Notes: generated from the sequence alone by a model not told the origin. A stretch of DNA of 64,000 bases from Candidatus Latescibacterota bacterium (GCA_965205975.1 OZ242195.1:448001-512000), one strand, 5' to 3'; shown: positions 1-64,000, counted from the stretch's first letter. A program made the numbers and translations.

Positions 1-933
1 GATCGCCCGCTGCAATAGTAAAAAGAATGGTAGAAAAAAGTGAAAAATAATCAATGCTATCCCTACATATTGCCAACCGCCATGTGATCGACGAATGTAC
101 CAGGGCGCTTCTTCAGCCAGGTTGCCAGACCATATAATCAAAAACTGGGAAAAACTCACATATGCCCACAGACATGTAAATGCAAACATCAGGGTGCCCA
201 GGTCGCTCAAGTACTTGAATGCGTCAACTTCCCGATAGATCTCGACATCTTTTAATTTGATCACCCACAAGATGCACAGTGCCATGGCACCCAATGCGCC
301 ACCTATCACAAAGATCAAGCCGTAGATCGTCGAAAACCAGTGTGGTTCCAAAGACATAACCCAATCTGTTGCCGCAAATGTAACGGTCAAGATAAACATG
401 GGAATCCCGGGGCCGCTCAGATTAATCATCCGGCTTTTTAGACCCGGTTCACCAGTTTCATCTTGCTCGCGCGACCATTTCGTTAGCAAAAACATCCAGA
501 GCAGCCACAGGGCAAAATAAACGACCGCGCGAATATAAAATCCGGTTTCATTCAAATACGGTTTCTTAAAGGTCAAAATTGGATCTTTGGCTACGACATC
601 TGTATGCGTCCATTCGTACAAATGGTACATACCCAGAAGTGCAATGGGAATAAACAGGACAGCCATGAGCCACAGTGTGCGCGCGCCCGACTCCAATAAT
701 CTCCGAATGACAAATCCCCACCGCCCACTGACCAGATGGTGCAACATCAACAATCCCAGACAGCCCAGAGATATAACCAACCAATAAATATAGCTAACGA
801 GATACGATTGGAAAAATTGCTGAGAATCGGCAAAAGCAACAATAAATAAAAGCACCACACCGCAGGCACCTGCCAGAAGGCCTCTTTGTTGCACTTTATC
901 TACAAATGGATGGTCAAAGGATTTAGTAGCCAT
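1..933 (-). CDS. actF: Alternative complex III subunit F (quinol-binding subunit 2, NrfD-like); 3' end cut by the window edge
   Basis: Not in the ORF track. Manual translation from ATG at 933 gives MATKSFDHPF...FFQSYLVSYIYWLVISLGCLGLLMLHHLVSGRWGFVIRR, a polytopic membrane protein directly after actE. Confidence 0.88.
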   Translation of the reverse strand, partial: MATKSFDHPFVDKVQQRGLLAGACGVVLLFIVAFADSQQFFQSYLVSYIYWLVISLGCLGLLMLHHLVSGRWGFVIRRLLESGARTLWLMAVLFIPIALLGMYHLYEWTHTDVVAKDPILTFKKPYLNETGFYIRAVVYFALWLLWMFLLTKWSREQDETGEPGLKSRMINLSGPGIPMFILTVTFAATDWVMSLEPHWFSTIYGLIFVIGGALGAMALCILWVIKLKDVEIYREVDAFKYLSDLGTLMFAFTCLWAYVSFSQFLIIWSGNLAEEAPWYIRRSHGGWQYVGIALIIFHFFLPFFLLLQRAI

Positions 934-939
934 AATATC

Positions 940-1572
940 CTACTCGTTTTCAAGCCGCTGACGCACATCGGCAGGGACATCGTCCAGCGTGGCGTTTTGG
1001 CTCAGTTGTAACGCCTGAACATAGGCTATAATAGCCCATCGATCGCGCGGTTTGATGCGCGATGCATAGCTATACATTGCGCCAAAACCATTGGTCATTA
1101 CATCAAAAAAGTAACCTGGTGTCTCATTTTGCAATCGTTCAATATGGTACGAAGGGGGTTGCTTCATGCCTCGGCGCACCACCATCCCGCGCCCATCACC
1201 TTCATACCCATGGCAGGGGGAGCAGTAAATATTGTAGCGTTCTCTGCCGCGGAGAATCACATCGCGCGTAATGGGAAAGGGAAAAGTCTCCGCCGGTTTA
1301 CCATCTACTATCCCGGTATATAAATGCGCGTCTATACGCAAATGCCCGCGTGCAACTGTGCCTTTTATCCATGGTCGAGAGGACCGGTTATCTGAAAAAA
1401 AAGAATTTTTTTCCAACGGTTCAAATCTCGACTGGTTGTACATTTCTTGCCGCAAACGCTCGATATCTGTCGTGCCCTCACACCCTATTGCCATAAAGAA
1501 TGCGAGCACCACAAGCCATCTCACGGGATGGGCAATCTTTACCCAATTAGCTAATTTACGGTTCGACATCAT
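940..1572 (-). CDS. actE: ACIII monoheme cytochrome c lipoprotein subunit E
   Basis: Lipobox-like AIGC, single CSPCH heme motif, RPWIKGTVARG and DRWAIIAYV segments, operon position. Confidence 0.9.
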   Translation of the reverse strand: MMSNRKLANWVKIAHPVRWLVVLAFFMAIGCEGTTDIERLRQEMYNQSRFEPLEKNSFFSDNRSSRPWIKGTVARGHLRIDAHLYTGIVDGKPAETFPFPITRDVILRGRERYNIYCSPCHGYEGDGRGMVVRRGMKQPPSYHIERLQNETPGYFFDVMTNGFGAMYSYASRIKPRDRWAIIAYVQALQLSQNATLDDVPADVRQRLENE

Positions 1573-2089
1573 CTACCTTTTTTGCTTTCAGGCTTTCGAG
1601 AAATGCACGGGTTTCGGTAATATCAAATTTGGGATCTTCGGCTTCGATACACAAAAAGAACCCATCACCAGAGGCGCGTTCAAAATTGGGAACATTGAAA
1701 ACTGGGTGATAGGGACGGGGCAAACCATTGAGGATGAGCATGCCTATCAATGCACCGAAAGCGGAAAATAGCACGCCGAGTTCAAATGTTACGGGAATAA
1801 AAGAGGGCCAGCTCAAAAGGGGCCGACCACCCACATTGAGCGGATAGTCGATTACAGATACCCAGTACTGAAGCCCAAAGCCTGAACAGGCACCGAGAAG
1901 CGCACATATCAATACAATGATGGGCACGCGGTGCTTGTCATAACCCATTGATTCCGACAAATCGTGTATCGGCATTGGAGAATAAGCGTCCATCTTGCGA
2001 TACCCTTCTGCATATGCATCTTTTGCAGCTTTGAGCAATTCGTCGGGACCATCAAATTCGGCCAAAAGACCGTATAAATTTTCAGCCAT
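1556..2089 (-). CDS. actD: ACIII subunit D (DUF3341)
   Basis: DAYSPMP, YPLNVGGRP and SFIPVTFELGVL motifs, two TM helices, located between actC and actE. Confidence 0.92.
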   Translation of the reverse strand: MAENLYGLLAEFDGPDELLKAAKDAYAEGYRKMDAYSPMPIHDLSESMGYDKHRVPIIVLICALLGACSGFGLQYWVSVIDYPLNVGGRPLLSWPSFIPVTFELGVLFSAFGALIGMLILNGLPRPYHPVFNVPNFERASGDGFFLCIEAEDPKFDITETRAFLESLKAKKVDDVEP

Positions 2090-2101
2090 AATCACACCCG
2101 T

Positions 2102-3496
2102 TTAATCATCGGCAGAAGCCGTTTCCGCATGTTCGTTTTTATTTGCCACCAACTGGCGGATTTCAAAAATGTTAATGACGGGCATCACCCGAATAAACAG
2201 GATCATCATAAAGAGGAAAAATCCAATTGTGCCTGCGTACAATCCCCAGTCCCACGGCGTCGAGTGATACATATCCCAGGACGAAGGCATAAAGTCGCGG
2301 TGGAGGCTTGTCACCACAATGATAAATCGCTCGAGCCACATTCCCACATTGATGAACATCGAAATGATGAACAGCCCCAATGGACTCAGGCGCACCTTTT
2401 TAATCCACAATAATTGGGGAATGGCCACATTGCACAAGATCAATGACCAGTAAGTACCGGAATAAGGACCAAATGTGCGATTTTTCATCATATAGCCTTC
2501 ATAGGGGCTGGCACTATACCAGGCAAAAAACTGCTCCATCGCATAGCCATAAGCCACAATGAGTCCGGTGGCGAGCATCACCTTGCCCATATTGTTCAGG
2601 TGGCGATCGGTGATATAATCGTGCAATCCGTAAAAGTAGCGAATGGGTAGCCCCAGCGTCAGCACCATTGCAAAACCGGCATATACAGCACCCGCCACAA
2701 AATAGGGTGGAAAGATGGTTGCATGCCAGCCGGGAATCAGGCCTACGGAAAAGTCCAAGCTCACGATGGAGTGTACGGACAGCACCAGCGGCGTCGATAC
2801 ACCCGCTAAGAGAAGCGCGGCCATTTCATAGTTAAACCAGTGCTTGGCGGATCCGCGCCATCCCATTGATAACACGCCGTATATGATCTGTGAAATTTTG
2901 TGTTTGGCTTTGTCGCGCAGGGTGGCAAAATCGGGGATCAGGCCCAGATACCAGAAGATCAGGGATACTGTAAAGTAGGTGCCAACGGCAAATACATCCC
3001 ATATCAGCGGACTGCGGAACTGCGGCCACACAGACATTGTATTGGGATAGGGCAACAGCCAGTAAGCCGCTACCCAGGGCCGCCCCGTGTGCAACAGTGG
3101 AAACATACCAGCGCACATGACGGCAAAAATGGTCATGGCTTCGGCAAATCGGTTGATCGAATTGCGCCATTGCTGACGCATGAGCAACAAAATAGCCGAA
3201 ATCAATGTGCCTGCATGCCCAATTCCAATCCACCAGACAAAGTTGATAATTGCCCAGCCCCAGCCAACGGGGATATTTAAGCCCCAGATACCGGTCCCTT
3301 TGATTAGCAGCCAGGTCGCAGACAACATCAACAACTGCAGGATACCACCCGCAATCAACAGTGCTGCAATCCACCCCAAAGGCGTGCGATTGGTGATAAT
3401 TGCACTGAGTCTTTGCGTCACCGTTGTATAGGTCTGCCCCGGACCGAGCACCGGCGCCGGCATCGTCGGATCATTTAGAGGTGCAGGACTACCCAT
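2102..3496 (-). CDS. actC: ACIII subunit C, polysulfide reductase NrfD family
   Basis: NFVWWIGIGHAGTLISAIL, RFAEAMT and SPLIWDVFAV motifs; about 10 TM helices. Confidence 0.95.
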   Translation of the reverse strand: MGSPAPLNDPTMPAPVLGPGQTYTTVTQRLSAIITNRTPLGWIAALLIAGGILQLLMLSATWLLIKGTGIWGLNIPVGWGWAIINFVWWIGIGHAGTLISAILLLMRQQWRNSINRFAEAMTIFAVMCAGMFPLLHTGRPWVAAYWLLPYPNTMSVWPQFRSPLIWDVFAVGTYFTVSLIFWYLGLIPDFATLRDKAKHKISQIIYGVLSMGWRGSAKHWFNYEMAALLLAGVSTPLVLSVHSIVSLDFSVGLIPGWHATIFPPYFVAGAVYAGFAMVLTLGLPIRYFYGLHDYITDRHLNNMGKVMLATGLIVAYGYAMEQFFAWYSASPYEGYMMKNRTFGPYSGTYWSLILCNVAIPQLLWIKKVRLSPLGLFIISMFINVGMWLERFIIVVTSLHRDFMPSSWDMYHSTPWDWGLYAGTIGFFLFMMILFIRVMPVINIFEIRQLVANKNEHAETASADD

Positions 3497-6485
3497 GCTG
3501 TGAAATCTCCGGATTGGGATTGGTTAGCCGCGCGAGATACGTGGTGCGCGGTTTGGTATTTAATTCTGTCAAAATGCCGTAATTTCTCTGTTGGGCTTTG
3601 AGCTTGGCCACGCGGCTATTGGGGTCTTTGATATCGCCAAATACAATGGCATCTGTAGGACACGCACCCTGACAGGCGGTTGTAATATCGCCATCTTTCA
3701 ATTCGCGATCCTCGACCCTGGACTCAATGCGCGCAGCACTGATGCGCTGAACACAATAGGTACATTTTTCCATCACGCCGCGACCGCGCACTGTTACATT
3801 GGGATTGCGCTGCAATTTGAAACTCGGTGTTTCTTCATCGGCATAATGGAGGAAATTGAAGCGCCGCACCTTATAGGGACAGTTATTTGAACAATACCTC
3901 GTTCCCACACAGCGGTTATAAGCCATATCGTTCAAACCCTCGGCACTGTGTACGGTCGCGCCAACGGGGCAAACCAGTTCGCAGGGTGCATTCTCGCACT
4001 GCATACAGGGTACGGGCTGGTTATAAAGTTCGGGGTTGTCCAGATCGCCTTTGTAGTAGCGGTCAATGCGAATCCAGTGCATTTCGCGTCCGTTGAGCAC
4101 CTCATCTTTGCCCACTACCGGGATATTATTTTCCGACTGACAGGCGACTGTGCAGGCATTGCAACCATTGCACGAATTCAGATCAATTGCCATGCCCCAG
4201 GCTTTGCCATCGTTGTCGTGAATGCCATCGAAAAAGTTTGCATCGGGACTGGGATCGTGTCCCATTTCGTGTATAAAATGAGGATGTTTTTCGTATTCAT
4301 CGACTGTGCCAGATCGCACCAGCGCACGGCCTTCCATGCTGTGGTGATCCTGCGTGCAGGCCAGGGGATACGTCTGTCCCGTTTTTGTGATTGACGCGTT
4401 CGATGCAACCCATGGAGAATCAGATGTCTGAAGAGCATAAGCATTAAAGCCAACGCCATTACCCACTCGTCCGGCGGCCGTGCGTCCAAAACCGAGATGT
4501 ACAGTGACGGCATTTGCAGGATGCCCGGGTGCGATCCAAACAGGTGCTTCCACAGAGCGATCATTTGCACTCAACGCGACCACGTCGCCATTTTGAAGCC
4601 CCATTACCTCGGCAGTTGCCGGCGCGATCAAAGCCGCATTATCCCAGGTGAGGCGCGTATGGGGTTTGGGCAATTCTTGCAACCAGCCATTGTTGGCATA
4701 TCGTCCATCGCCAATTGTGGGATCCAGGCGGAAGTTCACTTCGAGACCCTCATTCACCTGCGATGGCATGCCGTAATTTTCGGTCAAGCTAACAGAACGC
4801 TCGGGCAAAGTTGTATCGGGTACCAACCCGTCGTGTAAATAAGTTTGCCAGGCCGTTTCAAAATCGCTGTCTTTGTATTGCTCTTGCCAATATTCTTTGA
4901 CCCGGTCGTAATCCGCGCGTCCATCCCCCAGCATCATAGCTACCAGTTCCGCGGCGGACTTGCCACCGTAGAGTGGCTCAATCAACGGCTGGACGATAGA
5001 AACGGTGCCGTCAAAGGCGCGTGTATCGCCCCAGGCTTCTAATGCGTGTGCTTCGGGCAGATGCCAGTGAGACAATTGCGCGGTTTCATTTTGGGACTGG
5101 CCCAGATGGATACGCGTTGTCACCTTCTGGTAAGCGGCGGCAAAGTTGATATCTGCCGGGGAATTATAGACGGGATTGCCACTCAGAACTACCAGCAGTG
5201 AAACTCTGCCTTCTGACATATCAACGGTTAAATCTTTGAGGGAAGCGTATTGATTGGTCGGTTCGGCTTCTACTGGATCTGTGTACGTCACGGTTTTACC
5301 CGCATTGCCCAACGCACTGTTTATGGCGTGTGCGAGGGCGTGAACAGCAGGTGGTTGATGATCGCCTGCAATCACCAGCGATGCGCCCTGATGTGCCGTC
5401 AAATCTTTGACCAGTGCATTGAGCCAGGTATCGTGTCCGGCACTATTGCCACCTGTCGTGTTTATCCCCAATGCAACAGCCACTGCCCGCGCAAATCCCT
5501 CGACTTGACTGGCTTTCAGTGGCAGGCGATGATCGGCAAAAGATCCCGTGTTGGATGGGGTGGATTCAACGACATAGATTCGATTCATATCGGCCTTTTG
5601 GCCGTCGATAACCTTGCGACCGAGGGCAACGTGGCGAGCGTGTCGAACACTTGCCGCACCGCTTTCCATAAAATCGGCGTCCAAAGACAAGATGCGTTTG
5701 GCACCTTCGAAATGATACTGCGTTTCGACCACCTCACCAAAAGCCATTCTGGCACCTTCGCGCACGTTGTCGCGTGTACCAGGCTCAAATTGATGCCATC
5801 TTGCATTGGGATATTTTTCTAATAGTGCGCGGATCTGGCTGATCAAAACCGGAGAAGTCACCGTTTCTGTCAACAGGCGCAATCCTTCACCCTGGTCTAA
5901 ATCGAATTTTGCCACTTCGGTTGCAAGAGTCGCAGAAAATCTCGTCCACGTACTCGAACGCCCGTTTGACACGGGTACCTGCGTGCGGTCCGGATCATAG
6001 AGGTCGAGTATTTGAGCCTGTGTAATTGCATCTGTGGGACCAAAAGTCGCATTGCCCGATCGGGGGGTTGCTGGATGTGAGGGATTGCCCTCTATTTTGG
6101 TCGGGCGCCCCGCATGGCTTTCTACCAATACGCCCCGGGCGAATCCGCCTTGAGAGAGAGCTGAGGCAAAGAATAGGGGTTTGCCGGGAATGATCTGCTC
6201 GGGAGCGCGCACATAGGGGACAATTTTTTCTGGCGGCTGGCGAGTACACGATGTCAAACCGGCAAATGCCAGAGACGCACCCATTACCTGTAGAAATTTG
6301 CGGCGACCGACTTTGTCGTCCCATTCGGAGGCCCCTTCGGGAAATTCGCGGTGCAAATAGTTGCGAAATTCTTCCGTATCGGCCAATTCATTCAGGCTGC
6401 GCCAATAATCCTGTCCCTCGCGCGTAGCCAAGCGTTCTCGAATCGCAGAGAGATCCAAACCGTCTTTATGTGCTGTGCGTGTCAT
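3489..6485 (-). CDS. actB: ACIII subunit B: TAT-variant molybdopterin-oxidoreductase-like domain plus Fe-S domain
   Basis: YWRSL...RRKFL TAT signal, GRPTKIEGNP, C-terminal Fe-S motifs CNGCNACTVAC, CMQCENAPCELVCP, CVGTRYCSNNCP, CTYC. ATG at 6485 overlaps the actA stop. Confidence 0.95.
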   Translation of the reverse strand: MTRTAHKDGLDLSAIRERLATREGQDYWRSLNELADTEEFRNYLHREFPEGASEWDDKVGRRKFLQVMGASLAFAGLTSCTRQPPEKIVPYVRAPEQIIPGKPLFFASALSQGGFARGVLVESHAGRPTKIEGNPSHPATPRSGNATFGPTDAITQAQILDLYDPDRTQVPVSNGRSSTWTRFSATLATEVAKFDLDQGEGLRLLTETVTSPVLISQIRALLEKYPNARWHQFEPGTRDNVREGARMAFGEVVETQYHFEGAKRILSLDADFMESGAASVRHARHVALGRKVIDGQKADMNRIYVVESTPSNTGSFADHRLPLKASQVEGFARAVAVALGINTTGGNSAGHDTWLNALVKDLTAHQGASLVIAGDHQPPAVHALAHAINSALGNAGKTVTYTDPVEAEPTNQYASLKDLTVDMSEGRVSLLVVLSGNPVYNSPADINFAAAYQKVTTRIHLGQSQNETAQLSHWHLPEAHALEAWGDTRAFDGTVSIVQPLIEPLYGGKSAAELVAMMLGDGRADYDRVKEYWQEQYKDSDFETAWQTYLHDGLVPDTTLPERSVSLTENYGMPSQVNEGLEVNFRLDPTIGDGRYANNGWLQELPKPHTRLTWDNAALIAPATAEVMGLQNGDVVALSANDRSVEAPVWIAPGHPANAVTVHLGFGRTAAGRVGNGVGFNAYALQTSDSPWVASNASITKTGQTYPLACTQDHHSMEGRALVRSGTVDEYEKHPHFIHEMGHDPSPDANFFDGIHDNDGKAWGMAIDLNSCNGCNACTVACQSENNIPVVGKDEVLNGREMHWIRIDRYYKGDLDNPELYNQPVPCMQCENAPCELVCPVGATVHSAEGLNDMAYNRCVGTRYCSNNCPYKVRRFNFLHYADEETPSFKLQRNPNVTVRGRGVMEKCTYCVQRISAARIESRVEDRELKDGDITTACQGACPTDAIVFGDIKDPNSRVAKLKAQQRNYGILTELNTKPRTTYLARLTNPNPEISQHG

Positions 6486-7150
6486 CGATGACATGTCGAG
6501 CAATCCGTGGAAGGGTTAATATCGTAATCTTGAACCAGTTGTGCGCCCAGCAAGGCTTGAGAGACCGCATGGCCGCGTTCATCCATTGGTGTCCAGGCCA
6601 TATTGAAAACTTCTTCGCGGGGACGCACATATCTCTCGGGTTCCCGGTGACATTCCAGACACCATTCCATATTGAGGGTGTTCACTTTCCACATCAAAGG
6701 CATTTGATCGACCTGCCCGTGACATGTTTGACATCCGATGCCTTTGTGGACGTGAATGCTGTGATTGAAATAGACAAAATCGGGGAGATCGTGTATGCGA
6801 ACCCACTCTATGGGATTACCCGTGCGATAACTTTCGCGGATGGGTTCGAGAAGGGGGCTTTCTGTCCAAATCTGAGAATGGCAAGTCATGCAGGTTTCAA
6901 CAGGAGGGATATTGGCGAAAGAAGATTCTTCAACAGAGGTGTGACAATAGCGACAATCGAGGCCCACGCCGGTCACGTGGTGTTTGTGACTAAAGGGAAC
7001 CGGCTGTTTTCTTGCGACCTGGACATCGGTTGTATAGTGCAATCGGTTGGTGTTGAGTAGAATGGTGAGGCCCGTTCCAACAACAACCAGAACCACGACA
7101 ATACTGATTCTGGCAAACGCGTTACTGCCACGCGGAAAAAGCTGCGCCAT
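6482..7150 (-). CDS. actA: ACIII pentaheme cytochrome c subunit A
   Basis: N-terminal TM helix, five CxxCH motifs (CRYCH, CMTCH, CQTCH, CLECH, CSTCH), QPVPFSH. Confidence 0.95.
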   Translation of the reverse strand: MAQLFPRGSNAFARISIVVVLVVVGTGLTILLNTNRLHYTTDVQVARKQPVPFSHKHHVTGVGLDCRYCHTSVEESSFANIPPVETCMTCHSQIWTESPLLEPIRESYRTGNPIEWVRIHDLPDFVYFNHSIHVHKGIGCQTCHGQVDQMPLMWKVNTLNMEWCLECHREPERYVRPREEVFNMAWTPMDERGHAVSQALLGAQLVQDYDINPSTDCSTCHR

Positions 7151-7307
7151 TTATGAATCCTGTGAAGTGAGATGGGACAAAATGAGATCAGATCGAGCCT
7201 ACGAAGGGCTTAATATACACGAATCTACATGCGAGTCAAGCAATAAGTTTTGCTCATATAAACTGTACATTATTATCTACTTTGTTTGGCATACAAAACA
7301 CAACTTT

Positions 7308-8429
7308 TTAATTTTGAGTATCTACTGGATGTTGTTCTGTATTACACCAATTACCGGGCAGTTCGGCAATGTACTGGTAATTGGGTTCGCGCGCCTGTCT
7401 ATCCAAAATCTCGGCAATTTGTTTCCACGTTTCGCGCAAGCCGCGAGGGCAGTGAGGCATCTCGTGTTTGATTAGCCTGTGTAGCCGACCGAGTTTGTAG
7501 CATGGAACCGCAGCGTACATGTGGTGCTCGGTGTGGTAGTTCATATGCCAGTAGAGAAATTGGAGTAGGGGATTGAGATATATTGTGCGGCAGCAGAGAC
7601 GAAAATCCGGCACTTTGTCTTGCAGACCAACATGTTGTGAGGAGTTGCAGAGGAAGTGCAACCACGATCCGAACATTTTGGGGAATGTGATGACCAGCGG
7701 AACAATCCAGTACCCATATGCCAAAGATATACCCGCGATCAAGAGGTGACCGATGAGCAAGATGCGCTCCCATCTGGTGTAGGCGCGACACCGCTCTGGA
7801 TCGCTTTCGGGAAAGAGTATTCCAATCCAGGAATTTTCCCTGTTGATATAGCCGGTAAAGTTTCGAAACCTCTCTTTGAGCAGTGTATAGGGATACTTGT
7901 GGTTTACAATGGCTCGTTTCCACAGACCTTTGAGGTCGATTTTTTGAGGGAGTACGACTTCTTGATCGTCAGGTGCATGCAGGGCGTATTTGTGGTGCTC
8001 GGTATGGCTGGCCCAGAATAGATGGTGGTTGTGCCAGCCGAGAAAGGATAAAATGCGGAGGAAGAAGCGATTGAGCCATCGGGCCTTGAAGACCGAATCG
8101 TGTACCAGTTCGTGAAAGCCGTTGACCAGAAAATGCCAGAAGTGCCCGTTGATAAAGACCAGTAGCGCAGTGATATACCAGGGCCAGTGGCGCGATGAGT
8201 AAATAGCTGCTCCCGCAGCAACAGTTAGCACGCCCAGAAAACCGAGGGTCTGAGCAAAGCCGAGGAAATCACTTCGCTTGTTGAGTTCGCGCAATGTCTC
8301 GCGGGTGATGCGGCAGCGATACCATTTGATGCGCGTCTTTCTGGGCGGTTTATTGTATTTTGGGCCTTCTGTGAACACGTCTCGATCAGAGAGCGCGTTC
8401 TGGTCGGCATTTTTAGTTTGTGTGTTCAT
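7308..8429 (-). CDS. Membrane fatty-acid desaturase family protein
   Basis: His boxes HELVH, HTEHH and HMNYHTEHH; TM segments. Confidence 0.85.
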   Translation of the reverse strand: MNTQTKNADQNALSDRDVFTEGPKYNKPPRKTRIKWYRCRITRETLRELNKRSDFLGFAQTLGFLGVLTVAAGAAIYSSRHWPWYITALLVFINGHFWHFLVNGFHELVHDSVFKARWLNRFFLRILSFLGWHNHHLFWASHTEHHKYALHAPDDQEVVLPQKIDLKGLWKRAIVNHKYPYTLLKERFRNFTGYINRENSWIGILFPESDPERCRAYTRWERILLIGHLLIAGISLAYGYWIVPLVITFPKMFGSWLHFLCNSSQHVGLQDKVPDFRLCCRTIYLNPLLQFLYWHMNYHTEHHMYAAVPCYKLGRLHRLIKHEMPHCPRGLRETWKQIAEILDRQAREPNYQYIAELPGNWCNTEQHPVDTQN

Positions 8430-8523
8430 GTCAGTGATTCGCCATGCAAAGTTTAAAATCAGCGACCAAGATACGCGAATCTACCCGTGCGTCAAGTGGG
8501 TTCGCATTACCTCTCTGCGCTTG

Positions 8524-9834
8524 CTATCCACTTGTCCTACCAAAATTTGAGGTAAATATCAAAAAGTCGTTAAAATCTACGTCGCCATCCTGATCCAGAT
8601 CACCGATTAAACCGCTTGGCGTGCCACCATCTCCGGTCGGTCTTATTTCAGAAGACCATCGAAGGATCTGATTTTGTCCTCGGGTCTCTGCGACTCCGTT
8701 GCCCGTAGAATCTATATAAGCACGGAATTTGCCGCCTTCAATTCCCAATACACCGTTGCCCGCTTCATCGGCCGCCATAGCTGCAATGGGCCGTCCGGAG
8801 GCGTTGAGAATGCCCATTACACCGTGCCCGTTTTCATCGACCCCCAATACGGAAGTCAAAACGCCCTCTCTATTTGTCAACAGTACTGCTGCATCGCCAG
8901 CCTCATCAATTCCCAAATCAACTATTGAACCCGAGGCACTGACGGCACTGACTGAGCCATTGCCAACATCATCTACACCCAGAACGACCACGCCTGTGCC
9001 CGATTCAGATGCAGTGCCTATGATCATTCCAGCATTTCCAGTATCATCTGCACCGAGAAGCGCGAGCGAACCCGAGGTACTGATGGTACTCACCAGTCCA
9101 TTACCAGTTTCATCTAAGCCCAGAATGACCGCACCTGCGTCCGATTCGGAGTTACCGCTCACGAGTATCCCCGCATTTCCAGCCTGATCAGAACTGAGAG
9201 CTACAAAGCTCGAACCCGATGCATTTGATGAAGCTACCAAACCATTGCCAGCTTGATCTACGCCCATCCCCGCAACAGAGGCATTGTTTTCTATCACACT
9301 AATATCTCCGTTGCCAGCTTGGTCAACGGAGATAGCTGCAACTGCCGCACCCGCCGTGTTTCCTACGAGTAAAATGCCGTCTCCAGCGGGATCCGATCCG
9401 ATTATGGCGACGATCCCTCCCGCTGCATTTACAATCTGCAGTGTTCTTGTCTGTAGTGTTTGTACCCGCAACGTGTCGGATAAAATCTGCTGTAATCCTG
9501 CTTGCGCTTGTTTGCCCAATCTCGGTGTCTCATTCTGGCGCGAGAGAATATTATTGATAAATTCTGTCTTATCTCTATCTGGCCCAAGCCCTGGTGCCTG
9601 TATCCGGCGAGTCAGTATTTCTTCCCGATGCGACGCAATATTGCGAAAACCAGTATCACTTTCCACACTTACAGAGGTCAATTTGGGAGGGAGTAACCTG
9701 TGAAACCACTTTGACGTAAAAGCGGGCGATGTGTTGAAAAGAAATACGATGATCAATCCGATAATCGCCCGCATTTGCCAGCGTACTCTTCTTTCCAGTG
9801 TTTCTACTTTTTTTTCTACTATTCCCCTATCCAT
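8524..9834 (-). CDS. Exported or membrane-anchored protein with Gly/Asp beta-hairpin repeats and a C-terminal EF-hand/dockerin-like motif
   Basis: N-terminal TM, about 11 degenerate G[VAI]DxxGNG repeats, ends GDLDQDGDVDFNDFLIFTSNFG; AAGGAG RBS upstream. Confidence 0.7.
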   Translation of the reverse strand: MDRGIVEKKVETLERRVRWQMRAIIGLIIVFLFNTSPAFTSKWFHRLLPPKLTSVSVESDTGFRNIASHREEILTRRIQAPGLGPDRDKTEFINNILSRQNETPRLGKQAQAGLQQILSDTLRVQTLQTRTLQIVNAAGGIVAIIGSDPAGDGILLVGNTAGAAVAAISVDQAGNGDISVIENNASVAGMGVDQAGNGLVASSNASGSSFVALSSDQAGNAGILVSGNSESDAGAVILGLDETGNGLVSTISTSGSLALLGADDTGNAGMIIGTASESGTGVVVLGVDDVGNGSVSAVSASGSIVDLGIDEAGDAAVLLTNREGVLTSVLGVDENGHGVMGILNASGRPIAAMAADEAGNGVLGIEGGKFRAYIDSTGNGVAETRGQNQILRWSSEIRPTGDGGTPSGLIGDLDQDGDVDFNDFLIFTSNFGRTSG

Positions 9835-10035
9835 TCTATCTCCTTGAATTGGTGATTGGTGTTGTTTGATTTGTTAATAAATATAAAGCAATTATTAAAC
9901 AATAATAACCCAAATTATCCGCGGCACTTGTTTTGACTTTGAGATAAGCACCCATAGGTTCCCCTTGCTTTGGTGAAATGAAACGGCTATTATGGACCAC
10001 CCTATAGCGAATGTAGAGAATGGAGGATTACTTTC

Positions 10036-11181
10036 ATGAAAATCGCCAAAATCGAACAATTCTTTCCCCGCCGGAGAATGCGTTTGATCAAAATTACGAC
10101 CGATACTGGTATTGTAGGGTGGGGGGAGACCACCCTTGAAGGCAAACCCAGGAGCACCTGGGCTGCCGTAGAAGAACTCGCGGATTATCTCATTGGGAAA
10201 GACCCTCTGCGGATTGAGCATCACTGGCAACACATTTACCGCTCCGCTTTTTATCGCGGGGGCAACGTGCTCATGACGGCTCTTTCGGGCATTGATCAGG
10301 CGCTTTGGGATATTGCGGGCAAATACTTCAATGTGCCGATCTATCAGCTTCTCGGTGGACCGGTGCGCGATCGCATTCGCGTTTATGCCCATTGGGGGAT
10401 TCGCGATAGTTCAGAACGCGCTTTGGATGCTGCGCGTGAGCGTCTCGAAATGCTTCAGAAAAAAGGGGGTTACAAAGCTTTTAAATCTGGACCCGGCGGC
10501 AAGTGGCGTGCCCATGAACCTCCTGAGGTGATCGACCGCTTTGTCAAATGTGCCTATACCATGCGAGAGTGGGTTGGCGATGACTGCGAACTCTGTTTTG
10601 ATTTTCACGGCAAGATGACACCCGCGCTCGCCGTGGAAATTTGCTACGAGATCAAAGGCATGCGGCCCATGTTTGTCGAAGAACCCGTGCCACAGGAAAA
10701 TGTCGATGCGCTCAAACACGTTTCCGATCATGTGCCCTTTCCCATTGCTACGGGCGAACGCCTGCTTTCGCGCTGGGAGTTTCGCACTGTTTTTGAAAAA
10801 AATGCCGTTGCCTATATCCAGCCCGATGGCTCGCATGCAGGCGGTATTTCCGAACTCAAACGCATTGCGAACATGGCCGAGGTGTATTACATGCACATCA
10901 TGCCGCATTGTGCTATTGGGCCAGTTGCGTTCTCGGCCTGTATGCAGGTTGATGCCGCTGTGCCCAATTTTCTCATTCAAGAGCAAGTTGATGCGGGTCT
11001 GGGTGAAGATCTTCTGCAAGATCCCTGGGTAGTCAAGGATGGACATATTGATTTGCCTATCAGGCCCGGCCTGGGCTTTGACCTTATTTCCACAGAAGCC
11101 GAACAAAATATCGGAGTGTACGAGGAAGAACTCGGCGGGGAATATTTTTACGAAATCGATGGCAGTGTTGCAGATTGGTAA
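10036..11181 (+). CDS. dgoD: Galactonate dehydratase-like enolase superfamily (MR/MLE) enzyme
   Basis: GIVGWGE, ALSGIDQALWDI, DFHG, FVEEP and ATGER motifs. Substrate uncertain. Confidence 0.8.
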   Translation: MKIAKIEQFFPRRRMRLIKITTDTGIVGWGETTLEGKPRSTWAAVEELADYLIGKDPLRIEHHWQHIYRSAFYRGGNVLMTALSGIDQALWDIAGKYFNVPIYQLLGGPVRDRIRVYAHWGIRDSSERALDAARERLEMLQKKGGYKAFKSGPGGKWRAHEPPEVIDRFVKCAYTMREWVGDDCELCFDFHGKMTPALAVEICYEIKGMRPMFVEEPVPQENVDALKHVSDHVPFPIATGERLLSRWEFRTVFEKNAVAYIQPDGSHAGGISELKRIANMAEVYYMHIMPHCAIGPVAFSACMQVDAAVPNFLIQEQVDAGLGEDLLQDPWVVKDGHIDLPIRPGLGFDLISTEAEQNIGVYEEELGGEYFYEIDGSVADW

Positions 11182-11184
11182 TAT

Positions 11185-12105
11185 ATGAACGAAATAACAG
11201 AACAACCCGACAAAATGGGCAAGGCGTTTCTCGATCTCGTCAATTTGGGCGAAACGCGCTGGACAAGATATATTTTAACGCTGTTGATCATTATTGCTAC
11301 CTGGACTTTGGGCAGTGGCACAGTCCTGCTTGCTGTTTATGGCCCTGAACCCGAAGGTGCTCCCATGGATGGCACAAGTCCTTTTCTGGATTTTATTGCT
11401 CTCAACTTGCTCTTTGTCACGGTGCTGATCGGTCTGTGGATTGGCATTTGCAACGCACATAAGCGCTCTTTACTCACGCTTATTACGCCACGCGATCACA
11501 TTCGCTGGGGCCGCATATTGCAGGGCTTTGGTTTGCAGATGGGCCTGGGTATTATTTTCGCAGCTATTGATGCTCTGCTTTTTCCCGATAACTACACTTA
11601 TACCCTGGACCCAGAACGCTTTTACAAATTTGCCCTTCTCGTCCTGCTCCTTACTCCTTTTCAGACCACCACCGAAGAGCTTCTCACGCGCAGTTATTTT
11701 TTGCAAATGCTCGGTCACTTCGCGCGCCATCCGATTGTCCTCATTATTCTCAATGCGCTGCCCTTTGCTCTATTTCATTTGATGAATCCCGAGATCGCGG
11801 CGTATGGCGTAGCGCCCATGTTGATTTCCTACTTTGTCGTCGGTGCATTTCTCGCCCTCGTCACGCTCAAAGACAATGGTGCAGAACTCGCTATTGGCAT
11901 TCATGCCGCGAATAACATGTTTGCAGCGGTCCTCGTCAATTACGAAGGCTCCGCGCTATCTACCAATGCCATCTTTACGATAAATGAGGTCAATGTTTGG
12001 TCCGGTACGGTTGCCTACATCGTCTCCGCAGCCATTATGTATTGGATATTATTCCGAGAACACAAATCTGAATCGGTGATCCGTACCTCGGTAGATTTGA
12101 GATGA
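11185..12105 (+). CDS. CPBP (Abi/CAAX) intramembrane metalloprotease
   Basis: EELLTR, FALFH and HAANN motifs; multiple TM helices. Confidence 0.9.
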   Translation: MNEITEQPDKMGKAFLDLVNLGETRWTRYILTLLIIIATWTLGSGTVLLAVYGPEPEGAPMDGTSPFLDFIALNLLFVTVLIGLWIGICNAHKRSLLTLITPRDHIRWGRILQGFGLQMGLGIIFAAIDALLFPDNYTYTLDPERFYKFALLVLLLTPFQTTTEELLTRSYFLQMLGHFARHPIVLIILNALPFALFHLMNPEIAAYGVAPMLISYFVVGAFLALVTLKDNGAELAIGIHAANNMFAAVLVNYEGSALSTNAIFTINEVNVWSGTVAYIVSAAIMYWILFREHKSESVIRTSVDLR

Positions 12106-12117
12106 AAGAGAGGCACT

Positions 12118-13464
12118 ATGGCAAATTCAATAGAAATCGGTATCGCACGTTCTGACATTACCCCTGCGGTGGGCATTCCCATGGTCGGTTTTGCGGGACG
12201 AGGACCTTCGACGCGTATAAACGACCCGTTATATGCCACGGCTATGGCTGTTTCCTGCGCAGGAGAGCAGGCCGTATTAATCGCTTTAGATCTCCTTCAG
12301 TTTAAGGCGGAAACGGTCGCTGAGTTTCGCACACTCATCCAGGCAGCATCGGGAATTCCTTCTGATCGGATTACTCTGGCATGCAGCCATACTCATTACG
12401 GGCCTGATGTCGATCGCGCAGGTAAGCAATCCTCGTCGTCGGGTCCGGGACCGGCTGAAGCCTCCGAGTTGGTTGATGCCTATCGGACTCATCTCGGTTT
12501 CAAACTATCGGGCCTGGTACAGGAGGCACAGCAAAATTTGAAGCCAGCGCGAATGGGTATCGGGTGGGGCAGTTCCGATATCGGTATCAATCGCAGGGAG
12601 AAGACCCCTGATGGGCGGATCATTCTCGGCAACAACTACGATGGACCTGTTGACCGCGAGGTCGGCGTGGCGCGGATTGAAGATGTAGAGGGTAATCCCA
12701 TCGCCTGCCTGGTCAATTTTGCGACGCATCCCGTTGCACAGACTTCTCAGCAACGCGCTATTTCCGCCGGGTTTCCGGGAAAGATGGCTCAGGTGGTAGA
12801 AGGTCTTACGGGCGCGTATTGTCTCTTTCTACAGGGGGCAGCTGGAAATATCAATCCGGCTTTGGGATTCCGCCGGCCGGATCATCGGCCCGAGGATCTT
12901 CACAAACCAGCGGATAGTCTGGGCATTCGGCTGGGCTGCGAAGTGGTGCGCGTGTGGGAAACCATCAGCGTTGGTGAGTCTCAAGGTTTGAATCTCGCTT
13001 CAAAGACCATAAGCCTGCCGCGCTACATGTACGGCGACTTAGAAAGCGCGAAACAACTCGATGGAGAATTTGCCCAGGAATTAGAGTCGAGAAATCTTTC
13101 CGATGGACGGCGACATTGGGCCGCGCTCAGGCAAAGTCGGGTGCAGGAAGCGATTGGTAGCTATGAGACAGGGGTTCCTCTCGATCCCGTTGAGGCAGAA
13201 TTGCAGGCCTGGCGAATTGGTGATCTCGCCTTTGTGACTGCACCTGCGGAGATTTTTACCGAAAATGGCACGCTTGTGAAAAATCAATCGCCTTTCGATC
13301 ACACTTTCTTCGTGGGCTATACCAATGGCTCCATCGGGTATGTTCCCACTGTGAAAGCCTATCCAGAAGGGGGCTACGAAGTCACCCACGCCTGCCAGGT
13401 CGATCCCGAGGCGGGCGGTATGGTCAATCAAGCCTGTCTCAACTTACTCGAACAAGTGGCGTAA
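12118..13464 (+). CDS. Neutral/alkaline ceramidase N-terminal-domain family hydrolase
   Basis: DITP..PMVG, DPLYA, SHTHYGP, NFATHP, QGAAGN and GYVPT..Y..GGYE motifs. Confidence 0.8.
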   Translation: MANSIEIGIARSDITPAVGIPMVGFAGRGPSTRINDPLYATAMAVSCAGEQAVLIALDLLQFKAETVAEFRTLIQAASGIPSDRITLACSHTHYGPDVDRAGKQSSSSGPGPAEASELVDAYRTHLGFKLSGLVQEAQQNLKPARMGIGWGSSDIGINRREKTPDGRIILGNNYDGPVDREVGVARIEDVEGNPIACLVNFATHPVAQTSQQRAISAGFPGKMAQVVEGLTGAYCLFLQGAAGNINPALGFRRPDHRPEDLHKPADSLGIRLGCEVVRVWETISVGESQGLNLASKTISLPRYMYGDLESAKQLDGEFAQELESRNLSDGRRHWAALRQSRVQEAIGSYETGVPLDPVEAELQAWRIGDLAFVTAPAEIFTENGTLVKNQSPFDHTFFVGYTNGSIGYVPTVKAYPEGGYEVTHACQVDPEAGGMVNQACLNLLEQVA

Positions 13465-13552
13465 GCGTTCGCGATACTTGCCCAGATGTGGCGTATAGAG
13501 TGCCACACCTTACCGATAAATGGATGGTTGAGGCTTTTCACCCTGCCCTATT

Positions 13553-14389
13553 ATGCACTGGCTCTTTTTTTCTATTATCCTCGACTTCGGTTTTGTCCAG
13601 CTTTTCAAGCTCGGACAAAGACGCGGCTGTTACGCGCCAGTGGTTGTTTCTGTAAATTATCTCGTCCTATCCCTCGCAATTGCCATTTATCTTTTTGTTG
13701 CCGATGCGTGGACATTTCCCTCTCTTGCCCTTTACACGGGGTTGGGAACTGGTACGGTTTTTATCAGTTCCATGTTGCTGATGAATCACGCGCTTACTCT
13801 CGCGCCCATCGGTTCTGTTGTTACGGCTTTCAGAATGTCCATTGTCATGCCTATTGTGCTGGGTATTTACCTCTGGGGCGAATCCATGGCCTCAACGCAG
13901 TTTGTGGGGCTGCTTCTCGCGCTCAGTGCGCTGGCACTTATGACTTCTCATCCGGGCAGAACCGCGCAGATCAGAGGAATAAAAGCATTTGGTTTGCTCA
14001 TCGCGGTTTGTTTCTGTCAGGGCATAAGCCATACGTGCTTGCGATCTGTACACTACAATGGTCTCGATCCCGTCTATTTACATGTCTTGATGTTCATCGG
14101 AGCAACCGCTGGACTGATAGGTGGTGTTGTCATTGCCCTGAAAAAACACCGACCACAAGGACCTGCGGTCAAACTCGGCATTTTTATTGGTCTTTACAAT
14201 GTTCTGGCGCTTTGTGTCATTATGACCGCATTAAGTAAGTTGCCGGGCACGCTTTTTTTTCCGACATTGGGATGTAGTGTTGTTGTGCTGGATAATCTCT
14301 TTGCCCATTTCTACTGGAAAGAACGCCTCGCCCGACCCGCTATTGCCGGTGTGGGGATCGCTGTTCTTGCCGTTCTTCTGGTTTTGTGA
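13553..14389 (+). CDS. DMT/EamA family transporter
   Basis: About 10 hydrophobic helices in two repeats; LWGES and YWKERL ends. Confidence 0.8.
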   Translation: MHWLFFSIILDFGFVQLFKLGQRRGCYAPVVVSVNYLVLSLAIAIYLFVADAWTFPSLALYTGLGTGTVFISSMLLMNHALTLAPIGSVVTAFRMSIVMPIVLGIYLWGESMASTQFVGLLLALSALALMTSHPGRTAQIRGIKAFGLLIAVCFCQGISHTCLRSVHYNGLDPVYLHVLMFIGATAGLIGGVVIALKKHRPQGPAVKLGIFIGLYNVLALCVIMTALSKLPGTLFFPTLGCSVVVLDNLFAHFYWKERLARPAIAGVGIAVLAVLLVL

Positions 14390-14402
14390 AAAGGAGCTTT
14401 CT

Positions 14403-15740
14403 ATGAGCCGACCCAATATTGTTTTTGTATTCGCCGATGACTGGGGTTGGGGCGATTTGAGTTGTTATGGACATCCTCATGCCAAAACGCCAAATCTGGA
14501 TCGCCTCGCCGCACAGGGGACCCTTTTTTCTCAGTTCTACGTTTGCTCCGGGGTTTGCTCTCCAAGCCGCGCCGCTGTTATGACCGGGCGTTTTCCTGCG
14601 CACTGGGGCATACACGGGCATTTTGCACAGCACGCGCAAAACGCGGCACGGGGTATGCCCAATTTTCTCGATCCCAATGCAGTGACGGTTACTGGTCTTT
14701 TACAACAAAGCGGGTACGCAGTGGGACACTTTGGCAAGTGGCATCTCGGTAGCGGCGCGGGCGTGCCCGCGCCGTATGATTACGGTATTGACGAGAGTAA
14801 AGTCAATGTGGGCAATGGCCCGTTGCTCAATTTTACCGATTTGCAGACTGGCGAGGGCCGCAGCCGCTCTACAGAGGTGATTATTGACGAAACCATTGGT
14901 TTTATTGAGCGCAATAAAGACGAGCCTTTTTTTATTCAGGCATGGCTCAATGATACCCACGCGATTCTCGATCCGACTGAAGAGCAGATGGAGCCCTACA
15001 AGCAATTCACTGCGAATGGCCTGGAGGACAAACACAAGGGCGCGTTGCGGATTTACTACTCAGTCGTCACCGATGTAGATCGCCACATTGGCCGCCTGAT
15101 GAATAAACTCGACGAATTGAATTTGGGCGATAATACCATCGTGATTTTTTCTGCGGACAACGGTCCCGAAGATATCCACGTTCGCAATGCCACGCACAGC
15201 GGCGTCGGTTCTTCTGGTCCTTTTCGCGGTCGCAAACGCAGTCTCTATGAAGGCGGTGTGCGTACGCCTTTTATTATTCGCTGGCCCACTGGCGTTTCTG
15301 CCGGGCGGATTGATAATGATACGTCGCTTTGTGCAGTTGATCTTCTGCCCACTTTTTGCAATCTGGCTGATGTTGATATCGATGGCTTAGTGCTCGATGG
15401 GGAAGATATGACCGATGCGCTATGCGGTCGCAGTACTGAAAGAAAAAAACCGCTTATGTGGGAATGGCGTTTCAATATTGCCGGTCACTGTTTGCATAAA
15501 AGCCCCATGCTTTCCATTCGAGAAGGCGATTGGAAATTGCTTTTGAATCCCGATCGCAGCCGCGTCGAGCTTTTCAATATTCCACGAGATCCGATGGAAC
15601 TCAATAATCGCTCAGAATATATGCCAGAGCGCGTCGCGGAAATGGCTGATCGGGTACTCGCCTGGCAGGATACTCTGCCCGAAGGCCCGATTGATGCCAA
15701 TGCGGGGTCGAATGCGTATCCCTGGCCCGGTACGTTTTAG
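14403..15740 (+). CDS. Cys-type sulfatase
   Basis: RPNIVFVFADDWGW, CSPSRAAVMTG and GKWHLG motifs. Start set to the ATG after AAGGAG. Confidence 0.93.
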   Translation: MSRPNIVFVFADDWGWGDLSCYGHPHAKTPNLDRLAAQGTLFSQFYVCSGVCSPSRAAVMTGRFPAHWGIHGHFAQHAQNAARGMPNFLDPNAVTVTGLLQQSGYAVGHFGKWHLGSGAGVPAPYDYGIDESKVNVGNGPLLNFTDLQTGEGRSRSTEVIIDETIGFIERNKDEPFFIQAWLNDTHAILDPTEEQMEPYKQFTANGLEDKHKGALRIYYSVVTDVDRHIGRLMNKLDELNLGDNTIVIFSADNGPEDIHVRNATHSGVGSSGPFRGRKRSLYEGGVRTPFIIRWPTGVSAGRIDNDTSLCAVDLLPTFCNLADVDIDGLVLDGEDMTDALCGRSTERKKPLMWEWRFNIAGHCLHKSPMLSIREGDWKLLLNPDRSRVELFNIPRDPMELNNRSEYMPERVAEMADRVLAWQDTLPEGPIDANAGSNAYPWPGTF

Positions 15741-15742
15741 AT

Positions 15743-16144
15743 ATGGATGCACGTCAAACTGTACACGCCTATTTTGACGCGCTTACTGCGGGAGATGCCC
15801 GACGGTTGATCGGTCTTATGTCTCGTGCGCCCTATTATGTCAAAATAGGTACAGATGAAGACGAATATATCCAGGGTGGTGAAAATATGCCCGGGTACTA
15901 TCGTCACCATGTGGATAGTACAGAGGATTTCGCCATTACATGCGATTATCTCGATGTTCAAGAGCGCGAGGCAGTTGCATGGTTTTACACACGTCAGATC
16001 TGGAATCTCAAATGGCAGGGCAAACGCGAACAATTGGCTATGCGTTTGACGGGTGTTCTCGAAAAAGAAAAAGATCAGTGGAAATTTGTCCAGGTCCACG
16101 CTTCACTCGGCGTACCTGAATCAGGAGATATACACGATGGATGA
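15743..16144 (+). CDS. SnoaL/NTF2-like protein
   Basis: RLTGVLEKEKDQWKFVQVHAS C-terminal signature. Confidence 0.85.
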   Translation: MDARQTVHAYFDALTAGDARRLIGLMSRAPYYVKIGTDEDEYIQGGENMPGYYRHHVDSTEDFAITCDYLDVQEREAVAWFYTRQIWNLKWQGKREQLAMRLTGVLEKEKDQWKFVQVHASLGVPESGDIHDG

Positions 16145-17360
16145 ACTCGCCATTAACGGTGGAGAAAAGGCCAAAATCGTTCCGTATAATCAACCGAATA
16201 AATACACTGATGAAGAGCGCGAATTGTTGCTCGAAGTTCTCGATTCGGGTAAACTGATGGGTCCGGGTGGGAAAGTCGCGGATTTTGAAGTCGAAGTGTG
16301 TCGCGCATTCGATGTCAAACACGCGATTATGGTGACATCTGGCACGGTTGCACTGCAAACGGCTCTTGCCGCGCTGGGGGTGTCTGAAGGCGATGAGGTT
16401 ATTACTACGCCTATGACGGATTTTGGTACGACTGCAGCCATTCTCGCGCTGCACGCCATCCCGATTTTTTCTGATATCGATTTGTCAACCCGCCTGCTCG
16501 ATCCTCAAAAGGTGCGCGAAAAAATTACAGATAAGACCAGGGTTATTATTACTGTTCATATGGCCGGTATGCCCTGTGAGATGGATGCGTTTATGGACAT
16601 CAGCAGGGAAACTGGGATCAAAATTCTCGAGGATTGCGCGCAGGCACACGGCGCGACTTATCGCGGTCACTTCGTCGGCGCTATTGGACACGCCGCAGGA
16701 TTTTCCATGAATGAATCCAAGCAGATTTCCACTGGCGATGGCGGTTTTGTCACGACCAATGACGATGAGACCGCTGAGATCGCCCGTCTTTTCCGCGACA
16801 AAACCTATTTGCGGGGTCAGAAACTCGAACGCGGTGTGCAACCCATTCCTTTTTTTGGTACTAATTTGCGTCCAACCTGCTTGCAAGCCGCTGTCGCTAT
16901 TGCCCAACTCCACAAGCTCGAGTACCTCGTTGCCCGCCGCGACCAGATTGTTCGGCGATACTATGCCGAGCTCGGGGATCTGCCCCATCTCGATTTTCCG
17001 AAAATTGCCGATGATGCCCACCCGTCGTGGTGGCCGCTTGCCATTCGCTATACGGGTAGCACGCCAACGCGGGATGAACTCGTCGATATTTTTCGCGCCG
17101 AGGGCGTTTCCATCAATACGAGTATGTCCGCAGTGAAAAATATTCTCCGCACGGAAGTCATTCAAAAACGCAAGTACTATCCTTTAACGGACGATATTCC
17201 GATATTCTGGCAAAATACTGCGTACAATCCCGATGACTGCCCCAATGTCGATACCCTGCAAGCCACCTGCCTGCGCCTTCCAGTGAATGAACGCTATACC
17301 GACGAGGATATCGATCAGACAATCGCGGCGGTGAAGAAGGTCTGGGCGCACTATTTTTAG
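16137..17360 (+). CDS. DegT/DnrJ/EryC1/StrS PLP-dependent aminotransferase
   Basis: SGTVAL, EDCAQAHG and FSMNESKQISTGDGG (PLP lysine). Start MDELAINGG after AGGAG. Confidence 0.9.
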   Translation: MDELAINGGEKAKIVPYNQPNKYTDEERELLLEVLDSGKLMGPGGKVADFEVEVCRAFDVKHAIMVTSGTVALQTALAALGVSEGDEVITTPMTDFGTTAAILALHAIPIFSDIDLSTRLLDPQKVREKITDKTRVIITVHMAGMPCEMDAFMDISRETGIKILEDCAQAHGATYRGHFVGAIGHAAGFSMNESKQISTGDGGFVTTNDDETAEIARLFRDKTYLRGQKLERGVQPIPFFGTNLRPTCLQAAVAIAQLHKLEYLVARRDQIVRRYYAELGDLPHLDFPKIADDAHPSWWPLAIRYTGSTPTRDELVDIFRAEGVSINTSMSAVKNILRTEVIQKRKYYPLTDDIPIFWQNTAYNPDDCPNVDTLQATCLRLPVNERYTDEDIDQTIAAVKKVWAHYF

Positions 17361-17452
17361 TGATATAGTGCGCGTTGTTTGTTGTCTTGAGCGATCATTC
17401 AGAACTGAGTAAATTGCCCATCGCAAATCCACAATAACTGGTAAAGCTAATC

Positions 17453-18274
17453 ATGATCTTAGATATCGAATCCGGCATTCGCCGTCCTAAAATTGACATG
17501 CATTGCCATGTCTGGCTTATGGATGGGTGGGAGCAGTCCGCTGATCATCTCGTCGCTTCGGGCGACATGCTCGGTATTACCGAATACTGGTGTTCCTCCG
17601 TTATCCAACAGGGCATTCTGGCACCTGTTGAGGATGTGTATCCTCACAATGATACTATTCTGAGTGCAATGGCGCGCCATCCCAAACGCGTTCGCGGCTG
17701 GTGTTTTGTCATTCCCGGGCATTTTCAAGGTGCTATAGACGAAGCCGAGCGCTGTCTCGATGCGGGCATGATTGGCATTAAGCTCTACAATCAGTACCGC
17801 ATCGACGATCCTGTCTTACACCCCATTCTCGAATTGGCGAGCGAACGGCGTGTGCCCATTCTTCAGCACGCCGGATACCCCGTTCCCGAACACCGCGCAA
17901 GCCAGCCGCTCATTTCACACGGTATTCATTTTAGCGAGGCCAGCGAAAAATATCCCGATGCGATTCTCATTCACGCCCATATCGGGGGTGGAGGTGATTG
18001 GGAACACACGGTGCGCGAAATGCGCCAGGCGTCCCCCAATGTTTATGTCGATGTGTCGGGTAGCAATCTGGACGATGGACAGGTCGAATACGCGGTTTCC
18101 GAACTCGGCGTCGAGCGCGTGCTTTTTGGCACCGATGGCACGATGGCTGGCTCGGTGGGCAAAGTTCTCGATGCAGATCTCACAGAGGACGAACGCGAAC
18201 ACATTTTTTGGACCAATGCCGAGCGCATTCTCGCGCAACAGGGGGCTACGCCCACAGAACCTCGTACCAGTTAA
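17453..18274 (+). CDS. Amidohydrolase_2 family metal-dependent hydrolase
   Basis: DMHCH, GIKL, HAHIGGG and LFGTD motifs. Confidence 0.88.
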   Translation: MILDIESGIRRPKIDMHCHVWLMDGWEQSADHLVASGDMLGITEYWCSSVIQQGILAPVEDVYPHNDTILSAMARHPKRVRGWCFVIPGHFQGAIDEAERCLDAGMIGIKLYNQYRIDDPVLHPILELASERRVPILQHAGYPVPEHRASQPLISHGIHFSEASEKYPDAILIHAHIGGGGDWEHTVREMRQASPNVYVDVSGSNLDDGQVEYAVSELGVERVLFGTDGTMAGSVGKVLDADLTEDEREHIFWTNAERILAQQGATPTEPRTS

Positions 18275-18291
18275 AGAAAGAAAACAAAAAA

Positions 18292-19089
18292 ATGCTCATA
18301 GATGTAAATGCCTGGCTCGGTACATGGCCTTTTCGCTCTCTGCGAGACAATACACCCGATGCGCTTATCACACGCCTCGACAGGTCGGGTATTGACAAAG
18401 CGGTTGTCTCTTATATCGAAGCCGCATTTCACAGACATCCGCAATCGGCGAATGAACGGCTCGCCCGCGATGTTGAATCGCATGGTGATCGCCTTATTCC
18501 AGTGGGTACAATTAATCCTCTGTCGCCGCATTGGGGAGATGATTTGACGTCTTGTATTGATCTCGGTATGAGGGGGATTCGCCTTTTTCCGCAATATCAC
18601 AATTACCAGACCGATGGTGCTGAGAGCCGAAGCGTCGTTCAAGCCTGCGCTCAGTGCAATCTTCCGGTTTTTATCCCGCATAGACTCGAAGATGTTCGGC
18701 AGCATCACTGGATGGATCCGGGACAGAGTGTTGACCTGGCACAACTCGCCAATCTGGTCGCTGCTGTACCCGATGCCGCGATTATTATTCCCAATGCCCG
18801 TCCGCTCGCGCGGTCACCGCTCTGGACGCGAGAGGACCTGCGCGATTTGAACTGGTACGTCGATCTTTCACTGGCCGAAATTCACTATGGTCTGCACAAA
18901 AATACCAATGCGATGAAGGATCTGGGATATTTGATTGAGGAAGGCGGTGCGAATCATATTCTTTTTGGTACGCACTTGCCCATCTCCTATGCTGGTCCAG
19001 CTCTTGTCAAACTCGCTATTCTGCCCGTCGATGAAGAGGCGCTCGAAGATATTAAATACCGCACGGCTGCTAAACTTCTGAATCTTTAG
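18292..19089 (+). CDS. Amidohydrolase_2-like paralogue with degenerate metal ligands
   Basis: IDVNAWLGTWPF (no HxH), GIRLFPQYH and LFGT motifs. Confidence 0.8.
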   Translation: MLIDVNAWLGTWPFRSLRDNTPDALITRLDRSGIDKAVVSYIEAAFHRHPQSANERLARDVESHGDRLIPVGTINPLSPHWGDDLTSCIDLGMRGIRLFPQYHNYQTDGAESRSVVQACAQCNLPVFIPHRLEDVRQHHWMDPGQSVDLAQLANLVAAVPDAAIIIPNARPLARSPLWTREDLRDLNWYVDLSLAEIHYGLHKNTNAMKDLGYLIEEGGANHILFGTHLPISYAGPALVKLAILPVDEEALEDIKYRTAAKLLNL

Positions 19090-19115
19090 ATAGTACCATC
19101 AAAATAGTGCAAACA

Positions 19116-19152
19116 AAATGCCCCTGTTTCATTGGTAGAAACAGGGGCGTTT
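19116..19152. terminator. Bidirectional intrinsic terminator between convergent genes
   Basis: AAATGCCCCTGTTTC-7 nt-GAAACAGGGGCGTTT inverted repeat. Confidence 0.8.
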
Positions 19153-19174
19153 GAGTTGGTATTAATGGGTTTAA

Positions 19175-20785
19175 TTACACTTCACGGCACGGCTTTCGCA
19201 CTATGACGAGGTTGAGGGTGGGATCCCGAAGGGCGTCTCGGAAGACAGCGCGCATCAGGTCGTCGGTGTCTTGTTCCTGGACTTCGCGGACTCGTGACGC
19301 TCCGCAGGCAAGGGCGAGGTCGCGCATAGTGACTTGTGGTCCGGCTTCGCCGTTTATTTGAACGCCCTGATCGGGAGTGGTTTGTCCGCCAGTGGTGAGC
19401 GAGCCACCATTGTCGAGTACCATAACAATGGGCGTTGCACCTGTGGCGCGCGCATGGACGAGGGCATTGATGCCGCCGTGATAAAAGGCGGAGTCGCCAC
19501 ATATTGCAATGGTGCGTTCGGCAATGTCCGTTTTGCTCAGACCACAGGCTACGCCAATAGCGGATCCCATCGAAAGTTTGGTGTCGAGCATGGGAGCGGC
19601 CATTACCACGCATCCCGGATCGGCAGATATAAAGGGGTTTTGGCCGAGGGCATTGGCTTCTTCGCGCAACGCAGTAAGGATTTCTGTGAAGGGACAGCCA
19701 GCGCAGTGGTTTTTGCGAAAAGGTTTTTCGCTTTCCCAATTTTCTTCGGTGTAGCGCGTGGTTGGCGAGAAACCGGAGAGATAGTTGTCGAGTGCGTTTT
19801 GTATGTGCCAGCGGAAGAGTTCACCCACGCTGGTGAGATGTCCCGTGCGCTTGCCCAGGATTGGTGGGGTAAAACCGGCGTCGTAACCAATGGCTTTGAT
19901 GGCGTCTTCAATATAGGGATCGACTTCTTCAACGACGAGTACTTCGCTACACTTTGCGAGAAAGTCCGCGATGAGTTTTTGAGGTAGGGGATACAGGGCA
20001 CTGAGTTTGAAGATGGAGAGGTCAGATGTGTCTGCTCCGTCGAGCGCATCAAGGAGTTTGGTATGTACCATGCCACAAGCTATGATGCCTTTTTTTCCAT
20101 CGCCATCTATGCTATTGAAGGGCAGGTCGCTAAATTGTGCGGTGGCACGCTCGATTTTTTCGTGTAATTCTGTGTGGTTGCCTTCGGTTGTGCGAAGTGC
20201 CGATATCCAGCTCATTGGCTCGCGGTCGGGTTCGCGGGTGGCGTGTTGCGCTGCGGGGCGAAACTCGGAAAGGGCTTGCGTGCTGACGCTGTAACTTCTG
20301 GTCAGGCGCAAGATCACGATGGATTGCAGGCTCTCTGAGTATTCAAAAGCCCATTTTATCATGTCGCGGCCTTCCCCAGGCGTGGCGGGTTCGAGCATTG
20401 GGAGTTCGGCCAGGGGGCCAAGGGTGCGCGTATCTTGCTCGTTTTGCGATCCCCAGGCACCGGGATCATCGCCCATGACAATGACGAGTCCGGCGTGTAC
20501 ACCGGTCATGTTGAGCACCATCAGGGTATCGAGCGCGACGTTCATGCCCACGCTTTTGAGACATACGAGCGCGCGCTTGCCGCCTTGTGATGCACCGGCA
20601 GCCATATCGAGGGCAATGCGTTCATTGATACACCATTCGGCGTGGTGTCCGTGGTCTTTGGCCATTTCGGCCATGGCGTTAAATGTGTTTGTGCCGGGTG
20701 AACCGGGATACCCGGTTACAACGCCGACGCCCGCTTCTACCGCACCCCATGCCAGGGCGCGTTCTCCGTCAATGGTTTGGGCCAT
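19175..20785 (-). CDS. iorA: Indolepyruvate ferredoxin oxidoreductase alpha-like TPP enzyme, without C-terminal ferredoxin domain
   Basis: GYPGSPG, EWCINE, KSVGMNVALD, DDPG..GSQNEQD, CAGCP and GDSAFYHGG..LDN motifs. Confidence 0.78.
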   Translation of the reverse strand: MAQTIDGERALAWGAVEAGVGVVTGYPGSPGTNTFNAMAEMAKDHGHHAEWCINERIALDMAAGASQGGKRALVCLKSVGMNVALDTLMVLNMTGVHAGLVIVMGDDPGAWGSQNEQDTRTLGPLAELPMLEPATPGEGRDMIKWAFEYSESLQSIVILRLTRSYSVSTQALSEFRPAAQHATREPDREPMSWISALRTTEGNHTELHEKIERATAQFSDLPFNSIDGDGKKGIIACGMVHTKLLDALDGADTSDLSIFKLSALYPLPQKLIADFLAKCSEVLVVEEVDPYIEDAIKAIGYDAGFTPPILGKRTGHLTSVGELFRWHIQNALDNYLSGFSPTTRYTEENWESEKPFRKNHCAGCPFTEILTALREEANALGQNPFISADPGCVVMAAPMLDTKLSMGSAIGVACGLSKTDIAERTIAICGDSAFYHGGINALVHARATGATPIVMVLDNGGSLTTGGQTTPDQGVQINGEAGPQVTMRDLALACGASRVREVQEQDTDDLMRAVFRDALRDPTLNLVIVRKPCREV

Positions 20786-20889
20786 TTTTGTACTCCTGAA
20801 TGAAAAACGGGTGATAACAATGGAAATATTAAAGTGTGTATGGGCGTATTTGTCAAGCACAGAAGGCGTTGTACGGCGATGGGATAGAA

Positions 20890-22259
20890 TCAAATAAATC
20901 CAATTATACGCCAGTATAATAGGGTCAGTGGAAGCAGTGCGATGAGCGTTATCAGAGAAATCAGCGACATCACGAGTACGAATTGGCCCATTCGGGCATA
21001 GCGAAAGCTGTACGCGACAATAAATGGCGCGCCCTGATAGGGGATGAAAACCACGCCTGTGCCAATTGCCAGGCTGAGGGCGATGGGTAGGGGCGACAGG
21101 CCGAGTTGAGGGCCGAGGTCGAGCAGAAAGGGGGCGAGCACGCCGCCAACCGCAGCGGTGTCCATTAAAAAATCAAATGGCACGGCCAGATACGCTATGA
21201 TGGCGAGTTGGGCAATGGGGGTTTCGACGGTTTGGAGATGGTGGATGAATACGGATGCGAGGGCGCGATTGAGGCCGGATTGTTCGAGGGCGTGACCGAT
21301 AGCAAAAACCGCGGAGATGAATATGAGAAGGGGAAAATTGACTTTTTGATGGTGTCAAAAGGCAAGGGTCCCCAGCCGGGTAGATAGCAGAGGAGGACGA
21401 GGCCCAGGCCGATATAGACCGGGTGTATGCCGTGTATAACATCGGTCGTCCACAGGAGAACACCTGCGATGAGAATGCCGAGTATTTTTTTTTCGGGACC
21501 GGTCATGTGGGCGGGAACATCGGCGATAGCGGAATGGCCCGAGAGATCGGGTTCCTTTGAGGGGCGAAATAGCAAACGGATAAGGCCGTAGAGCAGACCA
21601 ACGCGCAGGAGGCCAATGATGGGAAAGAGATAATAGGCCCATTCGCTCCAATAGACTGTGATATCGCGCGATTCGAGAACGCCGAGAATAACCAGATTGG
21701 GTACGCCGGCCGTCAGTATGCCCGTGCCGCTGTAATACGTGGCGCAGGTTAGCGAGAGGACGAGAGCAGCGCTGACTTTTGAGTTAGGAGCCTCGCCGAG
21801 GGTTTTGAGCAGAGATACGACCATAGGCATCAAGATGAGGACGCGCACGACGCCAGAGGGGATCAACAGTGCCATTGTGAGGCCCAGGATGTGCAGGCCA
21901 AAGACGAGTTGTCGATACCCACTCAGACGACCGAGTACGCTTTGGGCCATTCGCGCTCCCAAAGGCGTTTCGGTAATGCCGAGGCTCAATGCCATTCCGG
22001 CAAAGACGAGCCAGACAGCTTTGCCGGAAAAGCCCTGAAAAGTGGTTTCAAAAGAGAGGATGTCGAGAAGCGGGAAGAGTGTGAGGATGAAGATGGCGGT
22101 GTAGGAAATGGGGATGGGTTCAAAGGTCCAGAAAATAACGGTGAGCGCGGTGAAGGCGAGTGCCATGCGGGCAGATATGCCGAGGTCACTGGGGAAAATA
22201 CAAATAAATAGTGCCAGCGCGGGACCGAGGATGAGGCCAATGGTTTGAGATCGGGTCAT
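20890..22259 (-). pseudogene. SLC13/DASS family anion permease with a single-base frameshift (pseudogene or sequencing error)
   Basis: Adding one A to the A5 run at 21343-21347 joins ORFs 21195-22259 and 20890-21183 into one 456-aa frame (...DTIKKVNFPLLIFISAVFAIGHALEQSG...). Confidence 0.85.
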
Positions 22260-22397
22260 ATTAGTCGTTTATTTTTGGATGTGCCTGCAAGATAAGAGGG
22301 TATGAGGTGATGGACAAATGAATTGTGGGCAGATGGATTCGCTATTGATTAAGTACAAGAAATCGCGTAGTTTAGCGCGGAGAAAGGAGATAAGACT

Positions 22398-23567
22398 ATG
22401 AATTTTAGAGGCAAATTGGTTGATACGTCGCAGGTTGTGACCGTGCAAACAGATGGCGAGCAGATCGCGGCTATTCATCGCGGGAGGGAGGGTGATGCGG
22501 TTGGTGGAGACGATGTGTGGATTGCGCCAGCGATTTTTGATGTGCAGGTCAATGGTGTGGGTGGAATCAACTATAAAGCTAAAGATTTGACGGTGGAGAA
22601 AATTGTGGAGACGGCGGCGTGGATGCACAGGACGGGTACGGGTTTGTGGTGTCCCACGGTGACGACTTCATCTGAGGAAGATGCGGTTCACGGTCTGGAA
22701 CTGTTGGCAAAGGCGTGTGAAGAATCAAAAGACGCGCGTGCGTCTTTTGCCGGGTTCCACGTTGAGGGACCTTATATCGCGTCTGAAGACGGTCCCCGCG
22801 GGGCGCATCCCCTGGCGCATGTGCGCGATCCGGATTGGGATGAATTTCAGCGGTATCAAGAAGCGGCTGGTGGGCGTATTGCGATTTTTACGCTTGCGCC
22901 CGAGCGAGACGGCGCATTGGAGTTTATTGAGAAGGTGGCTGCAACGGGTGTTATTGTTTCAATTGGTCATTCGGGTGCAAGTCCCGAGCGCATCCAGGAG
23001 GCGGTTGCCGCCGGTGCCCAAATGTCAACCCATCTGGGCAATGGCGCGCATGCCGAGTTGCCGCGTCATCCCAATTATATATGGGAACAACTCGCGGCAG
23101 ATGCGTTGTGGGCAGGGATTATTCCGGACGGGTTTCACCTGCCGCCTGCGGTGTTGAAGAGTTTTTATCGCGCAAAAGGCAAAGAACGCCTGTGTCTGGT
23201 GAGCGATGTGGCATCTATCGCTGGCTTGTCGCCGGGTATTTACGGTGGTGAAAGCGGGTTAGGAAGGAGCGAGTTGCACGCCAATGGCAAAATTTCGCTG
23301 GCGGGAACGCCTTATCTCGCGGGTGCGGGTTTGTTTCTGGACAGTGGTATCCCCAATGCTGTGCGATTTACAGACGCTTCGCTGTCCGATGCTATTGAAA
23401 TGACATCGATCAATCCGGCGCGTTTGTTGGGGATAGAAGACCGCGTGGGGTCTGTGGAAGTCGGCAAAGAGGCGAGTTTGTCTTTGTTCCGCTGGGAAGA
23501 AGGGCAGGAGAAATTGGATGTGGTGGCGACGGTGGTGCGGGGGCAGGTTGTTTATCAGGCAGTATAA
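22398..23567 (+). CDS. nagA: N-acetylglucosamine-6-phosphate deacetylase family
   Basis: DVQVNG, HVEGP..GPRGAH, TLAPE, SIGH, THLGN, DGFH and NPARLLG motifs. Confidence 0.88.
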   Translation: MNFRGKLVDTSQVVTVQTDGEQIAAIHRGREGDAVGGDDVWIAPAIFDVQVNGVGGINYKAKDLTVEKIVETAAWMHRTGTGLWCPTVTTSSEEDAVHGLELLAKACEESKDARASFAGFHVEGPYIASEDGPRGAHPLAHVRDPDWDEFQRYQEAAGGRIAIFTLAPERDGALEFIEKVAATGVIVSIGHSGASPERIQEAVAAGAQMSTHLGNGAHAELPRHPNYIWEQLAADALWAGIIPDGFHLPPAVLKSFYRAKGKERLCLVSDVASIAGLSPGIYGGESGLGRSELHANGKISLAGTPYLAGAGLFLDSGIPNAVRFTDASLSDAIEMTSINPARLLGIEDRVGSVEVGKEASLSLFRWEEGQEKLDVVATVVRGQVVYQAV

Positions 23568-23578
23568 AGGAATGTGAT

Positions 23579-24424
23579 ATGGCGAAAAAAAAGGTTGTTC
23601 TAACAGGTGCATCGGGCTATGTGGCGGGGCGGATGTTGCCGGCATTGCGCGAGAGGTACGATCTGACATTGTTGGATGTGAAGACGACCAACCGCGCAGG
23701 TGAAGAGGTTGGAGGCGTGCAAGTTGTGGATTTGGAAAACTCGGATCGGGATGCGTATCGCGCCCATTTTCAAGGTGCCGATGCTGTGGTACATAGCGGG
23801 TTTAAGGGGACTGTGGATTGGCAACACACGGATTATTGGAAGGAGTCCGATAATATTCGAATGTGCCACAATGTGTACCAGACTTGTGTCGAAGAGGGTG
23901 TGAAACGCATTGTGGTGATGAGTTCAAATCACGCATGCGATTTTTACGAGCGGTTGATCTGGTCCGACCGATTGGATTTTGCCACGGCTGATATGCTGCC
24001 TCTGTCTGATAATTTTTACGGTTGGGCAAAGTCGTCGTACGAACATCTGGCCTTTGTGTTTGCAACGGGTAATGCGACCAATGGCAAGCGGTTGGAGAGT
24101 GTCCACATTCGCATTGGCGCGCCCCGAGATACCATTATGGAAGGGCAGTCTGCAGATGATTTGAAGCAGTTGCACCGGGAATTGGGCGCGTATTTGAGTG
24201 CGCGAGATTTGTCTCAACTGGTGATTAAGAGTATTGAGACAGAGAATATTGAAGATGAAAATGGGGTGCCGTTTCAGGTATTTTTTGGCATTAGTGGGAA
24301 TACGCACCGGTTCTGGAATATCGACAATGCAAGGCGCGTTGTGGGATACGCGCCAGAGGATGATAGTCAGATTCGGTTTGCGGATCAAATCGCGGAAATT
24401 CTTGTAAACGCAAAACACCAGTAA
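23579..24424 (+). CDS. NAD-dependent epimerase/dehydratase (uronate-dehydrogenase-like extended SDR)
   Basis: TGASGYVA, SSNHA, YGWAK and GISGN...GYAPED motifs. Confidence 0.85.
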   Translation: MAKKKVVLTGASGYVAGRMLPALRERYDLTLLDVKTTNRAGEEVGGVQVVDLENSDRDAYRAHFQGADAVVHSGFKGTVDWQHTDYWKESDNIRMCHNVYQTCVEEGVKRIVVMSSNHACDFYERLIWSDRLDFATADMLPLSDNFYGWAKSSYEHLAFVFATGNATNGKRLESVHIRIGAPRDTIMEGQSADDLKQLHRELGAYLSARDLSQLVIKSIETENIEDENGVPFQVFFGISGNTHRFWNIDNARRVVGYAPEDDSQIRFADQIAEILVNAKHQ

Positions 24425-24434
24425 GGATGCATGT

Positions 24435-25565
24435 ATGTGGATCCGTATTATGTTGACCGTTTGTTCGGTGTTTGTGTTGACAGGTCCGGCATTGGCTGGC
24501 GACATGACCCACGTCCCGGACAGGGACTTCGATACGCTACGCGCCGCAGGAAACAGAAACCCCACAGGGATCTGGTCGGACGGGATGACCATGTGGGTGG
24601 CGGATAGGAGCGCTAAAATTTATGCCTACAACATGAGGTTCAGAGCACGTGACCGGGGCAGGGACTTCAATACGCTAGCCGCCGAAAACGAATCTCCTGC
24701 AGGGATCTGGTCAGACGGAACAACCATGTGGGTGGTGGACCTTGCTGACGGTAGGATTTATGCTTACAACATGAGATCTAAAGCCCGTGACAAGGACCAG
24801 GAATTCGATCTCGCCGTAGAACACGACGTCCCTGAAGGGATCTGGTCGGATGGGACAACCATGTGGGTGAAGGAAAGCTCTTACCAATTCGATAAAATTT
24901 ATGCCTACAACATGAGGTCTAAAGCTCGTGATCCGAACAAGGACTTCAATACGCTAAAAGACGCCGGAGAACAAAGCACTGACGGGATCTGGTCGGACGG
25001 GACGACCATGTTGGTAGCAGACGGATATCGGCATAAAATTTACGCCTACAACATGAGATCTAAAGCCCGTGACCGGGGCAAGGAATTCGATCTCGCCGCA
25101 GGAAACATCTCCCCTACGGGTATCTGGTCAGATGGAACGACTATATGGGTAGCGGACTACGGGGGCCACATTTATGCCTACGGCGGTCTGGGTGCCACCA
25201 GTGAGCAGGACATCCAGGACTTTTCAATGAAAATCAGCGGCTCGACGGGGACCCTGAAGATTTGCGTGCGAGACCACGAATGCGAAGATGGCGATAAGAT
25301 CCGCGTTGATGTAGATGGCAGGAGCATATTTTCCGGAGAGATTGACAACGACTGGGACTGCTACACGCTGGATGTGTGGGCAGGCGAGAGCTATGCGGTG
25401 GAATTAACAGCCCTCAACGGCACGGGATACAAGGGGGACTGTAGCTACCGAGACGAAAACACGGGTGAGATCCGCGTTACTGGAGAGAATACGGAAACGC
25501 AAGTATGGCGTCATAGGGGTGGTGCTGGATCGAAGGCCCGAATCATTGTGGAAACAGTCAGGTGA
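24435..25565 (+). CDS. Secreted protein with five GIWSDG..MWV..KIYAY repeats (putative beta-propeller) and a Cys-containing C-terminal domain
   Basis: Signal peptide (ALA); five ~47-aa repeats visible at protein and DNA level. Confidence 0.8.
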   Translation: MWIRIMLTVCSVFVLTGPALAGDMTHVPDRDFDTLRAAGNRNPTGIWSDGMTMWVADRSAKIYAYNMRFRARDRGRDFNTLAAENESPAGIWSDGTTMWVVDLADGRIYAYNMRSKARDKDQEFDLAVEHDVPEGIWSDGTTMWVKESSYQFDKIYAYNMRSKARDPNKDFNTLKDAGEQSTDGIWSDGTTMLVADGYRHKIYAYNMRSKARDRGKEFDLAAGNISPTGIWSDGTTIWVADYGGHIYAYGGLGATSEQDIQDFSMKISGSTGTLKICVRDHECEDGDKIRVDVDGRSIFSGEIDNDWDCYTLDVWAGESYAVELTALNGTGYKGDCSYRDENTGEIRVTGENTETQVWRHRGGAGSKARIIVETVR

Positions 25566-25621
25566 CCTCCAAATGGCGTCGTAAGCCGTGTCTGTTTTAA
25601 GCCTGCGAGAAAGGGTTCAGT

Positions 25622-26395
25622 ATGTGGCGTAAATTTGTAGTACTGGCAGTTGTGATGAGTTGTTGGCCGGTGTATTCAGTAAATTCCCAACCGAGTTTTC
25701 CAATACCTGAGATGGTGGTGATTCCATCGGGTAGTTTTAAGATGGGTTGCGTGTCGGGTATAAACTGCAATGATGATGAGAAGCCTGTGCATGAAGTGAA
25801 GATAGACTCGTTTGCCCTGTCGAAATATGAGGTGACGTTTGAGGAGTATGATGCTTTCACTGATGCGACGGGGCGCGAGCGTGCAGGCGATGGAGGCTGG
25901 GGTCGAGGTCGTCGTCCTGTGATCAGTGTTTCGTGGTATGATGCGATGATGTACGCAGAGTGGCTATCGGAGCAGACAGGGGATCGTTATCGTTTGCCGA
26001 GTGAGGCGGAGTGGGAGTATGCAGCGCGCGCTGGCTCAACGACGGTGTATAGCTGGGGCAACGAGATTGGTCGCAACCGCGCCAATTGTGATGGATGCGG
26101 CAGTGTGTGGGGTGGTGAGAGGTCAGCACTGGTGGGATCGTTCAGTGCCAATAAATGGGGTCTTCACGATATGCACGGCAATGTGATTGAGTGGGTGCTA
26201 GATTGTTGGAATAAGTATTACGAGGGGGCACCGACAGATGGTTTTGCCTGGTTGTCTGGAGACTGCTCTAAGCGCGTGGTGCGTGGTGGTGCGTGGACCT
26301 TCGTTCCGAGTGTCTTGCGTTCGGCGGATCGCAGCTGGCGCACCACCGATTTCCGGAGCTATTACAACGGTTTTCGAGTTGTCCGGGATCTTTAA
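25622..26395 (+). CDS. FGE-sulfatase/SUMF1 (CLec-fold) domain protein 1, secreted; candidate DGR target
   Basis: FKMG, EKPVHEV, RLPSEAEWEYAARAG, GLHDMHGNV, RGG...GFRV motifs; lacks the catalytic Cys pair. Confidence 0.9.
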   Translation: MWRKFVVLAVVMSCWPVYSVNSQPSFPIPEMVVIPSGSFKMGCVSGINCNDDEKPVHEVKIDSFALSKYEVTFEEYDAFTDATGRERAGDGGWGRGRRPVISVSWYDAMMYAEWLSEQTGDRYRLPSEAEWEYAARAGSTTVYSWGNEIGRNRANCDGCGSVWGGERSALVGSFSANKWGLHDMHGNVIEWVLDCWNKYYEGAPTDGFAWLSGDCSKRVVRGGAWTFVPSVLRSADRSWRTTDFRSYYNGFRVVRDL

Positions 26396-26501
26396 CTCCT
26401 GATTCTTTACCTCTTTACCTCGGTGACGGCACCTGTGCCGCGGTTATGTCCTCATAGCTCGTAAAGATGTTGACCGCGGCCAACCCGTGGTACGGGTGGT
26501 T

Positions 26502-26651
26502 TTGGGGTTGTCGATTACTTATGCCATTGTTCGCAATCACGATGGGGAGATTACTGGGGAGAGTGAACAGGGCGTGGGGACGACGTTCAGAGTGATTTTG
26601 CCGGTGGTGGGCGCAAGCTATCCGCAGATGAACGCAGATGGACGCGGATGA
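26502..26651 (+). pseudogene. C-terminal remnant of a histidine kinase HATPase_c domain
   Basis: Manual translation LGLSITYAIVRNHDGEITGESEQGVGTTFRVILPVV..., preceded out of frame by GGT ACG GGT (GTG); no start codon. Confidence 0.8.
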
Positions 26652-26739
26652 AAGGCGAATCAGGATTTACAGAGTTTGCACGGGAACAGGGTAAATCTAA
26701 CGGGAAACCGATTGCGAACAAAATGAGCGTGTGTTTTAA

Positions 26740-29181
26740 TCATCTACACTTACGTAACAGCCCCTGAAGGTTTATCCTCGGATCGTTTATCATTTTCTTG
26801 GCAATCTCATAACCTAGTTCGCGGTATGCTTCAAACTGCTCTTCATCGAAAAACTGGTCGGCAGTGCTCTGGTCGGGAAAATCAGGATTTGCGCCTTTGT
26901 AGCCTTTGAGCCGTATGCCAAGGCCCTTAATCATTGTTGTTTTGAGCAGTATCAGCGTACTCTCAGTCTTTTTTTTGTCAGGGTAGATAATTTTGCCTTT
27001 GATATAGCCTCGTTCCGCAAACTTGATACCGACGGGATAAGCGTCGGTGTTCGGATCTCGATCAATGACCTTTTGGGGGTCTGGATCACGGGGAATGATG
27101 CGTTCCAGATAGTCGTCTTTGTCAAATTTGATTTTTGCCCCGAAGTCAGTGCCGATCCGGCGCACCAGAACTTGTAAGTCTGTAAAATTAAACTCGGGGT
27201 CAGCACTGCCGTCACAACAGATTATCACCTTCACTTTACGACGCACCAACTCATATACACCCAAGTTTTCGAAATGACCGCCGTCACTAATTTGAAGCAA
27301 CTTCTGGTGTGCTGCGTAGCCGCGTGGACTTAGTTCGTGGTAGGCGGCGCGAAAGTGATTTCCGACCTTTTGAGACCTGGATTTGTCAGGGTTGGGATGT
27401 GGGACCCAATAACCGAGGCGTACGTTCAGCAAGGACATCAGTAGGGACAACAAAGGTTTTCGTGTAGGGCCTGATCCTCCGGCACCTGTGTTTGGATTGG
27501 CGGAAGCCCCGGATATGGCTACTGCTGTCGCCAGAGTGAGGGGGTCTTTCTGCATATAACAGACGGTTTTTCTCCAACCCGTCGCTGTGCTACCACAATA
27601 CTTTGGCGAAAGAAGAAAGGCATCTCCACCCCTCACCCGCCATCTGGAATCGTCCGAATTAACCAGTATCACGTTGGTATTTATTAGATGATAAGGCGCG
27701 CGCGTGCGACACATATCACTCAGTTTCGCTTTGTTGGCCTTTATTGCGGCAGAGGGTTTTCCGTCCGTATTCGGGCAGGGCATGAATGCTTCCATGAGAC
27801 GGTCCCTATAGTAGCGGTGAATCGAGATGTAGTTGAGATTTACATACCAGCCTGTCACGAGCGAGATAACTTCGCCCACCAGGAGCACCCAATTGAACCA
27901 GGCATTATCAAAGTAAAACAAGGCCAGCTTATATGACACTAACGCCAGTCCATAGAGAAATAGGATGGACGCAAGCGATGCGAGAACACTGAGAGGAATC
28001 TTTCCCTTTCCGTTGTGACCTGAGCGGTAGAAAGACCACAACCCACCAACGATGCCGAGCGAGAGTAACGCGACACTGATTGCATTTGCGTTAGGATCCT
28101 TCAACCATTCTGCCACTGTCGGAAGTGATCCCACCACGAAGAGGCCCAGACCTATAAACAAAGGCCATGGGATCCACTTCTCAAATATCCGTCGGCAAAG
28201 GTATGGGTCTTTGAGAAGTTTGAGAAGTTTGAGGATGAGTTTTCGAGTGGATAGTGAATAACTTATACTCGCAAGCAGGAACACGATCCCCATAAGGCCC
28301 GAGAGACATAGCAGTAAACCAAGTTCACCCTCGTTGCATGCCCAGCATAATGCTTTGATTTTACTCCATAAGGCACTCCACCAATTACATTCTAACAAAT
28401 GGAAGACTACTTTGACGTCATTCCATAAATTATCCATACTGGCCCATGCCACTAACATGAATACGACCATAAAGCAGACATTCTTGATGATACTTCTTAC
28501 ATTCCTTATATCCCAACTAGCCCACGATACGAACATGATCACGGTCATAAGATAGACTGCCTTGTCACCCCATAAGTCTTCCCAATTAGCCTGCGCTACT
28601 AACATGAGCACGACCATAAGAGCGACCACCAGCGGTAGCCACACCAAAAGGTTGAGAAGGATGCCTCGGAGAATCACGGCGATTAGCGATGTTGTCGTGA
28701 TCCCGTTGCCAGGTATGAGGTATTTGCCGTGTAATCGCAGATGTTTGAGAATATTGAACTTGTTCTTGCGTAGTCGTTCTTTTCGCGGGCCCTCAACGCC
28801 GTATGGGAGATTAGCACTGGTGTTCCAGGAATCTCCATCTTTCTTTAGTTTCTTGGCTTTGTCGCTGAGGAGCCATGTCAAAGCACCTCCGATGTATCCG
28901 CCTCCCGAAACCGTCGAGAGATAATCCACATGTTTGAGGCAATCCTCTTTGGCGAGTCTTTGCAGAACTCCCAGTGAGAAGGTCGCCGACCGGATTCCTC
29001 CCCCAGAAAGTGCCAGACCAACGAGATTTTTTTTAAGTTTCTGTTTCTTGTTGGATTTGCAGTGGATAGATTTCCGTCTCTTGCATATGATTTTAAGTTC
29101 TTCATTCAAGATGTCCTTTGGAATCTTGAATGACTTACACTTGGGAGGCCATACATACGATTCATTTTGCTTGACTGCCAT
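26740..29181 (-). CDS. Patatin/cPLA2-like phospholipase with a multi-TM insertion
   Basis: GLALSGGGIRSA, YLSTVSGG (Ser) and SDGGHFEN (Asp) motifs; about 9-10 TM helices in between. Confidence 0.88.
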   Translation of the reverse strand: MAVKQNESYVWPPKCKSFKIPKDILNEELKIICKRRKSIHCKSNKKQKLKKNLVGLALSGGGIRSATFSLGVLQRLAKEDCLKHVDYLSTVSGGGYIGGALTWLLSDKAKKLKKDGDSWNTSANLPYGVEGPRKERLRKNKFNILKHLRLHGKYLIPGNGITTTSLIAVILRGILLNLLVWLPLVVALMVVLMLVAQANWEDLWGDKAVYLMTVIMFVSWASWDIRNVRSIIKNVCFMVVFMLVAWASMDNLWNDVKVVFHLLECNWWSALWSKIKALCWACNEGELGLLLCLSGLMGIVFLLASISYSLSTRKLILKLLKLLKDPYLCRRIFEKWIPWPLFIGLGLFVVGSLPTVAEWLKDPNANAISVALLSLGIVGGLWSFYRSGHNGKGKIPLSVLASLASILFLYGLALVSYKLALFYFDNAWFNWVLLVGEVISLVTGWYVNLNYISIHRYYRDRLMEAFMPCPNTDGKPSAAIKANKAKLSDMCRTRAPYHLINTNVILVNSDDSRWRVRGGDAFLLSPKYCGSTATGWRKTVCYMQKDPLTLATAVAISGASANPNTGAGGSGPTRKPLLSLLMSLLNVRLGYWVPHPNPDKSRSQKVGNHFRAAYHELSPRGYAAHQKLLQISDGGHFENLGVYELVRRKVKVIICCDGSADPEFNFTDLQVLVRRIGTDFGAKIKFDKDDYLERIIPRDPDPQKVIDRDPNTDAYPVGIKFAERGYIKGKIIYPDKKKTESTLILLKTTMIKGLGIRLKGYKGANPDFPDQSTADQFFDEEQFEAYRELGYEIAKKMINDPRINLQGLLRKCR

Positions 29182-29197
29182 TGGAACCTCCGATGCC

Positions 29198-29584
29198 TTA
29201 CTGTTCCTTACATTTTTGTCTTGAATTATGGGGTATTACGTTTTCTAAGTAGTGCTGTTCAGAGACGGGGTGCTCCATACCAAGATAGCGTGCTACTGTC
29301 GCATAGGGCGTCAATTTTCCTGCCCGGTGAATGTCGTCGGGCACATGTTGTCCGTTTGATTCCAATACGGTCAATAGCTGGTCGAGATCATGCACATACG
29401 GAAACTCAATATCGCATGCGATCATTATGCCCTTGATGGCTTTCTCCGCCGCCTGTTGGGCATCAAAACACAAGTCTTCGAGATAGGTACCGGGAATTCG
29501 GTTTTTTGCTCGAATTAGATTGCTACTGGCGCGGTTCAGCCATTCCCGGGGGTCGTAGGGTGGGAAGCGTTCAGGCTGCTTCAT
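29198..29584 (-). CDS. HEPN domain protein (toxin of a HEPN-MNT pair), probably C-terminally truncated
   Basis: WLNRASSNL, CFDAQQAAEKAIK and HDL motifs; the tail after HYLE (~29242) looks unrelated. Confidence 0.82.
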   Translation of the reverse strand: MKQPERFPPYDPREWLNRASSNLIRAKNRIPGTYLEDLCFDAQQAAEKAIKGIMIACDIEFPYVHDLDQLLTVLESNGQHVPDDIHRAGKLTPYATVARYLGMEHPVSEQHYLENVIPHNSRQKCKEQ

Positions 29585-29885
29585 ATATGACCCTTCCCTC
29601 TCGCAGTGCGGGCTTGATCACCAGTGCGTGACTATCCTTATAACGTTCCATCTGCGCTGGCGTGACCACGATTGCATCTACCGCCACGCCAATGCCGCGC
29701 AAATTCCCGTAGATGTCTCCCATAACAGTCCACGGATCGCTACCGTCCTTTACGACAAGCAGGTCAACGTCGCTATGGCGATTCACATCGCCCCTCGCGG
29801 CGGACCCGAAGAGAATGATCTTCTCTGGATGAGCGACCTCTACAATGCGCCGGATGATGTCGTTCAGGGTTGATTGATCCAGCAT
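29571..29885 (-). CDS. Minimal nucleotidyltransferase (MNT antitoxin)
   Basis: LFGSAARG...SDVDLLVV motif; overlaps the HEPN start. Confidence 0.92.
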   Translation of the reverse strand: MLDQSTLNDIIRRIVEVAHPEKIILFGSAARGDVNRHSDVDLLVVKDGSDPWTVMGDIYGNLRGIGVAVDAIVVTPAQMERYKDSHALVIKPALREGRVIYEAA

Positions 29886-29919
29886 CGTATTATCTTTTGT
29901 ATGCTCACGTCATGTGTAA

Positions 29920-30000
29920 CTATGTAACTATAGGATAGTATTCAGCACGTAGCCGGACAACGACCTGCTCCGATATATTTTTGTCGGCAAGTATTCTCAT
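29920..30000 (-). pseudogene. N-terminal stub of a DUF5615/VapC45-like PIN toxin
   Basis: ATG abuts the DUF433 stop; translates as MRILADKNISEQVVVRLRAE then YYPIVT*. Confidence 0.75.
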
Positions 30001-30610
30001 CTACCGTTTGCCATCCATAATCGCGTCAATATCCGCCCAGGTCACATTGGACAGCTTTGCACCAGTGGCGGCGTACTCCCGACAAGCTCGGATATCTTTC
30101 AGGGTAATGTGCGAATACCTGCGGATGATATCGGCTTCGCTGCGTCCTCCGTCCAGCAATTCCATGATCAGTTCCACTGAAATCCGAGTGCCTTTTATTG
30201 TTGGTTTTCCGACCAGAATCAACGGGTCAGTGACGATGCGATCTTGCCAGATTGGATTCTTTTCTGTTTTGGCCATAGCCTATCTCCTTTTTTGTCCCTG
30301 GATCTCCTCAATCCCATTACCCGAAGTATTTAAAAAAGCTCCAGGTGACAAAGACAGTATATTCAGTTCTGCATGTTTTGTCAACGCGCTGTTCTCATCA
30401 ACTAAGGCTTATAGAACTCTGTACTTTCTGGATAAAAAAGGGGACCGGGATCGGGAAGCGATATGGATTTTGCTGGTGCGGGTTGGGGACTCACTGTATA
30501 ATGACGGTCAAAGTACACGACAAAAAACGGGTTCGATATTTATCATTTGCGCGTGAATTCAGGTCGCATCCTGGACCACCTCCGCAAACACAGTTCTGAA
30601 GCCTACGCCA
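29990..30610. repeat. Direct repeat, copy 1 (blocks 29990-30096 and 30317-30610 recur at 33192-33596)
   Basis: Near-identical sequence by eye, e.g. TTACCCGAAGTATTTAAAAAAGCTCCAGG...GAAGCCTACGCCA. Confidence 0.95.
30001..30276 (-). CDS. DUF433 family (VapB45-like antitoxin)
   Basis: IVTDPLILVGKPTIKGTRISVELI...DIRACREYA. Confidence 0.92.
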   Translation of the reverse strand: MAKTEKNPIWQDRIVTDPLILVGKPTIKGTRISVELIMELLDGGRSEADIIRRYSHITLKDIRACREYAATGAKLSNVTWADIDAIMDGKR

Positions 30611-30646
30611 GGATCATGGAAAAAGAATAAAGAAAGGAAAGACAAG

Positions 30647-31471
30647 ATGTATCGTCATTGTATTTGTACAGGTGTATTCATTCTTCTGAGCCTTCCCCTT
30701 TGGTCACAACAGGACACCGGGAACAGTGCGCCTTCACCTGGCGAGACTTTTCAAGATTGTAATGAATGTCCAAAGATGGTTGTCGTGCCATCGGGAAGGT
30801 TCACGATGGGATCATCCAGGGGAGAGGCGGGTCATGAAGATGATGAAGAACCGCTACGCAGGGTGCGTATAGATTACCGGTTTGCCGTAGGCGTCTATGA
30901 GGTGACATTTGCCGAGTGGTATGCATGTATGGATGCAGGTGGTTGTGGGAGCTACGTTCCGGATGATATGCGCTGGGGCCGCGGAAATCGTCCAGTGATC
31001 AATGTGAGTTGGGACGATGCCCAGTCTTATGTGAGTTGGTTGTCAGCCCGGACGGGTAAAACGTATCGTTTATTGAGTGAATCGGAATGGGAGTATGTGG
31101 CGCGCGCAGGCACAGAGACAGCATATAGCTGGGGTGACAGCATCGGTGTCAACCGTGCCAATTGCGAGGGTTGCGGCAGTCAGTGGGATGATAAGATGAC
31201 AGCGCCAGTGGGATCATTCGCAGCCAATGTCTGGGGCGTGTACGATATGCACGGCAATGTGTGGGAGTGGGTGCAAGACTGCTATAATGACAGCTATGAA
31301 GGCGCACCTACAGATGGAAGTGCTTGGACGTCTGAGGACTGCTCCGAGCGCGTGTTGCGTGGTGGTTCGGCGAAAAGCGTCCCGAGTTACCTGCGTTCGG
31401 CGCGTCGTCTCAGTCATACCACCGGAAGCCGGTACCGTGACCTCGGTTTTCGAGTTGCCCGGTCTTTTTAG
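30647..31471 (+). CDS. FGE-sulfatase/SUMF1 (CLec-fold) domain protein 2, secreted; candidate DGR target
   Basis: FQDCNECPKMVVVP, RLLSESEWEYVARAG, DMHGNVWEW, RVLRGG...GFRVAR motifs. Confidence 0.9.
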   Translation: MYRHCICTGVFILLSLPLWSQQDTGNSAPSPGETFQDCNECPKMVVVPSGRFTMGSSRGEAGHEDDEEPLRRVRIDYRFAVGVYEVTFAEWYACMDAGGCGSYVPDDMRWGRGNRPVINVSWDDAQSYVSWLSARTGKTYRLLSESEWEYVARAGTETAYSWGDSIGVNRANCEGCGSQWDDKMTAPVGSFAANVWGVYDMHGNVWEWVQDCYNDSYEGAPTDGSAWTSEDCSERVLRGGSAKSVPSYLRSARRLSHTTGSRYRDLGFRVARSF

Positions 31472-31533
31472 CTGGGGGAAAGAAGTAGATGCATCTGATT
31501 GGGAAGGTGAGGCTTTTCATCAGTTTGTACGCC

Positions 31534-33090
31534 TCATGCAAGCGTTGTCTCAAACCCTATCAGATTGCGGGTCTCGCGGCTGAATTCTACCCCGATCATA
31601 AAAATCGGCTCGCCCAGATCGCGGTATTTGTCCGCATATCCCTTTGCCTGCAATTGCGCCATTGCAGACCCTTCCGGTGCCAATTCCACCACTTTGAACT
31701 CGAACAGATACACATTGTTGTTGAAACGAACCGCCATGTCCAGACGCCCATCGCTGCCACTGTCTTCCACAACGATGTCGAATCCCACCGATGCGAAGTA
31801 GGAGTAGAACACGCTGGCGTAGTAGCCTTCGTAGTTCGCTATATCATTGTTTGTGTGCCACTGATAGGGAATGCTGGCGAAGAATGCCTTGAACAGGCTT
31901 TCCAGGCCAGCGAAGTCATTGATCAGCAACAGGTCATACAGACGGGCGCGATGCTCCGTGCGCTGTGAGGGATCGCCAGTCAGGTGATTTAGCAGGCTCC
32001 TGTTCAAGCTCTGACGCACTTCCCGATTCGGATAGGATAGCCGATAATACATCTCGCCACCGCGCGGTTCGGTTTGGATAATCGTGAGATAGCCGGTCTG
32101 GAACAGCAGGGCTTCGGTGGCGATGTGGTCAACATCAAAAGCCGACAGCAAATCATCACTGCCCAGCATGTTGTCCAGCGCCAGCGCACCGACCCCGCGC
32201 GATAGCAGCGTCTCGATCAGAAATGTCGGTGTGCCGGTCTCGAACCAGTAGGCTTCGAAGCTCTGCCTTCTGAACAGCAAGAGGATGTCGAAGGGGTTAT
32301 AGACCTTCTCCTGTCCCCGCCAACTATAGCCATTGTACCAGTCGCGGATCTCATCCCGATCCAGACCCGGCAGTTCTGGCGCGAATACCATGTCGAGGTC
32401 CTTCTCGGTGTAGCCGCAAATAGCCGAGTAGCGCGTGTCCAGCGTGATGTTGGTCAAGTTGTTGAGACCAGAAAAGATGCTCGCCTTGGTGAATTGGCTG
32501 ACGCCCGTGAGGAAAGTGAAGTGAATGTGTGCATCGCAGTCTTTAGTGGTGGCGTACAGACTGTGCAGAAAATCGCGGTTGGCACGGGCGACCTCTGGCA
32601 CCTCAAGCGCGTCCAGAATCGGCTTATCGTATTCATCAACAAGCACGACAACACGCTGCTCAGCCTGCCGATGCAATACCCGGATCAGGTCGCCAAAGCA
32701 CTCTGAGGCCGTATCGTAACGCGGCACAATCCCGGCTTCTTCCGCTATCGTGTGGAGTTGCGTCATTACATTCGCATGCAGATAGTCCGCTTCTTTGAAA
32801 TTGCCTCTGCCAAAGCTCAAGCGCACAACGGGATAGCGAACGCGCCAGTCCCAATACTCATGGATATGAAGCCCCTCGAACAGCGGCTCATTGCCCTCAA
32901 AAAGTTCCTTCAGCGTATCCAGAAACAGGCTTTTGCCAAACCGACGTGGACGCGATAAAAAGTAGTGCGTGCCTTCGTCTATCAGTCGCCGCATGTGGAC
33001 CGTTTTATCGACATAGTAGCAGTTTTCCTCCCGAATTTTGCGGAAGGTCTGAATGCCGATAGGCAACTTGCGTCTGTCTGATATGCCCAT
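31534..33090 (-). CDS. AAA-ATPase-like + PD-(D/E)XK nuclease (PDDEXK_9 type)
   Basis: KLPIGIQTF, SRPRRFGKS, VDEYDKP, WYNGY, GRLDM..FEFK..QL..KGY motifs. Confidence 0.92.
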   Translation of the reverse strand: MGISDRRKLPIGIQTFRKIREENCYYVDKTVHMRRLIDEGTHYFLSRPRRFGKSLFLDTLKELFEGNEPLFEGLHIHEYWDWRVRYPVVRLSFGRGNFKEADYLHANVMTQLHTIAEEAGIVPRYDTASECFGDLIRVLHRQAEQRVVVLVDEYDKPILDALEVPEVARANRDFLHSLYATTKDCDAHIHFTFLTGVSQFTKASIFSGLNNLTNITLDTRYSAICGYTEKDLDMVFAPELPGLDRDEIRDWYNGYSWRGQEKVYNPFDILLLFRRQSFEAYWFETGTPTFLIETLLSRGVGALALDNMLGSDDLLSAFDVDHIATEALLFQTGYLTIIQTEPRGGEMYYRLSYPNREVRQSLNRSLLNHLTGDPSQRTEHRARLYDLLLINDFAGLESLFKAFFASIPYQWHTNNDIANYEGYYASVFYSYFASVGFDIVVEDSGSDGRLDMAVRFNNNVYLFEFKVVELAPEGSAMAQLQAKGYADKYRDLGEPIFMIGVEFSRETRNLIGFETTLA

Positions 33091-33140
33091 CTCTCATCTC
33101 CAGATTGTGATGTCAGCACGGTCACCCTGCGCGATACAGT

Positions 33141-33169
33141 ATTATACCGCTTTCGCTATCTATTTGGAA
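33141..33169 (-). promoter_or_regulatory. Putative sigma70 promoter of the AAA/PD-(D/E)XK gene
   Basis: Minus strand TTCCAA-17 nt-TATAAT, about 50 nt upstream of the ATG. Confidence 0.45.
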
Positions 33170-33191
33170 GTCAAATATGTTTTCATCAGCC

Positions 33192-33596
33192 AGTATTCTC
33201 ATCTATCGTTTGCCATCCATAATCGCGTCAATATCCTCCCAGGTCACATTGGACAGCTTTGCACCAGTGGCGGCATACTCCCGACAAGCTCGGATATCCT
33301 CTTACCCGAAGTATTTAAAAAAGCTCCAGGTGACAAAGACAGTATATTTAGTTCTGCATGTTTTGTCAACGCGCTGTTCTCATCAACTAAGGCTTATAGA
33401 ACTCTGTACTTTCTGGATAAAAAAGGGGACCGGGATCGGGAAGCGATATGGATTTTGCTGGTGCAGGTTGGGGACACACTGTATAATGACGGTCAAAGTA
33501 CACGACAAAAAAACGGGTTCGATATTTATCATTTGCGCGTGAATTCAGGTCGCATCCTGGACCACATCCGCAAACACAGTCCTGAAGCCTACGCCA
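33192..33596. repeat. Direct repeat, copy 2, with a ~220 bp internal deletion (keeps DUF433 3' end and PIN stub MRILADENI)
   Basis: Matches 29990-30096 joined through CTC to 30317-30610. Confidence 0.95.
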
Positions 33597-33626
33597 ATAA
33601 CCATTACCGTGTGAGGATTCCCGAAA

Positions 33627-34751
33627 ATGAAAATTACGGGGTTTGAGACGATTCCCATTCGGGGTCGGGCGATGATTTTGAAGATGTTTACGGATGAGGG
33701 ATTGGTGGGGTATGGCGAGCCGATGAATTACGAGCATTGGCGCGTGGTGGCGCAGGCTGTAGAGGATATGGCCGAGTACCTGGTAGGGAAAGATCCGCTG
33801 AATATTGAAGACCATTGGCAGGCGATGTATCGCTCGAGTTATAGCCGGAGTATGCCGGTGTTGGTCGGTGCGCTGAGTGGGATAGAGATGGCGATGTGGG
33901 ATGTGTTCGGCAAAATGGTGGGGTTGCCGGTCTGGAAACTTTTGGGTGGGAAAGTTCGCGATCGCATTCGCGTTTACACAGGTACGGGCGGGACGACGCC
34001 AGAAGAATGCGCGGAGGCTGCAAGCCAGAAGGTGGCAGAGGGCTTTCGCGCTGTGAAGATGGGGGCTTCGCCGAGTCCTGTGAGATTTGTCGATACGCCA
34101 GAGAAAATAGATTTTATGGTTTCTCGCGTTGCCGCGGTGCGCGAAGCGGTGGGCTATTCGGTCGATATTGCCGTGGATTTGCATCGGCGATTGAGTCCGA
34201 CTATGGCCGCGATTCTGGTGAAGGAGTTGGAGCCGCTGCGTCCTTTGTTTGCTGAAGAGCCGTGTCATCCGGACAACAATGAGGCGTTATTGGCGCTGTC
34301 CCGGGGCACAACGGTGCCCATTGCCACGGGCGAACGGCATTTGACGCGCTGGGGATTCCGCGAGCTCATCGAGCGAGAGATGTGCGCGATTTTGCAACCG
34401 GATATTCGCCATTGTGGGGGTATGTTGGAATTGAAAAAGATCGCGGGGATGGCAGAGATTCACAATATGGCGATTGCACCGCATAACGCGGCAGGGCCTG
34501 TGGGGGTGGCAGCGTCGGTGCATGTGATGGCAACGATTCCAAATTTGTTGATTTGCGAGGGCGGCCATAACCGTGGAGAAGGTTTGTTTAAGACGCCATT
34601 GGTTCTTCGAGATGGTTTTATTGAATTGCCGACTGAGCCGGGTTTGGGTGTGGATATGGACGATGATGCGCTCGAGGCTTTGCGCGATGAATCTTATCGC
34701 CTGCGCGGGATGTTCTGGCATGAAGATGACGGTTCTTTTGCGGATTATTGA
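33627..34751 (+). CDS. dgoD: Galactonate dehydratase-like enolase superfamily enzyme, second paralogue
   Basis: GLVGYGE, ALSGIEMAMWD, DLHRR, FAEEP, ATGER and APHN motifs. Substrate uncertain. Confidence 0.75.
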   Translation: MKITGFETIPIRGRAMILKMFTDEGLVGYGEPMNYEHWRVVAQAVEDMAEYLVGKDPLNIEDHWQAMYRSSYSRSMPVLVGALSGIEMAMWDVFGKMVGLPVWKLLGGKVRDRIRVYTGTGGTTPEECAEAASQKVAEGFRAVKMGASPSPVRFVDTPEKIDFMVSRVAAVREAVGYSVDIAVDLHRRLSPTMAAILVKELEPLRPLFAEEPCHPDNNEALLALSRGTTVPIATGERHLTRWGFRELIEREMCAILQPDIRHCGGMLELKKIAGMAEIHNMAIAPHNAAGPVGVAASVHVMATIPNLLICEGGHNRGEGLFKTPLVLRDGFIELPTEPGLGVDMDDDALEALRDESYRLRGMFWHEDDGSFADY

Positions 34752-34755
34752 GAAA

Positions 34756-35946
34756 ATGCGTTTGATGATCGTTGTGATTCTGGTGCTATTTGCAAGCGGT
34801 TATGTAGATGCCGTAGAGAGAGATGCTCTCAGGCGAGAATACAACGATGTGTCCGCTGCCGTAGATAGTCTCGTGCGGATGATGCAGATGACAGATGCCG
34901 AGGTGCTGAAGAAACTGCCCGAGACGCGTCCCGACCGGGTATTGCCCGAGGGGATGACGGCTGTGATGATTTTTTGGGCGGATGACGAAGCGCGGGTTTG
35001 GCTCAATGATTTTCCCGTGGGTGAGACCCGGTTGACGCCTGTGGAAGTGACTGTTCCAGATTTGTATTTTCAAGGGCAAAATCGCCTGCGCGTGCGGTGC
35101 TGGGATACGGATCGGGTGGAGAGTGGTTTTTTGGGTGGGTTATACCTGAAAGATGGTGCAGGAAGGTTGTACCCCATTGTGGTTTCCAATGGGACATGGG
35201 AGACTTCAGGAGGACGGGCAACGGAAATTATTTATGCCCATCCGATGCCGGATATTCCCGGCGCACAACCGATTTGGGGCATGCGAATGTTTGGGTTTGT
35301 AGATATGGCTATCACATTTGATCAAGGTGCGATTGATCGCGCGCTTGCAGAAACCGCATCTGCAAGAGCAATGACTGTCCGACAACAGGCAATGGATTAT
35401 CACACCTTTGCCCAACAACTCGCTATTTTGCAGGCTCGACGAGAAAAATTAAGAGCAGATTTAGATCGTGCGGGCGACCTGAGTGTGCCGCTTTACAATC
35501 GGGAACGCGCCCGTTCTGCATCGCTGACACTGGGGAAGGCTGCGCCTTTGACTGAAAAGGTGTCGGCACCGGTGGCAAAAAATGTGCGGTCCTGGTCGGA
35601 GAAATTACCGGTGGTGCAGCAGCAGTTGATTTATCCAGACCGCCGTGCGTTAAAAGGAGAAGGTGCTGTAACTGCGGCCACGGGCGATGTGGTGCCCACC
35701 GCGAGTGACCGCGGCAGTCGAGAGCAGGCGTATCGCCCTCCTGAAGAACGCGGTGGGATAAAAAGTGACACAAAAGATGAGGGGGTTGATGCTCAGGTGC
35801 AGCCGCAGGGAATGAGACGCGGTGGTGGGGGTGGGCAGTCGAATCAGGCCACGCGATTGGGATTGTTGTTGCCAACGCTGATAGTGGGAATTTATGTGTT
35901 GTATGTGGCCATACGCTGGCAATCGTTAATGGGAGAAAGTGATTGA
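34756..35946 (+). CDS. Exported protein: signal peptide, jelly-roll-like domain, coiled coil, C-terminal TM anchor
   Basis: MRLMIVVILVLFASGYVDA; WADDEARVWLND...NRLRVRCWD; terminal hydrophobic helix. Confidence 0.65.
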   Translation: MRLMIVVILVLFASGYVDAVERDALRREYNDVSAAVDSLVRMMQMTDAEVLKKLPETRPDRVLPEGMTAVMIFWADDEARVWLNDFPVGETRLTPVEVTVPDLYFQGQNRLRVRCWDTDRVESGFLGGLYLKDGAGRLYPIVVSNGTWETSGGRATEIIYAHPMPDIPGAQPIWGMRMFGFVDMAITFDQGAIDRALAETASARAMTVRQQAMDYHTFAQQLAILQARREKLRADLDRAGDLSVPLYNRERARSASLTLGKAAPLTEKVSAPVAKNVRSWSEKLPVVQQQLIYPDRRALKGEGAVTAATGDVVPTASDRGSREQAYRPPEERGGIKSDTKDEGVDAQVQPQGMRRGGGGGQSNQATRLGLLLPTLIVGIYVLYVAIRWQSLMGESD

Positions 35947-36704
35947 TGTACGGATTACACTGGTCTGAATCGTTGTCGTTGGGTCTTTTTTGGGTAGTGT
36001 GTGTTATAGCAGGTGCATTGATTTTGATGCAACGCTTAAGTGCTATTTGTCGTTACGAAAAACAATTTGGCCTGCCGGAGTCCAATTGGCCTGGCGCGAT
36101 AATAGGTGGATTGGGCGGTGCTGGCGTGGCGAGTATTGGTATTTATTTTTATTTTTTTGCACCAGCAGCCTCGGGTTGGGTTGAGTGGACGGGGCGTTCG
36201 GCTTATGTGCTCGTTTTGGGCAGTTCGGCAGCGCATCTGGTCACGTTTATTCATTTTTGGCGGCGATTGGGCGCGGAAGGTGCGGAAACAGGTAATTTGA
36301 CCGCATTGCGCCAGGAGCAGGTGGATAAATTTCGCCAGAGCCGCGAGAATTATGCGGACCTAAAAGCGCGCGATGACGAGGCAGTAGATGAGTTACTCGC
36401 TGTGTTTGGCGAGCGGTTGTTGTCCGAGCAACGCGCTTTGAGCCGCATTCCGTTTTATGGATATTTGGGGACTGTGTGCGGTATTTTGCTGATGGCTGAA
36501 GAACTGACCCGACTGGATGAAGCGACCGAGACGTTTAAGGTGTTGCGCGATATGGCAGGTGGATTGGTGCTGGCATTTCAGACAACGCTCGTCGCATTGT
36601 TGGCCTATTTGCCGCTTCGAAAGGGCTATGATATGTTGCTGAATCGCATGTCTGATCTGGAACGCAAATGGTTGGATATGCGCGAGGGAGAGAGAAGAGA
36701 ATGA
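35946..36704 (+). CDS. MotA/TolQ/ExbB proton-channel family protein
   Basis: IPFYGYLGTVCGI and GLVLAFQTTLVAL match the last two TM helices of the family. Confidence 0.8.
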   Translation: MYGLHWSESLSLGLFWVVCVIAGALILMQRLSAICRYEKQFGLPESNWPGAIIGGLGGAGVASIGIYFYFFAPAASGWVEWTGRSAYVLVLGSSAAHLVTFIHFWRRLGAEGAETGNLTALRQEQVDKFRQSRENYADLKARDDEAVDELLAVFGERLLSEQRALSRIPFYGYLGTVCGILLMAEELTRLDEATETFKVLRDMAGGLVLAFQTTLVALLAYLPLRKGYDMLLNRMSDLERKWLDMREGERRE

Positions 36705-37123
36705 GGCGACGTTTTTTACAGCGCGCGGTGGCCGAAGCCGAAGCGCACGACGTGAGCAAAGAGTTGTTCCTGGGGATTATGATGCTGATGCTGTGCCTGG
36801 GGATTATGATTTTGAATGTGTCGCAGCCCGTGTGGCGCGTCTATCACCACGATCCCGAACCAGGAGATGTGGTGATTTTATATACTTCCATGGGTCTGGC
36901 GTTTTCGGAAGATGGGCGGTCTGCAACACGCAGTTTGGGACCGGGCGAGTTTCGCAAAACAGTAAATGATCTGGTTGCTGAACCCGATCGGCATTTGCAT
37001 TTGTTTCTAAAGGGAGGCAGCCGAGAGCGTATGGTCAATGATGCGGCTTATGCGGATTCTCTTTTGTCTGCTGGCACAGCGGGACAAAAGGTGCGCCCCG
37101 CCGTATATGTGCATCTGTGGTAA
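36701..37123 (+). CDS. Single-TM partner protein, ExbD/TolR-like (divergent)
   Basis: ATGA overlap with the ExbB-like gene; basic N-terminus, one TM helix, ~100-aa soluble domain. Confidence 0.6.
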   Translation: MRRRFLQRAVAEAEAHDVSKELFLGIMMLMLCLGIMILNVSQPVWRVYHHDPEPGDVVILYTSMGLAFSEDGRSATRSLGPGEFRKTVNDLVAEPDRHLHLFLKGGSRERMVNDAAYADSLLSAGTAGQKVRPAVYVHLW

Positions 37124-37142
37124 ATCGCAATATTCCAAAACT

Positions 37143-37170
37143 AAAAACCCGGTGATTTCACCGGGTTTTT
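37143..37170. terminator. Bidirectional terminator
   Basis: AAAAACCCGGTGA-TT-TCACCGGGTTTTT perfect inverted repeat between convergent genes. Confidence 0.85.
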
Positions 37171-37937
37171 TCATTTTTACTTTTGAGGATGCGGGCAAAT
37201 AAGTCGAGAACCGCATCCCATGATTTTTCAGCGGCGTCCTCGTTGTAGTGGGTTAAACGCTGGGGAAAGAAATAGCCGTGTAGCGCACCGTGCATAAAGT
37301 CAATGCGGTGTGGGACCTCACAGCGGGTGAGTTCGGTTTTGTAGAGTTGTAAGTGTTCTTCGGTCGCGCCGGCATCCTGGTCTGCCCAGCCAAAGTAGCC
37401 TTCGGCTCTGAGTTTGGGGATGGCGAGATGGGGCGAGTCCGATGCATCGGTGACGAGTTTGCCGCCGTGAATGGAGGCAAAGGCCAAAACGTGATCGGGA
37501 TACGCCGCTGCTGCAAAGAGGGCGTGGCGACCGCCCATGCAGGTGCCGATAGAGCCGACCCGTTGGGCATCGGCTTGAGGTTCTTCGTTGTCGAGGTGGC
37601 GAAGCAGTGCGCCCGTGTCGTCGATGACCAGGGCATTGGTGGTGCTGGTGTTGAGGTTCATCGGGTGCAGGGGGTCCGTTTTTTCGAGATTGAGTTCGCC
37701 GTTCATAAATTTTTCGGGGTTGTAAGACGGATTCCCCATGCGATAAAATAGGGAGGGGAGTACGGTGTAATATCCCGCGCGAGCAAAACGACGGCACATG
37801 TTTTTTAATTCGTCGCGAATGCCAAATATGTCAAAGTAGAAGATGACAGCCGGATGCGGTCCTTCGCCTTTTGGATGAAAGACATAGGCGGGCATTGTGC
37901 CGTCTGAAGTTGCAACTTCAATGGCCTTTTCGATCAT
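37158..37937 (-). CDS. Dienelactone hydrolase family
   Basis: DIFGIR, GTCMGG nucleophile motif, HGY. Confidence 0.92.
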   Translation of the reverse strand: MIEKAIEVATSDGTMPAYVFHPKGEGPHPAVIFYFDIFGIRDELKNMCRRFARAGYYTVLPSLFYRMGNPSYNPEKFMNGELNLEKTDPLHPMNLNTSTTNALVIDDTGALLRHLDNEEPQADAQRVGSIGTCMGGRHALFAAAAYPDHVLAFASIHGGKLVTDASDSPHLAIPKLRAEGYFGWADQDAGATEEHLQLYKTELTRCEVPHRIDFMHGALHGYFFPQRLTHYNEDAAEKSWDAVLDLFARILKSKNEKTR

Positions 37938-38005
37938 TGCGTTATCCTTAAAGCCGCGAGTGGATCTTTTCGCGGCTTTGTTTTATATGTCTATTATCTA
38001 TTGGA

Positions 38006-38422
38006 TCAACTTGAGATGATGCCACCGCTTGGTGAACCGCCTGCCCCTGGACCGCCTCCCTGTCCGGGCAGACCGCCGGGCATTGTGCCGGGAACGACGA
38101 TGCGCGAAGATTCTTGGCGACGGTATTCTTTGGCTTCTTCAACCATTTGATCAACAGCTTCTTTGATGGCCTGGGGAAATTTTTCTATTGCTTCCCGAAG
38201 CGAAGCGGCTTCAATGGGGGCAGAGATTGGCAGAGGCCCCATTTGAGATATGATCTGTGTGGAGCCGATGTATTGGACGGGACGACTTGTGTCGTCTGTG
38301 CCATCGGTGTTGATGGGGATCAGGCGCCGAATTGTGGCGACGCGCAAATCGGTGATGGATTCTTCTCGATAGAGGTTTTGTTGATCAACCTGAATCTGAT
38401 CAAGTGGCAACTGGTCGGCCAT
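38006..38422 (-). CDS. Conserved hypothetical cytoplasmic protein
   Basis: NLYREESITDLRVATIRRLIPI..DG; Gly/Pro-rich tail; GGAG RBS. Confidence 0.7.
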   Translation of the reverse strand: MADQLPLDQIQVDQQNLYREESITDLRVATIRRLIPINTDGTDDTSRPVQYIGSTQIISQMGPLPISAPIEAASLREAIEKFPQAIKEAVDQMVEEAKEYRRQESSRIVVPGTMPGGLPGQGGGPGAGGSPSGGIISS

Positions 38423-38513
38423 GAGAGTCTCCAAAAAAAAGGTTACGAGTGCGCCCTGCGAGGGCAATTAAATGTTGGCGTAAATATAGGACAAGTTGTG
38501 TAAATACGCACTT

Positions 38514-39884
38514 TTATTTTACTCTGTTAATTCCATTGAGCGCGGCAACGCGATAGGCTTCGGCCATTGTGGGATAGTTGAAGGTGGTGTTGATGAAGTA
38601 CATGAGTGTGTTAGCTTTACCTTCTTGCGCCATAATGGCTTGCCCGATGTGGATAATTTCAGATGCCTGAGAGCCAAAACAGTGGATGCCCAATATTTCA
38701 AAGGTTTCGCGATGAAAGATAATTTTGAGCATGCCAGTTAGCCTTCCCGTGACCTGTGCCCGCGCGATATGGCGAAAGTAGGCGTGGCCCACTTCATAGG
38801 GAATTTTTTGGGTTGTCAGTTCTTTTTCGGTAAATCCGATGGAGCTAATTTCAGGAATGGTGTAAATCCCCGTGGGTATGTCTTCCACGAGGTGCTGTTC
38901 GCATTCGCCAAAGACGAGATGGGTGGCGGCAAACCGACCTTGATCGTATGCTGCACTTGCCAGACTGGGAAACCCAACGACATCGCCAACAGCATAAATG
39001 TGGGGTTGCGCGAGTGTCTGGTACGCGTTGTTGATTAGAATGGAGCCGCGTTCGTCTGTTTCGATTCCGATATTTTCCAGTCCCATGTTGTCTGAGTTTC
39101 CGGTGCGGCCTTCTGCCCAGAGGAGAATATCGCTGACAATTTGTTTGTTGGATTTCAGGAATACGCGCGCTTCTTGGTCGTTGGCTTCAACGCGGTCGTA
39201 TTCTTCGTTGTGGCGAATACGCACTCCGTTTTGGCTGAGATGATAACTGAGGGCGTCGATGATTTCGTCGTCGAGATAGGAGAGCAATTGGCTTCGGCTG
39301 TTGATGAGATTGACTTTTATATTTAGGCCGCGAAATATGGATGCGTATTCGCAGCCGACTACTCCCGCGCCATAAATGGTGATAATGCGCGGCGTTTCTT
39401 TGAGGTTCAGGATGGAGTCGCTGTCGCGAATCCGGGGATGAGAAAAGTCGATATCGGGTGGATGATAGGGGCGGGATCCCGTGGCGATAATAAATCCCCG
39501 GGCGGCGTGGCGCTCAGTCCCTCCGTTGAGCAATGCGACTTCGACGGTGTGTTCATCGACAAACGATGCGTGGCCCAGGATAATATCGACATCATTGCGT
39601 TCGTAATAGCCCGTGCGAAGGTCAACCTGATCTCCGATGAGATCGGCGGCCCGGTCGAGCAGTTCGGGAAAACTCGTTGTGCTATGTGCATTGGTATCGA
39701 TGAGTTGCTGGACATAGTGGCGCAGTGCTTTGCTCGGTATTGTGCCTCTGTGCGTACTGTTGCCGCCCACATTTTTGAAATTGTCGATGACGGCAACGCG
39801 CTTGCCTTCCTTGGCGGATTTCATCGCGGCGCCTTCTCCGCCAGGGCCAGTACCTATCACGATGATGTCGTAGTCACAGGTCAT
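38514..39884 (-). CDS. sthA: Soluble Si-specific NAD(P)+ transhydrogenase
   Basis: [29 protein letters not shown] and [19 protein letters not shown] motifs. Confidence 0.95.
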
Positions 39885-39953
39885 AGAATAGCTTTCAGTA
39901 GTCAGTTGTCAGTCCCAACCACCCAACCCCAGAGGGGTGGTGCGGGGAACGGG

Positions 39954-40715
39954 TTATTCGCTACTGGCTGCTAAAAATCCTTGTTGCACGAGAAAGTTGT
40001 CCATTTGCGCGACGGTTCGTTCGTAGTCTAATCCATCGCCGCGGCCGTGGTTAAAAAAGCCGTGTCCTTTGCCTTCATACGCGCAGAGTTCACAGGTATT
40101 GCCCGCTTCGCGCATGGCTTTTGTGAAGCGTTGGGCTTGTTCATAAGGGACGGTTGTGTCATCTGTACCGTGGAAAATTATAGTGGGTGGCAGGTCAGAA
40201 CAGACGTGTTGAAAAGGCGAGATTTCCCGCGGGTCTCTGGGAAAACGTTCGGCGAGGCGTTTTAGGCCAGCGACATCGACGACGGGGTTAAAGAGTACCA
40301 TTGCGTTGGGTTGGGAAGATACCGCCATATCCTCATCGGGCGCATCCTGGCCGGGAACAGTACCTGTACAGGCACCGACGTGACCACCGGCTGATCCACC
40401 ACCCGAAGCGATGCGGTTGGGGTCGATGTTGAGTTCATTGGCATGCGCCCTCAGCCAGCGAACCGCTGATTTGCCGTCTTCTACACATTCATAAGGCGAG
40501 GTGTTGTGTTTGCTTTTGATGCGATATTCAGCCGATGCCGCCAATATCCCGCGTTTTGCGAGATACTGGCAGTGCGGAAAAAATTGTTGCGGATTGCCTC
40601 CCGTCCAGCCACCGCCAAAGAAGAAGACAATGGCGGCTGTTTGATCGTTAGTATCGGGTTCAAAGATGTGAATGGCGAGTTCGCCCTGGGGCGTGGTTTT
40701 GTATATGCGTTGCAT
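39954..40715 (-). CDS. Alpha/beta hydrolase (esterase/lipase)
   Basis: FGGGW oxyanion motif, GGSAGG, HGTDD, GHGFF. Confidence 0.9.
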   Translation of the reverse strand: MQRIYKTTPQGELAIHIFEPDTNDQTAAIVFFFGGGWTGGNPQQFFPHCQYLAKRGILAASAEYRIKSKHNTSPYECVEDGKSAVRWLRAHANELNIDPNRIASGGGSAGGHVGACTGTVPGQDAPDEDMAVSSQPNAMVLFNPVVDVAGLKRLAERFPRDPREISPFQHVCSDLPPTIIFHGTDDTTVPYEQAQRFTKAMREAGNTCELCAYEGKGHGFFNHGRGDGLDYERTVAQMDNFLVQQGFLAASSE

Positions 40716-40729
40716 GGTGGGTGTCCCTT

Positions 40730-42409
40730 CTATCGCGTAAATTGTCGATATTTAATCCGATGGGGTTGGTCTGCGTCGGTGCCGAGGCGGCGTTTGCGGT
40801 CTGCTTCGTACTGCGAATAATTTCCGTCAAAGTAGATGACCTCGCTATTCCCTTCAAAGGCGAGAATATGCGTGGCTATGCGATCGAGGAACCAGCGGTC
40901 GTGTGAGATGATTACGGCGCATCCGCCAAAATTTTCAAGGGCGTCTTCCATGGCGCGCATTGTGTTTACGTCGAGGTCATTTGTCGGTTCGTCCAGCAAT
41001 ATGACATTGGCACCTTCTTTGAGGATGCGCGCAAGGTGAACGCGGTTGCGCTCGCCGCCAGAGAGTTGACCAACGGGTTTTTGCTGGTCGGATCCAGTAA
41101 AGTTGAAGCGCGCGAGATAGGCACGCGAATTGATTTCCCTGTTGCCCAGAGTGATGAGATCTTCACCATCTGAGACGGCTTGCCACACATTGTGATTGGG
41201 AGCGAGGACTTCGCGGGTTTGTTCGACATAGGCGAGGCTAACTGTGTCACCGATGCGAAATGTTCCCGCGTCGGGCTGTTCTTCGCCGGTGATGAGGCGA
41301 AAGAGGGTGGTTTTTCCCGCGCCATTGGGTCCAATAACGCCGACAATGCCGCCGGGTGGCAGGGAAAAGGAGAGGTTTTCAAAGAGGAGTGTATCGCCAT
41401 ATCCTTTAGAAACTCCCTGGGCTTCGATGACAATATCGCCGAGGCGCGGACCGGGCGGAATGTAAATTTCGAGGTCGCGTTCTTTTTCCACACTCTGATC
41501 GAGCAACTGATGATATGAGGCAATCCTCGATTTGGATTTGGCGTGTCGCCCGCGTGGGTTCATGTTGATCCATTCGCGCTCGCGCGCAAGGGTTTTTAGA
41601 CGCTGGCTTTCCCGGTTTGCTTCACTGGCCAGCCGTTTTTCTTTTTGATCGAGCCACGAAGAGTAGTTGCCTTTATAGGGTATGCCTTTACCGCGGTCGA
41701 GTTCGAGTATCCATCCGGCGACATTGTCGAGGAAATAGCGGTCGTGTGTGACGGCAATGACGGTGCCCGCATAACGCTGCAAATGCTGTTCGAGCCAGCC
41801 AACGGTTTCGGCGTCGAGGTGATTGGTCGGCTCGTCGAGCAAGAGAATATCGGGTTTGGAAAGGAGCAGTCTGCAAAGTGCCACACGGCGGCATTCGCCG
41901 CCCGAAAGGTGATCGACGCGCGCATCTCCCGGCGGACAACGCAGAGCATCCATCGCCTGTTCGATACGTGCATCGAGGTCCCATAAGTTCTCTGCGTCAA
42001 TCTTTTCTTGAAGTTCGCCTTGCTGTTCGATTACACGATTCATTTCTTCGTCGGACATGGGTTCGGCAAATTTGGCACTGAGCGCATTGTATTCGTTCAT
42101 GAGGTCAACCTGTTCCTGTACACCCTGTTCGACAATTTCGCGCACAGTTTTGCCCGGTTCAAGGCGGGGTTCTTGTTCCAAATACCCTATGGTGTGGCCA
42201 GGCGCGAGGTGGGTTTCGCCATTGAATTTTTCATCTACACCAGCAAGGATACGCAACAGCGTGCTTTTACCTGCGCCATTCAGACCGAGTACGCCGATTT
42301 TCGCGCTGTAGAAATAGGAAAGCGAGATGTCTTCAATGATGGGTTTTTTGTCGATGTATTTGCTCACGCGCACCATCGAATAGATGATTTTGTTTGGCTC
42401 ATTAGCCAT
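40730..42409 (-). CDS. ettA: Energy-dependent translational throttle ABC-F protein
   Basis: Two ABC domains, AKIGVLGLNGAGKS, YKGNYSSWL, QPHRIKYR C-terminus. Confidence 0.95.
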   Translation of the reverse strand: MANEPNKIIYSMVRVSKYIDKKPIIEDISLSYFYSAKIGVLGLNGAGKSTLLRILAGVDEKFNGETHLAPGHTIGYLEQEPRLEPGKTVREIVEQGVQEQVDLMNEYNALSAKFAEPMSDEEMNRVIEQQGELQEKIDAENLWDLDARIEQAMDALRCPPGDARVDHLSGGECRRVALCRLLLSKPDILLLDEPTNHLDAETVGWLEQHLQRYAGTVIAVTHDRYFLDNVAGWILELDRGKGIPYKGNYSSWLDQKEKRLASEANRESQRLKTLAREREWINMNPRGRHAKSKSRIASYHQLLDQSVEKERDLEIYIPPGPRLGDIVIEAQGVSKGYGDTLLFENLSFSLPPGGIVGVIGPNGAGKTTLFRLITGEEQPDAGTFRIGDTVSLAYVEQTREVLAPNHNVWQAVSDGEDLITLGNREINSRAYLARFNFTGSDQQKPVGQLSGGERNRVHLARILKEGANVILLDEPTNDLDVNTMRAMEDALENFGGCAVIISHDRWFLDRIATHILAFEGNSEVIYFDGNYSQYEADRKRRLGTDADQPHRIKYRQFTR

Positions 42410-43118
42410 GCTGTTTTCCCGGGTTGTTTGATTCCTGACCACCGAGTAATTTTTCGGCTTCCTCAAGTTGTTGCTTATCGTTAATTGGCAGCCAAAAATT
42501 AGCTTCGATTACTTTGATTTTTCGACCAGATGCAATCAGATTCATCCATACATCGGGCGTTTCGTATTCGCCGCGTGCGGATGGCGCGATTTCCGCGTCA
42601 AAGAAATCTCTGTCCATGACCATCGCGCCGTTCCAAACCAAATCTGAAATAAACGTCTGGGGCTTTTCGACTGACCGAACGAGGTGTCCGTCTTCATCTG
42701 TCACCAGAACCCCAAAATGTTGAGGATTCGCCACACGCGAACCAATTAGAGCCAGGTCCTGCTGTTGTACGAGATTTTGAAGGCTGCACGGCCCAAAAAT
42801 ATCATCGCCTACCATTCCCAGCCACCGCCCGGTGATTGCAGGTGCGGCGACCCGAAAAGCATGGGCGATTCCCAATGGATCTTCCTGAACGAGAAATACA
42901 ATGCGCCGCCCCCCATATATGCCGTCTGAAAAATGCTGGCGAATCGCCTCTTCGTGCGGTCCTCCTACAATGAATACAAGTTCGCGTATCTCGTTCGGCA
43001 ATCGATCCAGCGCGTGTTCCACCACGGGCTTTCCCGCTACCGGCAATAAGTGCTTCGGTCCCTCATAATCCATCGCCATCCGCGTTCCCTTGCCGGCTAA
43101 CAGCACAACTGCTTGCAT
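42402..43118 (-). CDS. Sugar-phosphate nucleotidyltransferase (RmlA/GlmU-like)
   Basis: LAGKGTRM..PKHLL, QEDPLGIAHA, EKP and SARGEYE motifs. Confidence 0.88.
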   Translation of the reverse strand: MQAVVLLAGKGTRMAMDYEGPKHLLPVAGKPVVEHALDRLPNEIRELVFIVGGPHEEAIRQHFSDGIYGGRRIVFLVQEDPLGIAHAFRVAAPAITGRWLGMVGDDIFGPCSLQNLVQQQDLALIGSRVANPQHFGVLVTDEDGHLVRSVEKPQTFISDLVWNGAMVMDRDFFDAEIAPSARGEYETPDVWMNLIASGRKIKVIEANFWLPINDKQQLEEAEKLLGGQESNNPGKQHG

Positions 43119-43142
43119 AAAGTCTCCTGACTACTGATGCTC

Positions 43143-44123
43143 TCAATGACTGTCCCGATAGTGTTGCTTGAGAATATCGCTGCCAAAGTCATTGGTCAGG
43201 TCGCGCCAGACTGCGTGGATATGATTGGCCTCGTCTTGAGTGCAGTCGTATTCTGCGAGGAAGGTGGAGCCGAGTACGCGATAGTAGTGGCCTTCGCCGC
43301 GATTTATGCCGCCAGCCCAGGCGAATGCTGCTGTGTCGAGTGAGGTGAGGTTTGCACGCTGGGCTTCTGCAATTCTGTTGGGCAAGCGGGTGATATATAC
43401 ATCGATGAGTGCGGTGACGACTTCGCGTTGCGATGCGGTCATGTCCTTGAGTTGCAGACCCTCAATCTGGACTTCATCATTTACCTGGGGGACATTGCGG
43501 GTGAGGATGTCAGCAGGGGCTTCGTCACTGATGATTGCCACTCTTTTTTGGTCGCCGTCCAGAGAGGCGAGTAAGTCGCGAGCGAGGTCTTCCTCATCTT
43601 TTAGGGCGCGCAATCCCTCGTGTTCGCCGTGCCGAACTTGTGCGGGATTGGAGCCGAAGAAGACGGGCGTAGGCGCGACGAGTGTGCCGTTGACAATGGT
43701 GTAATTGACCGAGACGTGATGGCCTTCAAAACGCCAGCTCCAGGTGGTCTCACCATTGGGCGTGCCAAAGACGACGAGGTTGTAGAGATCTGGATCGCGC
43801 GGGAATCGGCGTCTGGGACCTTCTACTTCGGCGAGTATGGGTTCCAGGTTGATGATTGTTCTGGCTTTGGTGCGCGCCTGTTCGCTCAGTCCGGTATCGA
43901 GCAGAGCAAATGCTTTGTCTCTCTGATGCGCTTCCATGTCTTTGAGCGCGAGGCCCAATCGGTCGCGCGGGATGTAGTGCCAGTCCTGTCGTGCGTTTTC
44001 ATCGCCAAAGCCCAGTTGCGCGGTTGCCGCCTGATCGGGACGCAGAGATGCCAAAAATGCCGTGGCAGCATCGGCCATGCGATTGGCCGTGTCAATCTGG
44101 GTATAAAGTTCTTCGAGGTTCAT
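43143..44123 (-). CDS. DUF3500 domain protein
   Basis: WHYIPR, WRFEGHHVS, FAWAG and NHIHAVWRD..NDFG motifs. Confidence 0.88.
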   Translation of the reverse strand: MNLEELYTQIDTANRMADAATAFLASLRPDQAATAQLGFGDENARQDWHYIPRDRLGLALKDMEAHQRDKAFALLDTGLSEQARTKARTIINLEPILAEVEGPRRRFPRDPDLYNLVVFGTPNGETTWSWRFEGHHVSVNYTIVNGTLVAPTPVFFGSNPAQVRHGEHEGLRALKDEEDLARDLLASLDGDQKRVAIISDEAPADILTRNVPQVNDEVQIEGLQLKDMTASQREVVTALIDVYITRLPNRIAEAQRANLTSLDTAAFAWAGGINRGEGHYYRVLGSTFLAEYDCTQDEANHIHAVWRDLTNDFGSDILKQHYRDSH

Positions 44124-44177
44124 GTTCTCAACTCCTTGTGAATGTGGATGATTCAGCTCCTGTCTGCTTGAAACAAC

Positions 44178-44714
44178 TCAGGATCTCCTTCTATAGAAAA
44201 TCCGAAGAACATCGCCTTCGTTCAGAATATTATTATAAAACTGGTACATCTCTGCATCGAAATCTTCGTCTTGTCTGAGGGCCTCCAGGAAATCTGTCTT
44301 TGTGATTATGAGCGTGAGGTCATCTCTATCCAAGAAGTAATCAATCCTTTCAACTGTTCCATCTTCGTCAGTAGTGACAATTTCATTGCCATCAATGCGC
44401 CAGGTTCCTTTGCCTCCGCTATTGTCCTCCCACGTATTGTCCGCATTGAAGCGCATTATTGATCTCATATTTCTGAAATGCTCTTCGGCACCTGTGAACG
44501 CGGAATTAACAAGTGTCTGAGCCTGAGTTCGGCTATATCCTTGAGTGACAAGGTAGTCTTCAAATCTATCGGCGAGTACCGTAACCATATCCGTATCCAC
44601 AAATGTCCAGGAGCCAACGAGTTCTTTCTCCGGCCCGGTAAGGCTGTCGCCACAGGCCATCATCCCTGATGCCAGGATAAGGATAATGGTCATAGATAAC
44701 AAATGCTGTTTCAC
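44178..44714 (-). CDS. Lipoprotein, lipocalin-like beta-barrel
   Basis: Lipobox MMAC, LVGSW, GTWRIDGN; GTG start after AAGGAG. Confidence 0.65.
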   Translation of the reverse strand: MKQHLLSMTIILILASGMMACGDSLTGPEKELVGSWTFVDTDMVTVLADRFEDYLVTQGYSRTQAQTLVNSAFTGAEEHFRNMRSIMRFNADNTWEDNSGGKGTWRIDGNEIVTTDEDGTVERIDYFLDRDDLTLIITKTDFLEALRQDEDFDAEMYQFYNNILNEGDVLRIFYRRRS

Positions 44715-44742
44715 AAAATTATCTCCTTTTTTAAACAATAGG

Positions 44743-45588
44743 TTATTGGCTACTATCTACTGATTTTACTCTTCGTCCTCCCAAAGTAGCACCGCCATCA
44801 ATGGTCAATGCCTGTCCGGTGATATTTTTTCCTTTGTCGCTTGCCAAAAAGACGACCATATGGCCCACATCTTCGGGCGTTTGTTCGGTTCCTAAGGGCA
44901 CACTATTGCGGATTACATCTTCAAAAATTTCTCTTGCGGTAAATCCCTCGTATGCCGGGTTGTTGTTTTTGATTTGAGACGCGATCATTTTCCAGGCGCG
45001 CGTCCAGAGGTAGCCGGGGCATATTGCGTTGACTCTGATCCCACGCCCTGCGAGTTGGCTGGCTAAGGTTCTGGTCAAATGAATGACTCCGGCTTTGGCC
45101 GCGCCATAAGCAGGCATGGAAACGCTGGGCATTAATGCGGCGATAGATGCGATGTTGATGATGCTGGATCCGCGGCTGAGATGCGGGATGGCTGCTCTGG
45201 ATGAGACAAAGGCGGTTCGGAGATTGGTGTGCAGGTGCGTGTCCCAATCGTCAACGGATAATTCTGTCAGTGGGATTTCCAGCGATGCTTTGGCCGCGTT
45301 TGTATCGGGTCCTCCAATGCCCGCGTTGTTGACGAGTATATCGAGTGAGCCGAGTTCTGAAACGACCCGATCCGTTGCCGAGCGCATGGCGGTTTCATCA
45401 GATGCATCGGCCGATAGCCCGATTGCGGACGTTTTGAGCGTTTTGGCGGTTTTTTTCGCACCATCGCCATCCAGATCAGTAATGGCGATTTTTGCACCTG
45501 CATCCGATAGGTGTTGTGCGATGGCTGCTCCAATGCCCCGCGCAGCACCTGTTATGAGTGCAACCCGATTTTGTAATTCCAGACTCAC
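44743..45588 (-). CDS. Classical SDR oxidoreductase
   Basis: TGAARGIG, NNAG, YGAAK motifs; GTG start overlaps the upstream stop. Confidence 0.92.
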   Translation of the reverse strand: MSLELQNRVALITGAARGIGAAIAQHLSDAGAKIAITDLDGDGAKKTAKTLKTSAIGLSADASDETAMRSATDRVVSELGSLDILVNNAGIGGPDTNAAKASLEIPLTELSVDDWDTHLHTNLRTAFVSSRAAIPHLSRGSSIINIASIAALMPSVSMPAYGAAKAGVIHLTRTLASQLAGRGIRVNAICPGYLWTRAWKMIASQIKNNNPAYEGFTAREIFEDVIRNSVPLGTEQTPEDVGHMVVFLASDKGKNITGQALTIDGGATLGGRRVKSVDSSQ

Positions 45589-48488
45589 GGTTGTTCCTTT
45601 TCCAATTCCAATCCGAGTGTTTTTCCTTTTTGCACGGCGGGAATGCCCGCGTTCATCCATACAGGTGCAGGGGCGTCTTTGAGGTAGTGGTCAAAGAATT
45701 GTTGCAGGCGAATGCTCCAATCCTTGCGGTTGTGGTGTTTGCGTATGCCGTGTGCTTCTCCGTTGTAATTGACCAGCCAGGCGGGTTTGCCCAGGCGGCG
45801 CAGGGCAACAAAGAGTTCGATGCCCTGGTACCAGGGCACTGCGCCGTCGTCGTCGTTGTGCAAGATGAGCAATGGCGTTTGAATTTTGTCTGCCCAAAAG
45901 ATGGGTGAGTTTTCGATATATCGCGTGGGTGCTTCCCAGAGTGAACCGCCGATGCGACTCTGGCTTTTTTCGTATTGCATCATGCGGCTCAGTCCCGAAG
46001 CCCAGCGGATACCGCCGTACGCACTGATCATATTTGAGACGGGTGCGCCGGCTTCGGCTGCCCGAAATATATTGGTTCGGGTGATCATATAGGCGATTTG
46101 ATAGCCCCCCCAACTGTGGCCTTGCACGCCGATTCGGTCGGGATTGACGAATCCCCGATTTATGAGATGCGTCACGCCAGAGACAACGGCGTTGACGGCA
46201 CTTTCTCCGGGGAAGCCGACTTTGTAGGGGATATCCGGGATAAAGATCAGATACCCGCGGCTGACGTAAAATGGGAAATTTATGGAGCCGCCCGAGGCTC
46301 CTGGTGCTCGATGGGCGTGTAGCCGATGGGACATTTTTTCATAGAAATAGACCAGCATGGGATATTTCTGCGCGGAGTCGAAATTTTCGGGTTTGTAGAG
46401 AATGCCTTGCAGGGGTTTGCCGTCGAGCGAGACCCATTCGACGAGTTCGGCCGTGCCCCACAGGTAGTCTTTTTGTTGCGGATTGGCTTCGCTTATTTTT
46501 CGCGTATTCCGAAAATCGAGGTCAGAGGTCCAGAGGTCGGGATATTCTTCAAAAGAGGATTGTCTGAAGAGGAGTATGTCTGCGTCTTTGGCTTTTTGGA
46601 GATTGGAAAACCGTTTGTCGCGCGCGATCAGTTCAACGGGTTTGTCAGTACTTTCAAGGCGATCTCGATAGTAGCCCATGGCTTTGGTTTTGAGATTGAA
46701 ACCCGATAAGAGCAAATCGACTTTGGGATCGCGTGCTCGTTCTTCGGGGTCGAGGCTTACATATCGAAAGCGCGTTTCGGTCTCGCGCCCAATCCCTTCG
46801 GTGATGTTGACGGGTGCTTTGCGTCCATTGGGATCGGTGAGCCAGATATCGTAGCGGTCGTAAACGAGAAATTCTTTATCGCCTTTTGTCCACCCGGCAT
46901 TGCCATGTGCGCTGGGTGGATACGGCCAGTCGTGCAATTCGTTGTGAACGGGATGGGGGATATTTCTACTGGCGTTGACGCGGATCATATTTTTGACATG
47001 CTGAACATACCAGTTTTTCTGGATGCGATCCCACCAGTAGATGTATTTGGATTCGGGTGAGAGGGTGGGGCGCGTCTGCATTTTGGTGAGTACGCGCGTT
47101 GCCTCGCCGGTTTTTATGTCGATCAAATAGCTGTCGTAATAAGCTGGCGAATCCCACGAAATGAGTTGTCGGTAGGGGAGAATCGAAGTGCCTATCGCGA
47201 CATCGGCATTGCCCTCGCTTCCCAGACGAATATTGGGGATAGTTTCTGTGGCGAGTTGAACGATTTTGCCATTGTTGAGGTGAAAGACGGCGCGATATGT
47301 GCGTTCGCGTTCCTCTTTGGCATCTTTGAGTTGCATGGGTTGGAGATAGGGGTCTTTCCAGTTCCAGATATCGACTGCGACTTTTTCGTCGTCGGGCGTG
47401 TCGTCCTCCGCTTCCACTTCTGGTCTGGGGGCGGTGCCAAAAAAGAGGCGCTTGCCGTCTTTGGAAAAGGAGAGGTTGGCGTGTTCGCTGACCCACCAGT
47501 TCGGTGGTATGCCCTTTGTTCCAGATTGGGCGATTTTTTTTGCCTTATTGCGCGAGCCAATGGGCCAATAATAGAGGGCGTATTCCTGTTGCTCTGCGTT
47601 AAAGCTGTCGCGGTTGGCAATAAATGCGAGATGGAGACTGGATTCGTCGGTGGTGATTTTTTTGTAATCACCTGCGCCCGTGAGTATGGCTGTGGTGTCG
47701 CCCGTGCTGGTGCGAATGACGTAGATGCCATCGGCTGTGCTGTCTTTGTTGGCAGCGGCAAAAATGAGATACGAACCGCTTTCTGTGAAGGCGTAGGAGA
47801 TGACGTGGTTATATCGCGTTTCGGCACTGGTCTGGAGGTTGCGGAGAACGAGCGTGGTGCCTTCGGCTTTTTTGCGTTTTTTCTTTTTGGGATCTTTCGG
47901 TTCTTCTTTTTTGGCTTCTTTAGTTTCGGGTTTTTGTTCGGGCTGTTTTTCGGGCTTGGCTGTCTCTTTTTCAGGTTCGGGTGTTTTTTTCTTTTTGTTC
48001 GCTGTACTGTCTTTTTTTGCGATTTCTTTTTCCAGCAAATAGGCGACCCATCCTCCGTTTTCTTTGGGTAGTTTGAAGGATTTGATGCGTGCGGCTTTAA
48101 AGATGTCTCCCGTGGGAAGGGTGATGATACCAAGTGAGTCTTTGGGCGATTCTTCGGGTTTTTTCTTGTCGCGTTTTGCCTGTTTTACCGAGTCTTTGAA
48201 GGCTTTGATGAGGGTGACGATATAACGCGAGTCTCTGGTGAAGCGAATGGATTCTCCACGCGGTATCGCGTAGGAGCGGTCGTCTGTGAGGCTTGCGATG
48301 CGGAGTTCGGTGTCTTTTTCATCCGGACCGACGGAGAGAAAAGCCCATTGTCCGTTGTCGGAAATATTGCTGGCGTGCGTGCGGTTCCACACCTCATACA
48401 CGTCGTGATCCAGCGGCTTTTTCCCCTGGGCAAAGACGAGTGGAGATAAACTCAAGAGCACAGATAGAAGATATGTAGATAGGCGCAT
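45585..48488 (-). CDS. Secreted S9 (prolyl oligopeptidase) family peptidase
   Basis: Signal peptide, propeller region, GHSWGG, HNDDDGAV, GEAHG catalytic triad motifs. Confidence 0.93.
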   Translation of the reverse strand: MRLSTYLLSVLLSLSPLVFAQGKKPLDHDVYEVWNRTHASNISDNGQWAFLSVGPDEKDTELRIASLTDDRSYAIPRGESIRFTRDSRYIVTLIKAFKDSVKQAKRDKKKPEESPKDSLGIITLPTGDIFKAARIKSFKLPKENGGWVAYLLEKEIAKKDSTANKKKKTPEPEKETAKPEKQPEQKPETKEAKKEEPKDPKKKKRKKAEGTTLVLRNLQTSAETRYNHVISYAFTESGSYLIFAAANKDSTADGIYVIRTSTGDTTAILTGAGDYKKITTDESSLHLAFIANRDSFNAEQQEYALYYWPIGSRNKAKKIAQSGTKGIPPNWWVSEHANLSFSKDGKRLFFGTAPRPEVEAEDDTPDDEKVAVDIWNWKDPYLQPMQLKDAKEERERTYRAVFHLNNGKIVQLATETIPNIRLGSEGNADVAIGTSILPYRQLISWDSPAYYDSYLIDIKTGEATRVLTKMQTRPTLSPESKYIYWWDRIQKNWYVQHVKNMIRVNASRNIPHPVHNELHDWPYPPSAHGNAGWTKGDKEFLVYDRYDIWLTDPNGRKAPVNITEGIGRETETRFRYVSLDPEERARDPKVDLLLSGFNLKTKAMGYYRDRLESTDKPVELIARDKRFSNLQKAKDADILLFRQSSFEEYPDLWTSDLDFRNTRKISEANPQQKDYLWGTAELVEWVSLDGKPLQGILYKPENFDSAQKYPMLVYFYEKMSHRLHAHRAPGASGGSINFPFYVSRGYLIFIPDIPYKVGFPGESAVNAVVSGVTHLINRGFVNPDRIGVQGHSWGGYQIAYMITRTNIFRAAEAGAPVSNMISAYGGIRWASGLSRMMQYEKSQSRIGGSLWEAPTRYIENSPIFWADKIQTPLLILHNDDDGAVPWYQGIELFVALRRLGKPAWLVNYNGEAHGIRKHHNRKDWSIRLQQFFDHYLKDAPAPVWMNAGIPAVQKGKTLGLELEKEQP

Positions 48489-48562
48489 AGGTAATCTCGT
48501 AGAAGTAGGAGGTTTTGGACAGGTAAGTTTCTGAACAATATAATAGATATACAGCGGTGGGC

Positions 48563-48604
48563 AAAAATAAAAGCCGACACATAAACATCGGCTTTTGTTT
48601 TTTT
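48563..48604 (-). terminator. Intrinsic terminator downstream of the natAB-like operon
   Basis: AAAAGCCGA-10 nt-TCGGCTTTT with T-tracts on both strands. Confidence 0.7.
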
Positions 48605-48657
48605 GGTTCTTTTTTGTAACTATTTAGGTCATTTGAATGATGAGGAAAAAAAGATGC

Positions 48658-48747
48658 TGTAGGAGCGGCACCCCTGCCGCGATTAAGGTCGGGGGACGGG
48701 GTACAACTGGTCGTCTCTCAGGCCAGTTCAAGGGATTTCCCTCCTAC
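48658..48747. repeat. REP/REPIN-like element (GTAG class)
   Basis: Ends GTAGGAG...CTCCTAC; internal hairpins GCGGCA-CCCC-TGCCGC and AACTGG...CCAGTT; single copy in the window. Confidence 0.5.
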
Positions 48748-48755
48748 GCGCGACC

Positions 48756-49232
48756 TTAGAAATTTGATTCTACTTGGTATTCGGCAGAGTATTCTTTCAG
48801 GTTCTTTTTTATTTGCTGAAACTGCGTGTAGGAACATGTACCCGCTGGAATTTCGATGGGGTGTGCTGGTTGGGCTTTTGGAATAATTTCCACGCCGTTG
48901 ATTTTGAGGTGCATCGCCTGGATTTCATCCCAGGATATTTTCTTCGCCTGTCCGCGTCGTTTGGCTTTGATCTCCAGTCCGTCATTGCTGAATACTACCC
49001 GCGGTCGTCCGTGTTTTTTGGGGATATAGAGAGCAATGATCATTGCAACGATGATCGCAATACTGCAGAGTAGCAGAATCGTACCTACTATCCAATCAAA
49101 GGCATTGTGTGCATGCGATAGTGTTCGCCAACCCTGGTATATGCTGTTGATTATGATCCCAATACTGAGAACGACAAACCACTTTGACTGGCGTGGGTCT
49201 TCTACGTCAAAGTAAATTGTAAAGGTATCCAT
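48756..49232 (-). CDS. Hypothetical membrane protein (2 TM + PH-like C-terminal domain)
   Basis: ORF with AGGA RBS and two hydrophobic helices. Confidence 0.65.
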   Translation of the reverse strand: MDTFTIYFDVEDPRQSKWFVVLSIGIIINSIYQGWRTLSHAHNAFDWIVGTILLLCSIAIIVAMIIALYIPKKHGRPRVVFSNDGLEIKAKRRGQAKKISWDEIQAMHLKINGVEIIPKAQPAHPIEIPAGTCSYTQFQQIKKNLKEYSAEYQVESNF

Positions 49233-49259
49233 GTTATCCTCTAAAGTTTGGCAGGCGAC

Positions 49260-49517
49260 TTATCGCCCAGTATCATCCTTTGAAACCTCACCCTGATCAT
49301 CCTCTGAAATATGGCGGATTTCTCCAGCGCGTTGTTGTACGATTTCCTGTGCCGCGCGTTTTTTGTCCTCGTTGAGCATGAGGTCTGTTGCACCGAGCAT
49401 TGTGGTAGCCGATCCGCCTGCACCTTTGCGACTGCCTTTTACAAGCGCGTAAAGTGCATAGCCGATGAGAAGAATTGCGATAAGTGTAAAAATGGCGACT
49501 CCCATGAAATGTTCCAT
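49260..49517 (-). CDS. Small single-TM hypothetical protein
   Basis: ATG abuts the natB stop; N-terminal TM helix. Confidence 0.6.
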   Translation of the reverse strand: MEHFMGVAIFTLIAILLIGYALYALVKGSRKGAGGSATTMLGATDLMLNEDKKRAAQEIVQQRAGEIRHISEDDQGEVSKDDTGR

Positions 49518-50714
49518 TTAAGTCTCCCGAAAGATGGTGCTTTCGCGTTCAAACCATCTGGCGCAGCCGTAGAGGCTGAGGGCTGCGAGGGCGATGAGCG
49601 AGGCATAGACTTCGAACAATAGGGGTAGTTTGATGGTTCCCGCGAAAATTTCTTTGGATGCAAGCGAGACATTCAAGACCGGTATGAGCGATGTGATGGC
49701 ATTGAGTTCAATGCCGGGCAAGAGGCCGATAAATACGGGAATAATAATGATGATGTTGAGGGGAGCCATAATGCTCTGCGCTTCTTTGAAAGATTTGGCA
49801 AAGATGGAGACGGACATTAAGGCGGCGGCAAAAAAGATGGTTAAGGGCAGGCACAGAGAAAGGACCAGGAGAATGGATGATATTTCAAACATGCCCTGTA
49901 GCGCGTCGAGAATTCTTGAGACAATTTCTCGTTGTAACATAACAGCTATAAAAAAACCGATAAAACTGTTGGCGATTGACGCAAATCCCGATAGGACAAT
50001 CACGCCACATTTGCCCAGCAAGATCTGAATTTTGCTGACGGGAGCGACGAGCAGTGTTTCGAGGGTGGCGCGTTCTTTTTCTCCCGCACCCAGATCAAGG
50101 GCTGGATACATACAGCCCATAAAACACATTAAGACAAAAATATAGGGCAAAAAACCACCCACGCTTTTTCCGATTCTTTCCCGTTGAGAAGCAATGTCGT
50201 GGCGTCTGACCTGTACGGGGTCCACGATCAGACGGTCGAGGGCAAGTCGTTGGAATCGGTCATTGACAATCTGGTTTTCGTAGTCTCGAATCAGACTTGT
50301 CAGGCGATTGCGAGATGCGTCCATATCTCGGGATGATTTGAAATAGAGATGAATTTGACCACGTTGCAAGTCGGATATTTGGGCATCGAATTGCTCATCA
50401 ACGCGAATGGCTGCATCTATGCTGTCGGATCGGATTAACTGAGGGATTATATCTTCTGCTATGTCTTCTCGAATTTTCAGGTCGTCGCGTTTGAGCAGGG
50501 TTTCGCGGAATGTCTCTGCATTGCCATTGGTGATCAGGGCAACTACGAGTGTTTTGGTTCTGACTTTTTGGGTCTGACGAGTAGTAAAAGCGGCTGCAAT
50601 TGTGAATAACAGCGGGAATAACAGCATTGGTATGATGAACATCATCATCATCGAACGCCGATCGCGCGTGATGTCCTTAAATTCTTTTTTAAAGATGGTG
50701 AGGATCGGTTTCAT
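49518..50714 (-). CDS. natB: ABC-2 permease, NatB-like
   Basis: KEFKDITRDRR, GEKERATLETLLVAP and AKSFKEAQ motifs. Confidence 0.85.
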   Translation of the reverse strand: MKPILTIFKKEFKDITRDRRSMMMMFIIPMLLFPLLFTIAAAFTTRQTQKVRTKTLVVALITNGNAETFRETLLKRDDLKIREDIAEDIIPQLIRSDSIDAAIRVDEQFDAQISDLQRGQIHLYFKSSRDMDASRNRLTSLIRDYENQIVNDRFQRLALDRLIVDPVQVRRHDIASQRERIGKSVGGFLPYIFVLMCFMGCMYPALDLGAGEKERATLETLLVAPVSKIQILLGKCGVIVLSGFASIANSFIGFFIAVMLQREIVSRILDALQGMFEISSILLVLSLCLPLTIFFAAALMSVSIFAKSFKEAQSIMAPLNIIIIIPVFIGLLPGIELNAITSLIPVLNVSLASKEIFAGTIKLPLLFEVYASLIALAALSLYGCARWFERESTIFRET

Positions 50715-50734
50715 GGGGACCTCTTATGGCAAAT

Positions 50735-51502
50735 TTATGCCTGTTCGACGATGCGAATAAATTCGTCTTCCAGCGTGGGGGTTTGCATCTGGTTTTGAAA
50801 GTCTTCCAATGTGCCGTTAAACTGCAATTGGCCTTTGTGAATGATGGCGAGGTCGTCGCTGAGCAAGCTGACTTCACCCATGCGATGTGTGGAAAAAATG
50901 ACGGTTTTTCCCGCGTTTCGACAGTCGCGGATGAGGTGTACGATATTGCGTGAGGTGACGACATCGAGACCGGCGGTAGGTTCGTCGAATACAATAACTT
51001 CGGGGTCGTGTATGATCGTGCGTACAATGGAGACTTTTTGTTTCATGCCCGTGGAGAGTTTGCCAATGCGGCGGTTTGCAAAGGCTTCCATGTCGAGGAG
51101 GGCAAATAGGTGGTCACGCCGCGTGTTGTAATCTGCATTATTCATGCCGTGCAGGTCGGCAAAGTAGCGCACCATTTCATTGGAGGTCAGACGATCGTAC
51201 AATCCCGTGTTGCCTGTGAGAAAGCCGAGGTTTTCGCGTACGGCTTGACTTTGTGTTACGGTGTCGTATTCCGCGACAGATATGCTGCCCGAAGTGGGTT
51301 TGAGCATGGTGGCGATCATGCGCAATGCAGTGGTTTTTCCCGCGCCATTGGGACCCAATAATGCGAAGACGCGACCTGGCTGACAGGTGAAGCTGATGTC
51401 GCACACCGCGTCGATGGTGTTGCCCTGAAAACCATCTCCCATTTCGCGTTTTTGCTGCCGCGATAATTTGAAGGTTTTGACAATATTTTTTGCGATAACC
51501 AT
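50735..51502 (-). CDS. natA: ABC ATP-binding protein, NatA-like
   Basis: GPNGAGKTT, LSTGMKQK and FDEPT motifs. Confidence 0.85.
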   Translation of the reverse strand: MVIAKNIVKTFKLSRQQKREMGDGFQGNTIDAVCDISFTCQPGRVFALLGPNGAGKTTALRMIATMLKPTSGSISVAEYDTVTQSQAVRENLGFLTGNTGLYDRLTSNEMVRYFADLHGMNNADYNTRRDHLFALLDMEAFANRRIGKLSTGMKQKVSIVRTIIHDPEVIVFDEPTAGLDVVTSRNIVHLIRDCRNAGKTVIFSTHRMGEVSLLSDDLAIIHKGQLQFNGTLEDFQNQMQTPTLEDEFIRIVEQA

Positions 51503-51735
51503 AATGCACTCCGCGATTGCGGGTTGAATAGCGTATGGTCAGAAATCTCCCATTACTTTTTTATCTGAAAAGCCCGTAAAACTCAAGTCCTTCAGGCTTG
51601 GGTCGCACGGCGAAGGGCTTAGAATGTATGGGGTGGCTTTAGCCTATGGGATAGTCCTCAAGGGACTATCGGTGGCGGTGGAGCGGTGTACAAGTGCGCC
51701 AGCGTTTCATCAACAAGATTCATTCTATTTTCAAC

Positions 51736-51764
51736 TTGACAAAATCAATACATAAGTATATATT
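51736..51764 (+). promoter_or_regulatory. sigma70 promoter of tnpB, probably giving a leaderless mRNA
   Basis: TTGACA-17 nt-TATATT; ATG 6 nt after the -10 box; no SD sequence. Confidence 0.7.
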
Positions 51765-51770
51765 TTTATT

Positions 51771-52895
51771 ATGGTTAAGTCGTTCAAATACAGATTGCGT
51801 CCAACCAAAAAGCAAGAACAAATCTTGCTGACGCATATTGGCGAATGTCGTATCCTCTATAATCAACTACTCTGTGCCAGAATACAAGCATGGAAAAATG
51901 AGAATAAGTCTCTGTCTGAATATGACCAGACCAAAACAATACCATTGTTAAAACAGCAACACGCCGCTTTCAAGCAAGTATATAGTCAAGTGTTGCAACA
52001 AGTATCACAGAGAGTAGATTTGGCATTCAAAGGATTCTTTCGGCGTCTCAAAGAGAAGTCAAAGACAGGCGAGAAAGCGGGCTTTCCCAGATACAAGAAT
52101 GAGAATCGCTATGATTCTATCACCTATCCTCAGTTTGCCAATGGATGCCGATTGGACGACAAGGGCTTGCGATTGGGCAGTATTGGTTGCATTCGCATTG
52201 TCCAGCACAGGCCACTTGCGGGTATCCCTAAGTCTTGCACAATCACACGCACAGCAACAGGCAAATGGTTTGTATCTATCTCTTGCGATATTGGCGAAAA
52301 AGATAAGAAACCAAACACTAACTCTGCTGTTGGCATTGACGTGGGTCTCAATTCCTTTGCGGTCACCAGTGACGGAGAGAAAATAGAGAATCAGAGATTC
52401 TTTCGCAAAGAGGAAAAGTCTCTGAAGAGAGCACAGCGCAAATGGGACGCGGTAAAAAAAAGCTCCAAGACCGACCCCACAAGAGAAAAGCGTCGTAAAG
52501 TCATTGCCAAAGTGCATGAGCGTATCCGTAATAAGCGACATAACTTTGCCCACCAAGAATCAAGAAAAATGGTCAATCGTCACAGTTTCATTGCCGTAGA
52601 GAAATTGGACGTGAAAGAGATGCAGAAGAACAGACGGTTGGCTAAATCAATAGCAGACGTAGCATGGTCCCTGTTTCGGCACTGTCTCGAATACAAAGCG
52701 GAAGAAGCTGGTATTGGATTCAAAGCCGTTGATCCTGACTATACGTCACAAGATTGCTCTGCATGCGGACATAGAGAAAAAAAGACACTCTCAGATCGTG
52801 TGCATCATTGCAAGGCGTGTGGCTATAAGACGGACAGAGACCACAATGCTGCGATAAACATATTGACGTTGGGGCTACAACGTCAGGCAGTTTGA
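51771..52895 (+). CDS. tnpB: RNA-guided endonuclease TnpB
   Basis: FKYRLRPT N-terminus, GFPRYK, RuvC GIDVG / AVEKL / DRDHNAAINI, zinc finger CSAC...CKAC. Confidence 0.95.
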   Translation: MVKSFKYRLRPTKKQEQILLTHIGECRILYNQLLCARIQAWKNENKSLSEYDQTKTIPLLKQQHAAFKQVYSQVLQQVSQRVDLAFKGFFRRLKEKSKTGEKAGFPRYKNENRYDSITYPQFANGCRLDDKGLRLGSIGCIRIVQHRPLAGIPKSCTITRTATGKWFVSISCDIGEKDKKPNTNSAVGIDVGLNSFAVTSDGEKIENQRFFRKEEKSLKRAQRKWDAVKKSSKTDPTREKRRKVIAKVHERIRNKRHNFAHQESRKMVNRHSFIAVEKLDVKEMQKNRRLAKSIADVAWSLFRHCLEYKAEEAGIGFKAVDPDYTSQDCSACGHREKKTLSDRVHHCKACGYKTDRDHNAAINILTLGLQRQAV

Positions 52896-52956
52896 CCGCC
52901 AAGAAGCCCAACTGCTCTATCGTTGGGAGTAGTCACATTAGTGATAGAGTTACCCA
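52800..52956 (+). ncRNA. Predicted omegaRNA/reRNA scaffold plus flank-derived guide
   Basis: Hairpins GACGTTG/CAACGTC and CCCAAC/GTTGGG at the tnpB 3' end; guide would start at 52937. The 5' boundary is a guess. Confidence 0.55.
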
Positions 52957-53135
52957 ATTTTGTTTCAAAATGCAAGAGGGCATTTTTATTTAGGGTTTTT
53001 GTTTAAAACAGAAGTCTGCATCTATTCGTCTGTGAACTGCAGGTATGGATTAGGAGTCTTTGGGAGTGTTGAGCGCGGCGAGGTGTATGGAGGTCGGATG
53101 GAGAGTGTATTGGACTTAGCCCTTTAGAAATACAT

Positions 53136-53741
53136 TCAGGCAGAATACAAACTGCTGATTCGATCCATTGTTCTTTTTAAACTTACAGATACAGCAGCAG
53201 CGCGTTCTAAATCCCATTGGTCTCGTACAAATTCGGTAAAACGCGGATTATAGAGAGGGCCTACTTTTGCGGTTGTCGCCCCTTGTATAGGAGCCAATTC
53301 TTGTCTCAATGTTCTTTTTCTACTCTGTCGTGCAAGCGAAACGAGAAACTCTTTGGGTTTTTCTATTTTGTCTGTGTTGTGTGGAATACGATTGAGCGGT
53401 ACCGATAAAAATTTTGCGATGCCTCTGCGGTCCGCCATAATCCAAGATTCGATTTCCATGACCGCAACGCGAAAGAGAAATCCAGAATTTAGAGGTGCTC
53501 CAACCCAGGATTGAATGAGTTTTGGAGGACAATTTTTTGGAGAGTCTAAATCTGTTAGCAGAAAGATATTATAAAATCCTCTGGCAGTACGGTTGAGGTT
53601 ACGGGCCTTTTCTTTTAAGAAAGAATTGCCTTTAGATCCAAGTCTTTGTACAATTTCGAGGTCAAAGTATTCGAGAATTTTAGTCGAAACGGCATCGCTG
53701 AGTGTATCCTCAACAGCGAGGATTACTTTATTTGATCTCAT
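53136..53741 (-). CDS. DUF4276 family protein (TOPRIM-like)
   Basis: LAVED, LTDLD..CP and AVMEIESWIMAD motifs; start overlaps the ATPase stop. Confidence 0.8.
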   Translation of the reverse strand: MRSNKVILAVEDTLSDAVSTKILEYFDLEIVQRLGSKGNSFLKEKARNLNRTARGFYNIFLLTDLDSPKNCPPKLIQSWVGAPLNSGFLFRVAVMEIESWIMADRRGIAKFLSVPLNRIPHNTDKIEKPKEFLVSLARQSRKRTLRQELAPIQGATTAKVGPLYNPRFTEFVRDQWDLERAAAVSVSLKRTMDRISSLYSA

Positions 53742-54892
53742 TCTAAAAAACTCAATTGTTCGGCATGCTCGGGTCTGGTTCTTGGAAGTACGACTTCACT
53801 AACTGTAAAACCATCTTCGAGGAGCGTCTCTACTTCGTCAATATCAGAAACTATTTTTACCGCTGTTCCTTCCCGTGCTGGTGTAAGCAACAGAACTTCT
53901 CGTCCGTCAATGCCCTGTTCTGTAAGCAATGCATCGCTATGTGTGCTCACAAATACCTGGGGGCGTCTGCTTCTTTGCATTCTGGAAATAAACGGGGCAA
54001 GTTGAGAGACAATGCCCGCATTTAATGACAACTCTGGTTCTTCCAGTAAGAGTACAGAGTCACTCTCAAGAAGAGACCATAATAAGCCCAGGAGACGAAG
54101 CGTTCCATCGGAAAATTGATCTTCTCGTTGCAAGCCTGCATTCGGACGCCAGTGGGAATAAAGGGCTTGCAAATGAGGCCTTCCTGTGATTTCATCGCGA
54201 ATAAATTCCAATTGCTTCAGTTGGGGCACAGCAACTTTGAGGGCTTGTTCAATTTTTTTTAACCGGGAACGGCGCGTCCTCTCAGTAACTGTGGCAATTC
54301 TTTCCAAAAACCCTTGTCCAAAGGGATCATCTTCAACGACTCTTCCCTGAATCGAATCGGCAAACCGCAAAAGTTGAGGAACCAGATGCAGATAGGTAAT
54401 GTCTTGCAAGAAATGGACAATATCTCGAAAGTCTGCATTGACATTGATTTGCTCAAGAAAGGTCTGTGTGAGTCGTTGCCGGTCTTTTTTGTCATCTGCA
54501 TCTGGCCTGTTGAGAATCTGTTTGCCATCTTTCCACACGCGTTCATGAGTGAGATACGTCTGGCGATAACCCCGAGGTTCCTGCATAATTCCTATCGCAT
54601 ATCGCCAGGTTTCGGGAGATTCTGCATTGTCGGCAAGGTGAATTTCGATTTCGATTTCTGGGTCTTGTCTCGCCGCCAGGCAACGGATTTTAGATACGCC
54701 TCCGCGGTCTTTGACCGCTTTCTGCAATCCGCCGCCTTCTGCTTTTACAATATCTCGAAGAAAGCGAAAAATATCGAGAAGATTGGACTTCCCGGATGCA
54801 TTTGCACCTACGACAAACTGACGCTCGCGCAATGGGACATCGAGTTCTCGGAAATTACGCCAGTTTTTTACTTTAAGACGTTTGATCATCAT
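53738..54892 (-). CDS. AAA_15/AAA_21 (SMC/ABC-like) ATPase
   Basis: KNWRNF, GANASGKSN, FSDGTLR, LEEPE and STHS motifs. Confidence 0.9.
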   Translation of the reverse strand: MMIKRLKVKNWRNFRELDVPLRERQFVVGANASGKSNLLDIFRFLRDIVKAEGGGLQKAVKDRGGVSKIRCLAARQDPEIEIEIHLADNAESPETWRYAIGIMQEPRGYRQTYLTHERVWKDGKQILNRPDADDKKDRQRLTQTFLEQINVNADFRDIVHFLQDITYLHLVPQLLRFADSIQGRVVEDDPFGQGFLERIATVTERTRRSRLKKIEQALKVAVPQLKQLEFIRDEITGRPHLQALYSHWRPNAGLQREDQFSDGTLRLLGLLWSLLESDSVLLLEEPELSLNAGIVSQLAPFISRMQRSRRPQVFVSTHSDALLTEQGIDGREVLLLTPAREGTAVKIVSDIDEVETLLEDGFTVSEVVLPRTRPEHAEQLSFLE

Positions 54893-55097
54893 AATAACAA
54901 CTCCCATGAAAATCTAAATGGCTCATCCATGGAAACATGATCTTCAGCAGTAGAAATAACAGCATTAATAAACTTATTCGAGATGGGTGTGTTGGGCAAG
55001 CATTTTGTAAGTGCGATGTGTGCGGTATCAGATATTGTGTGTTCACTTTTAATAATGGCATATATTCTCCTGTAAGCAAATCTGTAAAAGAGGAGAT

Positions 55098-56318
55098 ATG
55101 GACAAACGCGTTCTAAACAGCCCAGTTGAGGTCTCAGATCGCATTGAGAGTCTGGATGTGTTGCGCGGCTTTGCCGTGCTTGGCATCCTGGTCATGAATA
55201 TCCAGTCATTTGCAATGCCTGGGGCGGCGTACCTGAACCCGACGGCTTACGGCGATCTCAATGGTATCAACTTTTTTACCTGGCTGGTTAGCTACCTGCT
55301 CGTTGATCAGAAGTTTATGTCAATCTTTTCAATGCTCTTTGGTGCCGGCATCTGTCTGTTTGCAGATCGCGCCGAGGCCCGCAGTGGTCGCTCCGCTGGC
55401 TTGCACTACCGCCGCACATTCTATCTGCTCGTCTTCGGCCTTGTGCATGCCTATTTTCTGTGGTCGGGCGATATATTGGTTGCCTACGCGCTCTGCGGCT
55501 CCGTCATCTTTCTTTTTAGGAATCGTTCGCCGCGCACGCTGGTAGTCATCGGGCTCGTTGTTTTTGCAGTGGCGAGTGTGCTGTCGATTGGAATAGGTCT
55601 GACAACAGAATTTATTCCCGAAAAAGATGTGGCGGATATCACTGCGACGTGGGCACCGGATGCGGCCAAAATTGATGCGGAGTTGCTCGCTTACCGCAGC
55701 GGCTGGTTCACACTGCAGGCACAACGAACCAGCGATACACTGGGAATGCACACGACGGTCCTGCCAATTGAAGTGTTTTGGCAATCTGCGGGTATCATGC
55801 TGATGGGCATGGCCCTCTACCGCTGGCACATCCTGAGCGCAGCCCGCAATGACCGATTCTACTGTTGCCTCGCGCTCATCGGATTCGGTATGGGCTTGCC
55901 GGTCGTTGCTGCGGGTGCATGGTGGAATTTTGCGGCCGGATGGAACTGGGAGCGTTCGATGTTCCTTGGGGCGCAGTTCAACTATTGGGGGAGCCTCGCT
56001 ATGGCATTTGGATACATCGGCCTCGTGATGTTGGTGGTTCGCCGCAGATGGCTCTCTGGCTTACAAACGCGCCTGGCCGCAGCCGGGCGAATGGCGTTCA
56101 CCAATTACATCGCTCAGACGCTGATTTGTACGACCATTTTTTACGGGCATGGATTCGGGCTTTTCGGGCGCGTTGCCCGCTGGCAACAGGCCATAGTCGT
56201 CATCTTTGTATGGGGCCTCCAACTCTGGTGGTCGCCGTTGCTGATGAGACGTTTTCGATATGGCCCGTTGGAATGGAGTTGGCGGGCACTGACCTACTGG
56301 CGGATCCCAGGACGATAG
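55098..56318 (+). CDS. DUF418 (YeiB-like) membrane protein
   Basis: RIESLDVLRGFA..GI, GDIL, GRMAFTNY and GPLEW motifs. Confidence 0.92.
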   Translation: MDKRVLNSPVEVSDRIESLDVLRGFAVLGILVMNIQSFAMPGAAYLNPTAYGDLNGINFFTWLVSYLLVDQKFMSIFSMLFGAGICLFADRAEARSGRSAGLHYRRTFYLLVFGLVHAYFLWSGDILVAYALCGSVIFLFRNRSPRTLVVIGLVVFAVASVLSIGIGLTTEFIPEKDVADITATWAPDAAKIDAELLAYRSGWFTLQAQRTSDTLGMHTTVLPIEVFWQSAGIMLMGMALYRWHILSAARNDRFYCCLALIGFGMGLPVVAAGAWWNFAAGWNWERSMFLGAQFNYWGSLAMAFGYIGLVMLVVRRRWLSGLQTRLAAAGRMAFTNYIAQTLICTTIFYGHGFGLFGRVARWQQAIVVIFVWGLQLWWSPLLMRRFRYGPLEWSWRALTYWRIPGR

Positions 56319-56354
56319 CGCGAATTTTGTTTCACACGATTCAAAGGAGAAAAC

Positions 56355-57596
56355 ATGGATAAACTCAAACTCGCCCTGGTCGGTTGTGGCGGTATGGGAA
56401 CGCGCCATTTGTATGGGTTGCGCGAACTGGCGAAGACGCCGTTTAACAATATTGAATTGTGCGCTTTGTGCGATCTCAATCGGGATAACGCAGAACTGGC
56501 TGCGAGGGAGGCCGAGCAGTTGCTCGGTTCAAAGCCCCCCGTATTTACATCCATAGAAGAGATGGCGCAAGCGATTCCCGATTTGATGGCTGTCGATGTG
56601 GTCACCGATCCGTCGGTGCACCACACGGTGGTGTGTGAGGCTCTGGACCTGGGGTTGCATGTGCTGGTTGAAAAACCTATGGCTATTTCTGTCAAAGCGT
56701 GCCATGCTATGAATGAGGCGGCGGAGCGCAATGGACGCAAACTGTCCGTTGCTGAAAATTATCGGCGCGATCCTTCGGCGCGGCTAACGCGCCATTTGTT
56801 GGATACCGGGCGAATCGGAACGCCTTATATGGCAACGTTTCACGCCATGCGCGGCGGTAATGAAATTTTTATCACGCCCTGGCGGCATTTGAAAGACCGC
56901 GGGGGACCGTTGATCGATATGGGAGTGCATTATGCAGATTTGATTCGGTATCAACTCGGCGATGTGGTCGAGGTGTATGGCGATACGCGTCTGGTGGAGC
57001 CAGTGCGCAAAAAACAACAGTCCATTGGTGATCGGTATGAATTTTATCAGCAGCGTTTTCGCGCGATGCCCAGCGAAGTTCCAGCTACGGCAGAAGATAC
57101 GGCGATGGCGATGATGAAGATGGAAAGCGGCGTGACGGTGAGTTTTATTGTGGGCATTGGGGGACATGGTGCCTGTCGCAGTCAGTTGATTTTAGGCGAT
57201 AAAGGGTGTTTGCAGAGCTACGGGAGTCGTGGGAGTCAGGCGATATGGCAATCGGCAGATGGGGAGGTGAGAGACCAGAATGCGATTCTGAGTGCTGTTG
57301 ACGATTTTGAATTGCATCCTCTTTTAGATCATTTTTTTCCTACCAAAAACAGCGTGGGCGATCAGGCAGTGGATTGGAAATTGATCGCTTATGAACAATA
57401 CGAACTCGCCTGTGCTGTCCTGAATGATGACCCGGTTGAGGTCGATGGTGTTGAGGGGATGAAGGATGTGGCGGCGATTTATGCGATTTGCGAGTCTGCT
57501 CGCGCAGGTCGCACTGTGACGGCAGCAGAGATCGAAAGCGGCGAGTTGTATGAATATCAAGCGGAGATCGATGCGGCGTTGAATATCAACACTTAA
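56355..57596 (+). CDS. Gfo/Idh/MocA oxidoreductase
   Basis: GCGGMG, EKP and DMGVH motifs. Confidence 0.9.
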   Translation: MDKLKLALVGCGGMGTRHLYGLRELAKTPFNNIELCALCDLNRDNAELAAREAEQLLGSKPPVFTSIEEMAQAIPDLMAVDVVTDPSVHHTVVCEALDLGLHVLVEKPMAISVKACHAMNEAAERNGRKLSVAENYRRDPSARLTRHLLDTGRIGTPYMATFHAMRGGNEIFITPWRHLKDRGGPLIDMGVHYADLIRYQLGDVVEVYGDTRLVEPVRKKQQSIGDRYEFYQQRFRAMPSEVPATAEDTAMAMMKMESGVTVSFIVGIGGHGACRSQLILGDKGCLQSYGSRGSQAIWQSADGEVRDQNAILSAVDDFELHPLLDHFFPTKNSVGDQAVDWKLIAYEQYELACAVLNDDPVEVDGVEGMKDVAAIYAICESARAGRTVTAAEIESGELYEYQAEIDAALNINT

Positions 57597-57597
57597 A

Positions 57598-57975
57598 ATG
57601 GAGGAAAGACAGATGGTGATTCGCAATTGGCAAGATGCCACGCCCACAGTGGGCCATGAAACGGCGTTGATCTGGTCGATTTTCAGGCAGAAAGGGAGTG
57701 CTGGCTTGAGCGAGGAAGAAGCACCGATGTTGGCGGCATCGGGATTTACCCTGCATATGATGCAGAGCCGCAAGGCGGGCGATTACCACATGCACGATGA
57801 CAAAGAACAGATTTATTATTTTACGCGCGGTCATGGCAAGATGAAGATCGATGACGAGATTTATCCCGTGGAGCCTGGCGATGCCGTGCATTTACCGCCG
57901 CATACCTATCATCAGTTGATCAATGACAGCGATGATTGGATTGAACACATCCTGGTGACTGTGCCGGTGGGTTAA
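57598..57975 (+). CDS. Cupin domain protein
   Basis: HMHDDKEQIYY...PGDAVHLPPHTYH. Confidence 0.9.
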   Translation: MEERQMVIRNWQDATPTVGHETALIWSIFRQKGSAGLSEEEAPMLAASGFTLHMMQSRKAGDYHMHDDKEQIYYFTRGHGKMKIDDEIYPVEPGDAVHLPPHTYHQLINDSDDWIEHILVTVPVG

Positions 57976-58994
57976 GGGTGTAGGACGTATTTCAATCCCT
58001 CTTGTCGCTCTGCACCGTCAAATGCCTGTTCCCAATTTTCGAGTGGTAGCCTGTGGGATATGTATGCCGAGGGATCTATTGTTTTGGCGATGACCATTTC
58101 GAGGGCGCGTTGCCAACTGGGCCAGTTCTGGGCAATAGAACTGTTCACGGAAAGCTGTTTGTAGATGATTTTGCCCCAGTTCACTTCAACGGGGTGTTCG
58201 ATTAGAGCCACCTGTGTGAATGTGCCGAGAGGGCGCACGGCGTCGAGGCATTGATCGATGGAGGCAGCAGCACCTGCACATTCGATGACAATGTCGGCAC
58301 CGTCGCTGGTGATCGAACGGACAAATTCGGATACATTTTCGCGCGTGACATCTACGGTGTGTTCTGCGCCTTTAGCCATAGCGAGGCGATGGGTGTCGCG
58401 GTCTGTTCCGCAGACAATAACACGTCCGCCTGCGAGTCTGGCGAGGTCGGCGCACATCAGGCCAATGGGACCGGGACCAGAAACGAGTACCAGGTCGCCG
58501 GGTACAATTTTTGTGTAAAAAAGAACGGCTTTGATGCAGCAGGCGAGGGGTTCAACAAGCGCGGCAGTGTCATAGGAGACGGATTCGGGAAGTGGGAAGG
58601 CGAGGTTTTGGGGGATGACGCAGTATTCGGCAAATCCGCCGTCGCGCATGCTGCCAACGGATTTGCGCTGGGGGCAAAAGAAAAATTCGCTGGCCCGACA
58701 ATGGCGACAGTGCCCACAGGCCCCATTCGCTGTGGGAAGGACCGTGACGCGGTCGCCTGTTTTGATGCGGGTGACATTGGTGCCGACTTTGACGACTTCA
58801 CCTGAAAGTTCATGGCAAAGCGTGACAGGTGGGCGAGAGCCATAACCGCCGTGGCGAATGTGGAGATCGGTGCCGCAGAGTCCGCCGCGCTGAACGGCGA
58901 TTTTAATGTCGTCGGGGTGTTCGATATCCGGTTCTGGTATATTGCATAAGGCGATGTGTCCAGGACCGGGTTTTAGTTTGCGTACAGCGCGCAT
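57972..58994 (-). CDS. Zn-dependent alcohol/polyol dehydrogenase (MDR)
   Basis: CGTDLH, CHE, CGHCRHC...C and GPGPIG motifs. Confidence 0.92.
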   Translation of the reverse strand: MRAVRKLKPGPGHIALCNIPEPDIEHPDDIKIAVQRGGLCGTDLHIRHGGYGSRPPVTLCHELSGEVVKVGTNVTRIKTGDRVTVLPTANGACGHCRHCRASEFFFCPQRKSVGSMRDGGFAEYCVIPQNLAFPLPESVSYDTAALVEPLACCIKAVLFYTKIVPGDLVLVSGPGPIGLMCADLARLAGGRVIVCGTDRDTHRLAMAKGAEHTVDVTRENVSEFVRSITSDGADIVIECAGAAASIDQCLDAVRPLGTFTQVALIEHPVEVNWGKIIYKQLSVNSSIAQNWPSWQRALEMVIAKTIDPSAYISHRLPLENWEQAFDGAERQEGLKYVLHP

Positions 58995-58995
58995 G

Positions 58996-60768
58996 TTACT
59001 CGTTCAGTGCCGAAAGTTGAGCGGTTTGTTCAATCTTGCCATCGACAATGCCCATGTATCCAATTAGCATTTCGTCAAAACTTTGCTCACCCCAGCGAAC
59101 CGTTGCGGATGGGTCGGGATTGAGTTTGTTTTTTGCTGAGTTGTCAAAGACGGCATGGCTGACTATGCGCGTTCCTGCGGGCAGGTGTTTAGGGGTTGAG
59201 AGGGCGTAGAACCGCTGCCAGTTGAACGTGTAATTTGGCACAGAGAGCAGGGTTTCGCGGGTTCCATCGGGATAATGTGCAACATAGCGGAAGCCCGCGC
59301 CCCGGAAGTGCATGTGGGGGAAGAAGGTGTAGAGGGTGACGTCTTGTTCAAAGATTTTTATGGATGAATCGCGATAGGCACTCGCATGCGGTGGGATTTT
59401 AATTTGGGTGTTGGCGGGACCGACCACGCGGTGTTCGCGCAGGTTTTGGGCGTCGGTGAAATACAACCCCAGTTTGCTTTCATCCACTTCGGGACGTCCA
59501 GTGGTCGTATAGTGGAGTTGAAACTGGATTTTGCTCCCTTTGGGGAGTAGTTTTGCCGTGCCTTTGGGCAGTATGACACCATCCATGCCCGGTACATAAG
59601 AGGCAAAGATGCCGTCTAACCAGCGGTTCTTTTTGACGGTTTTCATTTTGTGCCCTTTGGGATAGATCAGATGCGCCAGTGCGTGGTGCATTGCCGCGCG
59701 ATTTCCCGGCAGAAATTCGGTGCCCCGCAATTGCACATCGCGGTCTATGGGTACGGTAATTTTGAGATAGCGATAGTCGATAATGCCGGTTGCGGGGATT
59801 TCCTGCCGTTCCAGTGCGATGACGAGGTCGGGTTCACCATAAGCCCAGGTTGTGGCGTGTGTCGGGTTGTCGGATAGGGGATCTGGCCCATCGCCGCGGG
59901 GCGATCCAGCTTCGATCCAGTGGACGAGGGTTTGTTCTTCTTGTTGTGTGAGAGACATGTCGTTGTTGAATGTGCCTATGTGTGGGTCTGCATGCCATGG
60001 GGGCATGCGTCGGGTGCGTACGACTTCGCGCATCATTGGAGACCAGCCCGCGACTTCTTTGTAGTCGGTCATGTCAAAGGGTGCTATGCCGCCGGTTTGG
60101 TGACAGGGCACGCATTTGTTTTGCAGAATGGGAGCGATTTCTCTGGCATAAGAGATCTGTTTGTGTTGTGCGCGGTCTTTGCCCGGCAAGGCAATCAGGC
60201 AACCGGGTGATGCAACGGCTTTGACGGCGACTTCCTCGGCTTTGAGGTGGGCGAGGAGTGCATCGGCGAGATAATGGTTGGATGCACTGGGTTTTTGCGC
60301 TTCGTAATTCAGACGATCGTCGATGGGTCCCCGGTAGAGGATGTGCCATGTTTTGGGATTGATGACAAGGGCCTCAGCCGTGCGATGCAGGTCGAGTGAT
60401 TCGGCGACGAGTTGTGTTTCGTCAATGAGGATGGGATAGTCGATGGAGAAGGCGACGGCTTCTTCGCGTACGTTTTCGCGGTCGTCTTGCAAATTGGCAT
60501 TGAGCATTAAAAATTGCACGCCTTTGGGCGCGTATTCATCGCGTATTGCATTGAGGCTATGTACCGCATTGCGCACAATAGGGCAACCATTGCCCTGGAC
60601 GAATAAGACGATGGCAGAGGCGTCTGAGTGCTCGTGGAGTGTGTGGAATTCGCCGTTTTGATCATAAAGGCCAAAATCATCCACGAGAATATCCACGGAT
60701 TGTGGTGTTTCGGGAATGGCAGAACAGCCGATGAAGAGGCAGGATAGGATATACAATAGGTGTTTCAT
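58996..60768 (-). CDS. Lipoprotein: redoxin domain + c-type heme motif + copper type II (PHM-like) monooxygenase domains
   Basis: FIGC lipobox, GCPI, YRGPIDD, CVPCH, MPPW, MHHA, PHMH and DEM motifs. Confidence 0.8.
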   Translation of the reverse strand: MKHLLYILSCLFIGCSAIPETPQSVDILVDDFGLYDQNGEFHTLHEHSDASAIVLFVQGNGCPIVRNAVHSLNAIRDEYAPKGVQFLMLNANLQDDRENVREEAVAFSIDYPILIDETQLVAESLDLHRTAEALVINPKTWHILYRGPIDDRLNYEAQKPSASNHYLADALLAHLKAEEVAVKAVASPGCLIALPGKDRAQHKQISYAREIAPILQNKCVPCHQTGGIAPFDMTDYKEVAGWSPMMREVVRTRRMPPWHADPHIGTFNNDMSLTQQEEQTLVHWIEAGSPRGDGPDPLSDNPTHATTWAYGEPDLVIALERQEIPATGIIDYRYLKITVPIDRDVQLRGTEFLPGNRAAMHHALAHLIYPKGHKMKTVKKNRWLDGIFASYVPGMDGVILPKGTAKLLPKGSKIQFQLHYTTTGRPEVDESKLGLYFTDAQNLREHRVVGPANTQIKIPPHASAYRDSSIKIFEQDVTLYTFFPHMHFRGAGFRYVAHYPDGTRETLLSVPNYTFNWQRFYALSTPKHLPAGTRIVSHAVFDNSAKNKLNPDPSATVRWGEQSFDEMLIGYMGIVDGKIEQTAQLSALNE

Positions 60769-60779
60769 AATATCTCCAT

Positions 60780-61682
60780 TTAAAAGTCCCTACTCCGCAA
60801 CAATTCCAGCACGCGCTCGAGGTCGTCATTGCTGTAAAATTCGATTTCGATTTTGCCCCGAGAGCCTCTGCGGTTGATATTGACTGCTGTGCCAAAATAA
60901 CGCTGGAGATCTTCTTCGAGAAATAGCAAGTTGGGGTCTTTGGGTGGCGTGGATTTTTTTTCTGTGGAGCCTTCTTTGAGTGCTTTGACGAGGGCCTCTG
61001 TGCGGCGAACCGATAGTCCCTGTGCAATAATCTGCTGGCATAAGGCAATTTGTTGATCCGCGTTGTCAAGGCCCAGCAGTGTGCGGGCGTGACCTGCGGA
61101 TATCTGCCCGGCTTGCAGGGCGTCGAGTACTTCGGGTGCCAATGCGAGGAGGCGCAAGGTGTTGGCAATGGTGGAGCGGTCTTTGCCCACATGCTCGGCA
61201 ACCTCCTCTTGTGTGAGAAAACACTCGTCTATGAGCATGCGATAGGCTTTGGCTTCTTCTATGGGGTTGAGATTTTCTCGCTGGATATTTTCAATCAGCG
61301 AGAGTTCCATCATTTCCTGGTCTGTTCCCACGTCCATAACAATCGCAGGTACGACCGCGAGTTCGGCCTGACGCGCGGCGCGAAAACGGCGTTCGCCAGC
61401 GATCAGTTGATAGCCCGATCCAAAGCGGCGCACGGAAACAGGCTGTATGATGCCTTTTTCGCGGATTGATTGCGCCAATTCGCTCACGGCTTTGGGATCG
61501 AATTCCGTGCGTGGCTGGTGGGGGTTGGGTTCAATATCCTCAATGGGTATTTCGATGATTTGCCGTTGGGTCTGTCCTGTGGGCGATGGAGCAGTTTCCG
61601 ATGTGATTTTTTCGGCAGAGGTTTCATCGGCACCGGGAATCAGGGCGCCCAATCCCTTGCCAAGGGCATTGCGTTTAGCCAT
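60780..61682 (-). CDS. parB: Chromosome partitioning protein ParB
   Basis: LGKGLGAL, NPHQPR, AGERRFRA, ENIQRE motifs and HTH. Confidence 0.95.
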   Translation of the reverse strand: MAKRNALGKGLGALIPGADETSAEKITSETAPSPTGQTQRQIIEIPIEDIEPNPHQPRTEFDPKAVSELAQSIREKGIIQPVSVRRFGSGYQLIAGERRFRAARQAELAVVPAIVMDVGTDQEMMELSLIENIQRENLNPIEEAKAYRMLIDECFLTQEEVAEHVGKDRSTIANTLRLLALAPEVLDALQAGQISAGHARTLLGLDNADQQIALCQQIIAQGLSVRRTEALVKALKEGSTEKKSTPPKDPNLLFLEEDLQRYFGTAVNINRRGSRGKIEIEFYSNDDLERVLELLRSRDF

Positions 61683-62436
61683 TGATGACCTCCCCGGCTA
61701 AGTTCATGTAATTTTGCGCGCCGGTAGATATAATATCGTAGAGGATGATTGGTTTGCCAAAACTGGGCGCTTCGCCGAGTTTGACGTTGCGGCTGATAAT
61801 CGTATTATAGACGCGGTCGCCAAAATGCGATTTGGTTTCTTCGGCAACCTGCCGCGCCAGATTGAGACGTCCGTCGTACATTGTGAGTAGTACGCCTTCA
61901 ATAGTGAGGTGGGGATTGAGATGTTGTTGCACGAGGTGCAGGGTGTTGAGCAATTTGCTCAGGCCCTCGAGCGCGTAGAATTCGCATTGTATGGGGATGA
62001 GTACAGAGTCGGCTGCCGTCAGCGCGTTGAGTGTGAGCAATCCCAGTGCAGGGGGGCAGTCGATGATGATGAAGTCATAGGTTTCGCGCGCTTGCAAAAG
62101 GGCATTTTTGAGGCGTTGTTCGCGCGATGTGACGGAGACCATTTCCACTTCGGCACCGGTGAGGCGAATGTGAGAGGGCGCAATGCTGAGAAAGGGCAAG
62201 TCGCTTTCGTGGATGACTTCCATTAAGGGCAAGTCTTCGAGAAGCACTTCGTACACACAGGGCGTTTGTTCATCTACCTCAATGCCACATCCGCTGGACG
62301 CGTTGGCCTGTGGGTCTATGTCGAGCAGCAGGGTTTTCTTTTCGGCAGTAGCCAGACACGCAGATAGGTTGACTGCGGTGGTGGTTTTGCCCACACCGCC
62401 TTTTTGATTGGCTATGGCAATGACCCGTGCAGACAT
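61675..62436 (-). CDS. parA: Chromosome partitioning ATPase ParA/Soj
   Basis: NQKGGVGKTT, DIDPQAN, DCPP and EAPSFG motifs. Confidence 0.95.
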   Translation of the reverse strand: MSARVIAIANQKGGVGKTTTAVNLSACLATAEKKTLLLDIDPQANASSGCGIEVDEQTPCVYEVLLEDLPLMEVIHESDLPFLSIAPSHIRLTGAEVEMVSVTSREQRLKNALLQARETYDFIIIDCPPALGLLTLNALTAADSVLIPIQCEFYALEGLSKLLNTLHLVQQHLNPHLTIEGVLLTMYDGRLNLARQVAEETKSHFGDRVYNTIISRNVKLGEAPSFGKPIILYDIISTGAQNYMNLAGEVING

Positions 62437-62790
62437 CTGAGACCCCGCAAATTCAAGTATAACAGAGATATTCAAGCCCTCGAAATATAGGGTAAGGAAA
62501 AGAGAAAATCAAGCGCGGGTGTTTGTCGCTACTTCGCGCTGTGGGGTGGAAAGGCGAGGATTATGGTGCTTTTTGTAATGACTTTTCAGAATACTGCGTC
62601 TAAGCCGAGGCTTTAGAGTCAAATTTTAAGGTATAAAAGAAGCGGTTTTAGACAGGTGGGATTTGGAGAAATTTGGAAAATTGGGTTGACAACAGATAGA
62701 TATTATCTACGTTATTAAAAATAATCACACTGAGAGGGGCGCGTTACAGAAAGATGATAAAATTTTAGCGATCACAACGAGGAGAGTCAC

Positions 62791-63609
62791 ATGGCAGATG
62801 CACCACAAACCACAGAAAGAGATTTAGCCCAAGCAGATCAAAGGATTGATCGCCGTTTTGATGAACAGCAACGCGAAACCGTTAGGCAAGGCCAGCAGTT
62901 GACGGCGATTGAAAAACTGATTGAACAGAACAACGAGCACCACAAAGACCGCATGGCGCGTTACGAAGCCGCTCAGGAAAAGATGTTTGAGCGATTGGAG
63001 ACGCGCATTGAGCAGAATGCCACAAGAATCACAGAGAGTAACGAGCATGTGATCAGACTGGACACACTAATAGATCAGCACGACGAGCGCATGAGCCATC
63101 TATCCGAGATCCAACGGGAATTGCGGGCGACGATTGATCAGAACGCCAAAGAAATCACGGAGAGTAATGAGCGAACGACCAGATTGGATACCCTCATAGA
63201 TCAGCATGACGAGCGCATGAGCAGTCAAGCGGAGATCCAGCGAGAATTGCGGGCGACGATTGATCAGAACGCCAAAGAAATCACGGAGAGTAATGAGCGA
63301 ACGACCAGATTGGATACCCTCATAGAGCAGCATGACGAGCGCATGAGCAGTCAAGCGGAGATCCAGCGAGAATTGCATGTGATGATTGATCAGAACGCCA
63401 CAAGAATCACAGAGAGTAAGGAGCATGTGATCAAACTGGACACCCTCATAGAGCAGCACGATGACCGCATGAGCCGTCTATCCGAGATCCAACGGGAATT
63501 GCGAGCGACGATGCAGAGCAATTTCAATTGGATTGTTGGCGTTGTACTCGGAGGGATTTTTCTGATATTGGGCACGCTGGTAACGGCATTTTTCGCTTTG
63601 CCCAAGTAA
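62791..63609 (+). CDS. Coiled-coil tandem-repeat protein with a C-terminal TM anchor
   Basis: GAGGAG RBS; four 42-aa repeats; WIVGVVLGGIFLILGTLV tail. Confidence 0.8.
   Translation: MADAPQTTERDLAQADQRIDRRFDEQQRETVRQGQQLTAIEKLIEQNNEHHKDRMARYEAAQEKMFERLETRIEQNATRITESNEHVIRLDTLIDQHDERMSHLSEIQRELRATIDQNAKEITESNERTTRLDTLIDQHDERMSSQAEIQRELRATIDQNAKEITESNERTTRLDTLIEQHDERMSSQAEIQRELHVMIDQNATRITESKEHVIKLDTLIEQHDDRMSRLSEIQRELRATMQSNFNWIVGVVLGGIFLILGTLVTAFFALPK
63007..63510 (+). repeat. 4 x 126-bp in-frame tandem repeat
   Basis: Units start at 63007, 63133, 63259 and 63385 (ATTGA[GT]CAGAA[CT]GCC). Confidence 0.95.
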
Positions 63610-63673
63610 CCACACGAGTATAGACTTGTCACAGGCTGAGATAAACCACCATCTTAACGATATAAAAACAAGC

Positions 63674-63710
63674 AAGTGCCCGTCTCCTCAATGGAAGCGG
63701 GCACTTTTGT
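63674..63710. terminator. Terminator between convergent genes
   Basis: AAGTGCCCG...CGGGCACTT followed by TTGT. Confidence 0.7.
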
Positions 63711-63730
63711 GTTTATCCCAAAATAGAAGA

Positions 63731-64000
63731 TTACTCTTCCAGTGCAGCGTGGGCGGCTGCGAGGCGGGCGATGGGTACGCGGAAGGGGGAACAGGATACG
63801 TAGTCCATGCCGATGTTGTGGCAGAAGTGTACAGAGGACGGATCGCCGCCGTGTTCGCCGCAGATGCCCACTTTGAGATCGCTGCGAGCGCCGCGTCCGT
63901 TTTTGGTGCCGAGTTCGACGAGTTGCCCCACGCCGGTCTGGTCGAGGGTCTGGAAGGGATCGTTTTCGAGGATGCCCTTTTCGACGTATTCGCCCAGGAA
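63731..64000 (-). CDS. ppdK: Pyruvate phosphate dikinase, 3' end (partial)
   Basis: [22 protein letters not shown] and [17 protein letters not shown] motifs. Confidence 0.95.

Follow-up and report, generated by a model that had tools for sequence, protein, structure and literature searches.

Two genes for FGE-sulfatase/CLec-fold proteins in a Latescibacterota genome, here called A and B, are very probably former targets of a chromosomal diversity-generating retroelement (DGR) whose machinery has since been lost, leaving their 3' tips unrewritten from then on. The DNA analysed is a 64-kb window (G000:C1:448001-512000) of the source genome, G000, a single contig of 5.56 Mb rated 98.3% complete. 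In a DGR, an AAY-rich template RNA is copied into cDNA with random bases at adenines, and the copy overwrites the target. A first-pass annotation of the window had proposed a DGR origin for the 3' ends of A and B, and comparison with a template from a relative of the same genus (G017) bears this out, as that template fits both variable regions codon for codon with the pyrimidines kept.

Genes A and B and their 3' ends

Gene A (25622..26395, plus strand) is an ORF of 257 aa that matches PF03781 at E 1.5e-60, and gene B (30647..31471, plus strand) is an ORF of 274 aa that matches it at E 5e-57; each has a signal-like segment at its N-terminus, read by eye. Comparison with the G017 template defines a variable region of 114 nt, homologous to the relatives' template, at 26273..26386 of the plus strand in A and its counterpart at 31349..31462 of the plus strand in B, both ending three codons before the stop. 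Both genes have a target-type 3' end. In A, sequence comparison places this IMH-like end and a downstream pyrimidine tract at 26369..26421 (plus strand); the end carries the target-type CGG where templates have CGC or similar, and positions 26404-26421 behind the gene are identical (18/18) to the tract behind a G017 target. A keeps this tract, whereas behind B it is missing. Only a 5-bp stem is found behind A at 26427-26440, and the GC hairpin of G048 (a relative of the same order) and other phyla is absent behind A and B, as it is behind the fresh targets of G017.

PF03781 has 15 matches in the source genome, of which 9 form a close group around A and B (E below 1e-40), and the dispersed family suggested by the first-pass annotation thus exists as 9 close paralogs. 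Besides A and B these are C, D and E at 2689, 2693 and 2697 kb of the genome, F and G at 1181 kb and 1185 kb, G being a kinase fusion, and H and I at 1571 kb and 2848 kb. Around A and B, the window holds a repeat protein gene with a signal-like N-terminus and only a weak Pfam match (24435..25565, plus strand), which adjoins A-like genes in both the source genome and G015 and is 81% identical at the DNA level over 1168 nt to a gene of a G015 island. Between A and B lie DGR-unrelated genes identified by Pfam, namely a patatin-like membrane protein, a HEPN and nucleotidyltransferase pair and a DUF433 gene (26740..30276, minus strand). A 300-bp segment upstream of B (30311..30610, plus strand) has a second copy at 33296-33596 (97%), and a similar segment lies upstream of paralog E. 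Pfam and genome comparison identify the gene at 31534..33090 (minus strand) as an AAA-ATPase-like/PD-(D/E)XK gene that is multi-copy in this genome, with further copies beside paralog I and beside an orphan target tail.

The mark of formylglycine-generating enzymes is a catalytic cysteine pair after RGG, with which C336S and C341S entries among the structure matches agree. This pair is present in the best-scoring FGE paralog of the genome (3923.7 kb), likely a true FGE, and is absent in A and B, where a variable loop stands in its place. The chance that A and B are FGE- or PvdO-type enzymes whose codon pattern arose by accident is close to negligible; PvdO is the best solved-structure match (E 2.6e-47, TM 0.83), but the NCBIfam PvdO scores of 186.5 and 228.1 lie below the cut-off of 500, and the loop replaces the catalytic pair. 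A also matches TvpA (2y3c) both in sequence (E 1.2e-12) and, through a structure model with a mean pLDDT of 67, in fold (E 9.8e-11, TM 0.71); the variable region is poorly modelled, with pLDDT under 50 at residues 191-222. A and B are most likely exported binding modules with DGR-made loops, a role we infer by analogy with TvpA, from the fold and from the hydrophobic N-terminal segments seen by eye.

Recomputation confirmed that the last 135 nt of the two genes (26261-26395 and 31337-31471) align without gaps, and that 20 of the 24 codons encoding the same residue there are identical. This silent identity of 83% compares with 56/108 (52%) over the whole alignment upstream (Fisher p = 0.0036). 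The contrast that the annotation drew with upstream sequence is real in direction, silent identity being lower upstream, but the stretch chosen to illustrate it (residues 100-120, 2/10 identical) is an extreme one. All nine codon pairs that it listed do change at positions 1-2 only, with the same third-base pyrimidine in both genes, and the acc/aaa and tgg/gcg pairs do not fit, as it had stated.

A stronger silent-site case than A/B is the pair formed by A and the kinase-fused paralog G, which lies outside the window: 25/26 same-residue codons are identical inside the region and 41/79 outside it (p = 1.4e-5). In a tree of the scaffold built without the variable region, A, B and G fall into separate clades. 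Over all 36 paralog pairs, silent identity is only slightly raised inside the region (461/736 vs 2154/3819 outside), since F and H lack the common scaffold. Most pairs within the set A, B, C, E, G and I score high, with A/G the maximum.

Template and ortholog comparisons

Across relatives, 37 templates were recovered from 56 loci, 35 of them different and all with the same AAY layout, so that the related AAY-rich template anticipated by the first-pass annotation was found, in agreement codon for codon with the pattern it had predicted. None of the 37 is the cognate template of A or B. The closest, from G017, differs from A at 20/33 adenines and 14/81 other bases, and from B at 19/33 adenines and 16/81 other bases. 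Codon 13 is AGT in A, B and F, where the third base is G in all 35 templates.

A Fisher test of adenines against other sites was set aside as proof of DGR action, as paralog H, which is frozen, scores p = 1e-4 and unrelated paralogs lean the same way. The adenine ratio alone proves little because templates place adenines in loops that are variable anyway. A cleaner test looks at the third base of 10 codons, chosen for being AAY in 80% or more of the templates. Where these codons have changed, the pyrimidine is kept in 10/10 cases in A and 9/9 in B, giving 19/19 together (14 of them C) against a genome background of 54% pyrimidine at third bases (p = 8.6e-6). Controls gave 15/27 pyrimidines in three distant paralogs with the same loop length and 274/282 in 35 targets beside templates.

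For comparisons between orthologs, 69 variable regions were recovered by pattern from the source genome and the genus loci, several of which gave none, and 64 were placed in a scaffold tree built without the variable region. A and its sister in G015 differ at 16/23 adenine-class and 6/70 other sites, with an insertion in G015 skipped, and B and its sister in G020 differ at 23/34 and 16/80; the scaffolds of these two pairs diverge by 11-13%. The H clade shows what the same loops do when left alone: among 15 genomes with a median scaffold difference of 9%, the medians are 2/34 adenine-class and 7/80 other sites; at this distance, therefore, hypervariability is not a property of the loops as such. 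The ortholog differences thus indicate that, once each pair had split, one or both of its lineages were rewritten. H itself keeps 9/10 pyrimidines (p = 0.02), which gives weak support to its once having been a DGR target as well. Judged by these comparisons of sequence, A and B are former DGR targets of the CLec1/FGE-sulfatase kind (TvpA-like, category b).

Silent sites could also become alike through gene conversion, or swapping of 3' ends, among ordinary variable-loop paralogs with no retrohoming at A and B. Ends do get shuffled in this genome, where sequence comparison found orphan 3' tails of target-type genes at 1177.4 and 2233.9 kb, and A and G have several variable codons in common in the 3' half, which points to some recombination between targets too. 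However, conversion would make no distinction between variable and silent sites in what it copies, yet the differences between A and B fall at 23/34 adenine-class sites and 10/80 others. It also leaves unexplained the kept pyrimidines, the match to a real template and the avd and template remnants described below, and the third-base and ortholog tests already largely refute it. We consider it very unlikely as the origin of the pattern and retain past DGR targeting.

Probable loss of the cassette and freezing of the targets

The first-pass annotation saw no RT or template near A and B, and there is indeed none in the 64-kb window. The same was found for the whole source genome, where searches for the reverse transcriptase (RT) returned 0 matches with PF00078, with the G017 RT at E up to 10 and with tblastn, and an HMM of 23 RTs of several kinds gave a best E of 1.8. 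PF22296 found no match to Avd, and neither pattern search nor blastn found an intact AAC-rich template. Pieces are left, however. An avd stub covering residues 7-43 sits behind paralog D, and paralog F ends like a template, and behind its template-type end come some 130 nt of spacer (78% to that of G017); against G048 this template end and spacer are 73% identical over 215 nt and have thus drifted. The genes at 1180-1191 kb (trypsin-FHA, FHA, MotA-like and the kinase-FGE fusion G) follow the order seen around the broken cassette of G006, and the F locus apparently represents a collapsed cassette 0.7 Mb from the window. F's end was rejected as the direct template of A and B, whose silent codons it matches at only 10/20 (A) and 12/21 (B); going by these codons, it either never served as such or has drifted far.

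We searched 61 related genomes for the RT and set the results beside a search for the target family; RT matches in relatives fall inside target clusters. In G017, a target, avd, RT, template and spacer stand in a row (L066:10269-12225), with an Avd above the NF033474 cut-off and matching PF22296 and an RT that passes RVT_1. Seven neighbouring targets differ from this template at 17-19/33 adenines and only 1-2/81 other bases. The cassette is also intact in G048. Cassette-proximal targets are kinase fusions among FHA, trypsin-FHA and MotA-like genes, and a phosphatase-like gene, read from translations, lies beside the G048, G006 and G035 cassettes; this neighbourhood suggests a sensing and phosphorylation module.

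Elsewhere the cassette is found in pieces. RT residues 48-162 and half a template remain in G006, RT residues 1-99 in G009, RT residues 212-333 with the template cut out in G015, and a template behind an avd-RT fusion scar in G035, remnants that record its loss through different deletions. A-like and B-like genes lie directly before avd stubs or near the RT stub in G006 and G015. G035 holds targets with 16 differences in common from its current template, and therefore more than one template version acted in these lineages. Close target-family genes are present in 18/21 genomes of the genus, some of which are fragmented assemblies, a whole RT of this clade in 1/21 and RT fragments in 3.

Relatives of the G017 RT, mostly 67-86% identical, were found at 39 loci, in Binatia, Dehalococcoidia, Alpha- and Gammaproteobacteria, Nitrospirota and Acidobacteriota, and at 16 more in metagenomes. 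With identities of mostly 70-86%, the RT clade extends over six phyla, a spread which suggests that it has at some time passed from one phylum to another. The lineages of these relatives, with paper titles and the opening lines of abstracts, lead us to guess at a sponge habitat. A quick-search tree was built of 31 RTs from 55 loci, most duplicates, distant matches and short fragments having been left out and three rows being fragments. The five Latescibacterota RTs form one clade in it (SH-aLRT 95), which indicates one entry into the lineage followed by losses. Repeated import of the RT from other phyla was considered and is unsupported by this single clade.

We propose that an ancestor of the source genome held an avd-RT-template cassette like those that G017 and G048 have kept intact. 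This cassette would have overwritten the 3' 114 nt of many FGE/CLec paralogs, a process whose footprint the source genome shows, making silent sites alike in distant paralogs and randomising codon positions 1-2 in the binding loops. A crossover between the variable region of F and the template, which the scar at F suggests, may then have deleted avd and the RT; an avd stub remains behind D. After this loss A and B would have gathered ordinary substitutions only, and they would now most likely be exported ligand-binding proteins of fixed specificity.

The first-pass annotation suspected that A and B might be older or inactive targets, a suspicion that the analysis supports. Their differences are not confined to adenines, which would be the mark of a target currently served. 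Much of the non-adenine mismatch to the G017 template is explained by that template itself, which departs from a genus consensus at 11/80 non-adenine sites. Measured against the consensus, made from 27 regions of other genus genomes with the source genome left out, A differs at 6, B at 8 and G at 6 of 80 non-adenine sites, counts that serve only as a rough clock since the consensus is no real template. For targets that adjoin their own template the median is 2 such differences, a count that includes the fixed one between target and template at the 3' end, and 32/35 have 4 or fewer.

Sequencing data were consistent with this picture. Contigs with zero differences span the region of A (the one covered by this check) in 4/4 runs, at a depth about that of the single-copy patatin gene. 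They stem from a single study with no more than 3 samples (one of them probably the source) and, as contigs, drop rare variants, so they favour the frozen state weakly. Two read joints that might be taken for variants are probably paralogs and not alleles, judging from the joints: 26296 to 26367 fits the flanks of paralog D, and 33594 to 30644 carries the upstream letters of paralog E. The tips of A and B are probably frozen because the genome lost its DGR reverse transcriptase.

A and B could still be diversified in trans by a cassette missing from the assembly, carried on a plasmid, on an island or by only some members of the population. An eighth G017 target lies 3.5 Mb from the RT and shows 14 adenine changes and 1 other, so that this genus has cases of targeting at a distance, or of targets that moved recently; A keeps its downstream tract, and single-sample data can hide DGR activity, as noted in PMC8144416. 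Several observations speak against this. The nearly complete one-contig genome has no RT, A and B carry more non-adenine differences than active targets, B has no downstream tract, and A's region is unvaried in all four runs. No carrier was seen either: viral contigs yielded 0 loci with an RT of this clade, and no RT at 60% identity or above to that of G017 was found among the counted plasmid (best 5000) and phage records, the nearest annotated plasmid RTs being cyanobacterial and about 50% identical. We therefore judge diversification in trans to be quite unlikely today and prefer loss of the chromosomal cassette. The annotation's shared or related template acting in trans accordingly survives in part: a related template exists in relatives, but present-day action does not fit a genome with neither RT nor intact template.

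Known systems and significance of the remnants

Leftover targets as a phenomenon are already published, and the present case is unusually well traceable through relatives. The T. denticola TvpA system (PMC4891356, PDB 2Y3C) is described as having several FGE/CLec targets in a genome, some of them remote, each with its variable region at the C-terminus. According to the same account, isolates with neither RT nor template carry up to six target genes, read as leftovers, which differ from the templates of other isolates mostly at adenines, and DGRs are gained and lost inside one lineage (PMC4891356). A and B work like such a TvpA-type target set, and the source genome holds no functional DGR. Unlike the T. 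denticola study as presented in that paper, our comparison runs across species of a genus rather than isolates, and physical scars can be seen, namely the avd stub and the fusion of a target with template and spacer. Also in contrast to that description (PMC4891356), the targets nearest the cassettes here are kinase fusions that stand among trypsin-FHA, FHA and MotA-like genes, and a single variant has become fixed in at least 15 genomes.

Category 'b' of Wu et al. 2018 likewise has a C-terminal CLec1 variable region in an FGE-sulfatase domain, and their survey reports non-phage DGRs with multiple and remote targets (PMC5758913). Over half of its candidate DGRs were broken, and broken elements were dropped (PMC5758913); the source genome would go uncounted in a survey of this type because it has no RT. 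The clade 5 DGRs of multicellular bacteria in Dore et al. 2024 are alike in their CLec/FGE targets, kinase fusions, trypsin-like neighbours and machinery-less loci, a likeness of targets and neighbours (PMC10907252). In Thiohalocapsa PB-PSB1, as described there (PMC10907252), each class keeps one complete locus able to serve the degenerate ones, whereas our genome keeps none. Broken cassettes also prevail in the crAss-like phages of Morozova et al. 2020 (66/91 genomes, with a minority intact), although those systems, in that account, have phage tail targets, one per genome and no avd (PMC7290462). Roux et al. caution that mining from the RT outwards overlooks remote targets, and that DGR activity can be masked by selection (PMC8144416). 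RT loss is named as a possible fragility in a modelling preprint (10.64898/2026.02.18.706561), and lineage loss is mentioned in PMC8867640. Among the literature matches listed, no paper treated DGRs of Latescibacterota or of sponges; this RT clade may appear in the DGR tables of PMC8144416 and PMC10907252.

The relatives present what look like successive stages side by side, with fresh targets in G017, half-deleted machinery in G006, G009, G015 and G035, machinery gone and 6-8 substitutions gathered in A, B and G, and H conserved in at least 15 genomes at the positions that would once have been variable. We offer tentatively, and as a doubtful possibility, that the DGR of this genus acts as a temporary library builder for many dispersed receptor genes, useful variants being locked in by loss of a cis-element or of the whole cassette and some of them then conserved. 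If loss were favoured for fixing good binders, as opposed to simple decay, hypermutation would have a testable path to fixed gene function, one that RT-anchored surveys would not see.

This case shows that target genes suffice to recognise the footprint of a DGR, which relatives can then confirm. A survey that starts from the RT overlooks whole repertoires, as in this genus, where the genes occur in 18/21 genomes and a whole RT of this clade in 1. With clade H as an internal control, the genus provides a natural series, running from active targets to long-frozen ones, in which the retention and loss of a DGR can be studied.

Surroundings of the window genes

Upstream of gene A, one of the two window genes read as former targets of a diversity-generating retroelement (DGR), lies a gene (window 24435-25565) for a repeat protein that contains several copies of a WSDG-type unit and for which a Pfam search returned no convincing match. 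Genes of this repeat-protein type adjoin A-like genes both in the host genome (G000, contig C1) and in the related genome G015. Around gene B, a DUF433 gene and the 300-bp segment preceding B are each partially duplicated, and these duplications lie on both sides of B and of a multi-copy AAA-ATPase/PD-(D/E)XK gene (window 29943-30610, 31487-33186 and 33171-33596), an arrangement that, from its sequence, looks like a shuffled island.

Altered variable regions and orphan 3' tails

The variable region is two codons short in paralog C (G000:C1:2689440-2690255) and at loci L160, L169 and L170, a form common to four genomes in which the 3' halves are similar and the 5' halves differ. In the A-like genes of G015 (L068:13474-13650) and G008 (L018), insertions that keep the frame, 16 and 24 codons long, interrupt this region. 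A remote target in the same-genus genome G017 (L207, G017:C1:668800-668912) is a fresh match to the template. An apparent short duplication sits immediately 5' of its variable region.

Two orphan target-gene 3' tails (G000:C1:1177410-1177455 and 2233822-2233888) have no gene ahead and an unrelated ORF after each. In paralog F, a target-type gene (G000:C1:1180390-1181564; L203:6391-7565, minus strand), template and spacer form the 3' end, and the sequence beyond matches the stretch after the reverse transcriptase stub in G015.

Multiple cassettes and a shared region

Outside the phylum, three near-identical cassettes occur in a single alphaproteobacterial genome (L102-L104) and two in a gammaproteobacterial one (L115-L116). 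The once-variable region of paralog H (G000:C1:1570611-1571480; counterparts at L023-L034, L188 and L191) is nearly identical across at least 15 genomes of the genus, and the H-type gene is often the sole family member found in genomes that have it. On this sequence comparison, paralog H is a candidate domesticated DGR product.
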